Shown here in pieces: positions 1 through 64,000 of a stretch of DNA of 64,000 bases. The stretch comes from Turneriella sp. (GTDB taxonomy: Bacteria; Spirochaetota; Leptospiria; Turneriellales; Turneriellaceae). The stretch lies in contig CBDIID010000003.1 of assembly GCA_965279515.1 (NCBI GenBank), forward strand, positions 2,336,001 to 2,400,000, written 5' to 3'. Each line of letters starts with the position of its first letter. Position 1 is the stretch's first letter. The notes beneath the pieces are model-generated. The model was not told the DNA's origin. It made no database searches and saw nothing but the letters and a program-made list of their open reading frames with translations. The translations under genes and the position numbers were made by a program.

Positions 1-479
1 CAAATCGTGTAGAGGTTGATAAGGTCAGCGCCGCTCATGGGATAAATCGCCGGGCGGTCTTCGCGGCAGACGATACCGTTAGGGTTACGGTAGAGCGTTG
101 ACTCGCGCCATTCGCTCACCGGTGTGATGCTGTGCGTGCGCGTTTTTTCCCAAAACACGGCCATGCGATTGCGGTGCTCGGCATACTCGGGGCCTTGCGT
201 GAACGGAGCCAGTTTTGAATCAGACGGAATGTCGAAACCGCCGAGATAGCGCGCCATATCATCGAAATAATAACCGCTGGGACCATCCATCTTCGCGCCA
301 CCCGCGCGGCCTGTCTTCTCGTCGACAACTTTGCCGCTCTGGCAAAAGGCAAGGAACAAAACCAGAAAACCCCACCCCGGCCTACGGCCACCCCTCCCCA
401 CTAACGTGGAGAGGGGACTCAGTATTCCCCCTCTCCATGTCAATGGGGAGGGGGCTAGGGGGTGGGGCGTATTATTCAT
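1..479 (-). CDS. Putative lipoprotein, 3'-truncated by the window edge; N-terminus contains an in-frame palindromic element
   Basis: Not in the ORF track. Manual translation from ATG 479 (1 nt after the prfB stop) gives MNNTPHPLAPSPLTWRGGILSPLSTLVGRGGRRPGWGFLVLFLAFCQSGKVVDEK...AIYPMSGADLINLYTI, open to base 1. A hydrophobic stretch is followed by a LAFC lipobox. Confidence 0.75.
   Translation of the reverse strand, partial: MNNTPHPLAPSPLTWRGGILSPLSTLVGRGGRRPGWGFLVLFLAFCQSGKVVDEKTGRAGGAKMDGPSGYYFDDMARYLGGFDIPSDSKLAPFTQGPEYAEHRNRMAVFWEKTRTHSITPVSEWRESTLYRNPNGIVCREDRPAIYPMSGADLINLYTI
368..467. repeat. Palindromic element family 1 (CCCCACCCC...CCCTCCCC-loop-GGAGAGGGG), two inverted units
   Basis: ccccaccccggcctacggccacccctccccactaacgtggagagggg ... 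cccctctccatgtcaatggggagggggctagggggtgggg. Related copies lie at 32197, 35167, 58245 and 59434. Confidence 0.85.
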
Positions 480-480
480 A

Positions 481-1599
481 TTAATTCTTCTTCAACTGCC
501 TCAGGTAAGCGTCGATGAACGGGCCGAAATCGCCGTCCATCACGTTCTGCACCTGCGCGGTCTCGTGACCCGTACGCGCGTCTTTCACCATGCTATAGGG
601 ATGGAATACATAACTGCGGATCTGGTTGCCCCACGAAATATCTTTGCGCTCACCCGAACGCGATTCGATCTCGGCCTCTTTTTCGGCGCGCGCAAGTTCA
701 TAGAGGCGCGCCTTGAGCATCTTCATACAGGTTAGACGGTTCTGAATCTGGCTGCGCTGTGTCTGCGAAGAAACCACGACACCCGTCGGCAGGTGTGTCA
801 TGCGCACGGCCGACTCGGTCTTGTTGACGTGCTGGCCGCCGGCGCCTGAGGCACGGTAGACGTCGATGCGCAGGTCTTTATCCAGAATTTCAATATTCAC
901 TTCATCGGAAATTTCCGGCGAAACGTGAACGGCGGCAAATGAAGTATGGCGGCGCTTGTTGGAGTCAAAGGGAGAAATACGCACAAGCCGATGGATGCCG
1001 TTTTCGGCCTTCAGGTAGCCATAGGCATTGGGGCCCTTGATATAGAGCGTGACGTTTTTAATCCCCGCTTCTTCGCCTTCCTGGTAGTCGACGAGCTCGA
1101 CCTCAAAGCCCTGCTTCTCGCCATAGCGCGAATACGCGCGGAAGAGCATGTCGGCCCAGTCCTGCGATTCAGTGCCGCCGGCGCCGGGATGGATATTGAG
1201 GAAGGCATTGTTCATGTCGTCGGGGCCGTTCAGCAGGCTCTCGAGGTCGAGTTTGTCGAACTCGACGCGTGCGGCGTTGAGGCGGTTTATGAGTTCACCC
1301 GAGAGATTCTCGGCGTTTTCCATTTCGGCGATCTCGGCGTATTCAAAGGCATCGGCCATTTCGGCCTTGAGCGCATTCCATGCGCTGATCTTCTTGTCGA
1401 GAATCGAAATACGGGTTTGCAGATCGCGCACATAGCCGACCTTGCTATCGTCAGCGAAGAGCCTGGGATCTTCCATCTTCTGCCGCAGGTCGGCAAGCTC
1501 AGATTCGACGTCTTCGAGGTGCAGCTCTTTATAACGCGCCTCGATGCGGTCTTTGAGCGTCGAAAGCTCGCCTTTTACCTCTTTTAGGGACAGCGCCAC
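481..1599 (-). CDS. prfB: Peptide chain release factor 2
   Basis: SPF recognition motif (RISPFD), GGQ motif (GAGGQHVN) and WGNQIRSYV. Likely start is GTG 1599 ([10 protein letters not shown]); the ORF-track extension to 1710 overlaps vapC. Confidence 0.97.
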
Positions 1600-1637
1600 G
1601 GGGTGAAATTGCCCTTTAAGACAGGGCGAAAAGCCCT

Positions 1638-2000
1638 TTACCGGTACGGAATCCGCACCGAGGGGTGGCCGGCATCGAAGTCGCGGGTGTTGCGCGTCAC
1701 GAGCTGGCATTCGTTGTGCAGGGCGGTTGCCCAGATCAGGGCATCGGGTATGCGCAGTTTGTGCTTCTGCCTAAGCCTCACCGTGAAATCCGCAATTTCT
1801 GTCGAAATATCGCAGAGTTCAAAATGCCTCAAAAACTTGCGGAGCTCCCCTTCATCAGTTTTATCTTTTGCACCGACGAGAATCTCGATATGTGTAACGA
1901 GGCTAATCAGCCGCTTGTCGTAGAGCTCCAACTCCTTTTTCGCACGTTTATCCTGTTTCAGAAAATCGATCAGGATATTCGTATCAAACACGGCTTTCAA
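1638..2000 (-). CDS. vapC: PIN-domain VapC toxin
   Basis: 120 aa; FDTNILID, IEIL, IPDALIWATA and LVTRNTRDF acidic PIN motifs. Confidence 0.92.
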   Translation of the reverse strand: MKAVFDTNILIDFLKQDKRAKKELELYDKRLISLVTHIEILVGAKDKTDEGELRKFLRHFELCDISTEIADFTVRLRQKHKLRIPDALIWATALHNECQLVTRNTRDFDAGHPSVRIPYR

Positions 2001-2012
2001 AACAACACCCCG

Positions 2013-2231
2013 CTACCACTCGTCGCGCAGCTTGTCGACATAAGCGAGGGTCTCGATCTTTCGACCCTTCCAGTAGCCAAAGTGTGCGGTCATCGGCGCG
2101 GCTGGCAGCATATGCGCAGCGTAGTAGTCGATAGCACGGCGTATCGCTTCGGCGCGTGAAATACCGTCGCGAGCGCAGAGTTCTTTGAGGATATCCACCT
2201 GCGCGGGTTCAATTTCGAGGAGCGCCTTCAT
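2013..2231 (-). CDS. CopG/ribbon-helix-helix antitoxin (VapB-like)
   Basis: MKALLEIEPAQVDILKELCARDGISRAEAIRRAIDYY is an RHH pattern; directly upstream of vapC. Confidence 0.85.
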   Translation of the reverse strand: MKALLEIEPAQVDILKELCARDGISRAEAIRRAIDYYAAHMLPAAPMTAHFGYWKGRKIETLAYVDKLRDEW

Positions 2232-2328
2232 GTATATAGTATATATATATCTAATATATATGGCCACATTTTGGATCTTTTATCATGGTATAACGTTGCC
2301 CGGTTATCTCTTTCTGAAAGCATGCAAT

Positions 2329-3102
2329 ATGCCCCTCGTCGAAGGCAAACTGATCGGTAAATACCGTCGGCTATTGATACCTTTCACGGGCCTTAAGACG
2401 GAGGCAGCGATTATTGCACCGAGGCTCAGACCAAACACAGGCGCGGTTTCCGAAGCCGAACTCGCGACGCAGTTCATCCGCATATTTTCGGAACACCGTA
2501 CCGGCAAAAGGTGGCCGCAAATTCCGGGCATGCCTGGCATGATCGCAGCCATTCTAAGCGACTGGCTTTCCGGTAAGGTCCACTTACGCCTGGCACAAAA
2601 CCCCGTCTCTGCTGAGGCGATGCTGCACGCACAGGCCGAAGGCTGGCGTTATGTGACGATAAGTTTTGCCGCCGCCCTTGCCGGCGAGCCGATCGAAGGC
2701 GACCGCGATGCGTTCGAGTTTGCGCTGCACGACCTCGGCCATGCCTATGCATTCTTTAAGGCGGATTACCAGCCGCAAGGGCAGGTGGCGTTTTTTAAGG
2801 AATTACTCACCGACCTCGATACCCTCGCGCCCTATGCCGAAAGCGATGTGAAATTTTCCGGCGATCTTGAATATTGTATGGCAGACATGAATTCGCACCC
2901 GCAGCATTTGGCTGAATACCTGCGCGGCGTGATCGTCGAAATGTTTCTGCGGCGGCGTGCGCAGACCGGCGAGAGCGAGCAGCACAACGAGGCAGAGCTC
3001 GATGTCCTGCTCACCCGGCTTTCTTGCCTGAAAGGCCTGCAGGCGAGAACAGAATCAGCGCGGCGGAACTTCCCTCACCTCGACCGCACCGCCATGGTCT
3101 AA
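2329..3102 (+). CDS. Hypothetical protein with a possible metal-binding HDLGH motif
   Basis: Long ORF, probable start ATG 2329 (MPLVEGK); RDAFEFALHDLGH and DMNSHPQHL motifs. Confidence 0.7.
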   Translation: MPLVEGKLIGKYRRLLIPFTGLKTEAAIIAPRLRPNTGAVSEAELATQFIRIFSEHRTGKRWPQIPGMPGMIAAILSDWLSGKVHLRLAQNPVSAEAMLHAQAEGWRYVTISFAAALAGEPIEGDRDAFEFALHDLGHAYAFFKADYQPQGQVAFFKELLTDLDTLAPYAESDVKFSGDLEYCMADMNSHPQHLAEYLRGVIVEMFLRRRAQTGESEQHNEAELDVLLTRLSCLKGLQARTESARRNFPHLDRTAMV

Positions 3103-3123
3103 GACCGGGAATCGCAGAAAATC

Positions 3124-3159
3124 TTGACGGTATTGCCTTTATACCTATTTTGTAGGTAT
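3124..3159 (+). promoter_or_regulatory. mazEF-type promoter with palindromic operator
   Basis: TTGACG at 3124; ATACCTA-TTTTG-TAGGTAT inverted repeat at 3141-3159 overlaps the ATG at 3158. Confidence 0.6.
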
Positions 3160-3385
3160 GAAAGTCAAGACATCTGTGACACTCGAAAAGGGAGTTCTCA
3201 AGGAAATCTCAGCCTTGCGCGGCGAAAAAAGCCGGTCTGAGTTTATCGAAGGTGCAGTCACAGAGCAAATAAAACGGATGCGCAAGCAGGCACGGGATCG
3301 ACGCGAGATTGATCTTATCAATAAGAATGCTACGACTTTGAACAAAGAAGCCGACGATGCACTTTCATACCAGATAGGCCTATGA
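3158..3385 (+). CDS. RHH antitoxin (MazE-like partner)
   Basis: MKVKTSVTL...SRSEFIEGAV RHH pattern; ATGA overlap with the toxin gene. Confidence 0.85.
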   Translation: MKVKTSVTLEKGVLKEISALRGEKSRSEFIEGAVTEQIKRMRKQARDRREIDLINKNATTLNKEADDALSYQIGL

Positions 3386-3711
3386 CACGCGGCGAAATCT
3401 ACCGCGTCAAAAAACCAGGCGGCAACGATCCTAAAAAATTCAGATTATTTGCCATCGTTTCGCGCGAAGCCCTGATTCAATCCAAATTCAGCACCGTGAT
3501 CTGTGCACCGATCTATTCTAATTTTACAGGCCTCGTAACCCAAGTACCCTTATCGGCAACAGATGGCATGCTTAAGGATTGTGCAATCCACTGCGACGAG
3601 CTCATGAGCTTGCCAAAAACTCTGCTGACGCAGTTCGTTGCGACACTTAATTCTGGTAAGATCGAAGAGCTGGATCATGCATTGGCTATCGCATTAGCCA
3701 TTGATCCATAG
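3382..3711 (+). CDS. mazF: PemK/MazF family endoribonuclease toxin
   Basis: MTRGEIYRV...KFRLFAIVS...VICAPIYS...CDELMSL...LDHALAIAL, a typical PemK layout. Confidence 0.9.
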   Translation: MTRGEIYRVKKPGGNDPKKFRLFAIVSREALIQSKFSTVICAPIYSNFTGLVTQVPLSATDGMLKDCAIHCDELMSLPKTLLTQFVATLNSGKIEELDHALAIALAIDP

Positions 3712-3719
3712 ATACGCCC

Positions 3720-4835
3720 ATGTCAGCATTCGATTTCTTTCTGCAACAAAGCATCTTCTTCGGCGGGGTGCTGTGTTTTGTCATCGTCGCGCGCAACTTT
3801 GCCGGCAGCAATGTTTCGCAGCGCACCTGGTGCGATGGTATTGTGTTTTTCTCTGGCGGCATACTGCTGCTCTATGCCTGGTTCAGCATGGTCGATATCT
3901 ATTTCGGCTACCGCCTGCTGAACCACCTCTACGTGCCCTTCATCTATTTTATGGGACCGGGTACATACCTGGGCTTTGTACTGACCGTCGACGCCGGGTT
4001 TGTACTGTCGCGCCGGCACGCGCTCTTTTTCGTTCCCGGCGCCCTGCTACTTGTGGCCATGCCCGTCGCCGCAGCAATCTATCCCCCTTTGGTCGCCCAT
4101 AAACCGTTGTCGTACTTCATGGGCCAGGGAGCGCAGGTGCTCGACTACGTATTCGTGGCGGGCTTTCTGCAAAACATCTTTTATTATGGACCGATCTTCA
4201 GACGCACCTCGCTGCTCTTTAACCTGCAGGCTTTGAAGACCCAACTCAGCGCGCGCATTCTCGTGGGTCTCTACGTCGTCACCACGGGCCTGACGGCGCT
4301 ACTGATCGCGGCTTTTCTCATGCGTAACATTTTCTGGCTCTATCTCGCCGCCGCGCTCACTGCTTTTCTCGCCACGGCGGTGCATATCTTCCGCCGCTTC
4401 AGCCCCGAGCTCTTCGAGCAAATTCAAGTCGCTATCGAAAAGAACAAAGTTTCGCGCCTGGAGGGCATCGATCTCAAAGCGCTGCATTTCGAACTCATCG
4501 AACTCATGACGAGCGAGAAGATCTATATGGACGAGCACCTCACGCTCGCCAAGCTCGCCGAAGAGCTCGATATCAAACCCCACCAGCTCTCGGAATTTCT
4601 CAATAAACACATGAAGATGAACTTCAACCGCTTCATCAATCACCTGCGCATTGAAAAGGCCGTGAAGCTGTTGCTCGAAAACCCCGAGGCGAATATTTTA
4701 GACGTGGCCTTCGAGTGCGGCTTCAATTCCAAGGCGGCGTTCAACGCCGCATTCAGTAACATCAAGGGCCTGCCGCCTGGGCGTTATATAGCTAATAAAA
4801 GGGAAGAAATGGCCCTGCAAAGTCCAGAATCATAA
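3720..4835 (+). CDS. Membrane-anchored AraC family transcriptional regulator
   Basis: Multi-TM N-terminus; C-terminal LTLAKLAEEL..HQLSEFLN..FINHLRIEKA..LDVAFECGFNSKAAFN. Confidence 0.93.
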   Translation: MSAFDFFLQQSIFFGGVLCFVIVARNFAGSNVSQRTWCDGIVFFSGGILLLYAWFSMVDIYFGYRLLNHLYVPFIYFMGPGTYLGFVLTVDAGFVLSRRHALFFVPGALLLVAMPVAAAIYPPLVAHKPLSYFMGQGAQVLDYVFVAGFLQNIFYYGPIFRRTSLLFNLQALKTQLSARILVGLYVVTTGLTALLIAAFLMRNIFWLYLAAALTAFLATAVHIFRRFSPELFEQIQVAIEKNKVSRLEGIDLKALHFELIELMTSEKIYMDEHLTLAKLAEELDIKPHQLSEFLNKHMKMNFNRFINHLRIEKAVKLLLENPEANILDVAFECGFNSKAAFNAAFSNIKGLPPGRYIANKREEMALQSPES

Positions 4836-4878
4836 TTCAAGACCTTTACCTGCGTCCCAAATCATAATCCAAGGCGAC
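4822..4878 (+). promoter_or_regulatory. Tandem direct repeat, putative AraC binding sites
   Basis: gtccagaatcataattcaagac (4822) and gtcccaaatcataatccaaggc (4854), 32 bp apart, upstream of the hydrolase. Confidence 0.6.
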
Positions 4879-4980
4879 GAACGCCTTTTTTTCAGATAGA
4901 TTGCGCACTGTTGATCCCCGCAAATAACACAGCGGGGGTTTTTAGGGAAATAAATTTGTGGGGGAGATTAGGGACAGACA

Positions 4981-6672
4981 GTGAAAAAAACTACCAATCT
5001 ATTGGGGATACTTACAGCGGCTGTGATTATGTCGCATTGCGGTACAAGCGGCGGCACTGGTTCAGAACCGGGTCCGACATCAGAAATTTCGGGGACAACC
5101 AAAGCGGCGATCAACATCGATCAGGTCGTACAGGACGCGTTCAACGCGCTGTCTGACGGCAGTTTCACCTTTAAAGCGGCGATCAGCATCACATCAGCCG
5201 ACGGCACCAAGATCGACGGCAATGTCATGGTACCCACAGGCGGCAATAGCGCGACGCGCTACCCGGCGATTGTGTTCGTCAACAGCTGGGCGCTAGACAA
5301 GATCGAATACCTCGCGCAGGCGGCGCAGTTCGCGAAAAAAGGCTATGTCGTGCTTACGTACAGCACACGCGGATTCGGCAATTCAGGCGGTGTCATCAAT
5401 GTCGCCGGCCCCAAAGATATGGAAGATCTGCGCGCGGCGCTCGATTGGCTGAAAACCAATACTCCGACCGACGCGGCCAATATTGGTATGGCGGGGATAT
5501 CCTATGGCGCTGGCATCTCTCTTCTGGGGCTCGCGCAAATGCCCGAGGTCAAGACCGCAGCGGCCATGAGCGGCTGGGGCAATCTCGAACAATCACTGTG
5601 GGCGGGAGAATCGCCGCAGCAGGTTTGGGGCACGATTCTGATCGCATCAGGTTACCTGATCGGTCACATGGACCCGATAATTTTGCAGATGTACCAGAAC
5701 CTCGTGAATTATAACAACGTCGGTGCCACGCAGGCCTGGGCTGCACCGCGCTCACCGGCGAACTATGCAGCACAGATCAATGCGGCGGGCAAACCCGTTT
5801 ACCTGAGCAATAATTTCCAGGACCTGCTCTTTAACCCGAACCAGATTCTGGATTTTTATGAGAGTCTCACCGTGCCCAAACGCATGGACCTCAACCAGGG
5901 TATTCACGCTTCAGCCGAAGCGACAGGACTTTTTGGCCTGCCAAACTTTACCTGGACACAGGTGCATGCCTGGTTCGACCATTACCTGAAAGGCGCGGCG
6001 AATGGTGTGACAAGCGGCCCGAAACTGACGATGGAATCAAAGTTCACCGGAACACGTACATCGTACAACTCGTGGCCTGCGTCGAACACGGTGAAGAAGA
6101 CCTGGTACCTGAAACCGCGTGGCCTCTTTAATGAAGGTTCGCTCTCGACTTCGACGAACACGTCTTCGACAACGAATGATTTTCTGTCGGGTCTCGATAC
6201 GACAGCCACGAGTGGCATCCCGCTCATTGCGCAACTTCTGGAGGCGCATGTCGATGTGCCGGTGACAAACTGGGTCAACAGCATTAGCCGCATCAACGGC
6301 GCGTGGTTTGAATCGGGAAATTTAAGCAGCACGCTGAAGATCCGCGGGCGCGTGAAGTTTAACGCACGGGTGATACCCTCGTCGTCGAAGGCGCAGCTTG
6401 TCGCCTATCTCTACGATACCGACGGCCTCAACTGGGGTAAGGTGATTACCTTCGGCAGCACGACATTCCATACCGCGACGCCGAATGTCGCGCAGAACAT
6501 GACAATCAACCTGAACGTTTCAGCGTACGAGGTTCCCGCGGGACACTCGTTGGTGCTGGCCGTCGACACCGAAGATCTGCAGTATGCGAAGCCGACCAAT
6601 TCGATCTACCAGGTGAAGCTGGGCTTCTCGTCGTCGCAGCAGCAGACGCTCGAAATCGACACGCTGCCGTAA
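4981..6672 (+). CDS. CocE/NonD family (peptidase S15-like) alpha/beta hydrolase lipoprotein
   Basis: Signal ending IMSH-C; TRGFGNSGG and GISYGAG nucleophile elbow; C-terminal jelly-roll domain. Confidence 0.88.
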   Translation: MKKTTNLLGILTAAVIMSHCGTSGGTGSEPGPTSEISGTTKAAINIDQVVQDAFNALSDGSFTFKAAISITSADGTKIDGNVMVPTGGNSATRYPAIVFVNSWALDKIEYLAQAAQFAKKGYVVLTYSTRGFGNSGGVINVAGPKDMEDLRAALDWLKTNTPTDAANIGMAGISYGAGISLLGLAQMPEVKTAAAMSGWGNLEQSLWAGESPQQVWGTILIASGYLIGHMDPIILQMYQNLVNYNNVGATQAWAAPRSPANYAAQINAAGKPVYLSNNFQDLLFNPNQILDFYESLTVPKRMDLNQGIHASAEATGLFGLPNFTWTQVHAWFDHYLKGAANGVTSGPKLTMESKFTGTRTSYNSWPASNTVKKTWYLKPRGLFNEGSLSTSTNTSSTTNDFLSGLDTTATSGIPLIAQLLEAHVDVPVTNWVNSISRINGAWFESGNLSSTLKIRGRVKFNARVIPSSSKAQLVAYLYDTDGLNWGKVITFGSTTFHTATPNVAQNMTINLNVSAYEVPAGHSLVLAVDTEDLQYAKPTNSIYQVKLGFSSSQQQTLEIDTLP

Positions 6673-6673
6673 G

Positions 6674-7261
6674 TCAGCTTTGTGCAGGGTCAGGCATCCA
6701 CTTGGGTTCTGACCTCGGCCGAAAATCCCGCATCTGTTGCAATAGTAGATGCGGGTCATCACTGCTCAATACGATGTCCCGGTGCCCTGGGCGGATAAAC
6801 CCCTCGGCGACACCCTGTTCGACCAGATCGAGCAAACTGTCGTAATAAGCGGCAATATTCAGAATGCCTGCAGGCTTCGCATGAAGCCCCAGCTGCGACC
6901 AGGTCACTATTTCGAAAAATTCTTCAAACGTACCAAAGCCGCCAGGCAAGGCGATAAAACCGTCCGAAAGTTCGGCCATGAGTGCCTTACGCTCATGCAT
7001 CGAAGGCACAACACGCAGGTCGCCGAGGCCCTTGTGCGCGACTTCTTTAGCCACGAGGTGTTCGGGAATGACACCGATTACCTCGCCGCCTGCCGTAATC
7101 GCCGCATCGGCAACCGCGCCCATGAGCCCCACTGAGGCGCCGCCATAGACAAGGCCGATTTTTTCAGCGGCCAAGAGCCGGCCGAGCAACTGCGCCACCT
7201 GTCTATATTCGGGTTTTGTTCCCGGGCTCGAGCCGCAGAAAACACAAATACGTTTTATCAT
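6674..7261 (-). CDS. LOG family (TIGR00730) nucleotide phosphoribohydrolase
   Basis: ICVFCGSS, LVYGGASVGLMG, MHERKALM and PGGFGTFEE. Confidence 0.95.
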   Translation of the reverse strand: MIKRICVFCGSSPGTKPEYRQVAQLLGRLLAAEKIGLVYGGASVGLMGAVADAAITAGGEVIGVIPEHLVAKEVAHKGLGDLRVVPSMHERKALMAELSDGFIALPGGFGTFEEFFEIVTWSQLGLHAKPAGILNIAAYYDSLLDLVEQGVAEGFIRPGHRDIVLSSDDPHLLLQQMRDFRPRSEPKWMPDPAQS

Positions 7262-7893
7262 AACTTTCGCTCCGCACCCACCGGCAAATCGCTGATGCGC
7301 CGCATCTCGTCGCTGTGCAAGAGGTTCGGATCGCCGAGGTATGCGAGTAGCATACCCAAACTGTCCGAACCCCAGAACAGGTTGCCGTCCGCCACAAATG
7401 TCGGCACACCAAAAACACCGGCGGCGATTGCGGCCTCACCATTGCGAATCAGCTGCTCTTTGACAACTTTGTTTTCAACTAAAGCGTCGATATCGGCGAC
7501 TCCGAGATCTTTGCCGAGTTTTTTCAGCGCAGCCGGGTCTGCAACGTCGCCGCCCCTGCCCCAGATAAAATCGAAAATCTTTTGTATCGCATCATGGTTT
7601 GAGCCGAGCGCAACGGCAAGGCGCAATAGCTTCACGGGGTTAAAAGGATGCGCGGGTGGAAATTGCAGGGGAATACCCAGTTGTGCTGCCTGCCATTGTA
7701 TGAACCGGTAAGTAAATTTCCGCTTTTCAGGAATTTCCGCCGGGCCTTTATGCGCCCAATGCTTGAGCAGCCCGGCAAAGAGCACAGGTTTAAATTCAAT
7801 TTCAATCCCCGACGGCAGCTGATCAAGTTGTTTGAACAACAGATACGCAAAGGGCGAGATAAAATCAAAATAGAGCGTCGCGTGGCGTTTCAT
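7258..7893 (-). CDS. DsbA-like 2-hydroxychromene-2-carboxylate isomerase / kappa GST family
   Basis: YFDFISPFAYL and GVFGVPTF..FWGSD. Confidence 0.92.
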   Translation of the reverse strand: MKRHATLYFDFISPFAYLLFKQLDQLPSGIEIEFKPVLFAGLLKHWAHKGPAEIPEKRKFTYRFIQWQAAQLGIPLQFPPAHPFNPVKLLRLAVALGSNHDAIQKIFDFIWGRGGDVADPAALKKLGKDLGVADIDALVENKVVKEQLIRNGEAAIAAGVFGVPTFVADGNLFWGSDSLGMLLAYLGDPNLLHSDEMRRISDLPVGAERKL

Positions 7894-8750
7894 AATTGTA
7901 CGCTTCCCCCGATGCAGGTGACGGAGTTGCCCCCGATCCAGATATCAGAGCCGTCTTGCCTGACATGCACCCGCCCTGCGCGGCCGAGCATCGTGCCCTG
8001 GCTGGCAATGTATTCGTGCGGTGCTAAACCCGCACCGATCAGCCACTGCGCAACACCGGCGTTCAGCGAACCCGTTACCGGGTCTTCGGCCATACCTGAC
8101 TTCACGGGAAAAAATGCGCGGAGCTCAAACTGTGCCTCGCCGTCTGCATGTGAACCGACCACACCCACCTTGCCGCGCGGGCCGACGACGCCGACATCAA
8201 GCCCTGCAAGAATCTGTGCATCGGGTTTTAAAGCCAACACCTGATCGGCCGAGGCAAGCATGACACCGCGCCAGTTGGGTCCGTTATCGCACCAGGAATG
8301 GTGAATGATATCTTTGCGGGCGACACCGAGGCCGCGCGCAATGAGTTCGACATCGGCTTCAGGCAGTGGTCCGCTCTTCTTCAAGGGCGGTGCGGCAAAG
8401 GCGAGGCGATTTCCATCGCGGCGGATCTTTACAAGCCCGACGCCGCATTCCTGTACAATAAATTTAGCTTTAGGTTTGCCGCCCGCCTCGAGCCAGGCAT
8501 GGCATGTGCCGAGTGTCGGGTGTCCCGCGAACGGCAGTTCGCGGCCGGGGCAAAAGATGCGCACCTTGTAGTCGGCGGATGGATCTTCGGGCGGCAAAAG
8601 AAACGTCGCTTCTGAAAGATTGGTCCAGTCTGTGAAAACTTGCATTTCCGCCGGGGTTAATCCCACCCCATCTAAAACCACCGCCAAAGGATTGCCGCGG
8701 TAGGCTACTTGCGTAAAGACATCGATTTGTTTAAAGGGTCGGTTGGTCAT
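7890..8750 (-). CDS. PhzF family epimerase/isomerase
   Basis: IDVFT..GNPLAVV, NLSEATF, ELPFAGHPTLG and EDPVTGS. Confidence 0.95.
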   Translation of the reverse strand: MTNRPFKQIDVFTQVAYRGNPLAVVLDGVGLTPAEMQVFTDWTNLSEATFLLPPEDPSADYKVRIFCPGRELPFAGHPTLGTCHAWLEAGGKPKAKFIVQECGVGLVKIRRDGNRLAFAAPPLKKSGPLPEADVELIARGLGVARKDIIHHSWCDNGPNWRGVMLASADQVLALKPDAQILAGLDVGVVGPRGKVGVVGSHADGEAQFELRAFFPVKSGMAEDPVTGSLNAGVAQWLIGAGLAPHEYIASQGTMLGRAGRVHVRQDGSDIWIGGNSVTCIGGSVQL

Positions 8751-8824
8751 GACCTACAGGCCGCAGCTGCCCGACACGCCGGCAATTCGATTGCCAGGCG
8801 CGCCCCAACCAGCGAAGCGCAACC

Positions 8825-8995
8825 ATGAAACTGAGTCAGGGACAGGACAAGCAGAGTTTTTCCGCAACGGAAATGAACTTCGGTGAATTGAAAACCATCC
8901 GCGATGCATTGAAGGCTTTCGCCAAAGGCGGATCGGCGCAGGCGGCGAAGCTGGCCGCCGAGATTGAGACGGCGCTGGATAGCATGCAGGTCTAG
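8825..8995 (+). CDS. Small hypothetical protein (56 aa)
   Basis: Manual translation: MKLSQGQDKQSFSATEMNFGELKTIRDALKAFAKGGSAQAAKLAAEIETALDSMQV. It fills the intergenic gap and has an amphipathic helical composition. Confidence 0.6.
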   Translation: MKLSQGQDKQSFSATEMNFGELKTIRDALKAFAKGGSAQAAKLAAEIETALDSMQV

Positions 8996-9026
8996 CGGCG
9001 TTTGCCGCCAAACCTGCTATCGGTGC

Positions 9027-10181
9027 TTAAGCCGACTTCTTTTTCCACAGCGGCTGCTCGTGCGTCAGCGCGGGCTTGCCGATGAACTGGCGGCGGTTAA
9101 ACGACGCCTTGTTTTTGTGTGCCACGATCTGGTAACAGGTCGCATGCCCTTCGGCGGCGATCTGTGTTGACCACGCGAGGAAGGCATCCCACAGGCGGAA
9201 CCAATACGCGTTATAGGCTTTGAGGACATTCTGCTTGTTCTTCAGCCAGTTTTGGTGCCACTGGTTGAGGGTGTTTGAGTAGTGGATGCCCACGGTCTCA
9301 ACACTGCGCACTTCGAAGCCCGCATTCTCAAGCTTCTTGATATACCATTTCAGGGGCATACTCGCGTCTGCGCCGGGGAAGATGTATTTGTTCATGAAGA
9401 GGCCCCAGACAAGGCTTTCCATGTTCCACAGACCTGATTTGAGACCCGCTACCTGCTGGTAGTAGATACCGTCGTCGTCGAGCAGGTTGTAGATCTGTTT
9501 CATGAACTTATTGAAGTTCTTCACACCCACGTGCTCGGCCATCTCAACGCAGGTAATCTTGTCGAATTTCTGCTTCGGAATGTCGCGGTAGTCGATTTTC
9601 AAAACGTCGACTTTACCTTCGAGCTTTTGTTTCTTGATCTGGTTGCTGATGTACTGGTAACCTTGCTCAGCAATCGTAACGCCGGTCACTTTCGCGCCGT
9701 ATTTTTTGGCTGAATTGTAGAGAAGAGTACCCCAGCCGCAACCGATGTCGAGCATCTTGTCGCCTTTTTTGAGGTTAATCTTCTCAGCGATGAGGTCGAT
9801 TTTGTTCTGCTGTGCCTGCTCAAGCGTTTCTTTTCCGGTTTTGTAGATACCGCTGGTGTAAACCATGTATGGCCCGAGGAACCAGTTGAAGAAGTCATTA
9901 CCGATATCATAGTGATCTTGCGCGATGCGTGTATCTTGCGCCTTCGAGTGGATGAGCACCTGCGGCAAAAACTTTGTCAGGAAGAAGCTGTAATGAGAAG
10001 AAACAAATTTAAATTCGAAAATTTCTTTCTTATGCTTCAGCAGTTCTGCAAAGTTATCAACTTTGAGATCAATGTCACCCGCGATGTAGTCTTCGACAAC
10101 GCGAATGATGGGAACTTTCTTTTTGGAGTAACGGCCCTTTAAACTTTTTTTATTGACCGTAACGAAATCAGCTATTTTCAT
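9027..10181 (-). CDS. CFA-synthase-family SAM-dependent lipid methyltransferase (sphingolipid C9-methyltransferase-like)
   Basis: HYDIGNDFF, MVYTSG, LDIGCGWG, EMAEHVG, KYIFPG and HYSNTL. Confidence 0.9.
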   Translation of the reverse strand: MKIADFVTVNKKSLKGRYSKKKVPIIRVVEDYIAGDIDLKVDNFAELLKHKKEIFEFKFVSSHYSFFLTKFLPQVLIHSKAQDTRIAQDHYDIGNDFFNWFLGPYMVYTSGIYKTGKETLEQAQQNKIDLIAEKINLKKGDKMLDIGCGWGTLLYNSAKKYGAKVTGVTIAEQGYQYISNQIKKQKLEGKVDVLKIDYRDIPKQKFDKITCVEMAEHVGVKNFNKFMKQIYNLLDDDGIYYQQVAGLKSGLWNMESLVWGLFMNKYIFPGADASMPLKWYIKKLENAGFEVRSVETVGIHYSNTLNQWHQNWLKNKQNVLKAYNAYWFRLWDAFLAWSTQIAAEGHATCYQIVAHKNKASFNRRQFIGKPALTHEQPLWKKKSA

Positions 10182-10350
10182 TTAACATGAACGGTCGGTC
10201 AGACACACCGACAAGTAATTAACTTTGTTAGTTTAACCAGGCGGTTAAGAATGCGATTAATAAACGAGTACTCGATTGTTATTCATGTCGGCAATATAAA
10301 TACGCGTACGGAGAATCGAGGCCGCGGAATATGACGGACTGGCGGGAATG

Positions 10351-10435
10351 TTAAACGCAGAGTACGCGAAGTTGCGCAAAGGAATCAAAGATAGCAAATC
10401 TCAACTCTGCGTTCCTTTACGCCCTTTGCGGTTCA
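10351..10435. repeat. Inverted repeat element with ~9-bp periodic CGCAGAG/CGCAAAG units
   Basis: aaacgcagag-tacgcgaag-ttgcgcaaag ... ctctgcgtt-cctttacgc-cctttgcggtt. Confidence 0.6.
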
Positions 10436-10511
10436 TAAAAATGGCAATTTCCCCCGCTCAACATATCCCGACCCTCTCTGAAACCGCAGGATCGTTTTCC
10501 GCTTTACGTAA

Positions 10512-10555
10512 CGAACGGCGTTAGATATATGGCTACAGATAACTAACGCCGATAG
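10512..10555 (+). promoter_or_regulatory. Two putative TetR operators (CTAAC-N3-GTTAG-like) upstream of the desaturase
   Basis: cgaacggcgttag and ctaacgccgatag; cggcgttag/ctaacgccg form a perfect 9-bp inverted repeat. Confidence 0.55.
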
Positions 10556-10587
10556 ATATAAATAAGGCGGAGGTTAGGGAGAAACTT

Positions 10588-11382
10588 ATGGCAACTATCC
10601 TGATTTTCTTCGGAGCACACTGGTTTTGCTCCGCATTCGCGCAGACATTCTTTCTGCACCGCTATGCATCGCATAGCATGTTCACCATGTCGAAGGGCTG
10701 GGAAAAGTTCTGGCACCTGTTCACGATTATTGCACAGGGCCCATCGTTCCTTAACCCCCGCGGCTATGCGATCCTGCACCGCATGCACCACCAGTTTAGC
10801 GATACCGAGAAAGACCCGCACAGCCCCCACCATGCGAAAAACTTTTTTGATATGATGCTGAAAACCAAGCACACTTACGACGACTACGCTTATGGCCGCG
10901 TCGAAGCACCTAAGGTTTTTGCGGAAAACACACCTTCCTGGCCGCTCATCGATAACCTCGGGCAATCGTGGGTATTCCGCATCGCCGCGGGCTCACTCTA
11001 TGCTTTCTTTTACATGGCTTTTGTACCCGAAGGCATGTGGTACCTTTACCTGCTGCTACCCGCGCACTGGCTGATGGGGCCCATCCATGGCGCCATGGTA
11101 AACTGGGGCGGGCACAAATACGGCTACGTCAACTACACCAAAACCAAAGACGAGTCGAAAAACACGCTCCCGATTGACTTTCTCATCGGCGGCGAGCTCT
11201 ACCAGAACAACCACCACGCCTTCGGCACGAACCCCAACTTCGCGAAACGCTGGTTCGAGCTCGACACGACCTACCAGATTATGCGCGTCATGAACCTCTT
11301 GCACATCATCCGCTTCAAAAAGACCGCCGAGCCTAAAACTATGGCTCAGCGTTCAGTTTCGACCGAAACTGCGGCGGCTTGA
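10588..11382 (+). CDS. Delta-9-type acyl-lipid/acyl-CoA fatty acid desaturase
   Basis: His boxes HRYASH, HRMHH and QNNHH; DPHSP; GGAG RBS. Confidence 0.93.
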
Positions 11383-11423
11383 TTTATCCTTTGCGCGTGA
11401 GTCATCAAGTGGGATTAATCCCT

Positions 11424-12218
11424 GTGGCGATTAATCCCACCGAACGCGCGCTGCGCATCAAAGCGCTGCGCGATAAAAAGTCCGCCGAGCGGGCTTTAAA
11501 AGTGCGCGAGCGCAGCGAACGCATTCGTCTCGCGCGCATCGGCTCAGGCGGAGGCAAAAAAGGCACGCCAAAACACCCGCGCCGTGCGCGCGGTTCCTTA
11601 AGCCGCGACGAAATCATTGAAGCCGCAACGGCGATCGTCAACGAGCATGGCGTCGAAGCGATGAGCATGCGCCGGGTCGCTGAGCGCCTGGGTTGTTCGG
11701 TTGCCAGCCCCTATGCGCATTTTGAGAACCAGGAAGAGATCATGCGCATTCTTGTGATGAACGGCGAGAAGCGCCTCACGCAAGATTTACGCCAGGCACA
11801 GGCAAGTTCGCAGGATGTTTACAAGCAGCTTGACGCCATCGCGCATGGCTACTGGAGCTTTGCCTCGAGAAACCGCGAACTGCACAGGCTGATGTTCAGC
11901 GCTTCGGGTGGTAAACTCTACCGCAGGTCTTTTCCGACTCTGCCAACATCGTACCGTGTGTTCCTCGAAACCATACGCCGCGGCATCGGCTCAGGCTCTA
12001 TCCCCTATTCGCGCCGGGCTTATCCCGGAATCGCACGCACGATGTGGTCGTGGATGTACGGCCTCATTGTGCTCGACCTCAACGGCATGATACGGCATCC
12101 GCAGGGTGCGGACCCGGTCAGAGAAGGCATTGAATTATTCACCAAGCTGCTGAAAAGCGGCGAGTCGCCCAAATTTGACCGCCGCGTTCGCCCGGCCAAT
12201 TTTGAGCAGCCGCAGTAA
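11424..12218 (+). CDS. TetR/AcrR regulator with a basic N-terminal extension
   Basis: LSRDEIIEAA...MSMRRVAERLGCSVASPYAHF HTH. Start is uncertain (GTG 11424 or TTG 11379). Confidence 0.88.
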   Translation: MAINPTERALRIKALRDKKSAERALKVRERSERIRLARIGSGGGKKGTPKHPRRARGSLSRDEIIEAATAIVNEHGVEAMSMRRVAERLGCSVASPYAHFENQEEIMRILVMNGEKRLTQDLRQAQASSQDVYKQLDAIAHGYWSFASRNRELHRLMFSASGGKLYRRSFPTLPTSYRVFLETIRRGIGSGSIPYSRRAYPGIARTMWSWMYGLIVLDLNGMIRHPQGADPVREGIELFTKLLKSGESPKFDRRVRPANFEQPQ

Positions 12219-12226
12219 TCTAACAG

Positions 12227-13000
12227 TTATTTGAATTGCGGGCGTCGGCCGGCCACAGCGGCGGCGATGCCTTCCTGCGCATCGGCAGTCTGAATGCTGG
12301 CGCGCGTTTCGGCGATATCTTCAGCGAGCACCGCTGCGGCCTGTGTGCGCATGGTATGGCGCATCGCCTGCTTGATCGAACGCATGCCCGAGGCAGATGC
12401 GCCGGCGATACGGCGGGCCAGCTTCTGGGCAGCAGCTTCGAGGCTTGCCGCCGGATGCAGTTCGTCGATAAGCCCGATCTCCTTCGCGGCTGCACTTTTC
12501 CACGGTGTTCCGTCCATGACATGTTTCAGCGCCTTGTCATAACCGATGGTATTCTCGAGTAAGCGGCAGACAAAGAGCGGCACACGAATACCGATCTTGA
12601 TTTCAGGCAGGCCAATGCGAGCACCGTCTTCGACCATCAGCCGGTAGTCTGACGCCAATGCCAGCATCGCGCCATACCCCATGGCATGGCCATTCACTTC
12701 AGCCACGACCGGCGCGGGAAAAAAATAGACCTTGTGCAGGATCGCGTAGAAGAGTGTGAGAAACTGCTCGAGCGCAGCGCCATCGGTAATCTGCTGCAGG
12801 CGTTCGAGATTCAGGCCCTGTGAAAAAACTCCAACGGTGCCGCTGCGCAGAACGAGCGCGCGCACACCGGTATTCACGGTAAGTTCGCCCAGCTTCTGGT
12901 CGAATTCCTGGAAACTCTCCAGGTCAAACTGGTTTGCCTCGTTGGTGCGGATTACCAGCGTCCATACGCCCTTGTCTCCGCTGATCATGATTTTTTCCAT
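12227..13000 (-). CDS. Enoyl-CoA hydratase/isomerase family
   Basis: FSQGLNL, VNGHAMGYG and IGLPEIKIG. Confidence 0.93.
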   Translation of the reverse strand: MEKIMISGDKGVWTLVIRTNEANQFDLESFQEFDQKLGELTVNTGVRALVLRSGTVGVFSQGLNLERLQQITDGAALEQFLTLFYAILHKVYFFPAPVVAEVNGHAMGYGAMLALASDYRLMVEDGARIGLPEIKIGIRVPLFVCRLLENTIGYDKALKHVMDGTPWKSAAAKEIGLIDELHPAASLEAAAQKLARRIAGASASGMRSIKQAMRHTMRTQAAAVLAEDIAETRASIQTADAQEGIAAAVAGRRPQFK

Positions 13001-13021
13001 ACGCCCTCCTTGTATAATTTT

Positions 13022-13071
13022 ATATAAAACTATACAGTGGGATATAAAACTATTTACCTTGACGGCGTCAA
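13022..13071. promoter_or_regulatory. Divergent promoter region with a direct repeat and a palindrome
   Basis: atataaaactat at 13022 and 13042; TTGAC-GGC-GTCAA palindrome at 13059-13071 overlapping a -35-like TTGACG. Confidence 0.55.
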
Positions 13072-13095
13072 CATTATTGAAACAGCGTATCCGCT

Positions 13096-13530
13096 GTGCA
13101 CGGTTCGCAGCGCCCCGTTATCAAATACCTCGTGCGTTCCGGTGAGCTTGCGGTAAAAAATCTTGAAGTCGGCATGTCAAAACAGCCGCTGCGCGGTTTG
13201 GCGGCTTCGCACCTTGAAATTATTACCTATCTGCTGCGCAAGGGCCCTGCGACGATGCAGTCCTTGTCGCGCGCCCTCGAACGCGACAAATCTACGGTGA
13301 CGGTTCTTGTGCGCAAGCTCTCTCAGATGGGTTTTGTCGCCAAAAAAGGCGTGGCGGGCGACGGCCGCGTGACGATGGTTTCACTGACGGCAAAAGGTTT
13401 GGCCCTCAGAACACCTGTGCTGCGCGTGTTCGTAAAAACGGAACAGGCCTTGGGAAAAAACCTTTCCGCAGAAGAACGGGCAAACCTGTTTGTTCTGCTT
13501 GAAAAAGTCTACTCGGGGCTGAAGGACTAA
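13096..13530 (+). CDS. MarR family transcriptional regulator
   Basis: TMQSLSRALERDKSTVTVLVRKL..GFV...DGRVTMVSLTAKG. Confidence 0.88.
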   Translation: MHGSQRPVIKYLVRSGELAVKNLEVGMSKQPLRGLAASHLEIITYLLRKGPATMQSLSRALERDKSTVTVLVRKLSQMGFVAKKGVAGDGRVTMVSLTAKGLALRTPVLRVFVKTEQALGKNLSAEERANLFVLLEKVYSGLKD

Positions 13531-14384
13531 AACCGGTAAAAGGCGCGGGTGTTCGCGGTGCAGGCTGCGGCGATAACCTCGACACTCTCCCCGCGCAATA
13601 CCGAAAGGAAATCCAACGTGTGCTTCACATAACCCGGCTGGTTAATTTTGCCGCGGTGCGGAATCGGCGCCAGAAACGGCGCGTCAGTTTCAATCAGCAT
13701 GCGGTCGAGCGGGCAGGCTTTTGCCGCTTCTTGTAACGCCGCTGCGTTCTTGAAGGTGACAATGCCCGAAAAAGAAATATAACAACCCATCGCCAGGAAT
13801 TCTTCCATCTCGGGTTTTGTGCCGGTAAAACAATGAATCAAAGTCGGAATACCTTCGGCTTCGGCTTTCAGCACCGCCACGGTGTCGGCATGCGCGTCAC
13901 GGGTGTGCAGCGCAATGCCGCGGTTCACGCGCCGGGCCGCACGCACGAAGTCAATGAACACCTTCTTCTGGATATCCGCCTGATCGGCGTAATAATGGTA
14001 GTCGAGGCCAATCTCGCCCACCGCAACAAATTTCGGGTCGTCTTTATTCTCTTCGATGAACCTCAGGCCAAAATCGGAATCTTCTGTCGTCGGCGAAGAC
14101 GACATCGTGTCGGCCGCCGACCCAGCGCGTCCATGCGCATTGGTACTCGCTTCGCCGGGGTGGTGGCCGATCGTGTAATAGACGTCGATGAGCTGCGAGG
14201 TATGCGCCAGCGTGCGCGCCCAGAGCATCGCCGCCTTGTCGGCACCGATCTCGACGAGCGCACCCACGCCGTTCTCGGCGAGAGTGCGCGTGACTTCTTC
14301 AACTCCCAGACCCCGCTCTATCACCATGTCCAAGTGGCAGTGAGAGTCTATTAAATTTACCCGTGGCCGGAGTTGAACCGGCAC
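13527..14384 (-). CDS. tatD: TatD family deoxyribonuclease (start uncertain; overlaps tRNA-Leu)
   Basis: IDSHCH, VGEIGLDY, LHTRDA, HCFTG and IETDAPFLAP. The nearest canonical start (GTG CCG GTT CAA) lies inside tRNA-Leu; the frame is open up to GTG 14435. Confidence 0.9.
   Translation of the reverse strand: MPVQLRPRVNLIDSHCHLDMVIERGLGVEEVTRTLAENGVGALVEIGADKAAMLWARTLAHTSQLIDVYYTIGHHPGEASTNAHGRAGSAADTMSSSPTTEDSDFGLRFIEENKDDPKFVAVGEIGLDYHYYADQADIQKKVFIDFVRAARRVNRGIALHTRDAHADTVAVLKAEAEGIPTLIHCFTGTKPEMEEFLAMGCYISFSGIVTFKNAAALQEAAKACPLDRMLIETDAPFLAPIPHRGKINQPGYVKHTLDFLSVLRGESVEVIAAACTANTRAFYRF
14089..14138. repeat. Nested palindromic element inserted in frame in tatD
   Basis: gtcggcg(14089)...cgccgac(14121) encloses cgacatcgtgtcg, plus a gcgcgtccatgcgc hairpin at 14125-14138. 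It encodes the atypical segment NAHGRAGSAADTMSSSPT. Confidence 0.6.
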
Positions 14385-14441
14385 GGCATTGCTGCCCCAG
14401 GATTTTAAGTCCTGTATGTCTACCAATTCCATCACACGGGC
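14358..14441 (-). tRNA. tRNA-Leu (anticodon TAA)
   Basis: GCCCGTG..TGGAATTGGTAGACA..CAGGA CTTAAAA TCCTG, long variable arm, GGTTCAACTCC..CACGGGT A; CCA not encoded. Confidence 0.95.
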
Positions 14442-14453
14442 TCTTTTTAAAAA

Positions 14454-14497
14454 GGCAAAAACAACACACCCCCGTGAGGGGGTGTGTTGTTTTTGCC
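14454..14497. terminator. Perfect 20-bp hairpin between tRNA-Cys and tRNA-Leu
   Basis: ggcaaaaacaacacaccccc-gtga-gggggtgtgttgtttttgcc; followed by TTTTT on the minus strand. Confidence 0.65.
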
Positions 14498-14503
14498 AGA
14501 TTG

Positions 14504-14574
14504 AGGTGTCGCCCGGATTTGAACCGGGGGTGGAGCTTTTGCAGAGCTCTGCCTTACCACTTGGCTACGACACC
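14504..14574 (-). tRNA. tRNA-Cys (anticodon GCA)
   Basis: GGTGTCG TAGCCAAGTGGTAAGGCA GAGCT CTGCAAA AGCTC ...GGTTCAAATCC GGG CGACACC T; U discriminator. Confidence 0.96.
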
Positions 14575-14790
14575 GATTTGGTTGGCGTGAAAACCGAGAT
14601 CGCCGAAGCGACAGCAGCGAAGCGCTTTAGCAGCAACTTCGCCCCGCGAATTTGCGAGGCTGGAGCTTCGGCTCGGTTTTCCGCCAACCGATATTGTGCG
14701 GAAAATACTACGAAAAACACAGGTCGTCAAGGATTAAGGGGGTTGCAAAGCCGTAAACACCTCGCAATACGGCCGTGGCCGGCACTTCGA

Positions 14791-16290
14791 ATGAACTGGT
14801 TCATGAATCGATCACTTTCGCCACCGTTAATCCAGGTCTTGTTATTATCATGTCTGGGCATAGCCTTTCTTTCTGCCTGGCCCCAATTTAACGCCCTAAG
14901 CGCCATCGCACCGCCAGGCCATCCGGTGAGTGCCGCCTTCCGGCTTGTCTCGCAGCTACTGCTGTTTGCCCCGGTGGCGCTGTTGCAACTCATTCCCGAA
15001 CGCCGGAGTATTCAGAGCCCTCGGTGGACATCGTGGATTAACGCGTTGCTGCTTTCCGGAATCATGCTCTATGCATATCTGCCGGCGCCCTTCTTCGATT
15101 ATGTGTGGGATGTTTTTCTCATCGAGAGTATTTTTGTTTTCCTGATTTCACGCATCTGCCTGGTAATTGAAGGCCGCGAAGATTTATTTCCCTGGCCAAT
15201 GCGGGTGTTGCTTTTTAAACTCATGCTGTGTATGGGGATAGTTAAATTTCTGCACGGCATGCCCGAATGGCGCTCCGGTCTGGCGTTAAAGTATTTCTGG
15301 CAAAACCAGCCAATGCCCGGGCACATGGCGTGGTGTCTGGCGCAGTTACCTGATTTCATGCAGCAAATTATGGCGGCGTTTGTTTTTCTGGTCGAGGTAC
15401 CGGGGCCATTTCTGATCTTCGGGGGCGGCAAATCCAGACGGCTGTTTTTTTTCCTGAACCTGATGCTCCAGTTTGGTATCTTCATTTCGGGTAACTATGG
15501 ATTTTTTAATATCCTTACCGTGGTGCTCAGTATTTCTCTATGGGATATGCCAAAGCTAGATGCATTGCAGCATGGTCGTTCTTCCTTACCACCTTTGCAT
15601 CCGTTGTTGAGGAAAATAGTTTTATGCGCCTGCAGCGTTATCCTCGCCGGCTGGTGTTTCACATCACTATGGTATCTGTACCGGTGCGTCTTTCCGGGAC
15701 CAAAATATTTGCACGAGACAAGTTGGATTTTTCTGGGCAATGAAGAGCAGCGCGCCGTACCGGCTCCGATTCGAACCGCACTTAAAGTCTATGCCGCCGC
15801 GAAGATCAGCAATCCCTATGCCCTGTTTGGCATGATACCCAAGTACCGGCTGGAAATCGGCCTGGAAGGCAGCGCGGACGGAGTCGAATGGAAAAAATAC
15901 CAGTTTAAAATCAAACCCGACAAGGCGCAGACCGCACCAATTTGGTACGCTCCGCACCACTGGCGGCTCGATCACCAGATGTATTATGAATCCTTCCGTA
16001 TCCGCGACCCCGCCCTGCATGAAAAATATAGCTACTTTCTGGGCGTGCGGTGGATGCCCCACTTTCTTCATGGGCTGCTCACCCAAAAGCCCGGTATCTC
16101 CCGATTGTTGGAAAACAATCCCTTTCCGGAGCACCCCCCGCTGCGCTTGCGTTTTACCTATACGTTTTACGAGTTTAATAACCGGGACGAATTTCTCGCG
16201 ACACAAAAATACTGGAAAACGACTCCCGCGCGCAGCGGCAAATTTTTTGAAGGCATTCTCGACCTGGGGAATATCCACCAATTACCGTGA
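14791..16290 (+). CDS. Lipase maturation factor (LMF) family membrane protein
   Basis: WDVFLIES, LLFKLMLCMGIVK, QPMP, ISGNYGFFN, NPYALFG and PHHWRLDHQMYY. The ORF-track start at 14389 runs over the tRNAs and was rejected. Confidence 0.85.
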   Translation: MNWFMNRSLSPPLIQVLLLSCLGIAFLSAWPQFNALSAIAPPGHPVSAAFRLVSQLLLFAPVALLQLIPERRSIQSPRWTSWINALLLSGIMLYAYLPAPFFDYVWDVFLIESIFVFLISRICLVIEGREDLFPWPMRVLLFKLMLCMGIVKFLHGMPEWRSGLALKYFWQNQPMPGHMAWCLAQLPDFMQQIMAAFVFLVEVPGPFLIFGGGKSRRLFFFLNLMLQFGIFISGNYGFFNILTVVLSISLWDMPKLDALQHGRSSLPPLHPLLRKIVLCACSVILAGWCFTSLWYLYRCVFPGPKYLHETSWIFLGNEEQRAVPAPIRTALKVYAAAKISNPYALFGMIPKYRLEIGLEGSADGVEWKKYQFKIKPDKAQTAPIWYAPHHWRLDHQMYYESFRIRDPALHEKYSYFLGVRWMPHFLHGLLTQKPGISRLLENNPFPEHPPLRLRFTYTFYEFNNRDEFLATQKYWKTTPARSGKFFEGILDLGNIHQLP

Positions 16291-16318
16291 GTTTCAAACC
16301 GGCAGACGGCAAAATTCT

Positions 16319-18868
16319 TCATTTTTCGAGCCTGTTCAGATTCGCCAGAATCAGCAGCAAACGCTTATCTTTTTCAATTTCCAGGGGAAACTTTCTCAAG
16401 TGGCTTATTGCAGCCGCTGGTTTTCTCTCCTGTAAATGGCGCACAACCTGCCGCACAATCATCAAATAATGGTTTTCCGGCAGAGAAGATGTCGCCACGG
16501 CCCGTTCCGTATTCTCATCGAGACCGAACAACCAGGCAATCGTTAACGGAGACGCATTCGCCTTATAAGCTTTTACCAGCGCGGGCAATGCCGTTTTCAT
16601 ATCGGATGCGGTTTCGACCGTGAATATATTCTGAAACTCAATTTTGCCCAGATCCGGCCCCGGAGGGCCAAAACGGGCCGAAACGGCATTCGTCACAGAA
16701 GCCTTTTGGGTTGCGGCGAACCGCTGTAAGAACGGAGCATAGTGTGCAAGTGGTCGGGTATAGTCCTCCTCGATGTAGGCGTGGTTATCGGTCAGCAGCC
16801 GATGCGGAAAATATTCTGTTGCTAAATCAGCCTTCGTGGACACTAGGAGTGAAAATAGCTGTTCCGGCGATGACAGCGCCGTGTCGCGGTAAAACCGCGT
16901 CGTTGCCAGGATCTTGAATTTCTCCTGAAGATTTTGTTTTTGCCCGCCCTGCGCCGCGTAGCCAACCAGAATCAGGTTTGTTTCGGTGCCTGCATAGAGA
17001 TCGCATTCCTGAAAAACAGCACAAAATGTTTTTAGAATCTGCATCGCCGCCGGGCGTGAAATGGAATGGATCGGCACCCAATAGGTAAATGCGCCACCGG
17101 GTCTCAGACGTGATTTAACCAGCTCATAATAATCTGTGGTATACAGATATGAGACGTTGGAATTTGCGGGTGGAGGAGGCTCTCCGGTGATCAAATCATA
17201 ATTTTCGGTCGTTTTGTGCAGAAAATCCCTGGCGCCACCCAGGCTGAAATGAAGCCGGTTATCCCGAAGTGGATCGATACTATTCTCGCGATGGTGAATA
17301 ATCTCCGTAAGCGGTAAAATGTCGCGCGTAACGTCGATGACATCCAACCGCTTGAGTTCTTTGAATTCCAGAAGGGCCTGCGCCGTTAATCCCGTGCCGT
17401 AACCTATATTCAATGCGCGCTCTCCGTTCTCGGCGTATAGCCAGGCGAGATACGACATTAACTTCATGTAGCGCCGGCTCGAAGGCATCGTGCCGGACAT
17501 TGAGTGTGCGTTACTGATCAGACGATGGTAAAGCGGGGTTGCGCCCAGCAGCTTGTCTGTCAACACCCAGAGATCGCGGTTCGTCTCCGAAATGCGCCGT
17601 ATTTTTTCGTGAGGAACCAACTTCGATATATTGCGTGTGATCTGATCATAATACCATTGCGAATCACGCGCCCGGATAAATAAAACTAACATTACAACTA
17701 TGAAAACTAAAATGAAAATGGATTTCAGCGTCCTTTTCCCGATTCTAACCGCTGAGCGCCAAACGCAAAACGCAAGAACCCCGACATAACAGCCGATGAA
17801 AATCTGAAAGGAGATCGTGGTTTTTAGCCATGGCAGCAATAACAGGCCAAATAGAGCGGCCCCGATACAGGCCCCCCAGGAATTTTCAATCAGAACGCGC
17901 CGCGTCGTTGAAAAAGTGTCTGGTCCCGTTAAGAACGCAAAATTGTAGAGGCATGAACCTACTCCGGAAATCCCCAAAAGCAAGAGTACGATAAAGATTT
18001 CGCGCGGCAAAAAAGCCACAGCGGATAGCTTTTGCGCCGTAATGCAAAACACGAGAGCGCCAGCCGCAACGCCAGACGTTACCAGATGATATTTTCCCGC
18101 TAAAAGAGCGGATTTTAGTTTTGAAATACCATAACTGACCGCCGCACCCACGATCATGCTCAGCGCGGTAATTTCAGCACTGATATCCGCCGTATCACGC
18201 AGGTAGATCTGCAAAAGCCGGTAGACGATAGAAATACCACCAAAGAGCAGGAACCCGCCGGCAAAGGCATAACCCCAGGAAAAATTCCGTTCCCCGCCAG
18301 GGGAAGAAATATCTTCGGCACGACTATTTTCGCCCGCCGGCTGGCTCTTGAAGAGCAGTAAAGCTGCGATCATAAATCCGATCGCCGAGAGGGCCACCGT
18401 CAATACGCTCAATGACCAGGCTTTGAAAAAAACTCTTTCGCCTAGAAGCAAGCCCATGGCAGAGCCGCAATAGATCAAGGCATTCAGTCTGGGCGCTGTG
18501 AGGCGTTGGGTAACCGGTAATCTCAGCGACGTCTCAAACAGCAGGGAATATTCCATGCCTGATAAAAAAAAGAAAAGGACAGCCAGCGGAAGAATCCCGT
18601 GATTTGCGAATACTAGAATTATGCAGATGCAAAATTTCAGAACCAATACTAAACCAAACGCACGGCTGGTCCGCATTTGTTCAGGCAAAAAAGGTGTCAA
18701 TGTCATCGCGATCGCAAAAGAAAAAAACTGAGCAACGAGCGTGACCGCAAAGCTCGTAAAATCTATGGGAAATACCAGCCCCAGTTTTCGCAAAATCACC
18801 TGGACATGAACCAAATGAATGAATTGCAGTAAAAAGCTGATAATCCCTATTTGAAATCGACTTTGCAT
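16319..18868 (-). CDS. Multi-TM protein fused to a spermidine-synthase-like SAM-binding domain
   Basis: About 12 TM segments, then ALNIGYGTGLT, YDLITGEPPPP, LYTTDYY and LRPGGAFTYW. Confidence 0.85.
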   Translation of the reverse strand: MQSRFQIGIISFLLQFIHLVHVQVILRKLGLVFPIDFTSFAVTLVAQFFSFAIAMTLTPFLPEQMRTSRAFGLVLVLKFCICIILVFANHGILPLAVLFFFLSGMEYSLLFETSLRLPVTQRLTAPRLNALIYCGSAMGLLLGERVFFKAWSLSVLTVALSAIGFMIAALLLFKSQPAGENSRAEDISSPGGERNFSWGYAFAGGFLLFGGISIVYRLLQIYLRDTADISAEITALSMIVGAAVSYGISKLKSALLAGKYHLVTSGVAAGALVFCITAQKLSAVAFLPREIFIVLLLLGISGVGSCLYNFAFLTGPDTFSTTRRVLIENSWGACIGAALFGLLLLPWLKTTISFQIFIGCYVGVLAFCVWRSAVRIGKRTLKSIFILVFIVVMLVLFIRARDSQWYYDQITRNISKLVPHEKIRRISETNRDLWVLTDKLLGATPLYHRLISNAHSMSGTMPSSRRYMKLMSYLAWLYAENGERALNIGYGTGLTAQALLEFKELKRLDVIDVTRDILPLTEIIHHRENSIDPLRDNRLHFSLGGARDFLHKTTENYDLITGEPPPPANSNVSYLYTTDYYELVKSRLRPGGAFTYWVPIHSISRPAAMQILKTFCAVFQECDLYAGTETNLILVGYAAQGGQKQNLQEKFKILATTRFYRDTALSSPEQLFSLLVSTKADLATEYFPHRLLTDNHAYIEEDYTRPLAHYAPFLQRFAATQKASVTNAVSARFGPPGPDLGKIEFQNIFTVETASDMKTALPALVKAYKANASPLTIAWLFGLDENTERAVATSSLPENHYLMIVRQVVRHLQERKPAAAISHLRKFPLEIEKDKRLLLILANLNRLEK

Positions 18869-19001
18869 TCGGTATGCACCGCGATACCGGTATTGCGGAA
18901 CGAGCTTTCAGGTAAATCTTTTTGATCGTGGATTTACCGGTTTTTCGGCATATATATTGAAACTTTCCTTGTCTTTGTGAACTGCAGATATTTCGGGGTC
19001 A

Positions 19002-19586
19002 ATGCGGTATGCTTTCCTTTTGCTTCTGGTGGCTTTTGGGTTCTGCAAAAAGCCGGCAACAGACAAGAACAACAAGCAAGAGCTTCTGAAGACCGAGCTC
19101 CGCAAATTTTTTAGCGTCCCTGTAGACGCGAAATCACCATTAAATGGCATTTTTCGTGTCGATAAAGACAGCCTCATTACCACGACCGAGCAAAAGTACC
19201 TGAACAACTACAAAGCACAACCGGACGAATCATCACTGGAAGTCGTTCGGGGCCGGATGAAGAACACAACGATTTTTTACCGCATCTCTGCGGGAGGTGC
19301 GATCGCCATGGCAACAATTGCTCCCGGAAGCATCGGCGTCAGCGAAGGGTTTATAACAAAACAACCAAAGAAAAATCAGCAAATTACCTGGCTGGGCAAA
19401 CTCAAGAACCGCAAAGGGGAAATTCAGATACGCATTATTCACCCGACGCTGACGCCTATCAATAATTTTGAATACATCGAAGGCGACGTGACGCTCAAAG
19501 CGTCGCGCGAGCGGCGATCCCCCGACGAATTAACCTCGGCCTGTATGGAGACAATTCTGCAAAATACAGGGTTGGCGGAATATTGA
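19002..19586 (+). CDS. Hypothetical lipoprotein
   Basis: MRYAFLLLLVAFGF-CKK signal/lipobox. Confidence 0.75.
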   Translation: MRYAFLLLLVAFGFCKKPATDKNNKQELLKTELRKFFSVPVDAKSPLNGIFRVDKDSLITTTEQKYLNNYKAQPDESSLEVVRGRMKNTTIFYRISAGGAIAMATIAPGSIGVSEGFITKQPKKNQQITWLGKLKNRKGEIQIRIIHPTLTPINNFEYIEGDVTLKASRERRSPDELTSACMETILQNTGLAEY

Positions 19587-19615
19587 AAGAATCTGAAATC
19601 TTCCGGATGTTTTAG

Positions 19616-21115
19616 ATGCGCCCACTTCTTTCGCTAATTCAGGCGCAGGAACGTCGTAATTATAATCCGTACACGTTCTTTCTGTTCTGTATCTTCACGG
19701 GTTTAATGCGGGGTATACTGGAGATTTTCCTGCATAACATCCAGATTCGAAATACCGAAGTCGTCGGCTTTATTCCGTTCTATATCTCCCTCGGCTTACT
19801 GCTGCGCGAAATACTGGCACTCCTGGGAGGGATCAGTAGGGAAAAAGTTGAAAAATCCCTGATCATGGGAATTTTCCTGGGGTTATTCCCGCCGATATTC
19901 GATCTTTTTCTGCCAGCCCCGGCGCCGGTATTCTACGGCTACTATTTTCTCTGGGATTTCCGGAATATCCCGTGGCTCGGTTATAATCCTTACTTCAATT
20001 TTCCGGCCGGGGAATGCGTCACGATCTGGCTGAGCATCTTATTCTGCGCCCTCTACGTCCATGCCCAAACAGGAAAGATTTTCCGGGCCCTGATGGCTTT
20101 GGCTGCTGCATATCTCATTTTTATTTTTTGCGGCAGCTTGTTTCCTATGCTACTCTTCAGAGTTTCGCAAGGCCTTGCCGCGACAGTCGAAGCTGTGCGT
20201 GCGATAGACTTTGTCAGGCTACAGATGTTCTTACTCCGCCTGTCATTCTGGCAAGCGATACTCGCTCTCGCATTACTCCTGGTTTCGCGGAAAACGCTGC
20301 TCGTGCATACGCTACGCCGCTTGCCGCATGGCCTGCCGTTTATTTGCCTCGCTATTCTTGGCGGAACTTTGGTGAAGGCCTCTACGGAATTTCTAATCAG
20401 CGCAACCTCTGCATTGCTCGCGGTGATTATTCTCGCGATCTGGCAAAACGATCATTTTGATTTCCGCGATGACGGCAACACAGAGCCGCCGGTTGCAAAG
20501 CATGAGTTGCAATCCTGGACGATTGTCACCCTGATCACGCTGCTGTTTCTGTTTTTTCAAAATCAACGCAGCAGCATCTTGCTTTTTGTCGCGCTGGTTG
20601 CATCGACGCTCTACAACTACCCCTTCTACCGGGGCCGAAATCATTTTCCCGCCAATCTGAAAATCGAGGGCATTTGGGGTGTATCGGCATTTCTCGCAGG
20701 TGCCTTGCTCGATCCGGTTGCGGCCCAGGACTTCAGGGTGAAAATAACGGCGCTGCTGATCTTCGGCGGTTGGTCAAGTGTCAGCGTCTGGAAAGACCTT
20801 AAAGACATAGAGAGCGATAAACGCGCGGGGGTCGCAACGGTGTTCACATTGCTGGAAAAACGTGGGTTCCCGCGCACCAAAATCGTCATAGGCGTGAGGT
20901 CGGTGGTAACATTTTTTTTCCTACTGCTTCCGCTGATTGCGTTCGTGACTATCAATGCAACGGCCGGGGCGATTCTCATGGCGACCGCATGCTTACCCGT
21001 CGCGTGCTTATGGCTCGGCGAGGGGAAAAAAGCTTTTCAATGGGGTCTCGTAGCCGTCGCGTTGAATATTCTCGCCGCTGTCGCGCTCGTGCATTTAGGA
21101 ATCTGGAGGGCCTGA
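19616..21115 (+). CDS. UbiA-family prenyltransferase with an extra N-terminal membrane domain (paralog 1)
   Basis: Asp-rich motifs QNDHFDFRDD and KDLKDIESDKRAGVAT; LYNYP..R; highly hydrophobic. Confidence 0.78.
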   Translation: MRPLLSLIQAQERRNYNPYTFFLFCIFTGLMRGILEIFLHNIQIRNTEVVGFIPFYISLGLLLREILALLGGISREKVEKSLIMGIFLGLFPPIFDLFLPAPAPVFYGYYFLWDFRNIPWLGYNPYFNFPAGECVTIWLSILFCALYVHAQTGKIFRALMALAAAYLIFIFCGSLFPMLLFRVSQGLAATVEAVRAIDFVRLQMFLLRLSFWQAILALALLLVSRKTLLVHTLRRLPHGLPFICLAILGGTLVKASTEFLISATSALLAVIILAIWQNDHFDFRDDGNTEPPVAKHELQSWTIVTLITLLFLFFQNQRSSILLFVALVASTLYNYPFYRGRNHFPANLKIEGIWGVSAFLAGALLDPVAAQDFRVKITALLIFGGWSSVSVWKDLKDIESDKRAGVATVFTLLEKRGFPRTKIVIGVRSVVTFFFLLLPLIAFVTINATAGAILMATACLPVACLWLGEGKKAFQWGLVAVALNILAAVALVHLGIWRA

Positions 21116-22635
21116 TGATCCGCCCGACAAAAATTCTCTTCGCTTTTTCCTTCATATACCTCATTTCATGCAAAAAGCCCGACACGCAGGATACGTTTGC
21201 CGGACAGGCCTTGGATACCAGCGACAAAGCGTTGGCAGAAGGCCGGGCTCTATCTCAAAAATATTGCACGCAATGCCATATTTTACCCGAGCCTAACCTA
21301 CTCAATCAGGAATCCAACAACTACACCCTGAGCTATATGGGGTTGCTGATGGGATTCGATTCATCGGCAAATTTAATCGAGCCGCTCGAGAAGGCACATT
21401 TTCAGAACCGGTTTCGTCTGCTCAAGGCAACACAAAGAATTCCACAAAAACCAGCCGTTTCCCGGGAAGAATTCCATGCGCTGAGAAATTTTTTCTTAGC
21501 GAAATCACTCATTGATCCATCACCACCCGTTTCCGTCAGCAAAATTTCCGGCACTGTGCCAAACCTGAAGTTTGACGATAAAGTTGTAACGCTGCTCAAG
21601 CGCATCCCCGGTACCGAAAGGATGGCTATCGGTGGTGGAATGACGAACAGCCTTCAGATTTTCGATTCCACTTGGAATATTTTATTGGAAACGTCATTCA
21701 CCAGCCCGCCAGTCGACGTCGTTTATGAGGACAAAACGTATTATGTCGTGACCCTGGGCGACCTGCTGGGCGGCTTAAATAGCCTGAAGAAGGCTGAGCT
21801 CTGGGCTGTCTCCAGTGCTTCGAAGAAGAAATTGCTGAGCGGATTGACGCGCTCCACGCAGGTGTTGCTCCATGACATGAACGGAGATGGGCGCAAGGAT
21901 TTCCTGATCTCTTCTTTCGGCAACCAAGAGGACGGGGAATTAGCGTGGTATGATTTTGAAACCGGAAAGCAAAGAAAACACACGATTACTGAAAATGCAT
22001 CGGTTGTGCGTACTGCTATCCTCTCGAAGCCAGGAAAACATCCGGTGCAGATTGCGGTTTTGAAGGCCGGCGCCCGCGAGCAGTTGATGCTCTACACCAT
22101 AGACCGCCAGAAAACAGAATCAAGGATTCTGGATCAATACCCCCCAAGTTACGGTTCTGTCTGGCTTGAGGCCGCAGACTTGGACGCAGATGGCAACGAC
22201 GAATTACTTGTGCTTAGCGGCGATAATGCAGATTGCGGTCCGCACAATGCCATAAAACCCTACCAGGGTCTGCGCGTTTACAGCATGACCGCGGATGCAG
22301 CCACGCTCAGAGATTTTTATCCCATTCAAGGCGCACTGAGCATGAGCATCAGGCCCCCTTCTTCTGGCCAACCTGTTCAAATTCTGGTATTAGCGTACTA
22401 CGCTGATCTGCGGGCACCTCGTGATGTGGTCATCTTGACCGCCGATGCTACCGGAAAATTCCACGAAAAATCGTATTTTATGAATTCAAGACCGACCGTG
22501 GGTCTATGGCTGAATGCTGCGAATTCGCTTCTCATCGGCAGCGGCAATATTCCGCTGCGTCAGCGCGTGCAGGGATCAACCCAGTTCAGGCAATTCAACG
22601 GACCAGCGCTACAGGAATTCACTATACGCGACTAA
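21115..22635 (+). CDS. Lipoprotein with a c-type heme motif and FG-GAP/VCBS beta-propeller repeats
   Basis: LIS-C lipobox; CTQCH; DMNGDGRKDFL and DLDADGNDELL; TGA/ATG overlap with the upstream gene. Confidence 0.82.
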   Translation: MIRPTKILFAFSFIYLISCKKPDTQDTFAGQALDTSDKALAEGRALSQKYCTQCHILPEPNLLNQESNNYTLSYMGLLMGFDSSANLIEPLEKAHFQNRFRLLKATQRIPQKPAVSREEFHALRNFFLAKSLIDPSPPVSVSKISGTVPNLKFDDKVVTLLKRIPGTERMAIGGGMTNSLQIFDSTWNILLETSFTSPPVDVVYEDKTYYVVTLGDLLGGLNSLKKAELWAVSSASKKKLLSGLTRSTQVLLHDMNGDGRKDFLISSFGNQEDGELAWYDFETGKQRKHTITENASVVRTAILSKPGKHPVQIAVLKAGAREQLMLYTIDRQKTESRILDQYPPSYGSVWLEAADLDADGNDELLVLSGDNADCGPHNAIKPYQGLRVYSMTADAATLRDFYPIQGALSMSIRPPSSGQPVQILVLAYYADLRAPRDVVILTADATGKFHEKSYFMNSRPTVGLWLNAANSLLIGSGNIPLRQRVQGSTQFRQFNGPALQEFTIRD

Positions 22636-22656
22636 CCTGCGTCGAAAATACGGAGC

Positions 22657-23499
22657 GTGCTCAGCCCCGTTCTGAAGAACATCGCGATCCTGATCACCTA
22701 CGCATGGTTATCTTTATCCTGCAAGGAAGAGAAAATAAATGTCGATCAGAAGCTCGCCGCGACGCGGGAGTATTATGATTCCCCTGGCGTCATCGGCGCT
22801 TTCATGGATCCGGCGGCCTTCGGTCAATACCGGTGGCATGCGACATTTAAGATAAAGACTTTAGAAGGTCAGATACTGGATGAAACTGAATATCTGACCC
22901 GCAATGCGAAATTATCCACAGAGACGCGCATTCTGGATTGGGGCTGCGGAATGGGCTGGTTAGCCGTGCGCCTGGCACAGCAATGCCGGTGCCGGGTGAC
23001 CGGGCTCAACATTTCTGCCGTTCAACTGGAACAGGCAAGAAAATGGGCGCAACAGAATCACGTCGCGCAGTGGGTGAAATTCGACCTGTACGACGGCAAA
23101 AAGCTGCCTTACGAAGACTCGGCTTTTGACGTGATTTTCTCGCAAGAAGCCCTCGTAAACGCTCCCGATAAAGATCTTACCTACCGCGAAATTTTTCGGG
23201 TGTTAAAACCCGGCGGAGAATTTTCTGTTCAGGATTGGTACGCAGACGCAGCAAATAAGCATTGGGCAGATCTCGTTAAACCTATCGACGAAGAGCATAA
23301 ATCTTCACTGGCGACGATGCAAGATACCGCACAAACGCTGAAGCGAATCGGTTTTGAGAGCGTTCAAAATGAGGATATCCGCGAGCTCGCCCCCGGTTCA
23401 CTAGCGCGGGCTTTTCCCAACCAGGTATTCGCGGCTGCTCTGAAAAGCGGGGCTTTTACCGTCGCCTTTACATCCGCAAGAAAACCGCGGCTGCCTTAA
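22657..23499 (+). CDS. Class I SAM-dependent methyltransferase with a lipoprotein-like signal
   Basis: ILITYAWLSLS-CKEE; ILDWGCGMG, VTGLNISAVQ, LPYEDSAFDVIFSQEA and RVLKPGG. Confidence 0.88.
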   Translation: MLSPVLKNIAILITYAWLSLSCKEEKINVDQKLAATREYYDSPGVIGAFMDPAAFGQYRWHATFKIKTLEGQILDETEYLTRNAKLSTETRILDWGCGMGWLAVRLAQQCRCRVTGLNISAVQLEQARKWAQQNHVAQWVKFDLYDGKKLPYEDSAFDVIFSQEALVNAPDKDLTYREIFRVLKPGGEFSVQDWYADAANKHWADLVKPIDEEHKSSLATMQDTAQTLKRIGFESVQNEDIRELAPGSLARAFPNQVFAAALKSGAFTVAFTSARKPRLP

Positions 23500-23500
23500 A

Positions 23501-25000
23501 TCAATAACCCGCCGCATAGGCGAACGCAATGAAGTAGCTGGAAATCGCTATCGAAAAATAACGGAAAATCCGCAGACGGGGTGCCCAGTACAATACTGCC
23601 CAAAGCGGCAGAACAGAAAAACCCGCAAAGAGCAGGCCATGTAGAATCGTCTTTCTCGCCAGTAAGAAAAAAACGGGCAAAACGACAATAATCGCAATTT
23701 GAAGTTTGTAAAATCGAACGGCAGTCGAGAGACTTTTAGTTTTCTTCTGCAAAAATGAAATCAGCGTTTTTCGCCCGTCCCGGCGGTCGTTGAGAATATC
23801 TTTTAGATCTTTGAGCGACGATAAATACGCCCAACCAAAAAAAATGAGCACCGTCAGCACTAATGTCGATACCTGAAAGGGATTTATCTTCAAACAAACC
23901 AATGCGCTCCACAGAGCACAGACACCCCAACCGCCTTCGATTTTCTGGCCGCCGAGCGTATAATAACGCATCCGGGTTTCGGGCAGGTTGTAAAGCAGCG
24001 TCAAGACCAGAAAAATCAACTGCGGAAAAAACAGCAAACTGCCTATCCCGTAAAGATAACCGACAAGGATAAACATCAGGACCATAAAAAACCGCACGCT
24101 GTCGGCATACTGCATCCCCATAGTTGAGACGGTGACTAAAGCAGATTTAGCAACCGTTTTCGTATCGTAGAGATCGTTTTGCATGCAGGCAAACAGGAAA
24201 TTAAGCATTACCAGCCCGGGAATGCAAAGCGTCAGTACGCCGTAATTACCCGTAAAGATGAAGGGCGCCGTTGCGATAGCACCGAACGGCATGTAGTGTA
24301 GCACCCTTCTCTGGAGCGCCCTGCGGAAATTTGAATCCGTGATGAGCCATAGCAGAATAATGACAGCAAAATGGGCAAATACATGGTAGCGCGTAGAGGC
24401 GTTGCGCGCGTTGAGCCGCAGCGCGGCATCCAGATTCAGGCCTGCATCGGCTTGGGTGAAAAAATCCGTTAAGCTTTTGGGCAACACAACCAAAAAGAAC
24501 AAGAAGACTCCGTATGCCGCAACACCCGCGGCCAAAATTCTGAGCGGGTTCCGCGTTTCACGGAGGGTGAATACCAGCGTGAGCATGATAATCAACCAGA
24601 CCGCGACCGCTTCGCCGAGCGGAAATCCGCGCATCGGCGCATAGAAAAATGGTGAGAAATAGCTGAAATCCTCATATAAATAATAAGAGTAAGGCAGTAA
24701 CGGCGTGGCCTGAATCCAGAAATTTACCAGATCCACTACGGGCGGCAATAGCCCAACCAACAACCCTAGCCGGGCAAAATTCAAACTTGATCTGCGGGAA
24801 ATTCCCGAAAGCCTGTACAATATCAGATGAAAGCTCAAACCGACGGCCACGTAGTAAAGTGAGTACGCAAAGGGGAGCACACCGTTTAACTTGGCCACTC
24901 CTAAACTGGCCTCCAGAAACCAACGGCCGAAGCCGACAACAACAGCAATGAGAATCAGGGCCGAATAACTGGATTTGCGATGCTGCTGTCGAGTGATCAT
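23501..25000 (-). CDS. UbiA-family prenyltransferase with an extra N-terminal membrane domain (paralog 2)
   Basis: QNDLYD, LYNLPETR, KIEGGWG and KDLKDILNDRRDGRKT; same length (499 aa) and motif order as paralog 1. Confidence 0.78.
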   Translation of the reverse strand: MITRQQHRKSSYSALILIAVVVGFGRWFLEASLGVAKLNGVLPFAYSLYYVAVGLSFHLILYRLSGISRRSSLNFARLGLLVGLLPPVVDLVNFWIQATPLLPYSYYLYEDFSYFSPFFYAPMRGFPLGEAVAVWLIIMLTLVFTLRETRNPLRILAAGVAAYGVFLFFLVVLPKSLTDFFTQADAGLNLDAALRLNARNASTRYHVFAHFAVIILLWLITDSNFRRALQRRVLHYMPFGAIATAPFIFTGNYGVLTLCIPGLVMLNFLFACMQNDLYDTKTVAKSALVTVSTMGMQYADSVRFFMVLMFILVGYLYGIGSLLFFPQLIFLVLTLLYNLPETRMRYYTLGGQKIEGGWGVCALWSALVCLKINPFQVSTLVLTVLIFFGWAYLSSLKDLKDILNDRRDGRKTLISFLQKKTKSLSTAVRFYKLQIAIIVVLPVFFLLARKTILHGLLFAGFSVLPLWAVLYWAPRLRIFRYFSIAISSYFIAFAYAAGY

Positions 25001-25017
25001 GTTTTCCGCGATCTGTT

Positions 25018-25497
25018 CTATTTCAGTTCGGTGCCGAAAACTGTCAGCACCTTAACCCATGCCAGCATTAATTCCTGGTACGCAGCCCTGGTTTTTTCTT
25101 TTTCCGGATAGGTCTTCATCGCCGTGCGGATATTCGCGGCCAGCTTGTTAACGATCTGAAAAAGCGGCTGGAGATCAGCTCCCAATTGCCTGCCCAAAAG
25201 ATTGGGATTTTCCGCATATTTTTTACTGACCGCCGGATATTTTTTTGCCATCGCCTTGATACCCGTATACAGATCGAGCGTGATATTCGTATTTTCCTGG
25301 ATCAGCTTCAGTAAATCATAATCTTTTTTACTCTGGGTATACTGCGCCAGTTCATCCTTACTTGCCGCGTATTTTGCGTAGGTGCTTTGAATTAATTTGC
25401 GACCTTCTGCAACGACCAGATCTTCTTCGCGCCGGCCATCGGCACATTCAGAAGCAAAAAACGTAATTGCGGCAAACAGGAAAAAGCGAGAACGCAT
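25018..25497 (-). CDS. Hypothetical helical lipoprotein
   Basis: MRSRFFLFAAITFFASE-C signal; directly downstream of the giant lipoprotein. Confidence 0.7.
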   Translation of the reverse strand: MRSRFFLFAAITFFASECADGRREEDLVVAEGRKLIQSTYAKYAASKDELAQYTQSKKDYDLLKLIQENTNITLDLYTGIKAMAKKYPAVSKKYAENPNLLGRQLGADLQPLFQIVNKLAANIRTAMKTYPEKEKTRAAYQELMLAWVKVLTVFGTELK

Positions 25498-25543
25498 ACA
25501 ACGACTGACTTTTCAGACAAAATCAGTCGTCATGCGCTTTTTG

Positions 25544-28500
25544 TTACGGATAGTTCGCTTCGGAGTACCCGCCTGGGAAAAGTAAACTGCCGGTACCTTT
25601 GCGGCCGGATCCTGTACTGGAATTACAGCTCGAGGTAGTCCCGCCGCCGCCTGCACCTGGTGCCACGTCAGGGGTGATATTGCAGTTATAACGCACCGGT
25701 GGCGCATTGAGCGGAACTTTGCAATAATCGTAATTCTTGTTATTGCGCCATTTTGTTCCCACTGCGTCAGAGCACGCTTCGTCGGTTTTTGTCGAAAGAT
25801 CGGAACAATATGTGCCCCACTGCTCGACAGAACCGGCAGGTTTCAGGCATGAATTTTCGTTATTATCCGTGCTGTTTCCGGATGGGTGTGCACAGGTGCC
25901 CTGCGTACCCGGCCCGCCAATAGCAGGGCTCTGCGTCGCGACACCGTACTGGTTCGTGGCAATGTTCGGCGGAAAACCAAACTCACCCGTACCTAAACCC
26001 AACATCCACGAGAGAATGCCCGTCGCAGTACCGTTTATGATATCCCAAACACCTTGAATTCCCGGGCTCGCGGTATTGCCTAAGACGCTCAGGCCATTCC
26101 AGACGATACCGTCTGTGTCATGGTATTCGACAACCGGCCATACTTCCGCACCTGTTTCTTCCGCCAAATAAGCCAAACACGCCTCGGTGCTCCGGGCTGA
26201 GGCAGTACCCCACCAAGGTGCCTGGTAACGGTGCCGGTACGTGCCGGCCCCAAACTGGGTATCTGTCAGATCGACCCAATCGGTTTTGCTGAAATTATGC
26301 ATTGTTCCATCCGAGCTGGGTTGTGGCGCGGTGTCGTAGTCTTCGGGTAATTGTTGCGGGTTCGTCAAGGAACCAACACTATTGCTCGGCACGCCGAAAC
26401 CGCAAACCATCGCCGCAATGGCCGTGCGCCAGCCAAACTTCACAATCAAACCCTCGAGCGCCTTGCCTGTGCCTGTGTTCAGCAACTCACCCAATCGGTT
26501 AGGTCCGATCCCGGTGAAATAGTGACAAGTGCCGGTGCGCTGGTATTTGCTGCGTACCGTGCCCTGGCTAAATGCCGTGCCCGCATCAGGTATGCCCGTA
26601 CCTTTATGGATAAGGCCCACAAACGCTTCTACGGCGAGATCCTCATCGGGTTCAAGGTTATTCACAAGATATGTGAGCGAGCGGTACACCGCATTGATAT
26701 GCGTTGTATTTACGAGTGCCTTTGTGACATCACCCGGTTGGTTATTCACGATGCCGATCACCGAGTTAATCCGCCGTGTGGCGTTGACCATGCGGATGGT
26801 CTTCTGCGGATTTGTAACTCCACCAACGATGATGGCCAGAGGCGAAGCGTCGTTGATTCCCAACATCAGATTCGATAAACGGTGCCTGCGATCGTAGTTA
26901 TATGAGATGTCTGATTTATTGTAAGCAAAGCTGACGTCAGCATCACAGGTATAATACTGAGCGGCGTTATTCCACGTCGAGCCTGCAGCAACACAATCCT
27001 GTTGGTTGGTGTGTGTCGCAACAGTACAGTTCGCGCCCGAGGTGACGGTAGAATCGTAATCGGCGCGCAGACCGCAATATTGTACGTCGTTGACGACGGT
27101 CTTCATGTTCATCTGCTCTGCGATCGTACGCGGCTGGCCCAGTGTCTGGTTCCACGCTAACTGGTTGATAGTATCCCAGATAATGGAAATGTCGCCAACG
27201 TTTTTCGTACCAGTGCCCTTTTTCGTCGATGCGCCGACATTGTTCAACAGGGTAAGCATTTTACCGTAGTGAATGCCGCCCGACATATTCCCTTCGGTCC
27301 ACACAGCGCCGCCAGCCGTGCATGTCGAATAGGTTTGGTAAGTCACATTCGTACACGACCCTGCACCATTAATGACGGCGATGAGTAGGTCGATGTTGGT
27401 TACACCGTTTAGGAGATCGCTCATATAGTTGATGCGGCCGATGGCATTCACGAAACCATAGCCAGTGCCGTCGGTGCGTGTTCCATAAGAGAAAGTCGGG
27501 GTAGAGGAGGAAATAAAGTTCAGGTTCGCCACTCGATTCACGACTGCGATCACGTTCGAAATTGCGTCTGTCTGGTTGATGAGAACAATAAGGCGCCCGA
27601 GGGCATCCGTGGTATTCGTATCGCAACCTGGGTCTGTACACCCTGACCCCGAAGGTGCGGTTCCGTACAGGGCGCCAGCATATGATCCTATCGCGCCGGT
27701 GCCATACGTTAGGTTACCCTGAATATCGACGAGTGTATCAATACGCGTGATGTTGGTGTTCGGATCATTCAGCAGCAAAATCATTAAATCCACGCTCGTC
27801 ATTTCGGAGAGCAGCCGCGACAGGTACTTAATGCGGTTCACGTTTCTGAGCAGGTAGCTCACCCGGGTGATCATATAGTTCAGATTCACTTCGTTGACCA
27901 TGCGAGCGGTATTGAGGCCGGCGTTGCCACCCGTCATCGCCTTGATAAACGTCGTCAACCGACCGAAATCTTCGAGCGTGCTGTTCGAAAGTTCGTTAGT
28001 ATACGGTGATCCGCTATTCATTGTCCGCATATCATAGAGCACATCTACCATACGCTGAACACCTGTCGCTCCTGTAGGGTAAGAGCCATTCGTTCCGGGA
28101 CCGGTAGTCGGGTTCAGGTTACTGACGATTTCCGCAACGGTATTCGATCCCGCGGCAGTGGTCGCAATATCGTTCACCAGACGAACCAGGTGATTCGCTA
28201 TACAAAAATCCGTCGCGGTGCCGGTCGAGCAGGTTGCGCCATTGGCAAGCTTCACTGCGTTGACGCGGTTAAAGAATTGTGCCAACTTTGCGCCGCCGCC
28301 GGGATTTGGAGAGTTAAAGAACGTTTCATCGCCCGCCAAAGCAGTATGAGTACCCGAGTTTGCTGCGGTTGTATTCACAAGGGACGAGCAAGTCAAATCG
28401 TTGCTCAGGCGGAACGTATTGACCGTAAGCGGACAGACATAGTAGACTTGCCCTGAGTTAATGCCGCTCGGTAGCTTTATCGTAGACGTAAAGGAAATGC

Positions 28501-30985
28501 GGGCATTTTGAATTAAGCCGTGGGCCGCCCAGGTAACAACGGCCGGCGAGGCTACGGAAATTGTCACAGTTGACGACGTCGTATCATACACGTTCGCCGT
28601 TAATTTGAGTTTATTCAGAATTTCCGCGACGCGGATAGTATTAGTAACCCCGTTTAATAGCGCTGCAACATCGCCAACCGGCGCCCCGGCCGGTGAATCC
28701 GCGAGAACACGCAACATATTGCTTGTCCCGGCGGGATTCAGGGTTTTCAGGATATCAGCCGTGCGCACGCCCGCAGCCCCCGTCAAACCATTGATGAGAT
28801 CGGGTACATTAGACGGCGTCTGTACGAAATCCATCATTGCTACAAGTTGATCTGTCGATGCCTGGCTATTCATGTTATTCAGAATGTCATACATGATCTG
28901 CAGATTGGAGATCGTATTCACAGTTGTGGCGAGCCGCGGCACGGTCGCAATGCTGGCCGGGTACTCGACACGATTCACTGTGTGTATGAGTGTATCAAGG
29001 CCGTTGTCCCAGGTGGGAGTACAGGTGATCGGGGAGGCTGCCCAGCAACCGGCCGGGGTCGTAGTTGCCGTTGCATTACTCAGAATATCCGCAACGTTGG
29101 TAATGCTCGAAGCAATGTACAGATTGTTCATCATGATATAGGTTTTTTCGGCAGCGGTGCGTGCTGCTCCTTTATCTCCCGGTAATGTAACCGTATCGAG
29201 ATAGAAAACACCTGTACTATTTAATGCACGTTGTACATCCCAGCGTAACCGACGTACCCCGGTTGCCAGCGCCTGGGTGCGCAAGGTAAAAGATCCCGAG
29301 ACACCTGTAAAGGTTTGCACCTGCACATCATCAACATAGAAGCGCACCGTATCGTAAGCGCCCAAAGCTTCACGCGTATAAAATGTCATGTTGCCGGCCG
29401 TCGTGATGTTTGCTATCATTTCGGCCGATTGTGTTTGAGTAAAGACTGTCGCAGCGGTGCCGTCGTTGCGTAGGGAGCAGGCACCGCTATGCACTGTTGT
29501 ACCACCCGAGCGCCAGCTTTTGCCCCACCACGGCGTACCTGCAGTGGTTTGATTGTTTGAGAAAGCCCAATTCATACGGTTATCGAATTCACCGTTAACA
29601 CAGCCCGTGCCTATGTTGGTATCAAAAGTAGAATCATTTGTGAAAACACCGGTCGTATCCAGATTATTCACCATATAGGCGAGGCGTAACGTGCCATTTG
29701 TGCCAAAGGAATCGGCATCGGTACCTATGTAGAGCTTGTTGATGGTTGCAACCATCGAGTCGACGCCGTCAAAAACGTTACCGCCATCACCCGGATATGC
29801 CGTCGGCAAACCGAGCCCAACGGGTAAGGCCACGGTAGGCCATGGCGGTCTTTTGCCGTCGTTTGTCAGGCCGTTCACGATCGTGTACATGTTAGGCACG
29901 TTCGAAATATTATTTACAATAACTGGTATTTTGGAGGCTTTTGTTCTCCATGTTGCAGACGCAGCCAAACACGCGCTGCCATTGGTATGGGCGGGATTCG
30001 AACAAACCCGGTCGAGTTCGTTGATCATGCGTGACATATTTTCAATACCGTCGGCGGTCCAGGTTGCGCCGCCAGCCACGCAGGATGTCCGCGTTTCATA
30101 GATAGGATTCGAGCAATTTGAATTCGACCACACACCCGGGTTTAACGGGCGCAGCGATGCATCGAAAGGCGCTTCGCACGCTGCTTTAGTGAGGTGCCAA
30201 GGACGCGAGCAATAGACATTTCCGGAAAGACCTGCCATAACTGCGGTGATGTTTGAGAGACTGGTCGTACCGTTGATGATAACCGCGATATCCCGCAAAT
30301 CTTTGGAACTGTTCACAAGCCGAATCAACTTTGCGGTTCCGGCCGCAGAAAAAACTCCACTCGGAGCGGCCAGATCGTTGATGAGTGTCGGCATTACACT
30401 TAACGCTTCATTCAACAGCGAAATCAGTAACGCAAGACGCGCTACATTATTGTTATAGGTGACCCCGTTGGGATCGCTGAAAGAAGGCGAAGCTGCTGTC
30501 GTATCGGTAACACCATGGACAATGTTTTTAACCCCTTCCATGCCAGCATTTGTCACCTGGTTGATCATGTTAGTCATTTTCGCAATGGTATCTGTTCCCC
30601 ACGAACCGGGCTGCTGGCAGGCATCATCCAGCTTATTAAGAAGATCCAGCACTTCAATGGCTGTCAGCTTAACGGAGTTAGGCCCATTGGACATGAGAGC
30701 TGTTAGTTTTCCCGTACCGCTGATGCCATTAATCAGCTGCGTCATATTTGAAACGCCAATACCGTATGTGAGGAGATTCAGGTTATCTTGTCCGATTCCC
30801 GCTACCAGAGCATCGTAGCGGTCGGCACCTAAGGCAGCACGCATTTGGTCTGACGTGTAGGTCTGCCCTGATTCGGCCTCTTTATTTTTGGCAAACTGAG
30901 TCTGCGTCCGCTTTGGCGCGCAGGTTGCCGTAAAGGCAACAAGCCCGATTCCAATCAGTATTTTCCAACTTTTTGCGCTCTTCAT
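25544..30985 (-). CDS. Giant (1813 aa) mosaic surface lipoprotein with helical repeats and Cys-Trp mini-modules
   Basis: MKSAKSWKILIGIGLVAFTAT-C signal; GAGGGA RBS; N/T/G-rich; repeated C-x8..13-C-..W modules. Confidence 0.88.
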   Translation of the reverse strand: MKSAKSWKILIGIGLVAFTATCAPKRTQTQFAKNKEAESGQTYTSDQMRAALGADRYDALVAGIGQDNLNLLTYGIGVSNMTQLINGISGTGKLTALMSNGPNSVKLTAIEVLDLLNKLDDACQQPGSWGTDTIAKMTNMINQVTNAGMEGVKNIVHGVTDTTAASPSFSDPNGVTYNNNVARLALLISLLNEALSVMPTLINDLAAPSGVFSAAGTAKLIRLVNSSKDLRDIAVIINGTTSLSNITAVMAGLSGNVYCSRPWHLTKAACEAPFDASLRPLNPGVWSNSNCSNPIYETRTSCVAGGATWTADGIENMSRMINELDRVCSNPAHTNGSACLAASATWRTKASKIPVIVNNISNVPNMYTIVNGLTNDGKRPPWPTVALPVGLGLPTAYPGDGGNVFDGVDSMVATINKLYIGTDADSFGTNGTLRLAYMVNNLDTTGVFTNDSTFDTNIGTGCVNGEFDNRMNWAFSNNQTTAGTPWWGKSWRSGGTTVHSGACSLRNDGTAATVFTQTQSAEMIANITTAGNMTFYTREALGAYDTVRFYVDDVQVQTFTGVSGSFTLRTQALATGVRRLRWDVQRALNSTGVFYLDTVTLPGDKGAARTAAEKTYIMMNNLYIASSITNVADILSNATATTTPAGCWAASPITCTPTWDNGLDTLIHTVNRVEYPASIATVPRLATTVNTISNLQIMYDILNNMNSQASTDQLVAMMDFVQTPSNVPDLINGLTGAAGVRTADILKTLNPAGTSNMLRVLADSPAGAPVGDVAALLNGVTNTIRVAEILNKLKLTANVYDTTSSTVTISVASPAVVTWAAHGLIQNARISFTSTIKLPSGINSGQVYYVCPLTVNTFRLSNDLTCSSLVNTTAANSGTHTALAGDETFFNSPNPGGGAKLAQFFNRVNAVKLANGATCSTGTATDFCIANHLVRLVNDIATTAAGSNTVAEIVSNLNPTTGPGTNGSYPTGATGVQRMVDVLYDMRTMNSGSPYTNELSNSTLEDFGRLTTFIKAMTGGNAGLNTARMVNEVNLNYMITRVSYLLRNVNRIKYLSRLLSEMTSVDLMILLLNDPNTNITRIDTLVDIQGNLTYGTGAIGSYAGALYGTAPSGSGCTDPGCDTNTTDALGRLIVLINQTDAISNVIAVVNRVANLNFISSSTPTFSYGTRTDGTGYGFVNAIGRINYMSDLLNGVTNIDLLIAVINGAGSCTNVTYQTYSTCTAGGAVWTEGNMSGGIHYGKMLTLLNNVGASTKKGTGTKNVGDISIIWDTINQLAWNQTLGQPRTIAEQMNMKTVVNDVQYCGLRADYDSTVTSGANCTVATHTNQQDCVAAGSTWNNAAQYYTCDADVSFAYNKSDISYNYDRRHRLSNLMLGINDASPLAIIVGGVTNPQKTIRMVNATRRINSVIGIVNNQPGDVTKALVNTTHINAVYRSLTYLVNNLEPDEDLAVEAFVGLIHKGTGIPDAGTAFSQGTVRSKYQRTGTCHYFTGIGPNRLGELLNTGTGKALEGLIVKFGWRTAIAAMVCGFGVPSNSVGSLTNPQQLPEDYDTAPQPSSDGTMHNFSKTDWVDLTDTQFGAGTYRHRYQAPWWGTASARSTEACLAYLAEETGAEVWPVVEYHDTDGIVWNGLSVLGNTASPGIQGVWDIINGTATGILSWMLGLGTGEFGFPPNIATNQYGVATQSPAIGGPGTQGTCAHPSGNSTDNNENSCLKPAGSVEQWGTYCSDLSTKTDEACSDAVGTKWRNNKNYDYCKVPLNAPPVRYNCNITPDVAPGAGGGGTTSSCNSSTGSGRKGTGSLLFPGGYSEANYP

Positions 30986-31211
30986 GTTCCCTCTGTCTAT
31001 TAGACGAACATCAGGGCGGATTTACTCCGCATTGATGCCAATCCATCATGATAATATGTTCACTATCGTAGTTTCGGGGCCAAAAAACCCGAAAAGGTGA
31101 ACAAGTGTTTTGTGCGGTGCGATAAATGGAGAAATGTGATTATGTCACATCTTTTAACGGATGCCAGCCTTGTTTTGCTTGACGCAGTCATCAAAATCAG
31201 CTGGATAAAGC

Positions 31212-32198
31212 ATGGCCTTGGCCGATATCCGAAATATTGACGCGCAAGAGATGAAGCGCCGCTTGCTGCAGGTGCGCGAGATGGCGATCGGCATTGCCTC
31301 GCGCATCCGCTACAGCCGTACCTGGTGGTACTCCGGCGCCGCCGTCATTCTCGGCCTGTCCCTTGCGCGCGTCGGGCACTCCGTCGTGCTCTACGCAATC
31401 AGCAAATCGACACCGCTACCGCCACCACGCGCCGCGGCACAGCAGACCAACAGCAGCGACCAGATCTTTTCAGACCCGACGATTACCGTCGGCGGTGCGC
31501 TTTTTCAAAAAGCCGGAGAAACCCCGGTGGCTGGCGCGGCGGCCGTTGTCGAGCAACCCGCGAAGCCGTTCAAGCTGACGGCGACACTCGAAGGCCCGCC
31601 CGATGTCGCACGCGCACTGATCGAGACGCAGGGTGAAAGCATCCGTGAATATTGCGCGGCGTCTGCCGGCTGCCGCAAGAAAGAAAAAGAATGCGAGTGC
31701 TCGGTGCAGAATGCCACCATCATTTCGATTGCGCAGGAACACATCTGGATCAAGATGAACCAGAGCAGATATAAACTGAAAATCGGGCAATCCACCACCG
31801 ACCTCGCGGCGCAGGCTGCTGCGGCCCCTGCCGCGGCGGGAGTACCTGCAGTCGCAACGGGTGGCAACCAGGTTATTTCAAAAGTGATTTCGCGCGAAGA
31901 GGTGAACAAGAATATTCTCGGTAACCCCGCGAAGATTTACGAGGGTGCGCAGTTCGGCCCGCATCTTGTGAACGGAAAAATCGAAGGTTATAAGATCGCG
32001 CGGGTCAACGACGACCACGTGTTTGCGAAACTCGGCGCCCGGTCGGGTGATATCATACGCAAAGTGAACGGTTATGGCCTGAGCGACACCGAGCGCATGC
32101 TCGATTTATGGAAGGCGATCAAAACCGCGCCTGAGATCAAGATCGAACTCGAACGCGACGGTAAGACGATTACCTACGACTTCCAGATTCGGAATTAA
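31212..32198 (+). CDS. gspC: Type II secretion system protein C (GspC-like, HR + PDZ)
   Basis: N-terminal TM; FKLTATLEG..ARALIE HR domain; GKIEGYKI...LGARSGDIIRKVNG...IELERDGK PDZ. Confidence 0.8.
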   Translation: MALADIRNIDAQEMKRRLLQVREMAIGIASRIRYSRTWWYSGAAVILGLSLARVGHSVVLYAISKSTPLPPPRAAAQQTNSSDQIFSDPTITVGGALFQKAGETPVAGAAAVVEQPAKPFKLTATLEGPPDVARALIETQGESIREYCAASAGCRKKEKECECSVQNATIISIAQEHIWIKMNQSRYKLKIGQSTTDLAAQAAAAPAAAGVPAVATGGNQVISKVISREEVNKNILGNPAKIYEGAQFGPHLVNGKIEGYKIARVNDDHVFAKLGARSGDIIRKVNGYGLSDTERMLDLWKAIKTAPEIKIELERDGKTITYDFQIRN

Positions 32199-32302
32199 CC
32201 CCACCCCGGCGCAAAGCGCCGACCCTCCCCACTGACGTGGAGAGGGTTTTTTCAGGAAGAATTTCCCCAAAGTTCCCCCTCTCCATGTTAGGGGGTGGGG
32301 TT
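32197..32302. repeat. Palindromic element family 1, between convergent gspC and thiD
   Basis: aaccccaccccggcgcaaagcgccgaccctccccactgacgtggagaggg...ccccctctccatgttagggggtggggtt; supplies the thiD stop codon. Confidence 0.85.
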
Positions 32303-33088
32303 AAACATCCAGAAATGGTTCACGGGGCCGTGACCATGCCCCAGTGGCTCGGCATTTTTCAGCGCGCCCGTTAAGTATTCCTTCGCTGCCTGAATCGCCG
32401 CAGCAGCCTCAAAGCCGAGGGACAGATAAGCGGTAATTGCCGCCGAAAGAGTGCACCCGGTGCCGTGTGTCGATGAAGTCTTCACGCGCGGCGCAGAAAA
32501 TTCGCTGAAACTTTTTCCGTCATAGAGAATATCCGTGGCATCGCCGCCATCGAGATGACCACCTTTAACGAGAATAAACTTTGCGCCCAGGCGATGCAGC
32601 GCCGTTGCGGCGGAACGCATATCGTCTTGACTCACGATCTTCTTACCCGTAAGCACTTCGGCTTCGGGAATATTCGGCGTGACGATAAAGGCAAGCGGCA
32701 GCAGTTTTTCCTTCAACGCGGTCTCCGCTTCAGGTAAGAGCAACCGGTGGCCGCTCTTCGCCACCATCACGGGGTCGACGACGAGCTGTGTCAGGTGAAA
32801 GTCCGTGACGGCGCGCACGACACTGGCGATGATTTCTGCGTCGACCAGCATGCCGGTCTTCAGTGCGGCAACTTTCAGGTCGCTTGCCACGCTTTTAATC
32901 TGCGCATAGACGAGCGCCGGCGAGACGCGCTCAAAACTATCGACGCCGACCGTGTTCTGCGCGGTAATCGCTGTGATCGCGCTGGTGCCATAGACGCCTA
33001 AGGCAGCGAAAGTTTTCAGGTCTGCCTGAATGCCCGCACCGGCAGAGGAATCGCTGCCGGCAATTGTTAAAGCGATGCTTTGAAACAT
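32288..33088 (-). CDS. thiD: Hydroxymethylpyrimidine/phosphomethylpyrimidine kinase
   Basis: LTIAGSDSSAGAGIQADLKT, VDPVMVAKSG, TPNIPEA and THGTGCTLSAA. Confidence 0.97.
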   Translation of the reverse strand: MFQSIALTIAGSDSSAGAGIQADLKTFAALGVYGTSAITAITAQNTVGVDSFERVSPALVYAQIKSVASDLKVAALKTGMLVDAEIIASVVRAVTDFHLTQLVVDPVMVAKSGHRLLLPEAETALKEKLLPLAFIVTPNIPEAEVLTGKKIVSQDDMRSAATALHRLGAKFILVKGGHLDGGDATDILYDGKSFSEFSAPRVKTSSTHGTGCTLSAAITAYLSLGFEAAAAIQAAKEYLTGALKNAEPLGHGHGPVNHFWMFNPTP

Positions 33089-33091
33089 TTT

Positions 33092-33126
33092 TTATAGGGG
33101 GTGTTACACACCCCCTATAACCCCCG
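33092..33126 (-). repeat. Palindromic element family 2 (CGGGGGTT + G-rich stem, 3-nt loop)
   Basis: 13-bp stem TTATAGGGGGTGT/ACACCCCCTATAA plus CCCCCG tail; contains the stop of the upstream dehydrogenase. Confidence 0.7.
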
Positions 33127-34281
33127 TCCCACCGGAAGCGTCGGTGCCAATAAAAAAATTCGGCCTGACTGTAGTTCGGCAATCACCAGTTCTTTATTGC
33201 GTAGCCGGCCGAAGCTCGACCACAAACCGGGCGCCTGAATGAGGATATCCGGCTTTATATTGCTCTTCTGATAATCGATCGAAAAAATACGCCCCGAAAC
33301 CGAATCGGCAAAGATATATTTGCCGCGGTAAGCAGCGAGTGCCGTGCCTTCGTAGACATAGCCGCCGAGAATCGACTGCCCGACACCGTGATCATATTCA
33401 TGGAATGGCTCGACAAGACCCTTGCGGTTGCAATCCTTCGCGGGCTTAAAACAATGAAAACCTTCCATGATATTCCAGCCCATATTCTCACCGCGGCCAA
33501 CGAAACTCAGCTCTTCATAGTCGTTCTGCCCGACGTCGGCCACCAGCAGGCGCCCGTCGGGCACAAAACTGAACCGCCAGGGATTGCGCAGGCCCCAGGC
33601 AAAAATCTCGCGCTGCTTGTCGCCGCGCTCTCCCTTCGAACCCGCAAACGGGTTGTCGCGGGGGATGCCATACGTCACTGAAGTCCTGACGTCGATGCGC
33701 AGAATTTTCCCGAGATGCGAGGCTAAGTTTTGCGCATAACCGCGGGGATCTCCCCCCGAACCGCCGTCACCGACACCGATGTAGAGATAACCGTCAGGCC
33801 CGAACTCGAGCATGCCGCCGTTGTGGTTGCTGAACGGTTGGCGGATAGTTAATAGCTCGGTCAGTTTGCCCGTATCGGGCGCCGACGGATTCTTAACCCT
33901 GACGCGCGCCACAATCGTACGCCGCGGTTTTGCCGCTGAATAGTAGATGTAGTAGCTGTGGCTTTTTTCAAAATCGCGCGGGAAGGCAAGGCCCAAAAGT
34001 CCCTCTTCGAGCGTCGGGTCAGCGACGCGGTCTGTGAAATCGGCGAGCACAAGATTGCACTTGCGCTCCGGGCTTTCCAGGCGGATGACCCCTGGCTTTT
34101 CGACGATGGCATAGGCGTCGGGGCAACTCTCCAGCTTTGCAGGGTAGGGCGTTACATAGACCGGTTGTTTGAATGTCTTCTTAAAGAAGGGTTTGAGTTC
34201 AATTTTAGAGATTTTGCTGAAGGGGGCGTCGGAGAAGATTGCTGCAACAGCGATGAGCAGCAGGAATAGGATGCGAAACAC
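33115..34281 (-). CDS. PQQ-dependent sugar dehydrogenase (GSDH/Asd family)
   Basis: EEGLLGLAF, NHNGGMLEFGPDGYLYIGVGDGG, GKILRIDV and GLRNPWR. Confidence 0.93.
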   Translation of the reverse strand: MFRILFLLLIAVAAIFSDAPFSKISKIELKPFFKKTFKQPVYVTPYPAKLESCPDAYAIVEKPGVIRLESPERKCNLVLADFTDRVADPTLEEGLLGLAFPRDFEKSHSYYIYYSAAKPRRTIVARVRVKNPSAPDTGKLTELLTIRQPFSNHNGGMLEFGPDGYLYIGVGDGGSGGDPRGYAQNLASHLGKILRIDVRTSVTYGIPRDNPFAGSKGERGDKQREIFAWGLRNPWRFSFVPDGRLLVADVGQNDYEELSFVGRGENMGWNIMEGFHCFKPAKDCNRKGLVEPFHEYDHGVGQSILGGYVYEGTALAAYRGKYIFADSVSGRIFSIDYQKSNIKPDILIQAPGLWSSFGRLRNKELVIAELQSGRIFLLAPTLPVGRGL

Positions 34282-34378
34282 AGCAGTAATTTAGGTAAAT
34301 TCCGGGCAAAATGCCAACTTTGGCAAGGTTCGGCCGTTTTTCGCATTGCCGCATTGATAGTTTCTAACCGCATGTCCC

Positions 34379-34801
34379 ATGAAAAAAATATTCACCTCCC
34401 TACTGATCGGCACCCTCTGCCTCGCAGCGGCATGCAAAGAAAAACCGGCGGCCCCCCCTGCTCCTGCGGCTCAGGAAAACACCATCGCGACAGGTATTTA
34501 CCAAAGTGCCAAAGAGGGCGATTGCCTCTGCGTCAACAGCGAGAAAAAGATCGCCTGCATGACCGGCGACATTGAAGCCATGGGCATCAGCCTGGGCTCT
34601 GATTATGACAAGTCTGAAGTACAGGATATGAAAGCCTCCCTACAAGAGCATTACCGCGCCCTGAAAATCGCCGGCAAGGATAGCCTGCGCGACGGCAATA
34701 ACCCCGCAATTTATGTCAAAGTCAAACAAGCCACCAATTGTATGGCATTAAACAAACCCATCGGTGGCCCTATCGCTTACGAAGACTATTGCGTGCGCTG
34801 A
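34379..34801 (+). CDS. Hypothetical Cys-rich lipoprotein
   Basis: MKKIFTSLLIGTLCLAAA-CKEK followed by a Pro/Ala linker. Confidence 0.75.
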   Translation: MKKIFTSLLIGTLCLAAACKEKPAAPPAPAAQENTIATGIYQSAKEGDCLCVNSEKKIACMTGDIEAMGISLGSDYDKSEVQDMKASLQEHYRALKIAGKDSLRDGNNPAIYVKVKQATNCMALNKPIGGPIAYEDYCVR

Positions 34802-34874
34802 TCCATTTTTAGCTTGACAACTTGTGCGGCGCACAAAACATGGCCGCACATTCAGATTTTCGAAGGAGCTACAC

Positions 34875-35168
34875 ATGGAACAACAAATTCAACAAATCGT
34901 AAACTTTGCAATCGGTACAGTTAAGGGCTTTGGCGACGCAGCTAAAAGCACGCTGTCAAACCTCGAAGCAGAAGTGAAAACCCTCGTCGAAAAAGGCGCG
35001 GCAGCCAGCGACGAAAATGCACAGAAGCTGCGTGCAAACGCAACTGACCTTGTGAACCGCGTAACGAATATCGTTAACACAGCGGTGAACAACCTCAACG
35101 AAGTGACTGGCCAGGCTCAGCAAATGGTGAAAGACGCCGTTGCGAAAGTTAAGCCGGAAGCGAAATAA
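34875..35168 (+). CDS. Phasin-like amphipathic helical protein
   Basis: GAAGGAG RBS then ATG 34875; MEQQIQQIVNFAIGTVK...LVEKGAAASDE. Confidence 0.72.
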   Translation: MEQQIQQIVNFAIGTVKGFGDAAKSTLSNLEAEVKTLVEKGAAASDENAQKLRANATDLVNRVTNIVNTAVNNLNEVTGQAQQMVKDAVAKVKPEAK

Positions 35169-35220
35169 CCCCACCCTTCGGCCCCCCCTCCCCACCAATC
35201 GGCTGACGTGGAGAGGGGAC
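35167..35220 (+). repeat. Palindromic element family 1, single unit
   Basis: aaccccacccttcggccccccctccccaccaatcggctgacgtggagaggggac, starting within the TAA stop. Confidence 0.8.
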
Positions 35221-35235
35221 CGGAGAGCCTGCGTT

Positions 35236-35790
35236 TCATTTTTTGTTCTTCAAGACCATGACTCTAAAGACATCGTCATCAGGGGCATAGGTAATCCCAA
35301 GATTCTCCATTAACAGATCCATATCTTCTTCAGCATAATCTGCACTCATATCTACATTTTTTTCAGCGCGCTGCTTAATACCGGTGTCTTGTGTAATTCT
35401 GCCATTCAGACACTCAAATTTTCTCAGCTTCTTACCTCCGGCAAATGAGACCAGGTAGTGGCTGATTTCCTGACCCGCAGCGGTCTCATTGAGTTCGGCG
35501 CTGAATACCCAGACGTCAGTGCCGAATAATTTCTGCAGCTTTTTCGGCATGGACTCCTCAAGCCATTCGAATCCATCCAAACTCCAAAGCACCGTCCAAC
35601 CGTTTTCGACCCAGGTGCCGATTAAAGTCAAACCCTTGTCAAAGTACTCGTTCGCAAGCGCATAGATGAGATTGGCCATATCCTGGGAGTTGTCATAGGC
35701 GTATGCCTCGCGGGTAAGCGTCCGACCGGTTAATTCCGCCAGAGACTTCCACCGCTTATCTAAACGTGCTTTGATTGCAACAATTATCAT
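35236..35790 (-). CDS. Hypothetical protein
   Basis: 184-aa ORF filling the gap, acidic C-terminus; no family recognised. Confidence 0.7.
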   Translation of the reverse strand: MIIVAIKARLDKRWKSLAELTGRTLTREAYAYDNSQDMANLIYALANEYFDKGLTLIGTWVENGWTVLWSLDGFEWLEESMPKKLQKLFGTDVWVFSAELNETAAGQEISHYLVSFAGGKKLRKFECLNGRITQDTGIKQRAEKNVDMSADYAEEDMDLLMENLGITYAPDDDVFRVMVLKNKK

Positions 35791-35907
35791 AAATTAACCC
35801 TGCGGGGAAACCTGTAGATATACGTGAAGGTTTAGGGCGAAAACCAACGTTCTCGTTGCTTAAGTCCGTCAGGTAGGTGAAAAACCTATCCGGCGCGCCG
35901 GTTTGTA

Positions 35908-37200
<1,293 letters not shown>

Positions 37201-37317
37201 ACCGTCAATTTATGAAATATGGCGAGGATTTCAAGTTATTGTTCATAATACGTGCACCACGGTTTTCAGGGAAAAAATTCATTTACATGCCGGCACAAAC
37301 TTGAACGATCGTTCACT

Positions 37318-37917
37318 ATGAAAAAAATCAAAATCTCTCTTCTCTTCGCAGGGGCAATCCTCACCGGAATGGGCTCTGTTCTCCATGCAGCACCGAAAGC
37401 CGCTGCGGCGCCGGCTGCCACCACGGCCAGTATCCCCGATGTTCCGGTTGAACGCAACCAGGCCCCCGTGCTCGACGCGACCGCATTCGGTCTCGGTACC
37501 GGAACTTACGGCGGTTATGGCTTCTTAGGCGGCGCCCTGCAAATCGGTGTGACCAACTGGCTGCGTCTTTCAGGCGGCATCACGGGCTCACTGCTCGGCG
37601 ACCAGCCCTCGGGCTCGTTTTCATTTTCGAACTATTCGCTGCTCTGGCAATTTACCGGCGGCCTCGTATTCACCTCGACCAAGATCTATAAAGGCATCGC
37701 GCGCCCCTATACCGCGCTGAACCTGACATACTTCTACGACGCTAAGTTCAAGGCGGGCGGCATCAACGGTACCTTCGTTATTGGCGTCGATCTCTACATG
37801 ACGCAGGATTACAGCATCTATATCGAAGGCGGCGTGAACGCACCTTTCATCCGCGATGTACTGGCACCCCAGCTTGTCGGCGGCCTGTTCGGCATCGGCG
37901 CGCGTACCTTCTTCTGA
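37318..37917 (+). CDS. Putative small outer-membrane beta-barrel protein
   Basis: Signal peptide MKKIKISLL..LHA; alternating beta pattern; C-terminal GIGARTFF. Confidence 0.7.
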   Translation: MKKIKISLLFAGAILTGMGSVLHAAPKAAAAPAATTASIPDVPVERNQAPVLDATAFGLGTGTYGGYGFLGGALQIGVTNWLRLSGGITGSLLGDQPSGSFSFSNYSLLWQFTGGLVFTSTKIYKGIARPYTALNLTYFYDAKFKAGGINGTFVIGVDLYMTQDYSIYIEGGVNAPFIRDVLAPQLVGGLFGIGARTFF

Positions 37918-37966
37918 TTTAAAAAAGTCTCGCGACCGGCCGCGGCTTGTGGCGAGCAACTCTCTC

Positions 37967-38716
37967 ATGAAATTATTTGAAAAGGGCGATCTTGCCGCTC
38001 TCACAACCAATGCCAAAGTAGGATTGATCACGGTGCTGGTGGCTTTTCCGCCGTACATGATCGTCAACCACTTCTTCTACGACCGGCCGGCCGTTAACCT
38101 GTCTTTGCCGATCGACGCGTGGTTACCCTTTGACCATCGCTGGATTCTCATCTATGCCTGGGTCTATGTGTTTTTATTTCTTCCGGTATTCATCGTCAAA
38201 GACGCGACGAGTTTCCGTTTTGTGGCAAAGTCTTTTATCATCGTCAATTTTACTTCGGTGGCGATCTTTATTCTGATGCCGGCGAAGTATGCACGCCCCG
38301 AACTCACAACGCAAAATGAATTTCTCTGGTGGGGTACTGCGCTGAACTATTTTCTCGATAAGCCGGTGAACTGTTTTCCGAGCCTGCACGTCGGCAATGC
38401 CTTCATGGCATCGATGATCGCCTTCCATTACCGCCCGCGCGTCGGCATCGTGGCATGGTTGCTGGCGGCGCTGATCTCCGTTTCCACGCTTTATATGAAG
38501 CAGCACTTCTTTGTCGATATTGTGATGGGTTTTGCCGTTGCGTTTATCGTCTACCGCTTCTATTTCCGCCGCCGCGCCTTTGCCCCCGGCGCCGCAGCGC
38601 CCCTGCCTGAGTGGATGAGCGCCGGTGTTGTGCTGGTCTACCTGGGGTTTATTGGCTCGATGTACTTGCTCTTCTCATTTGGTGTGAAGCTCCCGCTCGA
38701 AAAAATTATCCGCTAA
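37967..38716 (+). CDS. PAP2-superfamily membrane protein (IPC-synthase/Aur1-like subgroup)
   Basis: MPAKYARP, NCFPSLHVG and STLYMKQHFFVD; about 6-7 TM segments. Confidence 0.82.
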   Translation: MKLFEKGDLAALTTNAKVGLITVLVAFPPYMIVNHFFYDRPAVNLSLPIDAWLPFDHRWILIYAWVYVFLFLPVFIVKDATSFRFVAKSFIIVNFTSVAIFILMPAKYARPELTTQNEFLWWGTALNYFLDKPVNCFPSLHVGNAFMASMIAFHYRPRVGIVAWLLAALISVSTLYMKQHFFVDIVMGFAVAFIVYRFYFRRRAFAPGAAAPLPEWMSAGVVLVYLGFIGSMYLLFSFGVKLPLEKIIR

Positions 38717-38822
38717 TAACTGCTGTACAGTACCACCCTCCGGGAGACTTGGCGGCCAATCATCCCAAAGGGTGATGGTATTTTTGACGTAAACCTCGAA
38801 CAAAAAGGGGGCGGCAGATCCG

Positions 38823-41795
38823 ATGAAGATGAATCCAACCAGCGCCCATGAAGAACCGGGTTTTACCTCCGTAAATTTTCCCATTGTCGGCATCGGCGCT
38901 TCCGCAGGGGGCCTTGCAACCTTTGAAGCTTTTTTCGCCGGCATGCCGGAAAAAAAAACCGGGATGGCCTTCGTGCTTGTGCAGCATCTCGCGCCCGACC
39001 ACAAGAGTCTCTTAACCGAACTGGTACGCCGCTACACGAAAATGCAGGTTTTCGAAGTCGAAGACGGCATGCGGGTCGAGCCGGATTGTGCGTATATTAT
39101 ACCTCCCGGGCGCGATATGGAGTTTGCCGGCGGCAGATTACAGCTGCTCGAACCCGCAGCCCCGCGCGGACAGCGCAGGCCGATCGATTTTTTCTTCCGC
39201 TCACTCGCGCGTGAGCAGCGCGAAAGGGGCATTGGCATCATTCTGTCGGGCAGCGGCAGCGACGGCACACTCGGTGTGCGCGCGATCAAGGCCGAAGGCG
39301 GCATGGTCATGGTGCAAAACCCGGCATCGGCCGAATACGACAGCATGCCGCGCACGGCCATTGCCACAGGCCTCGTCGATTACGAGTTGCCACCCGCTGA
39401 AATGCCGGCACAACTTGTTGCCTACGCGGCACGCGCCTTCGGAACGCCCGTGCTTAACGGCGCACCTTTAAAATCCAGCGAAGATCTCGCGCTGCATAAG
39501 CTCTATGGTTTAATACGGCGCCATACCGGCCATGACTTTGTTCAGTACAAACCCGGCACAATACAGCGCCGGGTAGAGCGGCGCATGGCAGTGAACCAGA
39601 TGGATACACTCGAAGCGTACGCTGGTTTTGCGGAAAATGCCCCGGGTGAAGTCGAAGCGCTTTTCCGGGATCTGCTCATCGGTGTGACACATTTTTTCCG
39701 CGACATAGAAGCATTCTCTGCCCTGGAGACCCAGGTTATACCGAAGCTGTTTTCCGGCAAGTTACCCGGCGGGCTGATCCGGGTGTGGGTACCCGGATGC
39801 TCGAGCGGCGAAGAAGCTTATTCCATAGCTATCCTGCTCTATGAATACGCAGAAACACTGAAGCAGGGATACCGGATTCAGATCTTTGCGACAGACATCG
39901 ACAGCCAGGCGATTGCCGTGGCCCGCGCGGGCATTTATTCGGGGAGTATCGCCACGGACATTTCACCCGAACGGCTGAGGCGTTTTTTTATCGCTGACCC
40001 CCTCGAGGGTGCATTTCGTATCAACAAGAGCATCCGCGATCTCGTGATATTCTCTGAACAGGATATGGTCCGCGATCCGCCCTTTTCAAAACTCGATCTC
40101 GTCAGTTGCCGTAATCTGCTCATTTATATGGGACCAGAGTTGCAGAAAAAAATCATCCCGCTTTTCCACTACGCGCTGAATACGAACGCTTTTTTACTTC
40201 TGGGCACGTCAGAAGGTGTCGGTGATTTCAACGAGCTGTTTACGGCGCTGGACCGCAAAGCGAAAATATACCAAAGTAAATCATCACATCATGTTCCGCT
40301 GCACGCCGCGCTCAGCAGAATACTGCGCCCGGCCGCAATAGGCGAAATACCGCAGCAATCAGGCATAGCTGTGCCGTTCCCCCCGAAGCTGCCGCTGCGC
40401 GAAGTGACTGAAAAGGCGCTGCTACAGCATCTGAATCCCATAGCCGCGCTCGTCAATGCGCAGGGTGATATCTTCTACCTGCACGGGCGCACCGGTCTCT
40501 ATCTCGAACCCGCACCGGGAGAGATTTCGGTCAACAATGTGCTCAAAATGGCGCGCGAAGGCCTGCGGCGCGATTTAACCACGGCAATGCACCAAGCCGC
40601 CGCAACAAAAGAGATTGTCCGGCACGCGGCAGTGCGCGTAAAAACGAACGGTGACTACACACTCATCAATTTGACCATAAAACCTGTGGTCGCATCCACT
40701 TCAGAAGCGGCGCTTTATGTCATCATCTTTGAAAAGGTTGCGGCGCCTGAAGGCGAAAGCGCTGAAGCGCGTAGCCTACACCCTCCCGCGAAGGAGAATG
40801 CCGCTGAAACAGATTCCGATGCTTATATTGCCAGCCTGAAAAAGGAACTCAGCGCAAAAGAAGAATACCTGAAGAGTGCGAACGAAGAACTCGAAACCTC
40901 CAATGAAGAACTCAAGTCGTCCAACGAAGAGATGCAGTCCATCAATGAAGAATTGCAATCTGCCAATGAAGAACTGGAGACTTCAAAAGAAGAACTGCAA
41001 TCGGTGAATGAAGAGCTGGCCACCGTCAACGCCGAATTACAGACTAAGGTGGTCGACCTGTCCCGCGCCAACAATGACCTGAACAACCTGCTCGCCGGCA
41101 CGGGTATCGGTACGGTTTTTGTTGATCACAAGCTGAATATCGTGCGTTTTACGCCTGCCGCCACACAAATCATCAATTTAATCCAGAGCGATGTCGGCCG
41201 CCCGGTCAGCCATATCGTCTCAAACCTCGCGGACTATCAGACATTGGTGCCCGATACGCAGCAGGTCCTGGATACCCTGATGCCCAGGGAACTCGAGGTA
41301 CAAACAAAAACCGGCACCTGGTACGCGCTGCGCATTATGCCCTACCGGACACTGGAAAATGTGATCGAGGGCGCGGTGATAACCTTTGTCAATATCACGG
41401 AAACGAAGAAAACCCAGGAGACTTTGCGCCTGAGTGAGGAACGTATCCGCGTCGCGCTGCGGGCCTCACCGATAACGATCTTTAATCAGGATCGCGAACT
41501 CCGGTACACATGGATACATAATGCAAACCCGAAATTCTCCCCCGAACAGGTACTGGGAAAAACGGATCTCGAGATTCACCCTGGTGCAACAGGCGAAAGC
41601 CTGACTGCTTTCAAACAGCAAGTTCTGCGCAACGGTATCGGCAGCCGCCACACAATAAAGACCGAAAAAAACCTTGTCTATGATCTCACCATAGAACCTC
41701 TGCGCGACCACGAAGGCATCATCGTCGGCATAACCTGCGCCTCTGTCGATTTTAACAAGACTGCCGATCAAGAAAGGGAAAATCATGGAAACTAA
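38823..41795 (+). CDS. CheB/CheR fusion with coiled coil and PAS domains
   Basis: GIGASAGG, QHL, SGSDG (CheB); IGVTHFFRD, GCSSGEEAYS, SCRNLLIY (CheR); NEEL heptads; PAS domains. Confidence 0.95.
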   Translation: MKMNPTSAHEEPGFTSVNFPIVGIGASAGGLATFEAFFAGMPEKKTGMAFVLVQHLAPDHKSLLTELVRRYTKMQVFEVEDGMRVEPDCAYIIPPGRDMEFAGGRLQLLEPAAPRGQRRPIDFFFRSLAREQRERGIGIILSGSGSDGTLGVRAIKAEGGMVMVQNPASAEYDSMPRTAIATGLVDYELPPAEMPAQLVAYAARAFGTPVLNGAPLKSSEDLALHKLYGLIRRHTGHDFVQYKPGTIQRRVERRMAVNQMDTLEAYAGFAENAPGEVEALFRDLLIGVTHFFRDIEAFSALETQVIPKLFSGKLPGGLIRVWVPGCSSGEEAYSIAILLYEYAETLKQGYRIQIFATDIDSQAIAVARAGIYSGSIATDISPERLRRFFIADPLEGAFRINKSIRDLVIFSEQDMVRDPPFSKLDLVSCRNLLIYMGPELQKKIIPLFHYALNTNAFLLLGTSEGVGDFNELFTALDRKAKIYQSKSSHHVPLHAALSRILRPAAIGEIPQQSGIAVPFPPKLPLREVTEKALLQHLNPIAALVNAQGDIFYLHGRTGLYLEPAPGEISVNNVLKMAREGLRRDLTTAMHQAAATKEIVRHAAVRVKTNGDYTLINLTIKPVVASTSEAALYVIIFEKVAAPEGESAEARSLHPPAKENAAETDSDAYIASLKKELSAKEEYLKSANEELETSNEELKSSNEEMQSINEELQSANEELETSKEELQSVNEELATVNAELQTKVVDLSRANNDLNNLLAGTGIGTVFVDHKLNIVRFTPAATQIINLIQSDVGRPVSHIVSNLADYQTLVPDTQQVLDTLMPRELEVQTKTGTWYALRIMPYRTLENVIEGAVITFVNITETKKTQETLRLSEERIRVALRASPITIFNQDRELRYTWIHNANPKFSPEQVLGKTDLEIHPGATGESLTAFKQQVLRNGIGSRHTIKTEKNLVYDLTIEPLRDHEGIIVGITCASVDFNKTADQERENHGN

Positions 41796-43104
41796 ACAAT
41801 CTCAAAAGGATTTTCTCACAGCCCTGCGCCTGCGCGCAGAAGAGATCGCCTTCAAGAACAAGGAAACGATCGAAAATGAATATTCGGTTCTGCCGCGCGA
41901 ACAGGTAATTCCCCTGATTCATGAATTGCATGTACATCAGCTCGAACTGCAAATGCAGAACGATGAGCTCAGAAAAACCCAGGAAGAACTTGAACTTTCA
42001 CGTGCGAAATACTTTGATCTCTATGACCGCGCCCCCGTGGCGTATTGCACTCTCGATAAAAACGGACGGTTTCTCGAGGCCAATCTCGCGGCATCCGAAC
42101 TGCTCGACCTGCCGCCCACAGCATTGATCCAGCAGCCTTTTGAGCGCTTTGTGATGCGTGAGTTCCAGGATACCTGGTATTTACTCCGCAAGAGACTGCA
42201 GGCGGCAGAAACGGCAAGAATGGCCGGTGTGGAGAGGCATGAAATTGTTGAGTTGCAGATGGTTGGGCAAACCGGCAAAAACGTCTGGGTGCGCCTGAAT
42301 GCGAAGGTTTCGGCGGAAACAGACACGCGGATCTTAATCCGCATCATCCTGTACGATATCTCCATGGTTAAACAAGCCGAGACCGAGAATGCGCTGTCTG
42401 AGAAACTGAACCATGAAAATCAGAAGCTTGAAGCGCTGGGCGCCCTGGCGGCGGGGGTCGCGCACGATTTTAACAATCTGCTGATGGGCCTCTACGGGAA
42501 CATCGAACTCGCCCAGACAGGTTTGAGCAACGGCACTGCGGCCGAATATCTCAGTGACGCAATGATATCGCTCGAAACCGCGCGTGACCTGACGCGGCAA
42601 CTGCTGACATTTGCGAAGGGCGGTGGTCCCAACCTGAAACCCGATCGCCTTTTTCCTTTTATTCGCGAGAGTGCGGAGCACCTGCTAAAAAATTCCAAGG
42701 TTATTTGCGACTTTGATTTTCCCGACGACAATTCGCTGATTTATTTCGATGCGACCCAGATACGCCAGGTACTGCAGCATCTGATTCAGAACGCCGTCGA
42801 GGCAATGCCCCGGGGCGGCAATCTCAGGCTTGTGGCAAAAACCATCTCATTAGCTGAGCATGAAAGGGCAAATCTACCTGCGGGAAAATATGCCCTGTTT
42901 TCCCTCAGCGATTCAGGCCCCGGGGTCGCATCCCCCTTACTGCAACGGATCTTTGAGCCTTTTTTTACTCTCAAAGACCAGCACCACGGCCTCGGACTGA
43001 CCATCTGCCACTCGATATTGAAACGGCATGGCGGGGCCATTGAAGCCGAATCCTCTGCCGGTAAAGGAACGACATTTCATTTTTTGCTGTCAGTCAATCG
43101 GTAA
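41785..43104 (+). CDS. PAS sensor histidine kinase
   Basis: LHVHQLELQMQNDEL, GVAHDFNNLL, QNAVEA, DSGPG, FEPFFT and GLGL. Confidence 0.94.
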   Translation: METKQSQKDFLTALRLRAEEIAFKNKETIENEYSVLPREQVIPLIHELHVHQLELQMQNDELRKTQEELELSRAKYFDLYDRAPVAYCTLDKNGRFLEANLAASELLDLPPTALIQQPFERFVMREFQDTWYLLRKRLQAAETARMAGVERHEIVELQMVGQTGKNVWVRLNAKVSAETDTRILIRIILYDISMVKQAETENALSEKLNHENQKLEALGALAAGVAHDFNNLLMGLYGNIELAQTGLSNGTAAEYLSDAMISLETARDLTRQLLTFAKGGGPNLKPDRLFPFIRESAEHLLKNSKVICDFDFPDDNSLIYFDATQIRQVLQHLIQNAVEAMPRGGNLRLVAKTISLAEHERANLPAGKYALFSLSDSGPGVASPLLQRIFEPFFTLKDQHHGLGLTICHSILKRHGGAIEAESSAGKGTTFHFLLSVNR

Positions 43105-43123
43105 CCGAACCGGGGTTGGGGAA

Positions 43124-46100
43124 TTAAACCGTTTGCGCAGAAGTCGGCGCAGCTTCCATGACGCCACCGACTTTGAAAAGCGCGTATTTTTCCGCACCTA
43201 AAAGCTGCCCGACATCTTTCAGCAGCAACTTATCGTAACGCACACAGAAGCTCGAATGCGCCTTGATCGACTGCAGGGGCCCGTTTTCAACTTCGCGCCA
43301 GTAAAGAAATACCGGGTTATTGCCTGAATATTTCCGCAGCGTGGTTTTCACGCGGCCGATCATGTTCTGCAGATCTTCGGCAGTTTTGACATTGAGGTAG
43401 AGGTGTAGCGATTTTTCTACCCGATCAGAAAACTTCTCTTCCGGAACGATGCCCCCGAGAGCATAATTCATCGTCGTCACTTCTTCTTCGCGGAAAGCCT
43501 GCACGCGGATATCGAAAATCGCGCAGGTATTTTCCTTAATTTGCGCCTTCACCTGCTCGAACATGTTCTGGAAAATACGCACTTCGATCTGGCCCGTCCT
43601 GTCGGCAATTTTCAGCAGGTAGAACGCCCCCCGCCGCGAAGTCACCGTGCGCAGCGTGTCGATCACCGCCAGTACCGAGAGCCGACGTTCTTTCGAGACA
43701 CCGTCGTCGAGATCGGCGATCTTGACGAGTTTCATATGTTCGGCCATCTCATCGAAGCGGTCGAGCGGGTGGGATGTCAGGTAGAGCCCCAGCGTCTGTT
43801 TCTCTTTGAGTAATTTTTCCTCTTCGGAAAATTCTTTTGCCGTGGGTATCTGCAGCCGCGCGGTTTCGATGTCGGTGCCGCCGAACAGCGATGTCTGGCC
43901 CGAAGAGCGGTCGAGGTGCGCGGCCGCCGAAAATTTTAAGATCTCATCTGCGGCCTGCACGATCGCCGCGCGCGGGTATCCCAGAGAATCGGTGGCGCCG
44001 GCAAAGGTCAGCGCGTCGAGCATGCGGCGGTTGAGCGTCTTGGTATCGAGCGATTCGGCGAAGTCCGCGAGGGTGTTAAAACGGCCGCCTAACTGTGCGC
44101 GTGCCTCGACGATCGCTTTCGCCGGCGCTTCGCCCAGGCCCTTGATAGCGAGCAGACCAAAGCGCAGGCGATTATCGTCGAGGATAGTAAAGTAGACATC
44201 CGACTCGTTGACATCGGGCGGCAAGACGCTGATGCCGAGTTCTTTCGCATGGTTAATGTAGCCGATGATCTTGTCGGTGTCGCCGATATCGGCGTCCATC
44301 GACGCCTTGAGAAATTCAATGGTATAGTTGACCTTGAGGTAGGCAGTCTGGTAGGTGATGAGGCCGTACGCGGCGGAGTGCGATTTGTTAAAGCCGTATT
44401 TTGCGAATTCGGCCATGTTATCGAACAGGTCGTTGGCCCATTTATCGGAAAACTTTTTCTCTTTCGCCCCATCGACGAACTTGGCCTTCATCTTCGCCAT
44501 CTCTTCGGCGTTCTTTTTACCCATCGCCTTCCGAAGCGTATCCGCTTCAGATAGCGTGAAGCCGCCGATAATCTGCGACGCGAGCATGATCTGCTCTTGG
44601 TAGACGAAGGTACCATAGGTATCTTTCAGAATCGGCTCGAGGGAGATGTGCGGGTATTCAACCTTCATCTCGCCGTTCTTGCGCTTCACATAACTTTCGG
44701 TCATACCCGATTCAAGCGGACCAGGGCGGTAGAGCGCGATGATAGCAACAATGTCTTCGAACGCACGCGGTTTCGCCTGCATCAGCAGTTTTGTGATGCC
44801 GGTAGATTCGACCTGAAATACGCCCCGCGTTTTGCCCTGCGATAACAGCTGGTAGGTCTTCAAATCGTCGAGCGGCAGGCGCGAGATATCGAGTTCAGTG
44901 CCATGCCGGCGTTTGATCTCTTCGACGCAGTGCTGAATGACCGTGAGGTTCTTGAGACCCAGAAAGTCCATCTTGACGAGGCCGACCTTCGGCAACAGCG
45001 TCATATCATACTGCGTCACGATTGAATCGGTCTTCGAATCTTTCGCCAGAGGTACAATTTCATCGAGCGGCTGCGGCGCAATCACGACACCGGCGGCATG
45101 TTTACCCGAGTTACGCGGCATGCCTTCAAGCGTCTGCGCGATGGCATAGAGCTGGCGCTCTTTGTCGCCCTGCTCAAAATATTTTTTGATCTCGGGCGTC
45201 GCGGCTACGGCGTCGGCAAGCGAAATACCCGGCGTGTCGGGTAGGTTTTTCGAGAGCTGGTTGATAATCTGGTAGTCGACGCCCAGCACGCGCGCCACAT
45301 CTTTGATAACGGCTTTCGCCGAAAGCGTACCGAATGTGATGATCTGCGAAACGTGGTCGGCGCCATACTTGTCGACGACATAACGAATCACTTCTTCACG
45401 GCGGTCGCGGCAGAAGTCGACGTCGATATCGGGCATCTCTTTGCGCGAGGGGTTAAGAAAACGCTCAAAGAGCAGGTCGTATTTGAGGGGATCTAAATCG
45501 GTGATACCGAGCGAATACGCCACCAGCGAACCCACCGCTGAACCCCGGCCCGGGCCGACGGGAATATTCTGCCGCTTCGCATAGTTGATGAAATCGGCGA
45601 CGATGAGAAAGTAGCCCTCGAAGCCCATATTCTTGATGACATCGAGCTCATACTGCAGGCGCTCGCGGTGCTTGGCCGACACATTGCCGTCAAAGCGCCG
45701 CGACAGGCCTGCAACGGTTTCGGCGACCAGGTAGTCGCCCAGCGACATGCCCGGGGGAACTTTGAAATCCGGCAACAATGGCGCGCCGAACTCAAAATCG
45801 AAATTGCACATATCGGCAATCTCGATTGTATTGTAAAATGCCTGCGGCAGTTCGGGGAAAAGCCCGAACATTTCCTGCGGTGATTTGACGTAAAACTCGT
45901 CGTTAAAACCAAACTCGAGCGGGTCGGTGATCTTCTTGTTCATCTGGATGCGTAGCATCGCATCCTGGGCTTTCTGGTCTTTGCGCGTAAGGAAGTGCGA
46001 GTCGTTGGTCAAGACGAGCGGAATATTCAGCGCCTTCGAGATATCCGCCGCGCCGCGCGCAACTTCTATCTGTTCCGGAATGCCGTGGTTCTGCACTTCG

Positions 46101-46657
46101 AGGAAAAAATTTCCCTGGCCGAACATTTCATTCAGGCGCCCCGAAAGCTCTTTCGCCTTGACCATGTCTTGCCGGTAAATGAGGCGATTGACTTCGCCGG
46201 CGAGGCATGCCGTGAGCCCCACCAAACCCTCCGCATGCTGCGACAGCAGTTCATAGTCGATGCGCGGTTTGTAGTAGAGGCCTTCGGTATACGCCTTCGA
46301 CGCGAGCTTGATCAGGTTCTTATAACCGACCTTATTCTTCGCAAGCAGAATGAGGTGGTAGGCACGGCCATCGACCAAATCTTCCTGGTTACGTTTTTCA
46401 AAACGGCTGCCGGGGGCGACATAGGCCTCGTAGCCGATGATGGGCTTCACGCCCTCTTTTTTCGCAGCCTCGTAGAACTCGATCGCGCCGAACATGTTGC
46501 CATGGTCGGTGACCGCCACGGACTTCATGCCGAGCTCTTTGACTTTTTTAACGAGGTCGGTGGGTCGAATCGCACCGTCCAAAAGCGAGTACGTCGAATG
46601 CAAATGCAGGTGCGCAAAATCATGCGCGGCGGGGGATGTATTTACAGTTTCGGCCAT
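43124..46657 (-). CDS. dnaE: DNA polymerase III alpha subunit
   Basis: HLHLHSTYSLLDG PHP domain, GPGRGSAVGS, MPDIDVDF and YGFNKSHS. Confidence 0.98.
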   Translation of the reverse strand: MAETVNTSPAAHDFAHLHLHSTYSLLDGAIRPTDLVKKVKELGMKSVAVTDHGNMFGAIEFYEAAKKEGVKPIIGYEAYVAPGSRFEKRNQEDLVDGRAYHLILLAKNKVGYKNLIKLASKAYTEGLYYKPRIDYELLSQHAEGLVGLTACLAGEVNRLIYRQDMVKAKELSGRLNEMFGQGNFFLEVQNHGIPEQIEVARGAADISKALNIPLVLTNDSHFLTRKDQKAQDAMLRIQMNKKITDPLEFGFNDEFYVKSPQEMFGLFPELPQAFYNTIEIADMCNFDFEFGAPLLPDFKVPPGMSLGDYLVAETVAGLSRRFDGNVSAKHRERLQYELDVIKNMGFEGYFLIVADFINYAKRQNIPVGPGRGSAVGSLVAYSLGITDLDPLKYDLLFERFLNPSRKEMPDIDVDFCRDRREEVIRYVVDKYGADHVSQIITFGTLSAKAVIKDVARVLGVDYQIINQLSKNLPDTPGISLADAVAATPEIKKYFEQGDKERQLYAIAQTLEGMPRNSGKHAAGVVIAPQPLDEIVPLAKDSKTDSIVTQYDMTLLPKVGLVKMDFLGLKNLTVIQHCVEEIKRRHGTELDISRLPLDDLKTYQLLSQGKTRGVFQVESTGITKLLMQAKPRAFEDIVAIIALYRPGPLESGMTESYVKRKNGEMKVEYPHISLEPILKDTYGTFVYQEQIMLASQIIGGFTLSEADTLRKAMGKKNAEEMAKMKAKFVDGAKEKKFSDKWANDLFDNMAEFAKYGFNKSHSAAYGLITYQTAYLKVNYTIEFLKASMDADIGDTDKIIGYINHAKELGISVLPPDVNESDVYFTILDDNRLRFGLLAIKGLGEAPAKAIVEARAQLGGRFNTLADFAESLDTKTLNRRMLDALTFAGATDSLGYPRAAIVQAADEILKFSAAAHLDRSSGQTSLFGGTDIETARLQIPTAKEFSEEEKLLKEKQTLGLYLTSHPLDRFDEMAEHMKLVKIADLDDGVSKERRLSVLAVIDTLRTVTSRRGAFYLLKIADRTGQIEVRIFQNMFEQVKAQIKENTCAIFDIRVQAFREEEVTTMNYALGGIVPEEKFSDRVEKSLHLYLNVKTAEDLQNMIGRVKTTLRKYSGNNPVFLYWREVENGPLQSIKAHSSFCVRYDKLLLKDVGQLLGAEKYALFKVGGVMEAAPTSAQTV

Positions 46658-46868
46658 CTAGAAGTGCGGGTAAAGCCACGGGGTCTCAGAGAAACACCGG
46701 AAGCTGTACGCAAGTTCCCTGATGCGACATAACGTCAGTTAAAAAACGGAAAGGGTGCAGGAAAAGGCAGCGGGGTCGTTAATTATGGGGATTTTAAAGG
46801 AGATTTGATGAGATCGGCCACAGCTACCTAGACTCCAGCCATACCCCATTTCTGATGGAGGCCTTTTA

Positions 46869-47321
46869 TTAGGCGCCATAAACACTGTGGAAAGGATTTA
46901 TCGCCATAAGCTTCCCGTATTTTTGCCCGTGATTTAAGTCTTCCGTCAGTAGATAAGAACAACGGGATTGTTGGGCAGCAGCCAGGACTAAAGAATCCCA
47001 AAAGGACAAGACAAAGCGTTTCTGTATTTGGAAAGCTTCGTCTATGAGCTCTGTACCTACCGGAACAACATTCCAAACATAATAGTCTTTTACAATTTTC
47101 TGCGCCTCATCAATCTCCACTTTATTTCGAACAAGAGTTACATAAAATTCCTGTAGCACTTGCGTGCTAACGGCCGGCAGCGCCGGCTTTCGCCACAGGA
47201 ATTCTAACAAGACACCTGCCCGCGCATACTTCACCGGATTAGCAATATTAACACCATAGAACAAGATATTCGTATCGATAAAGACCTCTCCATTTATTAT
47301 CTCTCGTAAACGGTCATTCAT
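46869..47321 (-). CDS. vapC: PIN-domain VapC toxin
   Basis: FIDTNIL, STQVLQEF, SFWDSL and LTEDLNHG. Confidence 0.9.
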   Translation of the reverse strand: MNDRLREIINGEVFIDTNILFYGVNIANPVKYARAGVLLEFLWRKPALPAVSTQVLQEFYVTLVRNKVEIDEAQKIVKDYYVWNVVPVGTELIDEAFQIQKRFVLSFWDSLVLAAAQQSRCSYLLTEDLNHGQKYGKLMAINPFHSVYGA

Positions 47322-47541
47322 AAGCACTTTCCCGGGAAAATTTGTCTTTACTGAGGTTAACTCCTTTTTTGATCACTTTCAGGGCATGTGATCTGGCTTT
47401 ATTTATCTCGAGAGCATTGTGAGAACTTTTCTCGATTAGTTCCGTTACCCATTTGGAAAGTGATTTGCCTTGCTCAACGGCAATATGTTTCCCTCTCTTC
47501 AATGTATTCTCATCTATTCTCAGGGTAATATTCTTGAGCAT
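47314..47541 (-). CDS. RHH antitoxin (DUF6364-like)
   Basis: MLKNITLRIDE...AVEQGKSLSKWV; GGAGCAGGAG RBS; overlaps the toxin start. Confidence 0.85.
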   Translation of the reverse strand: MLKNITLRIDENTLKRGKHIAVEQGKSLSKWVTELIEKSSHNALEINKARSHALKVIKKGVNLSKDKFSRESAYE

Positions 47542-47752
47542 AGAAGGCTCCTGCTCCCCTAAAATACAATGTCAACAAATTAACACAATAACACAGCTTT
47601 CGCGAGCACGCCAGGAGCGACGGCATCGCAACGGCACAGCTCGTAAGATTTTCCAATGCCGTCCTACTCTTTTCTTAACGGCAATTATATTTTCATAAAA
47701 TATTGCTATGAAGCTTGATAAAACAAATGGGAGCTTTTTCCCCGTCTATCAA

Positions 47753-48160
47753 CTACTTCACAAACCTTCTATCCGCCCCGTCGAACGGCGGATAAAAATC
47801 GACGTTGAGAATCGAATACCCCTTCCCCACATTCTCCGCCCAATGCAGCGTACCCTTCTCCACCCGCACTGGTTTATCCTTAATCAGCTCAATAACCTTG
47901 TCGCCCAGATGCAACCGGTTCGCCCCCTTGACCAAGGTCACCTCAAAGCTATGTTTGTCATGAAAGTGCGGTTTCTCCGCGCCATTCATCAGAATGATGT
48001 GCGAGCTCTTCATGGCGTCGCGGTAAAGTTCCTTTAAAACCAGCGGGGATTTTTTTTCCTCATCGGAGAAAAAATTATCCGGGGTTTTCGAACAGCTTGC
48101 GAACAACAGGGCAAACGATAGCAAACTAAGCCAAACATAGAACCTTCCTGACATAATCAA
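47753..48160 (-). CDS. Cupin-domain lipoprotein
   Basis: LFAS-C lipobox; PHFHDKH and GTLHW cupin motifs. Confidence 0.78.
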   Translation of the reverse strand: MIMSGRFYVWLSLLSFALLFASCSKTPDNFFSDEEKKSPLVLKELYRDAMKSSHIILMNGAEKPHFHDKHSFEVTLVKGANRLHLGDKVIELIKDKPVRVEKGTLHWAENVGKGYSILNVDFYPPFDGADRRFVK

Positions 48161-49149
48161 ACCTCTCCTTTTTTGCCGTTACGGCTTTTCTTACCGGTGG
48201 CTATATCCGCTGAAAAATGTTCCACGATCTGGCGGATAAACCCCAGGCGTTCCGCTATCATCAGGAAAACCAGAATCGCCAGACCCGAGAACAACAGCAA
48301 CAGTGCCGCCATGAGATAATAACGGATCGTCCACTCGAGCGCGATCTTAATGCGCCGGAGCAGGTTTGTGAAAAAGCCCGCTTTCACTGCGCCGCGGTTT
48401 TCAACCAGCGTCACACGCACCGTGCAGAATTCATTCTGTTCATCGAACTCGCCCAGTTTCACTCCGAGATTCTGGATCTCCTGTTCGATTTCGAGAATTT
48501 TATTCTCGAGCTCGATGAGCTCCGTCACCTTGCCGCCGCGGCCCTTGAGGGCCTTCAGCGCCGTGCGGTATTTTTCCTGCGAGACGCGCTTCGCGTTCAG
48601 GTTTTTGTATTCATTTGTCTTATCGGATTTGGTAATCTGTATGTCGGTGAGCTCACCGATTTTGCGTACATCTTCGATCAATACATCAAACTTTTCCGGA
48701 TCAACACCGATGCCCAGGCGCAGCACGCGGTGGCCGGCCAAACCCGTCGCCTGCTCGGACTGGATGATAGCCTTGTATTGTTCGACGGTGCCGCGCAGTC
48801 TTTTTTCATCATTCACAAAATCGCGCGAATGCGAAGCCACCGAGCCGACTTTTTCGTATTTTTCCTTATTCTGTATCACCGCGGGGCCTGCGGCTATTTT
48901 CTTTTTCTCGGAAGCGTAGTTTTTCCGCAGATTGTTATCCACAGAATTCTGCTGCGCACCGTCGTTCTGCGCATTGCCGGCAAAAAATCCATTCATGTGG
49001 TTTTGTTCCGCTGCGACGTCAGAGACCGCAAAACCGTAGCCGATGCGCATCAGAAAGAGCGCTCCGAAGGAGATCAGAAAATATTTGAAGATAGGTTTAA
49101 ATTTTTCTTTGATTGATTTTTTTTCCACAGGCGAACGGCAGGCGGACAA
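48157..49149 (-). CDS. DUF4349-like membrane protein
   Basis: TM at both ends; DKTNEY..L..K, ELIELENKI..IE coiled coil. Start uncertain. Confidence 0.75.
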   Translation of the reverse strand: MSACRSPVEKKSIKEKFKPIFKYFLISFGALFLMRIGYGFAVSDVAAEQNHMNGFFAGNAQNDGAQQNSVDNNLRKNYASEKKKIAAGPAVIQNKEKYEKVGSVASHSRDFVNDEKRLRGTVEQYKAIIQSEQATGLAGHRVLRLGIGVDPEKFDVLIEDVRKIGELTDIQITKSDKTNEYKNLNAKRVSQEKYRTALKALKGRGGKVTELIELENKILEIEQEIQNLGVKLGEFDEQNEFCTVRVTLVENRGAVKAGFFTNLLRRIKIALEWTIRYYLMAALLLLFSGLAILVFLMIAERLGFIRQIVEHFSADIATGKKSRNGKKGEV

Positions 49150-49172
49150 GCCTCCGCGTCAAACGAATTCAC

Positions 49173-49203
49173 AAATAAAAAAGCCCGCTGACGCGGGCCT
49201 TTT
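49173..49203 (-). terminator. Rho-independent terminator of the flaA operon
   Basis: Minus strand: GCCCGC-GTCA-GCGGGC-TTTTTTATTT. Confidence 0.8.
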
Positions 49204-49221
49204 GAAATACCGTCGGGTAGC

Positions 49222-50112
49222 TTACTTGCCACCCTCCGCGTATTTTTTGAGGTTTTTAGCGTATTCACGCGCCTCGTTCTTTTCTTTCTTATCGACATCG
49301 TCAAAGTCTACGTCGGCACCGTCAAAGTGCACATCATACATGTCGGTGAGAACTTTCACCGCGTCGAAGAAGATAACCACTTTTTCTGTGTTGGCTGTCA
49401 GTTTCGAACGCAGCACGAGTTTTGTCAGAACCAGGTTTTTGGTTTGAGGGTAGGTGTCGATATCCTGCGGAACGCCCACGGGCACTTTCGCCGTCAGCGG
49501 GCGCCAGCCGACAAAGTTCACTGAACCCATCTTCAGAACGTGCGTTGAACCTCTCCAGTCCTGAACCCATGCTTCGAGAGTGTAATCGTTGCCGCGGCCC
49601 AGTACCCAGACCGACACAGCCTTGACTTTGCCGGGCAGCTTAAGGCCAGGAATTTCCTGGACTTTGGGCTTGTTGTTGTTGTCGAGCTCGTCGAGCACAC
49701 GGTAAATCTTCTTAGAAGCGGGTGGCGTCAGCGCCACAACGTTATTACCGGGATAGATGAACTTAAAGCGCAGACCAAGGCACTTCTTGTTGGTCTCGTC
49801 ATGCGCGAGGTTCTGCGGGCGGCATGGAGCGTTCGCCGCGCCTTTGATGCCAATTTCAGGAGAATTCCATTTCTCTCCTTTAGGTGGTGTGCCATCGGCC
49901 TCGACGACAGCCGGAATCGCTTCCGGGTCACCGGGCGTGACAACAGCAGTCCAGGCGTCAGCTTCAAAGCCTTCGACCTGAATCGAACGCAACTCAAAAC
50001 CGTCGACGTCGTCGCCGTTCAGAGTCTTGATCGCACTCTTACCCGAAATCGCTGTAAACGAGTACAGCAGCGGAATTACCGCGAGCGTTGTTATTTTTAT
50101 TGCAGTACGCAT
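49222..50112 (-). CDS. flaA1: Periplasmic flagellar filament sheath protein FlaA1
   Basis: LPGKVKAVSVWVLGRG..LEAWVQDWRG..MGSVNFVGWRPL; second gene of the tandem pair (numbering by analogy with Leptospira). Confidence 0.88.
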   Translation of the reverse strand: MRTAIKITTLAVIPLLYSFTAISGKSAIKTLNGDDVDGFELRSIQVEGFEADAWTAVVTPGDPEAIPAVVEADGTPPKGEKWNSPEIGIKGAANAPCRPQNLAHDETNKKCLGLRFKFIYPGNNVVALTPPASKKIYRVLDELDNNNKPKVQEIPGLKLPGKVKAVSVWVLGRGNDYTLEAWVQDWRGSTHVLKMGSVNFVGWRPLTAKVPVGVPQDIDTYPQTKNLVLTKLVLRSKLTANTEKVVIFFDAVKVLTDMYDVHFDGADVDFDDVDKKEKNEAREYAKNLKKYAEGGK

Positions 50113-50127
50113 AGATCCTCCGTGATC

Positions 50128-50871
50128 TTACCAGTTATCCTTGATCTTGCTGCCGGGATATTCGCTATCGCTCATATCTGTTTTGACGCGCAGATCATCG
50201 ACATAAAAGAAGAAGTCGCCCCAGGTTTCGTGCGGATCGCACTCGACATAGAGTGAAACAAAGTGCAGGTTTTTATCGAGCAGCGCATGGCGTGTGCTCT
50301 GTGGCAGCCAACCCGGCACCGTTACGGTGTGCTTGCGCCAGCCGAAGTAGTCGAGCTTGCCGAGTTTCAGCTTGTGCAGGTTGCCGCGGTAGTCGCGCAG
50401 TTTGATAAAGAGCGTGTGGCGGAAGTTACGACCCAGCACCCAAACAGAGAACTGGCGGCCCAAACCTTTGATGAGGTATTCATGCGGGGGCTTGATTTCG
50501 ACGCGGTCAAAACCCTTTTCTTTAAAGAAGGTTTTTACGCCGAGCACATTGTTCGCCGTCTTCGGGTCTTTGAGACCGTCTTTGAAGCGGGTTTTTTCTT
50601 CCTCGGAAAGTTCCTTGGGATTAAAAACGTCTTCGATCGGCCCTAACTGAATCGTCTTTCTGACCTTCGTGATACCGAGGGGCGTCGTCGAGAAGGCGCG
50701 CCAGTCTTCCGAAGATTCGAAATCGTTCAGGAGCACGTCCTGTACGTCTGCTTTTTTGTTGCCTTTAACATTAGAAGCATCCTGCGCAACCAAAGTTGCA
50801 CCAATGAATGCCGTTGCCAGCGCCGTTACTAGCAGTACCTTTTTACCGCTGCCTTCCATAAATTCCCCCAT
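50128..50871 (-). CDS. flaA2: Periplasmic flagellar filament sheath protein FlaA2
   Basis: VLGVKTFF..GFDRVEI, SVWVLGRNFRHTL..LRDYRG..LGKLDYFGWRK. Confidence 0.88.
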   Translation of the reverse strand: MGEFMEGSGKKVLLVTALATAFIGATLVAQDASNVKGNKKADVQDVLLNDFESSEDWRAFSTTPLGITKVRKTIQLGPIEDVFNPKELSEEEKTRFKDGLKDPKTANNVLGVKTFFKEKGFDRVEIKPPHEYLIKGLGRQFSVWVLGRNFRHTLFIKLRDYRGNLHKLKLGKLDYFGWRKHTVTVPGWLPQSTRHALLDKNLHFVSLYVECDPHETWGDFFFYVDDLRVKTDMSDSEYPGSKIKDNW

Positions 50872-50991
50872 ATCCTTGCCTACAGAGCTTGCATAGTACG
50901 CCCTGAAAAGCCTTTTATACTGTAACTAATATCGGTAGTGGGGATGCATTACTTAAATTGTTTCCACCCCTTCGGGGTGAAAACGATGAAT

Positions 50992-51029
50992 TTAAGGGGG
51001 CGGTTGCACCGCCCCCTTAGGAACCCCCG
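50992..51029 (-). repeat. Palindromic element family 2
   Basis: 12-bp stem TAAGGGGGCGGT-tgc-ACCGCCCCCTTA plus GGAACCCCCG; encodes the C-terminus and stop of the adjacent gene. Confidence 0.72.
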
Positions 51030-52119
51030 CCGGCAGAGTTATGTCTCTCCAGTTGTAGTTATCTTTTCGCATTTTCCAGATGAAGCCATCTATGACATAA
51101 TGCGTAATCTGTGGGACTGACAGCAGTGGCACGATAATTTTCAGCCAGGGCGAGCCGGCATCGACCGTGCCGAGCGCCGAGTGAAATATTCCGAAGAAGG
51201 CTGCATGCTCTTTGTCGTGCCAGACCCAGGCATTCCACAGACCCTCTTCCAAATAGGCGAGGATTAACAACGAAACTACAAATAATGCGACATAACGCGG
51301 CCGGAAAATATTCCTAACCCCCCAGCCCCCCTTGTAGAAAGGGTTGTATTTCTTATTACCATAAATCCAGACGAGCGCCATATAAGGCACGCCATGCGAA
51401 ACGACATTGATCGCTGTGAAGGCAAGATCAGAGTTAAAGTGCACGATGCCCACATACCACGACAGAAAGGTTCCTGCGAGAATGCCATTGCGTGGAATGT
51501 TCACGGAGCGGGTTTTTAAAATCTGCCGAATCTCTTTCACAAGATAGGTGAGAATAACCGCTGAATAAAGAAGGAACAGAACCTTACGCAATCCTACTTC
51601 AGGCAAATAGACAAAATCGCCCTTCATGAACCAGTTGAAATTCTTCTGACCCGCGAGATGCCAGTCGAGTATGGGATAAATCGTCGCCGTGTAGATCGCG
51701 AGGGCGTCGAGGCGCCGCAGCCACGGCGTCTGATTTTCAGAGCGCGCATAGACGCGCATGAAACCATACTGCTGGCGCGCGAAGTGAAAGACTGCGAGAT
51801 AGGCCATCACGCGCCAAAACGTGAGCGCGCCGAGACTATAGAGGCTCATGCAGACGACGAAGACGGCAAACGGCAACAGATAAAGAAACGTGCGGTGCAG
51901 CTTATGCGTCTCAGGATCGAGGTAGGTGCGGTAGAGTGTGCTGTAGACATGGCTGACGTCGACACCCATAACAAGTATCGCCCAGCTGACAACCGTCATC
52001 GAATCGGGCTCGCCGAACGTCGCCGGCATGAGCAGCGCCGCAGCGACGATAAAGAAGGGAACACCAATAATGAAGATGCCGTCAACGACCCCTGAATAAA
52101 TCCAAGGCTGCTTTTGCAT
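50992..52119 (-). CDS. Integral membrane protein with conserved His motifs (desaturase/hydroxylase-like)
   Basis: DVSHVYST, FHFARQQYG, SHGVPY and THYVIDGFIWK; multiple TM segments. Confidence 0.75.
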   Translation of the reverse strand: MQKQPWIYSGVVDGIFIIGVPFFIVAAALLMPATFGEPDSMTVVSWAILVMGVDVSHVYSTLYRTYLDPETHKLHRTFLYLLPFAVFVVCMSLYSLGALTFWRVMAYLAVFHFARQQYGFMRVYARSENQTPWLRRLDALAIYTATIYPILDWHLAGQKNFNWFMKGDFVYLPEVGLRKVLFLLYSAVILTYLVKEIRQILKTRSVNIPRNGILAGTFLSWYVGIVHFNSDLAFTAINVVSHGVPYMALVWIYGNKKYNPFYKGGWGVRNIFRPRYVALFVVSLLILAYLEEGLWNAWVWHDKEHAAFFGIFHSALGTVDAGSPWLKIIVPLLSVPQITHYVIDGFIWKMRKDNYNWRDITLPAGVPKGAVQPPP

Positions 52120-52124
52120 TTTGA

Positions 52125-52158
52125 CCGGGGTTGTTAAGGGGCACGGAGTGCCCCTTAA
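52125..52158 (+). repeat. Palindromic element family 2 (opposite orientation)
   Basis: CCGGGGTTG plus 11-bp stem TTAAGGGGCAC-gga-GTGCCCCTTAA. Confidence 0.7.
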
Positions 52159-52160
52159 GA

Positions 52161-53228
52161 TTAACCTAAGGAATCACACTTCGCGCCGCCGATAATCCGC
52201 ACCTTCAGTTTTTTCACCGAGCCATCGGCGGCAGCGCGCCACTGCGCCTCGGGATATGCACAGGCATGCTTTTTGTCAGGCTTTTTGACTTCCGTCATGT
52301 TGAGTGTATACGTCTCGCTGCGGCCCGCTTCGCGCTCGCAGCCGAGACAGGTGCCTGACCGGATAAAGACCTGTGGCCAGACGGGCTGCTGCGCAAGGCC
52401 GCCTGTAGCAACGATGTTGCGCTCATGGCCCCAGCGGTTCACGCGGTAATAACACTTATCGCCGTATACGGGTGCGTCTTTGTATTTCGTATTGCAACGT
52501 TTCTCTTTCTTAAACGTGCCGTTACCTTTGTCGACGCGCGCCATGGAGCAGGTTTCACCGTCAGCGACTTTGTTGTGCGAGCGCACTTCTTGTTTGTGGA
52601 TGATCAGATAGGCGTCAAACGGCATGGCATCACACCAGCTGGTTTGCGACCTTCCTTTATAAGACTCTATCTTCACGGTTTTTTCCCAGACATGGCTGTC
52701 GATCTTCACCTCGATCGAGCGTGAGACAAAGATGAGCGTGATGATGGTGGCGAGGGCCGCCGCGACGCCGCCACCAATATAATACCATTTTTTGTTCGAT
52801 TTGGGTGGCTCGGTTATCGGGGGAGTGCCGCTCTTTTGCGCATCGAAGTCCGCTTTGGCGGTCGCTTTCGATTCGGCCGCGAACCCCCCGACTCCGGCGA
52901 CCTGTTCAGAGCGCAGCGAAACCGTCTTCGCGTCTTTCATGGGTGAGCCGCACTGCGTACAGAACTCGGCCTTCGCCGCATTCGCAGTCTGGCAATTGCC
53001 GCACTTCTTATCGGCCCCGGTGTATTCGTGGTCTGCGACGGCAATCGCCTCTTCGTCCGAGGGAAAATAGCGGGCGCTGGTATCCTGCGCAGCACCGCAG
53101 CTCGGACAGAACTTATGCGTTAACCCCAGGAGTTTTTTGGTACCGCAATACTTGCAGTCCCAGAGCATCTGGTATGTGCCTTCTTCTTCGACGCGGTCAA
53201 AGCCGCCATCCTTGGGTTCGTTCGCCAT
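52161..53228 (-). CDS. Double zinc-ribbon, single-TM membrane protein
   Basis: Probable start ATG 53228 (MANEPKDGG); WDCKYC, CPSC, CGNC, CTQC, one TM and a Cys-containing exported domain. Confidence 0.82.
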   Translation of the reverse strand: MANEPKDGGFDRVEEEGTYQMLWDCKYCGTKKLLGLTHKFCPSCGAAQDTSARYFPSDEEAIAVADHEYTGADKKCGNCQTANAAKAEFCTQCGSPMKDAKTVSLRSEQVAGVGGFAAESKATAKADFDAQKSGTPPITEPPKSNKKWYYIGGGVAAALATIITLIFVSRSIEVKIDSHVWEKTVKIESYKGRSQTSWCDAMPFDAYLIIHKQEVRSHNKVADGETCSMARVDKGNGTFKKEKRCNTKYKDAPVYGDKCYYRVNRWGHERNIVATGGLAQQPVWPQVFIRSGTCLGCEREAGRSETYTLNMTEVKKPDKKHACAYPEAQWRAAADGSVKKLKVRIIGGAKCDSLG

Positions 53229-53318
53229 GGATAAAGATACTGCCGCGCTTCGCCATGTCAATGATTTAGAATGACCAATTTCGTAGCGACGCGCCAAAAC
53301 GAGGTTACCGCATGGCGC

Positions 53319-54251
53319 ATGCGCATTCTGTTCTTCTGCATCTTTATGGCGGGTACGACCCTTTTTCCCTGGGGCATACGGGGACACCGCATTGTCGCGC
53401 GCATCGCTGAGAACCACCTGACGGAAAATGCCCGCCAAAAGGTGACGGAACTCCTGAAAGAAGACACTCTCACCAAAGTGGCCAATGAAGCCGATAGCTA
53501 TCGCTCCCAGTCTAAATGGAAGTGCGCTGCACCGTTCCACTATGTCAGCATCGAGGATAAAGAAATCTATCTCAATGCCCAAAAGGCGGCGGGGGGCGAC
53601 ATCGTGCGCGCCCTCGTCTACTTTGAGGATGTGCTGCGCGACAAAAAATCCAAACCTGTTGCGAAAGCTCTCGCGCTCAAATGGCTGGTGCATCTGGTCG
53701 GCGACATACACCAGCCGCTGCACGTTGGCCGCGCCTGCGACCGCGGCGGCAATTCAACCGAAGTCAGCTGGTTCAAGGCAAAGTCAAATCTGCATAAGGT
53801 GTGGGATGTCGAACTCATCAACTATGAAGAACTGAGTTTCAGCGAATACGCGACCGAGATCGACAAGGCCGATGAGAAAACACTTGCGGCATGGTCGACA
53901 TCGAACTATCTCGACTGGACGGCTGAGGCGCAGACGGTACGCACGCAGATCTATACCTGCCTCAGCAAAGACGGATGCAAAGCGGCGGCGGCATTCGGTT
54001 CCTGCGAAAAAAAATCTACCGAACCCGTACCGAATCTCGAATACGCCTATATCGAAAAAAACCGCGAACTGTTAAACCGCCAGTTGCTGAAAGCGGGGAT
54101 CCGCCTCGCTGCCTTGCTGAACCGCATCTTTGCCGATTCGCCGTTCACCACAAGTGAAATGAAGGCACGCAGCGAAATGGACGCACTCAAAACCGAAACG
54201 CCGAACCCCGTCGAAGAATGTATAGAGAAAGCACTCGAGACTTCACGTTAG
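53319..54251 (+). CDS. S1/P1 nuclease
   Basis: Signal peptide then WGIRGH; HLVGDIHQPLH, DRGGN, NLHKVWD and AGIRLA. Confidence 0.93.
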   Translation: MRILFFCIFMAGTTLFPWGIRGHRIVARIAENHLTENARQKVTELLKEDTLTKVANEADSYRSQSKWKCAAPFHYVSIEDKEIYLNAQKAAGGDIVRALVYFEDVLRDKKSKPVAKALALKWLVHLVGDIHQPLHVGRACDRGGNSTEVSWFKAKSNLHKVWDVELINYEELSFSEYATEIDKADEKTLAAWSTSNYLDWTAEAQTVRTQIYTCLSKDGCKAAAAFGSCEKKSTEPVPNLEYAYIEKNRELLNRQLLKAGIRLAALLNRIFADSPFTTSEMKARSEMDALKTETPNPVEECIEKALETSR

Positions 54252-54254
54252 ATT

Positions 54255-55262
54255 TTGGCAAAGCCGTCTGACATCCGTAATTTCTTAGCGGGCGGCGCAC
54301 CGGTCATCGACGTGCGCAGTGAGGGCGAATTTGCCGCGGGTCATATTCCCGGGGCGATATCGCTTCCCCTCTTTAATAACACCGAGCGCGCAGAGATCGG
54401 TACACTCTACAAACAACAAGGCAGGCAAACCGCCATACTCAAGGGTTTGGAATATGCCGGGGCTAAGATGCAGACTCTGGCGTCAAACGGCCTCGCGCTG
54501 GCAAAGGATGGCAAGATCGCCGTGCATTGCTGGCGCGGCGGTATGCGCTCGTCATCGGTGGCCTGGCTGCTCGAAGGTGTCGGCCTCGATGTCAAGGTTC
54601 TGGAAGGCGGTTATAAATCATACCGCCGGCTCTGCCTTGAGCTCTTTGCCGTACCGCGTAGGCTTACGATCATCGGTGGCAAGACAGGTTCCAAAAAAAC
54701 CGACATCCTCAATGAACTGCAAGGCGTGGCAGCGCAAACGCTCGATCTCGAGGCACTCGCCAACCACCGCGGTTCGGCCTTCGGTTATGCCACTGACGGC
54801 ACGCAGCCAACGCAGGAACAGTTTGAAAACGACCTGGGCATGGTGCTCTTTAAATCCGATGCCGACAGACCTTTGCTTGTCGAAGACGAGAGCCGGCTTC
54901 TGGGGCGATTGCACATACCCGATCCATTCTGGTTTCAAATGCGCGCGGCCCCGGTCTGGGTGCTCGAATGGCCGATCGAAAAACGTATTGAACATCTGAT
55001 GGCCGACTATGAGGCCCCCGCGGAGAAAATCCGCGCGAACCTCAAAGCCATCCACAAGCGGCTCGGCATGGAGCGCTATAAAACCGCTCTGACGGCGCTC
55101 GATGAGGGGCGGCTCGATGAAGTCTGCCGCACGGTTCTCGATTATTACGACCGCGCCTATGCCTATGGCCTGAGTGTACGCGATCCATCCACATTAAGTT
55201 ATTTACCCGGTGAAACCGCCCGCGAAGAAATTCAGAGAAAACTGTCATGCAAGTCCGCTTAA
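54255..55262 (+). CDS. selU: tRNA 2-selenouridine synthase
   Basis: Rhodanese IDVRSEGEF..CWRGGMRS; P-loop GKTGSKKT; DLEALANHRGSAFG. Confidence 0.95.
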   Translation: MAKPSDIRNFLAGGAPVIDVRSEGEFAAGHIPGAISLPLFNNTERAEIGTLYKQQGRQTAILKGLEYAGAKMQTLASNGLALAKDGKIAVHCWRGGMRSSSVAWLLEGVGLDVKVLEGGYKSYRRLCLELFAVPRRLTIIGGKTGSKKTDILNELQGVAAQTLDLEALANHRGSAFGYATDGTQPTQEQFENDLGMVLFKSDADRPLLVEDESRLLGRLHIPDPFWFQMRAAPVWVLEWPIEKRIEHLMADYEAPAEKIRANLKAIHKRLGMERYKTALTALDEGRLDEVCRTVLDYYDRAYAYGLSVRDPSTLSYLPGETAREEIQRKLSCKSA

Positions 55263-56281
55263 CCCAATACAGTCACGGCGCCGGCTGTGGCTGCAAAATT
55301 TCGCCCGGTGTGCTCACGGAAATCCTGAAAGGCAACATGGTATTTCCGACGGCGAATGTCATCGTCGGCAACTCAGACCGCGACGACGCCGCGGCCTACC
55401 TGCTGGGCCACGACCAGGTTCTGCTCTCGACAACGGACTTCTTCATGCCGGTCGTCGACGATGCCTTCGACTTTGGGCGCATCGCCGCAGCGAACGCGAT
55501 CTCTGATATCTATGCGATGGGCGGGCGGCCGATTCTTGCGCTGGCCATTCTCGGCTGGCCGATTGCGAAATTGCCGGTAGAAGTCGCCAACCGCGTTATT
55601 GCCGGCGCGCGTGAAATCGCTGCCGAGGCAGGTATCACCATCGCTGGCGGCCACAGTATCGACGCAGAAGAACCGATCTTCGGTCTTTCCGTCAACGGCC
55701 TTGTGTCGCCAAAGCATCTCAAACGCAATTCCACAGCTGAAGCCGGGGATATCCTCATTCTCACAAAGCCGCTCGGCATTGGCATCCATACCACGGCGCT
55801 GAAAAAATCCCTCCTTAAGAGTGAGCATGAAGGCCTCGCTGTTAAAGAGATGACCACGCTGAATAAAATGGGCCGTGAGCTGGCGGAGCTCCCCGGTGTG
55901 CATGCCATCACCGATGTGACAGGCTTTGGCCTCGCCGGGCATCTTCTCGAAATGATCACGCCGCGCAAACTGTCGGCAGAAATTGAGTTCGCCAGGCTGC
56001 CACTGCTGCCCGGCCTCGAAGACTATGTAACTTTGAAAGCTGTACCAGGCGGCACCGGGCGAAACTTCGATAGTTTCGGGGATCGCCTGACCGGCGTCGC
56101 AGACGAATACCGGCGCGCGGTTGTCTGCGATCCGCAAACTTCGGGGGGATTGCTCGTGGCCATAAAACCTGATGCCCTGAAAGATGTCGAAGCCGCTTTT
56201 GCGAAGGCGGGAATATCCGATAAAATGCCTGTGATTGGGAAAATTGTCTCGAAGGCAACAACAGAGATATGCTTCAGGTAA
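55247..56281 (+). CDS. selD: Selenide, water dikinase (Cys-type)
   Basis: RLTQYSHGAGCGCKI, DDAA, TTDFF, DVTGFGL and DPQTSGGLL. Confidence 0.97.
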   Translation: MQVRLTQYSHGAGCGCKISPGVLTEILKGNMVFPTANVIVGNSDRDDAAAYLLGHDQVLLSTTDFFMPVVDDAFDFGRIAAANAISDIYAMGGRPILALAILGWPIAKLPVEVANRVIAGAREIAAEAGITIAGGHSIDAEEPIFGLSVNGLVSPKHLKRNSTAEAGDILILTKPLGIGIHTTALKKSLLKSEHEGLAVKEMTTLNKMGRELAELPGVHAITDVTGFGLAGHLLEMITPRKLSAEIEFARLPLLPGLEDYVTLKAVPGGTGRNFDSFGDRLTGVADEYRRAVVCDPQTSGGLLVAIKPDALKDVEAAFAKAGISDKMPVIGKIVSKATTEICFR

Positions 56282-56320
56282 AAACATTGACGGCGCTCGA
56301 TTAAGTAGCGACTTTGAATC

Positions 56321-56500
56321 ATGCAGAAAGAGGCTTTAGTATCAACGATTGCAGCCTTACCTGGCGAGGTCGACGCGGAAGACGTAATTGAAAAAATTCT
56401 CTTCTTGAAAAATCTCGAAATTGCCGTCGAACAAGCAGATTCGCGTATCCTACTCACTGAGCCCGAGCTCAAAGCTCGTCTCGGCAAATGGCTGAGTTGA
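56321..56500 (+). CDS. Putative antitoxin (59 aa)
   Basis: Manual translation: MQKEALVSTIAALPGEVDAEDVIEKILFLKNLEIAVEQADSRILLTEPELKARLGKWLS; overlaps the RelE/ParE start; TTGACG upstream. Confidence 0.75.
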   Translation: MQKEALVSTIAALPGEVDAEDVIEKILFLKNLEIAVEQADSRILLTEPELKARLGKWLS

Positions 56501-56765
56501 GGTTTACGCCCAAATTTGGTGAAGACCTCTCGAATATCGCCGAATTCATCCAACAAGACTCGCGGATTCTTGCCAAAGAATTTGTAAAACGAGTTTTTTC
56601 CCGACTTGAACAATTAAAAGAAAATCCGGAAATCGGTCGTATCGTACCCGAAACCAATCACCCGCGCATCAGGGAAATTTTTCATGGGAATTACCGGATT
56701 GGTACCGCTTAAAAGACAATTTTGTGGAATTATTGATGATCCGGCACGGAGCTCGCCTCCGCTAA
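56488..56765 (+). pseudogene. RelE/ParE toxin with an apparent 1-bp deletion
   Basis: Reads ...GRIVPE...REIFHGNYRI, shifts frame at attggtac, and continues YRLKDNFVELLMIRHGARLR* in another frame. Confidence 0.8.
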
Positions 56766-56840
56766 ATTCCTCCCTTTTTGTGGTTTTCAACCCCCATCCT
56801 GCAAATTAAAATGAACCTTATGGCAAATAAGGCGTCCAAA

Positions 56841-58226
56841 ATGCATATGAAACCCCGGTTCGGTTTACGCAGCGCAATCCTCATCACGATACTGGCCCTT
56901 TCGACACAGCTCGGCGCACATATCGAACTCGTGACTGTGCCGAAGAGCCAGTCGGTGCAGCTCACAATTTACAACAGCGCCGACATCACGATGGTGAAAG
57001 AGTCACGCGAGCTGACCTTTAAGCCCGGGGTCAATACCATCCAGTTTTCGTGGGCGGGTACCCTGATCGACCCGACGTCGCTGCGCCTCACCTTTCTCAC
57101 ACAAAAGTCGAAACTCAACCTGCGCGACACCTCGTTTCCCCCAGGCCGCACCGATGCGCTGCAATGGAACATCGACAGCGAAATTTCAGGCTCAGCGAAG
57201 GTCGAGATCAACTATTTCACTTCGGGTATCACGTGGAGCGCCGATTACACCTCGATCACAAACACCAATGAAAATAAGATGGGGCTCGACGGCTATATCC
57301 GCGTCATCAATAATTCAGGTGAGGATTACCCCAATGCGGAAGTCCGCCTCGTCGTGGGCACGGTTAACCTCGTCGAAGACATTGCCGGTTTGGCCCAAGG
57401 CAAGTGGCGTTATGCCGATCTCGACGAAGAGAAGCGCGACCGCGTGCGCAATGGTTTTAAAAAGAAAATGAAGCGCGCCGAGGCGGCCAAGATGGCGATG
57501 GACAACGAAGATGCGGCGCCGATGCCCGCAGCGCCTGCCAGTGTATCACAGCCGAAAGAAATCGTCAAAGAAGGTCTTTCCGAATATTTTCTCTTCACCG
57601 TTGAAGGCAAAGAGAAAATTCCCAATGGTTGGCAGAAGCGCCTCAAGGCATTTAGCGCAAAAGATGTCGATGTCAAAGTTATCTACAAGGCTTCAGACCG
57701 CATGACCGGCGGCACTGTGCACAAGTTCTATGAGTTTCGCAATGTCAAAGAAAAGGGCCAGGATCCCAAAACCAGCCTCGGCGTGTCACCACTGCCCGAC
57801 GGCACCGTGCACATCTTCTCTGAAGATGCCAAGAACAACCTGTCTTACCAGGGCGGCGTCTATATGAAATATGTCGCCACCGGCGACAAGGTCAAGCTCG
57901 ACGCCGGCGAAACGCGCGAGGTAGTCCTGCGCACATTTACGCGTGACTTCAAGCGTTATGGCTTCGTCACCGATACGCGCTACGACAAGTCACACTATGT
58001 CAAAGCGTGGATGGACGAATATTTCTACGAGCATGAACTCGAGAATACTATGGCCCGCGCCGTCAGCGTCGAGATCGAACGCACCTTCCCCGGCAATTTC
58101 GAGGGCGGCAAACTTCCTTTTAAATACGAAAAAATCGATTCGATGACGATCAAATTTTTCCCCGAGGCTGAAGCCCGGGAAAAGAAGAAGATCCCGTATT
58201 CGGTCAAGATTGAGCACAAGGAGTAA
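56841..58226 (+). CDS. DUF4139/DUF4140-like exported protein (paralog 1)
   Basis: Signal peptide; VQLTIYN, IDPTSL, YFTSGITWSADY and PLPDGTV. Start uncertain (56841 or 56847). Confidence 0.8.
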   Translation: MHMKPRFGLRSAILITILALSTQLGAHIELVTVPKSQSVQLTIYNSADITMVKESRELTFKPGVNTIQFSWAGTLIDPTSLRLTFLTQKSKLNLRDTSFPPGRTDALQWNIDSEISGSAKVEINYFTSGITWSADYTSITNTNENKMGLDGYIRVINNSGEDYPNAEVRLVVGTVNLVEDIAGLAQGKWRYADLDEEKRDRVRNGFKKKMKRAEAAKMAMDNEDAAPMPAAPASVSQPKEIVKEGLSEYFLFTVEGKEKIPNGWQKRLKAFSAKDVDVKVIYKASDRMTGGTVHKFYEFRNVKEKGQDPKTSLGVSPLPDGTVHIFSEDAKNNLSYQGGVYMKYVATGDKVKLDAGETREVVLRTFTRDFKRYGFVTDTRYDKSHYVKAWMDEYFYEHELENTMARAVSVEIERTFPGNFEGGKLPFKYEKIDSMTIKFFPEAEAREKKKIPYSVKIEHKE

Positions 58227-58229
58227 TGT

Positions 58230-59426
58230 ATGTTAAATTTGAAAAACCCCACCCCCAACCCCTCCCCTAATAGGGGAGGGGTGCCGAAGGCGGGGAGGGG
58301 TCTCATCCTCCTCGCCGCACTCACCCTCACGGGCAGCCTCTTCGCCCGCACCAAACTCGTGACGATGCCGCAGCGCGAATACACGCGCATCGACCTCAAG
58401 AACCCTAACCAGACTATCGTTGAGGAAGAACGCACGGTGAGTTTGCAGGCCGGCACGAACCAGGTCGAATACGCCTTTTCGGGCGTCGCGGTCGACATCA
58501 ACAGCATCCAGTTCAGGCCGATCAAGACGCCTGGTACGGTGCGCGTGATCAACGTCAACTATCCACCGGGTGAGAATGCGCTCTTTTGGGAAGTGTTCTC
58601 TGACAAAGCGGGCCCGGGTGTCTTTCGTATCTCTTACCTGATACAGAACCTGCACCGCACGACTGCGTACGAAGCCGTGATCGGCAAAGACGAAAAGACG
58701 CTCGATCTTAAGGCGCACACCATGGTGCAGAACGGCTCGGGCGAACATTTTGCCAGTGCCGAGATTTCAAGCGTGATCGGCAAACCGTACAACGGCGGCC
58801 TGTTGCAGGGCGAATCCAAAAAGATCCAGGCATTCTCGGCGGGGGATGTCAAATTCACGAAGAAGTTTTTCTACGACCAGTCGCATTCCAGCGAAGTCGC
58901 GCTGATCTATGAGGTCCGCAACGATAAAGCTTCAGGCCTGCCCGAAACCATGCTGCCCAACGGTAAGGCGCGGGTCTACCAGGAAGACTCGCAGGGTTCA
59001 GAAGCCTTCTTAGGCGAAGACTGGACACAGGAAACCGGCGCGGGCCAGAAACTCGAGCTCAAGCTTGGCCAGGCAAAGGAAGTCAAGGTCACACGGACCA
59101 TCGTGAAGAAAAAAGAAGAAGTGGTGAAACTCCCGATCAAGAATTACCACCAGACAGTGCGCTACCAGATCGAGAACTTTAAAGACAGCTCTGTACCACT
59201 GACTGTGGTCGAACACCCCGGCGGTGAATGGGTTGTCGACGACATCGATGTGAAAGAAGAAAGCGGCGAAAGGGACGAGATCCGCGAGAAATCCTACTCA
59301 ACCGATGTGAAGCAGGAACGCATCGATCTCGACAACCTCAAGCTGCACATACAGGTACCGGCCAATGGCCGTGAGAAAAAGAAACTGAATGTCTATGTGA
59401 AACTGATCTTAAAGAACCGCTGGTAA
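58230..59426 (+). CDS. DUF4139-like exported protein (paralog 2) with a palindromic insertion in the signal peptide
   Basis: AAGGAG RBS; VEEERTVSL..G.N.V, LPNGKARVY, FLGED and LKLG. Confidence 0.82.
   Translation: MLNLKNPTPNPSPNRGGVPKAGRGLILLAALTLTGSLFARTKLVTMPQREYTRIDLKNPNQTIVEEERTVSLQAGTNQVEYAFSGVAVDINSIQFRPIKTPGTVRVINVNYPPGENALFWEVFSDKAGPGVFRISYLIQNLHRTTAYEAVIGKDEKTLDLKAHTMVQNGSGEHFASAEISSVIGKPYNGGLLQGESKKIQAFSAGDVKFTKKFFYDQSHSSEVALIYEVRNDKASGLPETMLPNGKARVYQEDSQGSEAFLGEDWTQETGAGQKLELKLGQAKEVKVTRTIVKKKEEVVKLPIKNYHQTVRYQIENFKDSSVPLTVVEHPGGEWVVDDIDVKEESGERDEIREKSYSTDVKQERIDLDNLKLHIQVPANGREKKKLNVYVKLILKNRW
58245..58300. repeat. Palindromic element family 1, in frame in the CDS
   Basis: aaccccacccccaacccctcccctaataggggaggggtgccgaaggcggggagggg encodes NPTPNPSPNRGGVPKAGRG. 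Confidence 0.82.
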
Positions 59427-59433
59427 CACAGCG

Positions 59434-59509
59434 CCCCTAACCCCCCGCCCTTCCCCCAAGTCTGGGGGAAGGGAGCTAAGAAAACTCTTTTCCCCTCCCC
59501 AGACTTGGG
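59434..59509. repeat. Palindromic element, family 1-related, between convergent genes
   Basis: cccctaaccccccg-cccttccccca-agtc-tgggggaaggg ... cccctccccagacttggg. Confidence 0.72.
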
Positions 59510-59516
59510 TCGAACG

Positions 59517-60554
59517 TTAATTCGAAACCGAACCGATCGTTCCCCTGAAATAAGAACCCATAAGCGTCTTAATCGTTGCTGTTGGATCCTGCATATAGTG
59601 GTAGTGGTACGTTGCTGTGGATAAGTGGCGTGTGGTTGTCGTGTGGCCGTGCAGGCGATCGAGCGAAGTCTGCGTGCCACTCTGTGTGACAGAATCCGTC
59701 GTGGCAGTGCCTGTCGCCGAACTGGTATTTGCTGTCGGCGTATAATCATCGCCTGTGCCGACTGTGCCATTGTCGCATTGTTCGGCGTAGATGAGATAAC
59801 CGTCGAGCGCCACACCGAGCAGCGTTGAATCGGTCATCGTTGCGGAGAGTTTCGTTACCGCGGCGTGGTGGTGGTAGACACCGCCGTTCTGTGGGTGGCC
59901 GCCAAAAGCATCGAATGTTGTCGCTTCGGTCGAAAGGTTATCCGGCGGCGCAGCGGCGTTGTTGAAAATCGCGAGGCCATTGGTCGTGATGCCGATCGAA
60001 ACAAGACCGCCCTGCGAACTTGTCAGGGTTCCGGTTTTCAGCGTCGGTGTTGCCGGTATTGTGTAGACGATGCTTTGGCTCGCGATCACATTGGTGCCCG
60101 CGGAAATATTGGCTCCGGGCAGGGCCGCCCACAGCGTTGCATTCTGGCCGCTGGAGCAGGTAGTGGAACCGGCGCCGTGCGCTGCGCACCAGTAAAAACT
60201 CGTATGGTTCGGCAGATTGGCGGATTTGAAAATATAGTTTGTACCCGAAGTATAGCCGATCTGGCAGGTGAAGTTGCCTGTGGCCCACGAGGGGAGATCC
60301 GACGAAATCGCGGTATTGACGTTGGTAATACAACCCGACGTGCCGTTCAGGGTCGCGCTCGATACCGCAATCGTTGCGCTTGTTGCCGAAGACCCGCAGG
60401 CTGTGGTGTTTGAGGTACTGCCTGTGCAGCTGCTACTGGAGGTCGTCGTGCTGGTGCTCGTGGTGGAATCGGTCGTCGAAGACGACGTCCCGGAAGTATT
60501 GCCGCATGAGGCTAGCAGCACCAGAGCCGTTAATGTCAGGATGTTTTTGTACAT
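59517..60554 (-). CDS. YHYH-domain lipoprotein
   Basis: AAAGGAG RBS, MYKNILTLTALVLLAS-C, S/T linker, GGHPQNGGVYHHH, GVALDGY, LDRLHGH and YHYH. Confidence 0.9.
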   Translation of the reverse strand: MYKNILTLTALVLLASCGNTSGTSSSTTDSTTSTSTTTSSSSCTGSTSNTTACGSSATSATIAVSSATLNGTSGCITNVNTAISSDLPSWATGNFTCQIGYTSGTNYIFKSANLPNHTSFYWCAAHGAGSTTCSSGQNATLWAALPGANISAGTNVIASQSIVYTIPATPTLKTGTLTSSQGGLVSIGITTNGLAIFNNAAAPPDNLSTEATTFDAFGGHPQNGGVYHHHAAVTKLSATMTDSTLLGVALDGYLIYAEQCDNGTVGTGDDYTPTANTSSATGTATTDSVTQSGTQTSLDRLHGHTTTTRHLSTATYHYHYMQDPTATIKTLMGSYFRGTIGSVSN

Positions 60555-60658
60555 GTTTATCTCCTTTCCGATGCGGAGGCGGTTTGAGGCCAAACCGGAC
60601 ATGTTTTCCGCAGTTCTAAAATGCTTTGCGCCGAAAGCGGGTTATTAACACCGCACGT

Positions 60659-61216
60659 GTGGAGGAAATCAGCCTCAGGCAAACCCTCTTTTATTGTTTC
60701 GCATTCGTCCTGACCGGTTCGGCCCTGGGGGTCGTGTTCCACCGCAACCCGGTCAAATCAGCACTTTTTCTCGTGGCATTTTTTGTCTCGCTCGCTTCGA
60801 CCTACGCCCTCATCGGCGCCGAGGTACTGGCCACATTACAGGTACTTGTCTATGTGGGCGCAATCATGGTGCTTTTCCTTTTTGTCATCATGCTCATTGC
60901 CGTGCGCGAAGAAAGTTTCGAAAGCCCGTTCAGTAATGTCGGGCGAGCCGCGTTGGTCATTGTTCTGGCCATCGCATTTGTTACACAGATTCTGCTGCTG
61001 TTGCAGATTAAAATCGGTAAGGGCGACCTGAACCCGATTGCGCAACCGGTAACTGCCATTACAGGTAACAAGGAAATCAGGGATTCCGCCCAGGTTCTCG
61101 CTGTGAATCTCTTCAAGGAATATCTCATCGCTTTTGAACTCGTGTCGCTGTTATTGCTCGTCGCCGTCGTCGGGGCGATCATGATTGCCAAACGTAACCG
61201 CCGGATGATGGAATAG
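60659..61216 (+). CDS. nuoJ: NADH-quinone oxidoreductase subunit J
   Basis: NPVKSALFL, QVLVYVGAIMVLFLFVIML and FELVSLLLL. Start GTG 60659 or TTG 60626. Confidence 0.95.
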   Translation: MEEISLRQTLFYCFAFVLTGSALGVVFHRNPVKSALFLVAFFVSLASTYALIGAEVLATLQVLVYVGAIMVLFLFVIMLIAVREESFESPFSNVGRAALVIVLAIAFVTQILLLLQIKIGKGDLNPIAQPVTAITGNKEIRDSAQVLAVNLFKEYLIAFELVSLLLLVAVVGAIMIAKRNRRMME

Positions 61217-61218
61217 TT

Positions 61219-61533
61219 ATGGATGAATTTTTATCAGTCCGCGAAATTGCCATTCTGGCCTTTGTGCTTTTTGCGATCGGTATTGTGGGCGTAGTCTCGC
61301 GCCGTAACCTCATCGTGGTACTGATGTCCGTTGAAATTATGCTGAACTCGGTCAATTTACTTTTTGTGACTTTCTCGCGCGGGTTTAACGACACCACCGG
61401 GCAGATCATGGTTCTGTTCGTGATGGCGATTGCTGCCGCCGAAGCCGCGGTGGGTTTAGCCCTGGTTATTGCTTTGTTCCGTAATTCACACAGCATCATG
61501 ACCGACTCTATCGAGAACCTCAAAGACTCATGA
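61219..61533 (+). CDS. nuoK: NADH-quinone oxidoreductase subunit K
   Basis: RRNLIVVLMSVEIMLN and AAAEAAVGLAL. Confidence 0.97.
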   Translation: MDEFLSVREIAILAFVLFAIGIVGVVSRRNLIVVLMSVEIMLNSVNLLFVTFSRGFNDTTGQIMVLFVMAIAAAEAAVGLALVIALFRNSHSIMTDSIENLKDS

Positions 61534-63503
61534 AACAGGAACATATACCATACCTGCTCGTCGCGGTACCGTTGCTGCCGCTTGTTGCCGCTGTTATTAA
61601 TGCGGCGATCTTTGCGGTTTCAGGCCGGATACAAAACCAGAAGATCCAGTACTGGACCATTCTCGTTTCCATGGCTTCTGTGCTCTTCGCGCTCGCCGCA
61701 CATTTTTCCGTCATTTATCTGCATCCGACTTTAATCGGCGAAGCCTCGGCTTCGATCGTCGCGCCCGTAGAGTGGCTCGCCTTTACCAGCCCGCTGCGCT
61801 TCATGTGGGCAATCCGCTTCGACGCGCTGACAAGCATCATGGTCGCCGTCGTGCTTTTCGTCGGCCTGATGGTGCAGATTTTCAGCGTGGGTTACCTCAA
61901 CGATCGCCGCGAAGATTACGCGCGCTACTTCGCCTGGTTGAGTTTCTTCATGTTCAGTATGCTGCTGCTCGTCGTGTCGGCGAACATGCTTGTGTTTTTC
62001 GCCGGCTGGGAAGCCGTCGGATTGTCTTCGTATAAACTGATTTCTTTCTATGTCGAAAAAGATGCGGCACAGCGCGCGGGTAAAAAAGCCTTTATCATGA
62101 ACCGTATCGGCGACGCGGCGCTGCTCATTGCCATGTTCGCACTTTTCCGCGTGGCAAACACGGGTGACTTCCGGGAAATTGCCCTCGTCTTTTCGAAAGG
62201 CAGCATTGCAGCGTCGCATGCAAACTTTATCGCCCTGATGGTTTTTATCGCCGCCGCCGCCAAATCGGCGCAGCTGCCCCTCTACACCTGGTTGCCCGAT
62301 GCGATGACCGGGCCCACTCCGGTTTCTGCGCTGATTCACGCAGCGACGATGGTAACGGCGGGTATTTTTCTCATGCTGCGCCTGGAGCCGGTTTTTGTCA
62401 TGGCGCCGGAAGCGTCGGCGATTGTCGCCTGGACAGGTGGCATTACCGCGCTCATGGCGGCGTTCATCGCCGTCGCGCAGACTGACATCAAAAAGGTACT
62501 CGCATTCTCCACGGTGTCGCAGCTCGGCCTCATGGTGCTTGCGGTGGGCACCGGGTCGTATGCAGCCGCATTTTTCCATCTTTTCACACATGCATTCTTT
62601 AAGGCGATGTTGTTCCTGTCTGCGGGTGCAGTCATCACTTACAAACACCACGAACAAAACATACGGCGCATGGGCGGGCTGGTGGGTGAGCGGCCGCTGC
62701 TGGCCTTTATCTTCTGGATTGCCCTCGCGGCGCTTGCCGGTATTCCCGGCCTGTCAGGCTTTTTCTCGAAGGACCATATTCTCGCATCGGCGTTCGCCCT
62801 TAAAAACGGCGGTACTGTATTAGGAGCGATTACCGTCGCGGTATCGCTGCTGACTGCATTTTACAGCTTCCGGCTCGGCATCCTGGTCTTCCACGGCAAA
62901 AAGACTGAAGCATCGGGGCATGCTGAGCAAGGCGAGGAGCCATCCGTCACCTTCTATCTGCCACTGGTACTTCTCGCCATTCCCACTCTGCTCGCGGGTT
63001 ATTTTGGAGTACCGGCATTTTTTACCGGCTTTGAATCCCGTTTCTTCGAATTTATCAGCCATAACCTGCCTGTGCCTGCCGCAGATTTCACGGTGGCGAT
63101 GCAGCACCATTTGAGCCACGCAACCGAATTTAACATCATTGCTCTGGGTGTGGGGGCGGCGCTTACGGGTGCGCTTGCGGCAATTTTTTATTATGGTATT
63201 CTGCGCCGCCGCCCGGTTGCCGAAGAGGCTTACCATCCAGCTTTGACGCGGCTGAGTCTCAAAAAACTCTATGTCGACGAAATCTACCAATTCCTCTTTG
63301 TCGCGCCTTATAAGAAGATTGCTGATAAAATCAGCGAGTGGGATTTCCGCGTTATCCCGGCGATTTCTGAGGGCATGGGGTATCTCGCCGAGATCATCGG
63401 CGCATCGTTCAGCCGCCTGCAAAATGGCGTCATGGCGCATTATGCAATCTATATGGTCGGTGGTATAACGATTCTGCTCGTGCTGCTTTTGGGGACGCTC
63501 TGA
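61530..63503 (+). CDS. nuoL: NADH-quinone oxidoreductase subunit L
   Basis: GWEAVG, NRIGD, KSAQLPLYTWLPDAMTGPTPVSALIHAATMV and HLFTHAFFKA. Confidence 0.97.
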   Translation: MKQEHIPYLLVAVPLLPLVAAVINAAIFAVSGRIQNQKIQYWTILVSMASVLFALAAHFSVIYLHPTLIGEASASIVAPVEWLAFTSPLRFMWAIRFDALTSIMVAVVLFVGLMVQIFSVGYLNDRREDYARYFAWLSFFMFSMLLLVVSANMLVFFAGWEAVGLSSYKLISFYVEKDAAQRAGKKAFIMNRIGDAALLIAMFALFRVANTGDFREIALVFSKGSIAASHANFIALMVFIAAAAKSAQLPLYTWLPDAMTGPTPVSALIHAATMVTAGIFLMLRLEPVFVMAPEASAIVAWTGGITALMAAFIAVAQTDIKKVLAFSTVSQLGLMVLAVGTGSYAAAFFHLFTHAFFKAMLFLSAGAVITYKHHEQNIRRMGGLVGERPLLAFIFWIALAALAGIPGLSGFFSKDHILASAFALKNGGTVLGAITVAVSLLTAFYSFRLGILVFHGKKTEASGHAEQGEEPSVTFYLPLVLLAIPTLLAGYFGVPAFFTGFESRFFEFISHNLPVPAADFTVAMQHHLSHATEFNIIALGVGAALTGALAAIFYYGILRRRPVAEEAYHPALTRLSLKKLYVDEIYQFLFVAPYKKIADKISEWDFRVIPAISEGMGYLAEIIGASFSRLQNGVMAHYAIYMVGGITILLVLLLGTL

Positions 63504-63504
63504 T

Positions 63505-64000
63505 ATGATAACCGCCGCAATTCTCATACCGTTTTTTGCTGCGTTGGTAATCCTGCTGCTCAAAGAAGAGAGTGCCGGGCCGGCTCTCAAGAGCCGAAAC
63601 GCCTGGTTCGCCATCGCTGCGACGATTACATCGCTGGTCTCGGCACTGCTCATGGTCGGTCGTTTTTCACCCACCTATGGCGAAAGCCAACTACGCGAAA
63701 CCTGGTGGACAAGTGCAGGTACCGGAATCAATATCACCTTCGCGGTTGATGGACTTTCCTTCCCGCTTTTTATCACAACTGCCTTTCTGTTTTTTATCGC
63801 CGCACTTTTCTCCATGAATACTTTTCAACTGCAGGGCGCTACATCCCCTGCCCGCCAAAAGGTTTTCTGGGGAATGTTCTTGCTGCTCGAGAGCGTCGTG
63901 CTGGCGATTTTTTCGGCATGGAACTTTGTCGCTTTCTTTGCCTTCTGGGAACTATTCCTGATACCGCTGACGATTCTGCTCTGGAGATTTGGCCTCGAAG
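63505..64000 (+). CDS. nuoM: NADH-quinone oxidoreductase subunit M (partial, runs off the window)
   Basis: Manual translation: MITAAILIPFF...FAVDGLS...FFAFWELFLIP. Confidence 0.9.
   Translation, partial: MITAAILIPFFAALVILLLKEESAGPALKSRNAWFAIAATITSLVSALLMVGRFSPTYGESQLRETWWTSAGTGINITFAVDGLSFPLFITTAFLFFIAALFSMNTFQLQGATSPARQKVFWGMFLLLESVVLAIFSAWNFVAFFAFWELFLIPLTILLWRFGLE

Follow-up and report, generated by a model that had tools for sequence, protein, structure and literature searches.

Comparative sequence evidence that tatD of Turneriella may start inside the preceding tRNA-Leu(UAA) gene

In a free-living spirochaete genus, the sole tRNA-Leu(UAA) gene appears to be used a second time, as the first two dozen codons of tatD. 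The arrangement lies in a stretch of 64,000 nt (hereafter the window) from a Turneriella sp. genome of 4.9 Mb (assembly GCA_965279515.1, contig CBDIID010000003.1, positions 2,336,001 to 2,400,000). Comparison with relatives shows that the nucleotides between the tRNA and the TatD domain, the spacer, are under selection to stay in frame and open, and hence appear to be translated. We consider it rather likely that ribosomes on transcripts not yet matured begin tatD at an ATG or GTG inside the tRNA-Leu gene.

Results

The tRNA-Leu(UAA) gene runs into tatD without a canonical start codon

The locus is an array of two tRNA genes followed by tatD, with these features:

14702..14730, minus strand: promoter-like match, TTGACG, 17 nt, TATTTT (consensus scan alone)
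14503/4-14574, minus strand: tRNA-Cys(GCA), first gene of the tRNA-Cys / tRNA-Leu / tatD array (ARAGORN; RF00005, 64.7 bits)
14454..14497, minus strand: terminator-like element between tRNA-Cys and tRNA-Leu, a 20-bp hairpin with a T run behind it (consensus scan)
14358..14441, minus strand: tRNA-Leu(UAA), 84 nt, no encoded CCA (ARAGORN; RF00005, 55.4 bits)
14430..14435, minus strand: in-frame GTG (14435-14433) and ATG (14432-14430) at tRNA positions 7-12, the likeliest candidate starts (ORF scan)
14424..14426, minus strand: in-frame TTG in the D-loop region, an alternative candidate start (ORF scan)
14382..14384, minus strand: in-frame GTG where the variable arm meets the T stem, an alternative candidate start with an overlap of just 27 nt
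14349..14357, minus strand: spacer AAT TTA ATA; the linker is variable, with 3 to 47 codons in relatives, and this is its shortest form
13527..14348, minus strand: predicted metal-dependent hydrolase domain of the TatD/YcfH type, with the Asp codon as its first and the stop codon at 13527-13529 as its last (PF01026, TIGR00010)
14334..14342, minus strand: His-Cys-His codons, the metal-binding HxH (H32 and H34 invariant)

The Rfam gathering score for RF00005 is 29 bits, and ARAGORN and Rfam concur on the ends of tRNA-Leu(UAA). On the minus strand, the discriminator base is followed by AAT TTA ATA GAC TCT CAC TGC CAC. The Asp-x-His-x-His motif of the hydrolase thus begins after a gap of three codons (AAT TTA ATA), and the HxH begins at the sixth codon past the tRNA. 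The original prediction had stated that tatD has no canonical start codon outside tRNA-Leu, and this is exact, as the sequence and the tRNA coordinates from the two programs agree. Before the HxH, ATG, GTG or TTG codons in the tatD frame are found inside the tRNA only, with none in the spacer of the window. The four codons that it had placed there (GTG, ATG, TTG and GTG at 14435, 14432, 14426 and 14384) were recovered on the ORF, where they lie 29, 28, 26 and 12 codons before the Asp codon. The tRNA is also open in this frame as had been claimed, over all 28 codons. Upstream of the Asp codon the frame as a whole has no stop for 72 codons, and no start codon beyond those four; the listed ORF extends over 13527..14435 on the minus strand and encodes 302 aa. 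Taken alone, a gap of three codons with no start codon is nothing special. What is beyond chance, judged from the relatives described below, is the conservation of the gap, with its frame, throughout the genus.

By its predicted structure and its conservation, the tRNA-Leu(UAA) is a bona fide gene. It is a type II tRNA with a 12-nt insertion in the variable region and the anticodon taa (RF00005 and ARAGORN), and it is present in single copy as the sole gene for anticodon UAA among the 39 tRNAs of the genome, none of which has an encoded CCA (0/39). Two CCA-adding-type enzymes are encoded in the genome. Acceptor-stem position 6 and its 3′ partner change together between the genus and the outgroups, which is modest evidence as it concerns one compensated pair. 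Within the genus the sequence of the tRNA is nearly invariant, and translation of the tRNA part would therefore leave no evolutionary trace.

The surroundings of the tRNA offered little that is particular to tatD. The promoter-like match at 14702..14730 sits ~128 nt upstream of tRNA-Cys and is possibly the promoter of the array. The consensus scan detected no promoter directly upstream of or inside tRNA-Leu, and a -10-like hexamer in the anticodon loop, noticed by eye, was discarded as a promoter part for its wrong spacing. In relatives, hairpins between tRNA-Cys and tRNA-Leu are found in the same place with a different sequence. Similar hairpins precede several other tRNAs of the genome, so that the one at 14454..14497 is not specific to tatD. 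For the same kind of reason we rejected an “AAAGA” box that, together with the hairpin before tRNA-Leu, might have formed an element dedicated to ribosome binding or control: in this genome, many tRNAs have A/T-rich leaders and hairpins in front of them.

The spacer is kept in frame and free of stop codons in relatives

To compare the junction between species we used 34 genomes of the order, among them 20 of the family and 14 of the genus including the window genome, and defined the spacer by the 3′ end of the tRNA and the Asp codon of tatD. The order tRNA-Cys / tRNA-Leu(UAA) / tatD is kept in the genus, in four further genomes of the family and in nine genomes of other families. The tRNA is not adjacent to tatD in G017, G021, G023 and G030, and no tatD match was obtained in G014, which is 54% complete. 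In G032 the contig ends within the locus, and the comparison did not include G027.

Within the genus the spacers measure 9, 78, 30, 12, 57, 81, 42, 42, 42, 12, 39, 42, 141 and 42 nt, and all 14 lengths are multiples of three. The same holds for the four genomes from other genera of the family (30, 18, 18 and 12 nt; multiples of three in 4/4), three of which contain a spacer ATG. Outside the family the lengths are 24, 31, 23, 52, 33, 32, 79, 32 and 111 nt, of which three of nine are multiples of three. All nine of these spacers contain a canonical start (in L071 and L073 as judged by eye), and the ATG of the outgroup tatD genes is positioned 3-28 nt after the tRNA. Scanning metagenome contigs by pattern yielded 12 loci; tRNA-Leu precedes tatD in seven, in frame in all seven, and the remaining five are other tRNAs without tatD.

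For the stop codon statistics we used 18 loci, namely the 14 genomes plus L039, L040, L042 and L049, which gave 17 distinct spacers; L038, L041 and L047 were left out, as their spacers repeat those of L013, L040 and L039. All 17 distinct spacers have a length that is a multiple of three. They contain no stop in 251 codons of the tatD frame, versus 10 and 14 stops in the 234 codons of each of the other two frames, and a stop-free result was obtained in one of 5000 mononucleotide shuffles. As genomes of one genus are kin, these counts overstate independence. Mapped onto a quick maximum-likelihood TatD-domain tree, with poor support for 7 of its 13 inner branches, the spacers of the 14 genomes require at least nine changes in length.

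The substitutions within the spacer resemble those of a coding sequence. L003 and L040 share a 10-codon spacer with nine nucleotide differences, eight of them at third positions (six synonymous and two non-synonymous codons). In other pairs the spacer is a linker that evolves fast, with many Ser, Gly, Pro, Ala, Thr and Glu residues. A 156-nt contig from a close relative has the same 9-nt spacer and differs from the window at 15 positions; 13 of the 14 differences listed are at third positions, and two of its third-position differences are synonymous changes in the spacer. This contig has TTG at the TTA of the window, a synonymous change. The original prediction had called for a check of relatives at this codon, and there we found TTA, CTG, CTT, CTC, ATC or ATT besides the TTG of the one contig. 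The position directly before Asp always encodes Ile. By this variation the TTA position has the pattern of an internal Leu/Ile codon, not that of a start codon.

If the spacer is translated, as its frame and its lack of stops argue, initiation must take place at or upstream of the first spacer codon. The frame evidence places the putative start there and no finer.

We used a second tRNA/protein gene junction of the same lineage as a control. The gene ribE is located behind tRNA-Gly(UCC) in 27 of 30 loci, at a distance of 0 to 82 nt, and its start is always an ATG or GTG that falls on the conserved N-terminus of the family. Overall, 8 of the 27 distances are multiples of three; among the 13 genus genomes, this is so for one. 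Since the ribE distances are not kept in frame, the frame conservation is peculiar to the tRNA-Leu/tatD junction of the family, where the start codon is missing.

Candidate start codons lie within the tRNA

In 11 of the 14 genus genomes the spacer contains no ATG, GTG or TTG; a canonical start is present in the other three (ATG in L002, GTG in L011 and TTG in L012). Seven of the 14 have an in-frame stop at most two codons 5′ of the tRNA. Five of these seven (L003-L007) also lack a spacer start, and the canonical starts of their open frame are just the four within the tRNA. A start upstream of the tRNA was rejected on these grounds, with a stop right before the tRNA in 7/14 genomes, and also as the called upstream extensions differ in every homologue.

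We also inspected the gene calls of 35 genus-level homologues. Of these, 26 begin at the in-tRNA ATG or at a codon upstream, one begins at the T-stem GTG (P0035, NCBI-annotated), one has a start of its own, and seven were called from a Met behind the HxH, which would delete metal ligands. As gene calls are made regardless of the tRNA, they provide no independent evidence on the start.

None of the four in-tRNA candidates is preceded by a convincing Shine-Dalgarno sequence (duplex energies of +0.8 to -6.5 kcal/mol against the 16S tail). Excerpts of a study of Leptospira interrogans describe about 440 mRNAs with leaders shorter than 10 nt (PMC5243855), and the lineage clearly uses starts without a Shine-Dalgarno sequence near RNA 5′ ends. 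The most likely start sites appear to be the ATG at tRNA position 10 or the GTG at position 7, with the T-stem GTG as a possible site. A folded and rapidly processed pre-tRNA is a poor substrate for initiation, and the yields of TatD would therefore be low.

Public RNA data touch the locus mainly through its tRNAs. The eight runs on record as RNA (18 runs counted as RNA or guessed RNA) each matched 0.06-0.10 of the sampled words, essentially tRNA parts. At the locus, the contigs of two runs (X1 and X7) consisted of just the tRNAs and the 156-nt piece of the relative. One X7 metatranscriptome contig joins the tRNA-Cys and tRNA-Leu of a relative and ends 3 letters past the 3′ end of tRNA-Leu; contigs cannot show RNA ends, and a DNA origin of this one is possible.

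Starts behind the tRNA or from a second initiation event

A different account is that tRNA excision acts as punctuation, releasing a trailer that serves as a leaderless or near-leaderless mRNA and is translated from a non-canonical start, either a near-cognate codon next to the domain (ATA, ATC or ATT; TTA or CTG) or the first codon of the trailer, CAT or AAT. The lineage does place starts directly behind tRNAs. The ribE start is found 0-10 nt after the tRNA in 10 of 27 loci; in the window genome the distance from tRNA to start is 2 nt for ribE, 9 nt for prfA and 8 nt for a STAS gene; and the short distance of the outgroup tatD ATG fits the same habit. The codon before Asp, being always Ile, is near-cognate, and a start at the first codon of the trailer would demand spacers in multiples of three just as a start within the tRNA does.

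A start next to the domain, however, gives no account of why spacers of 9-141 nt remain in frame and stop-free, nor of the synonymous changes at the 5′ end of the spacer, and the TTA position varies like any internal Leu/Ile codon. For a start at the first codon the difficulty is another one: the trailer begins with CAT, AAT, CAG or CAC, none of which is near-cognate to AUG. The same A/C-A beginning is seen past most tRNAs of the genome, so that the beginning of the trailer looks like a processing preference. To our knowledge, leaderless initiation in bacteria requires a 5′ AUG or GUG. A canonical start near the 5′ end of the trailer, the mark of a tRNA-punctuated mRNA, is present in ribE, prfA and the STAS gene and was not found in tatD of the window or of 11 of the 14 genus genomes. 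We think it unlikely that tatD is started in this way. The original prediction had offered two alternatives, and they fared differently: a dual-use tRNA/mRNA gains from spacers that are in frame and stop-free throughout the genus, and ATA/TTA initiation on the released trailer loses by the same result, as it leaves the frame conservation of the spacer unexplained.

The in-tRNA starts could also keep the spacer open for a different end, with two proteoforms or a regulatory read-through, active TatD coming mainly from another, unrecognised initiation event and the long form being a by-product or a regulator. Three of 14 genomes have a canonical spacer start beside an open in-frame tRNA, which fits two proteoforms, as does the lack of a Shine-Dalgarno sequence at the in-tRNA starts. 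In the other 11 genomes, however, no alternative canonical start is available before the HxH, and a mere by-product would not cause selection to keep the frame open through nine or more changes in length. We give this account a slim chance.

tatD encodes a predicted complete hydrolase under purifying selection

The product is predicted to be a complete TatD/YcfH hydrolase and a nuclease. It matches PF01026 with 229.8 bits (cut-off 27) and TIGR00010 with 224.5 bits (cut-off 206), in both cases over profile positions 1-252 of 253. Position 1 of TIGR00010 falls on the TTA codon (Leu28), and residue 3 of E. coli YcfH (1yix) aligns to the same Leu28, so that a normal N-terminus needs two codons more than the spacer offers. 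The metal and catalytic residues D30, H32, H34, E141, H177, H201 and D251 are invariant in an alignment of 31 sequences, in which the TatD of the window also carries a unique 19-residue insertion. In a sequence search, the best matches to solved YcfH/TatD chains reached E = 4e-47. In the AlphaFold2 model (mean pLDDT 77.8), strands alternate with helices and the core has high confidence; the prediction is confident for most of the barrel, and residues 1-25, which are encoded by the tRNA, have a pLDDT <50 and are predicted to be disordered.

A comparison with L012 gave 86 codons with synonymous changes only versus 20 codons with amino acid changes, and nucleotide differences of 19/11/96 by codon position. 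The frame of the window gene is intact, with no stops and no frameshifts, and tatD is the only TatD-family match above the cut-off in the genome. By this pattern of substitution, tatD is a functional gene under strong purifying selection on the own lineage of the window.

These results bear on a start-loss pseudogene, which the original prediction had allowed for and in which tatD of the window genome would no longer be translated. With no canonical start outside the tRNA, the shortest of all spacers and the unique insertion, the copy of the window might look like one. The excess of synonymous change against L012 speaks against this, as do the retained catalytic residues, the undamaged frame, the lack of a second TatD-family match above the cut-off, and the presence of the same layout in 11 of the 14 genus genomes. 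A pseudogene is highly improbable. A sequencing or assembly error hiding an ATG or TTG, also allowed for at the outset, has a negligible chance: the one relative contig with TTG at the TTA of the window differs there by one synonymous change, out of 13 differences at third positions, the window is identical over 13900-14700 to contigs of two public runs (X19 and X22; 0 differences, possibly its assembly source and so not independent), and independent genomes and metagenome contigs equally lack a start.

Discussion

A route from pre-tRNA to TatD

Translation of tatD from within tRNA-Leu could proceed as follows. tRNA-Cys, tRNA-Leu and tatD would be transcribed as one RNA. Most copies would be matured into tRNA, and the cut at the 3′ end of the tRNA would remove the start region of tatD. 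On copies that are not matured, a ribosome would start at the in-tRNA ATG or GTG, read through the rest of the tRNA and the short variable linker, and continue into the TatD domain. The product would be a normal TatD hydrolase with a disordered tail, consisting of about 10-26 tRNA-coded residues plus the linker of 3-47 residues. Recruitment of the ribosome may follow the short-leader mode, common among the related Leptospira, which does without a Shine-Dalgarno sequence; if RNase P made the 5′ end, 9 nt would remain before the ATG. On any one RNA, tRNA maturation and TatD synthesis would be mutually exclusive, and it is a reasonable inference that tRNA processing competes with translation of TatD.

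A likely history begins with an ancestor of the family in which the ATG of tatD stood a few nucleotides past the tRNA and by chance in frame with it, as is seen in L022 and L023. Once initiation within the tRNA yielded a functional protein, loss of the ATG would have been tolerated, as would drift of the spacer as a linker.

A more far-reaching possibility is a feedback loop, in which TatD would be made just from unprocessed pre-tRNA, its level would report the backlog of precursors, and the enzyme may itself trim tRNA 3′ trailers. No RNase Z equivalog was found above the cut-off in the genome (82 versus 293 bits). Enzymes of the TatD family are 3′-5′ exonucleases, as described for E. coli TatD in excerpts of one study (PMC4176340), and the human TATDN2 acts on RNA too according to excerpts of another (PMC10711561). 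It is these activities, together with the RNase Z result, that suggest a role in trimming. Such a role would explain why tatD has stayed beside tRNA-Leu(UAA) across the order, and we regard the loop as clearly unlikely.

Comparison with known arrangements

In mitochondria, tRNAs and protein genes are arranged head to tail, and excision of the tRNAs sets the ends of the mRNAs (the tRNA punctuation model of Ojala, Montoya and Attardi). The locus described here resembles this in having a tRNA followed by a protein gene with no Shine-Dalgarno sequence; ribE, prfA and the outgroup tatD genes, with starts 0-28 nt past the tRNA, fit the model. In mitochondrial punctuation the frame starts after the tRNA, whereas the frame signature of tatD points to a start at or before the first codon of the trailer. 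As the trailer of tatD contains no start codon, excision of the tRNA would here destroy the message instead of creating it.

The thrU-tyrU-glyT-thrT-tufB operon of E. coli is a bacterial tRNA-mRNA co-transcript, in which tufB has its own leader, Shine-Dalgarno sequence and AUG well outside the last tRNA. It shares with our locus the succession of tRNA genes and a protein gene on the same strand and differs in that no tRNA overlaps the coding sequence. tmRNA (SsrA), SgrS/SgrT and RNAIII/hld have their coding part in one segment and their structural part in another, and there is no initiation in tmRNA. Like tatD with its tRNA, these combine a non-coding role and a translated frame in one RNA; at tatD, however, the own nucleotides of an essential elongator tRNA would be codons of an enzyme.

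Leptospira interrogans, from the same class, has many mRNAs without a Shine-Dalgarno sequence and with leaders of 0-10 nt, and an RNA starting at the 5′ end of the tRNA would fall in this range. In the excerpts concerned, these short-leader 5′ ends are primary starts of ordinary mRNAs, and none is reported in or at a tRNA (PMC5243855), unlike what we propose for tatD. Plants have dicistronic tRNA-mRNA transcripts, which according to excerpts of one source carry the tRNA-like part in the untranslated region and are linked to RNA mobility (PMC8166872). They too join a tRNA and an adjacent protein gene on one transcript. The plant case is eukaryotic and its tRNA-like part is, in the same excerpts, not read as codons, whereas the tatD frame would use the tRNA. 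In none of the nearest known arrangements that we compared do the nucleotides of an elongator tRNA serve as enzyme codons. A search of full-text literature, with most subscription journals outside its coverage, returned no report of a bacterial coding sequence starting in a tRNA gene.

In genome annotation, a stretch of DNA counts either as a tRNA gene or as protein-coding sequence, never as both. Pipelines that mask the tRNA shorten the gene, as in 7 of the 35 homologues, and others let the coding sequence cross the tRNA without comment. If tatD does start within tRNA-Leu(UAA), one segment of RNA would be under the constraints of both tRNA structure and protein frame. It would have a built-in competition between RNA maturation and translation, which could set the level of a nuclease. 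The locus would also offer a handle on initiation that depends on the 5′ end and not on a Shine-Dalgarno sequence in Leptospira-like bacteria.

The coding sequence of tatD and its surroundings

The TatD protein of the window carries a 19-residue insertion behind the GHHPGEA motif, encoded at about 14088–14144 on the minus strand. This insertion is unique to the window, being absent from all 30 other sequences in the alignment, and it is predicted to be disordered. At locus L010 of a relative (G008:C5:32758-36519), a single TAA codon lies in frame within the tatD match, and upstream of the tRNA-Leu gene the DNA is an extended stretch of C and G. Together these look like a problem in the assembly of this MAG rather than biology.

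Two open reading frames lie close to tatD on the opposite strand:

13096–13530, plus strand: 144-aa ORF, convergent with tatD
14389–16290, plus strand: 633-aa ORF as listed, its start antisense to both tRNAs

The 3′ end of the 144-aa ORF overlaps that of tatD (stop at 13527–13529, minus strand) by 4 nt. From a reading of its translation, this ORF looks like a putative MarR-type regulator. The true start of the 633-aa ORF is probably far downstream of the listed one, and its overlap with the tRNAs probably arises only because ORFs were listed mechanically.

tRNA leaders and 3′ processing

Several tRNA genes of the same genome, among them those for tRNA-Met, tRNA-Ala(GGC), tRNA-Val(UAC), tRNA-Leu(CAA), tRNA-Leu(GAG) and tRNA-Arg(CCU), are preceded by a hairpin 5–15 nt upstream, followed by an A/T-rich leader. 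The hairpins could be terminators of the upstream units or an element of the pre-tRNA leader. None of the 39 tRNA genes in the genome encodes CCA, and two genes of the PolyA_pol/CCA-adding type are present. No RNase Z equivalog was found over the cut-off in this genome (best match 82 bits vs. 293).

Genes starting directly behind a tRNA

Outside the window, three further genes of the same genome start nearly at the 3′ end of a tRNA on the same strand (L075, G000:C3:242300-243100; L076, C3:2311150-2312450; L077, C3:2608050-2608600). The gap is 2 nt between tRNA-Gly(UCC) and ribE, 9 nt between tRNA-Arg(CCU) and prfA, and 8 nt between tRNA-Ser(GGA) and a gene encoding a STAS anti-sigma antagonist. 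At all three junctions a Shine-Dalgarno sequence cannot fit between the tRNA and the start. Across the order, ribE adjoins tRNA-Gly in 27 of 30 loci, with a gap of at most 10 nt in 10 of these. With their starts abutting tRNAs, the ribE, prfA and STAS junctions resemble the tRNA punctuation of mitochondria and are a mitochondrion-like form of it, here in a free-living bacterium.
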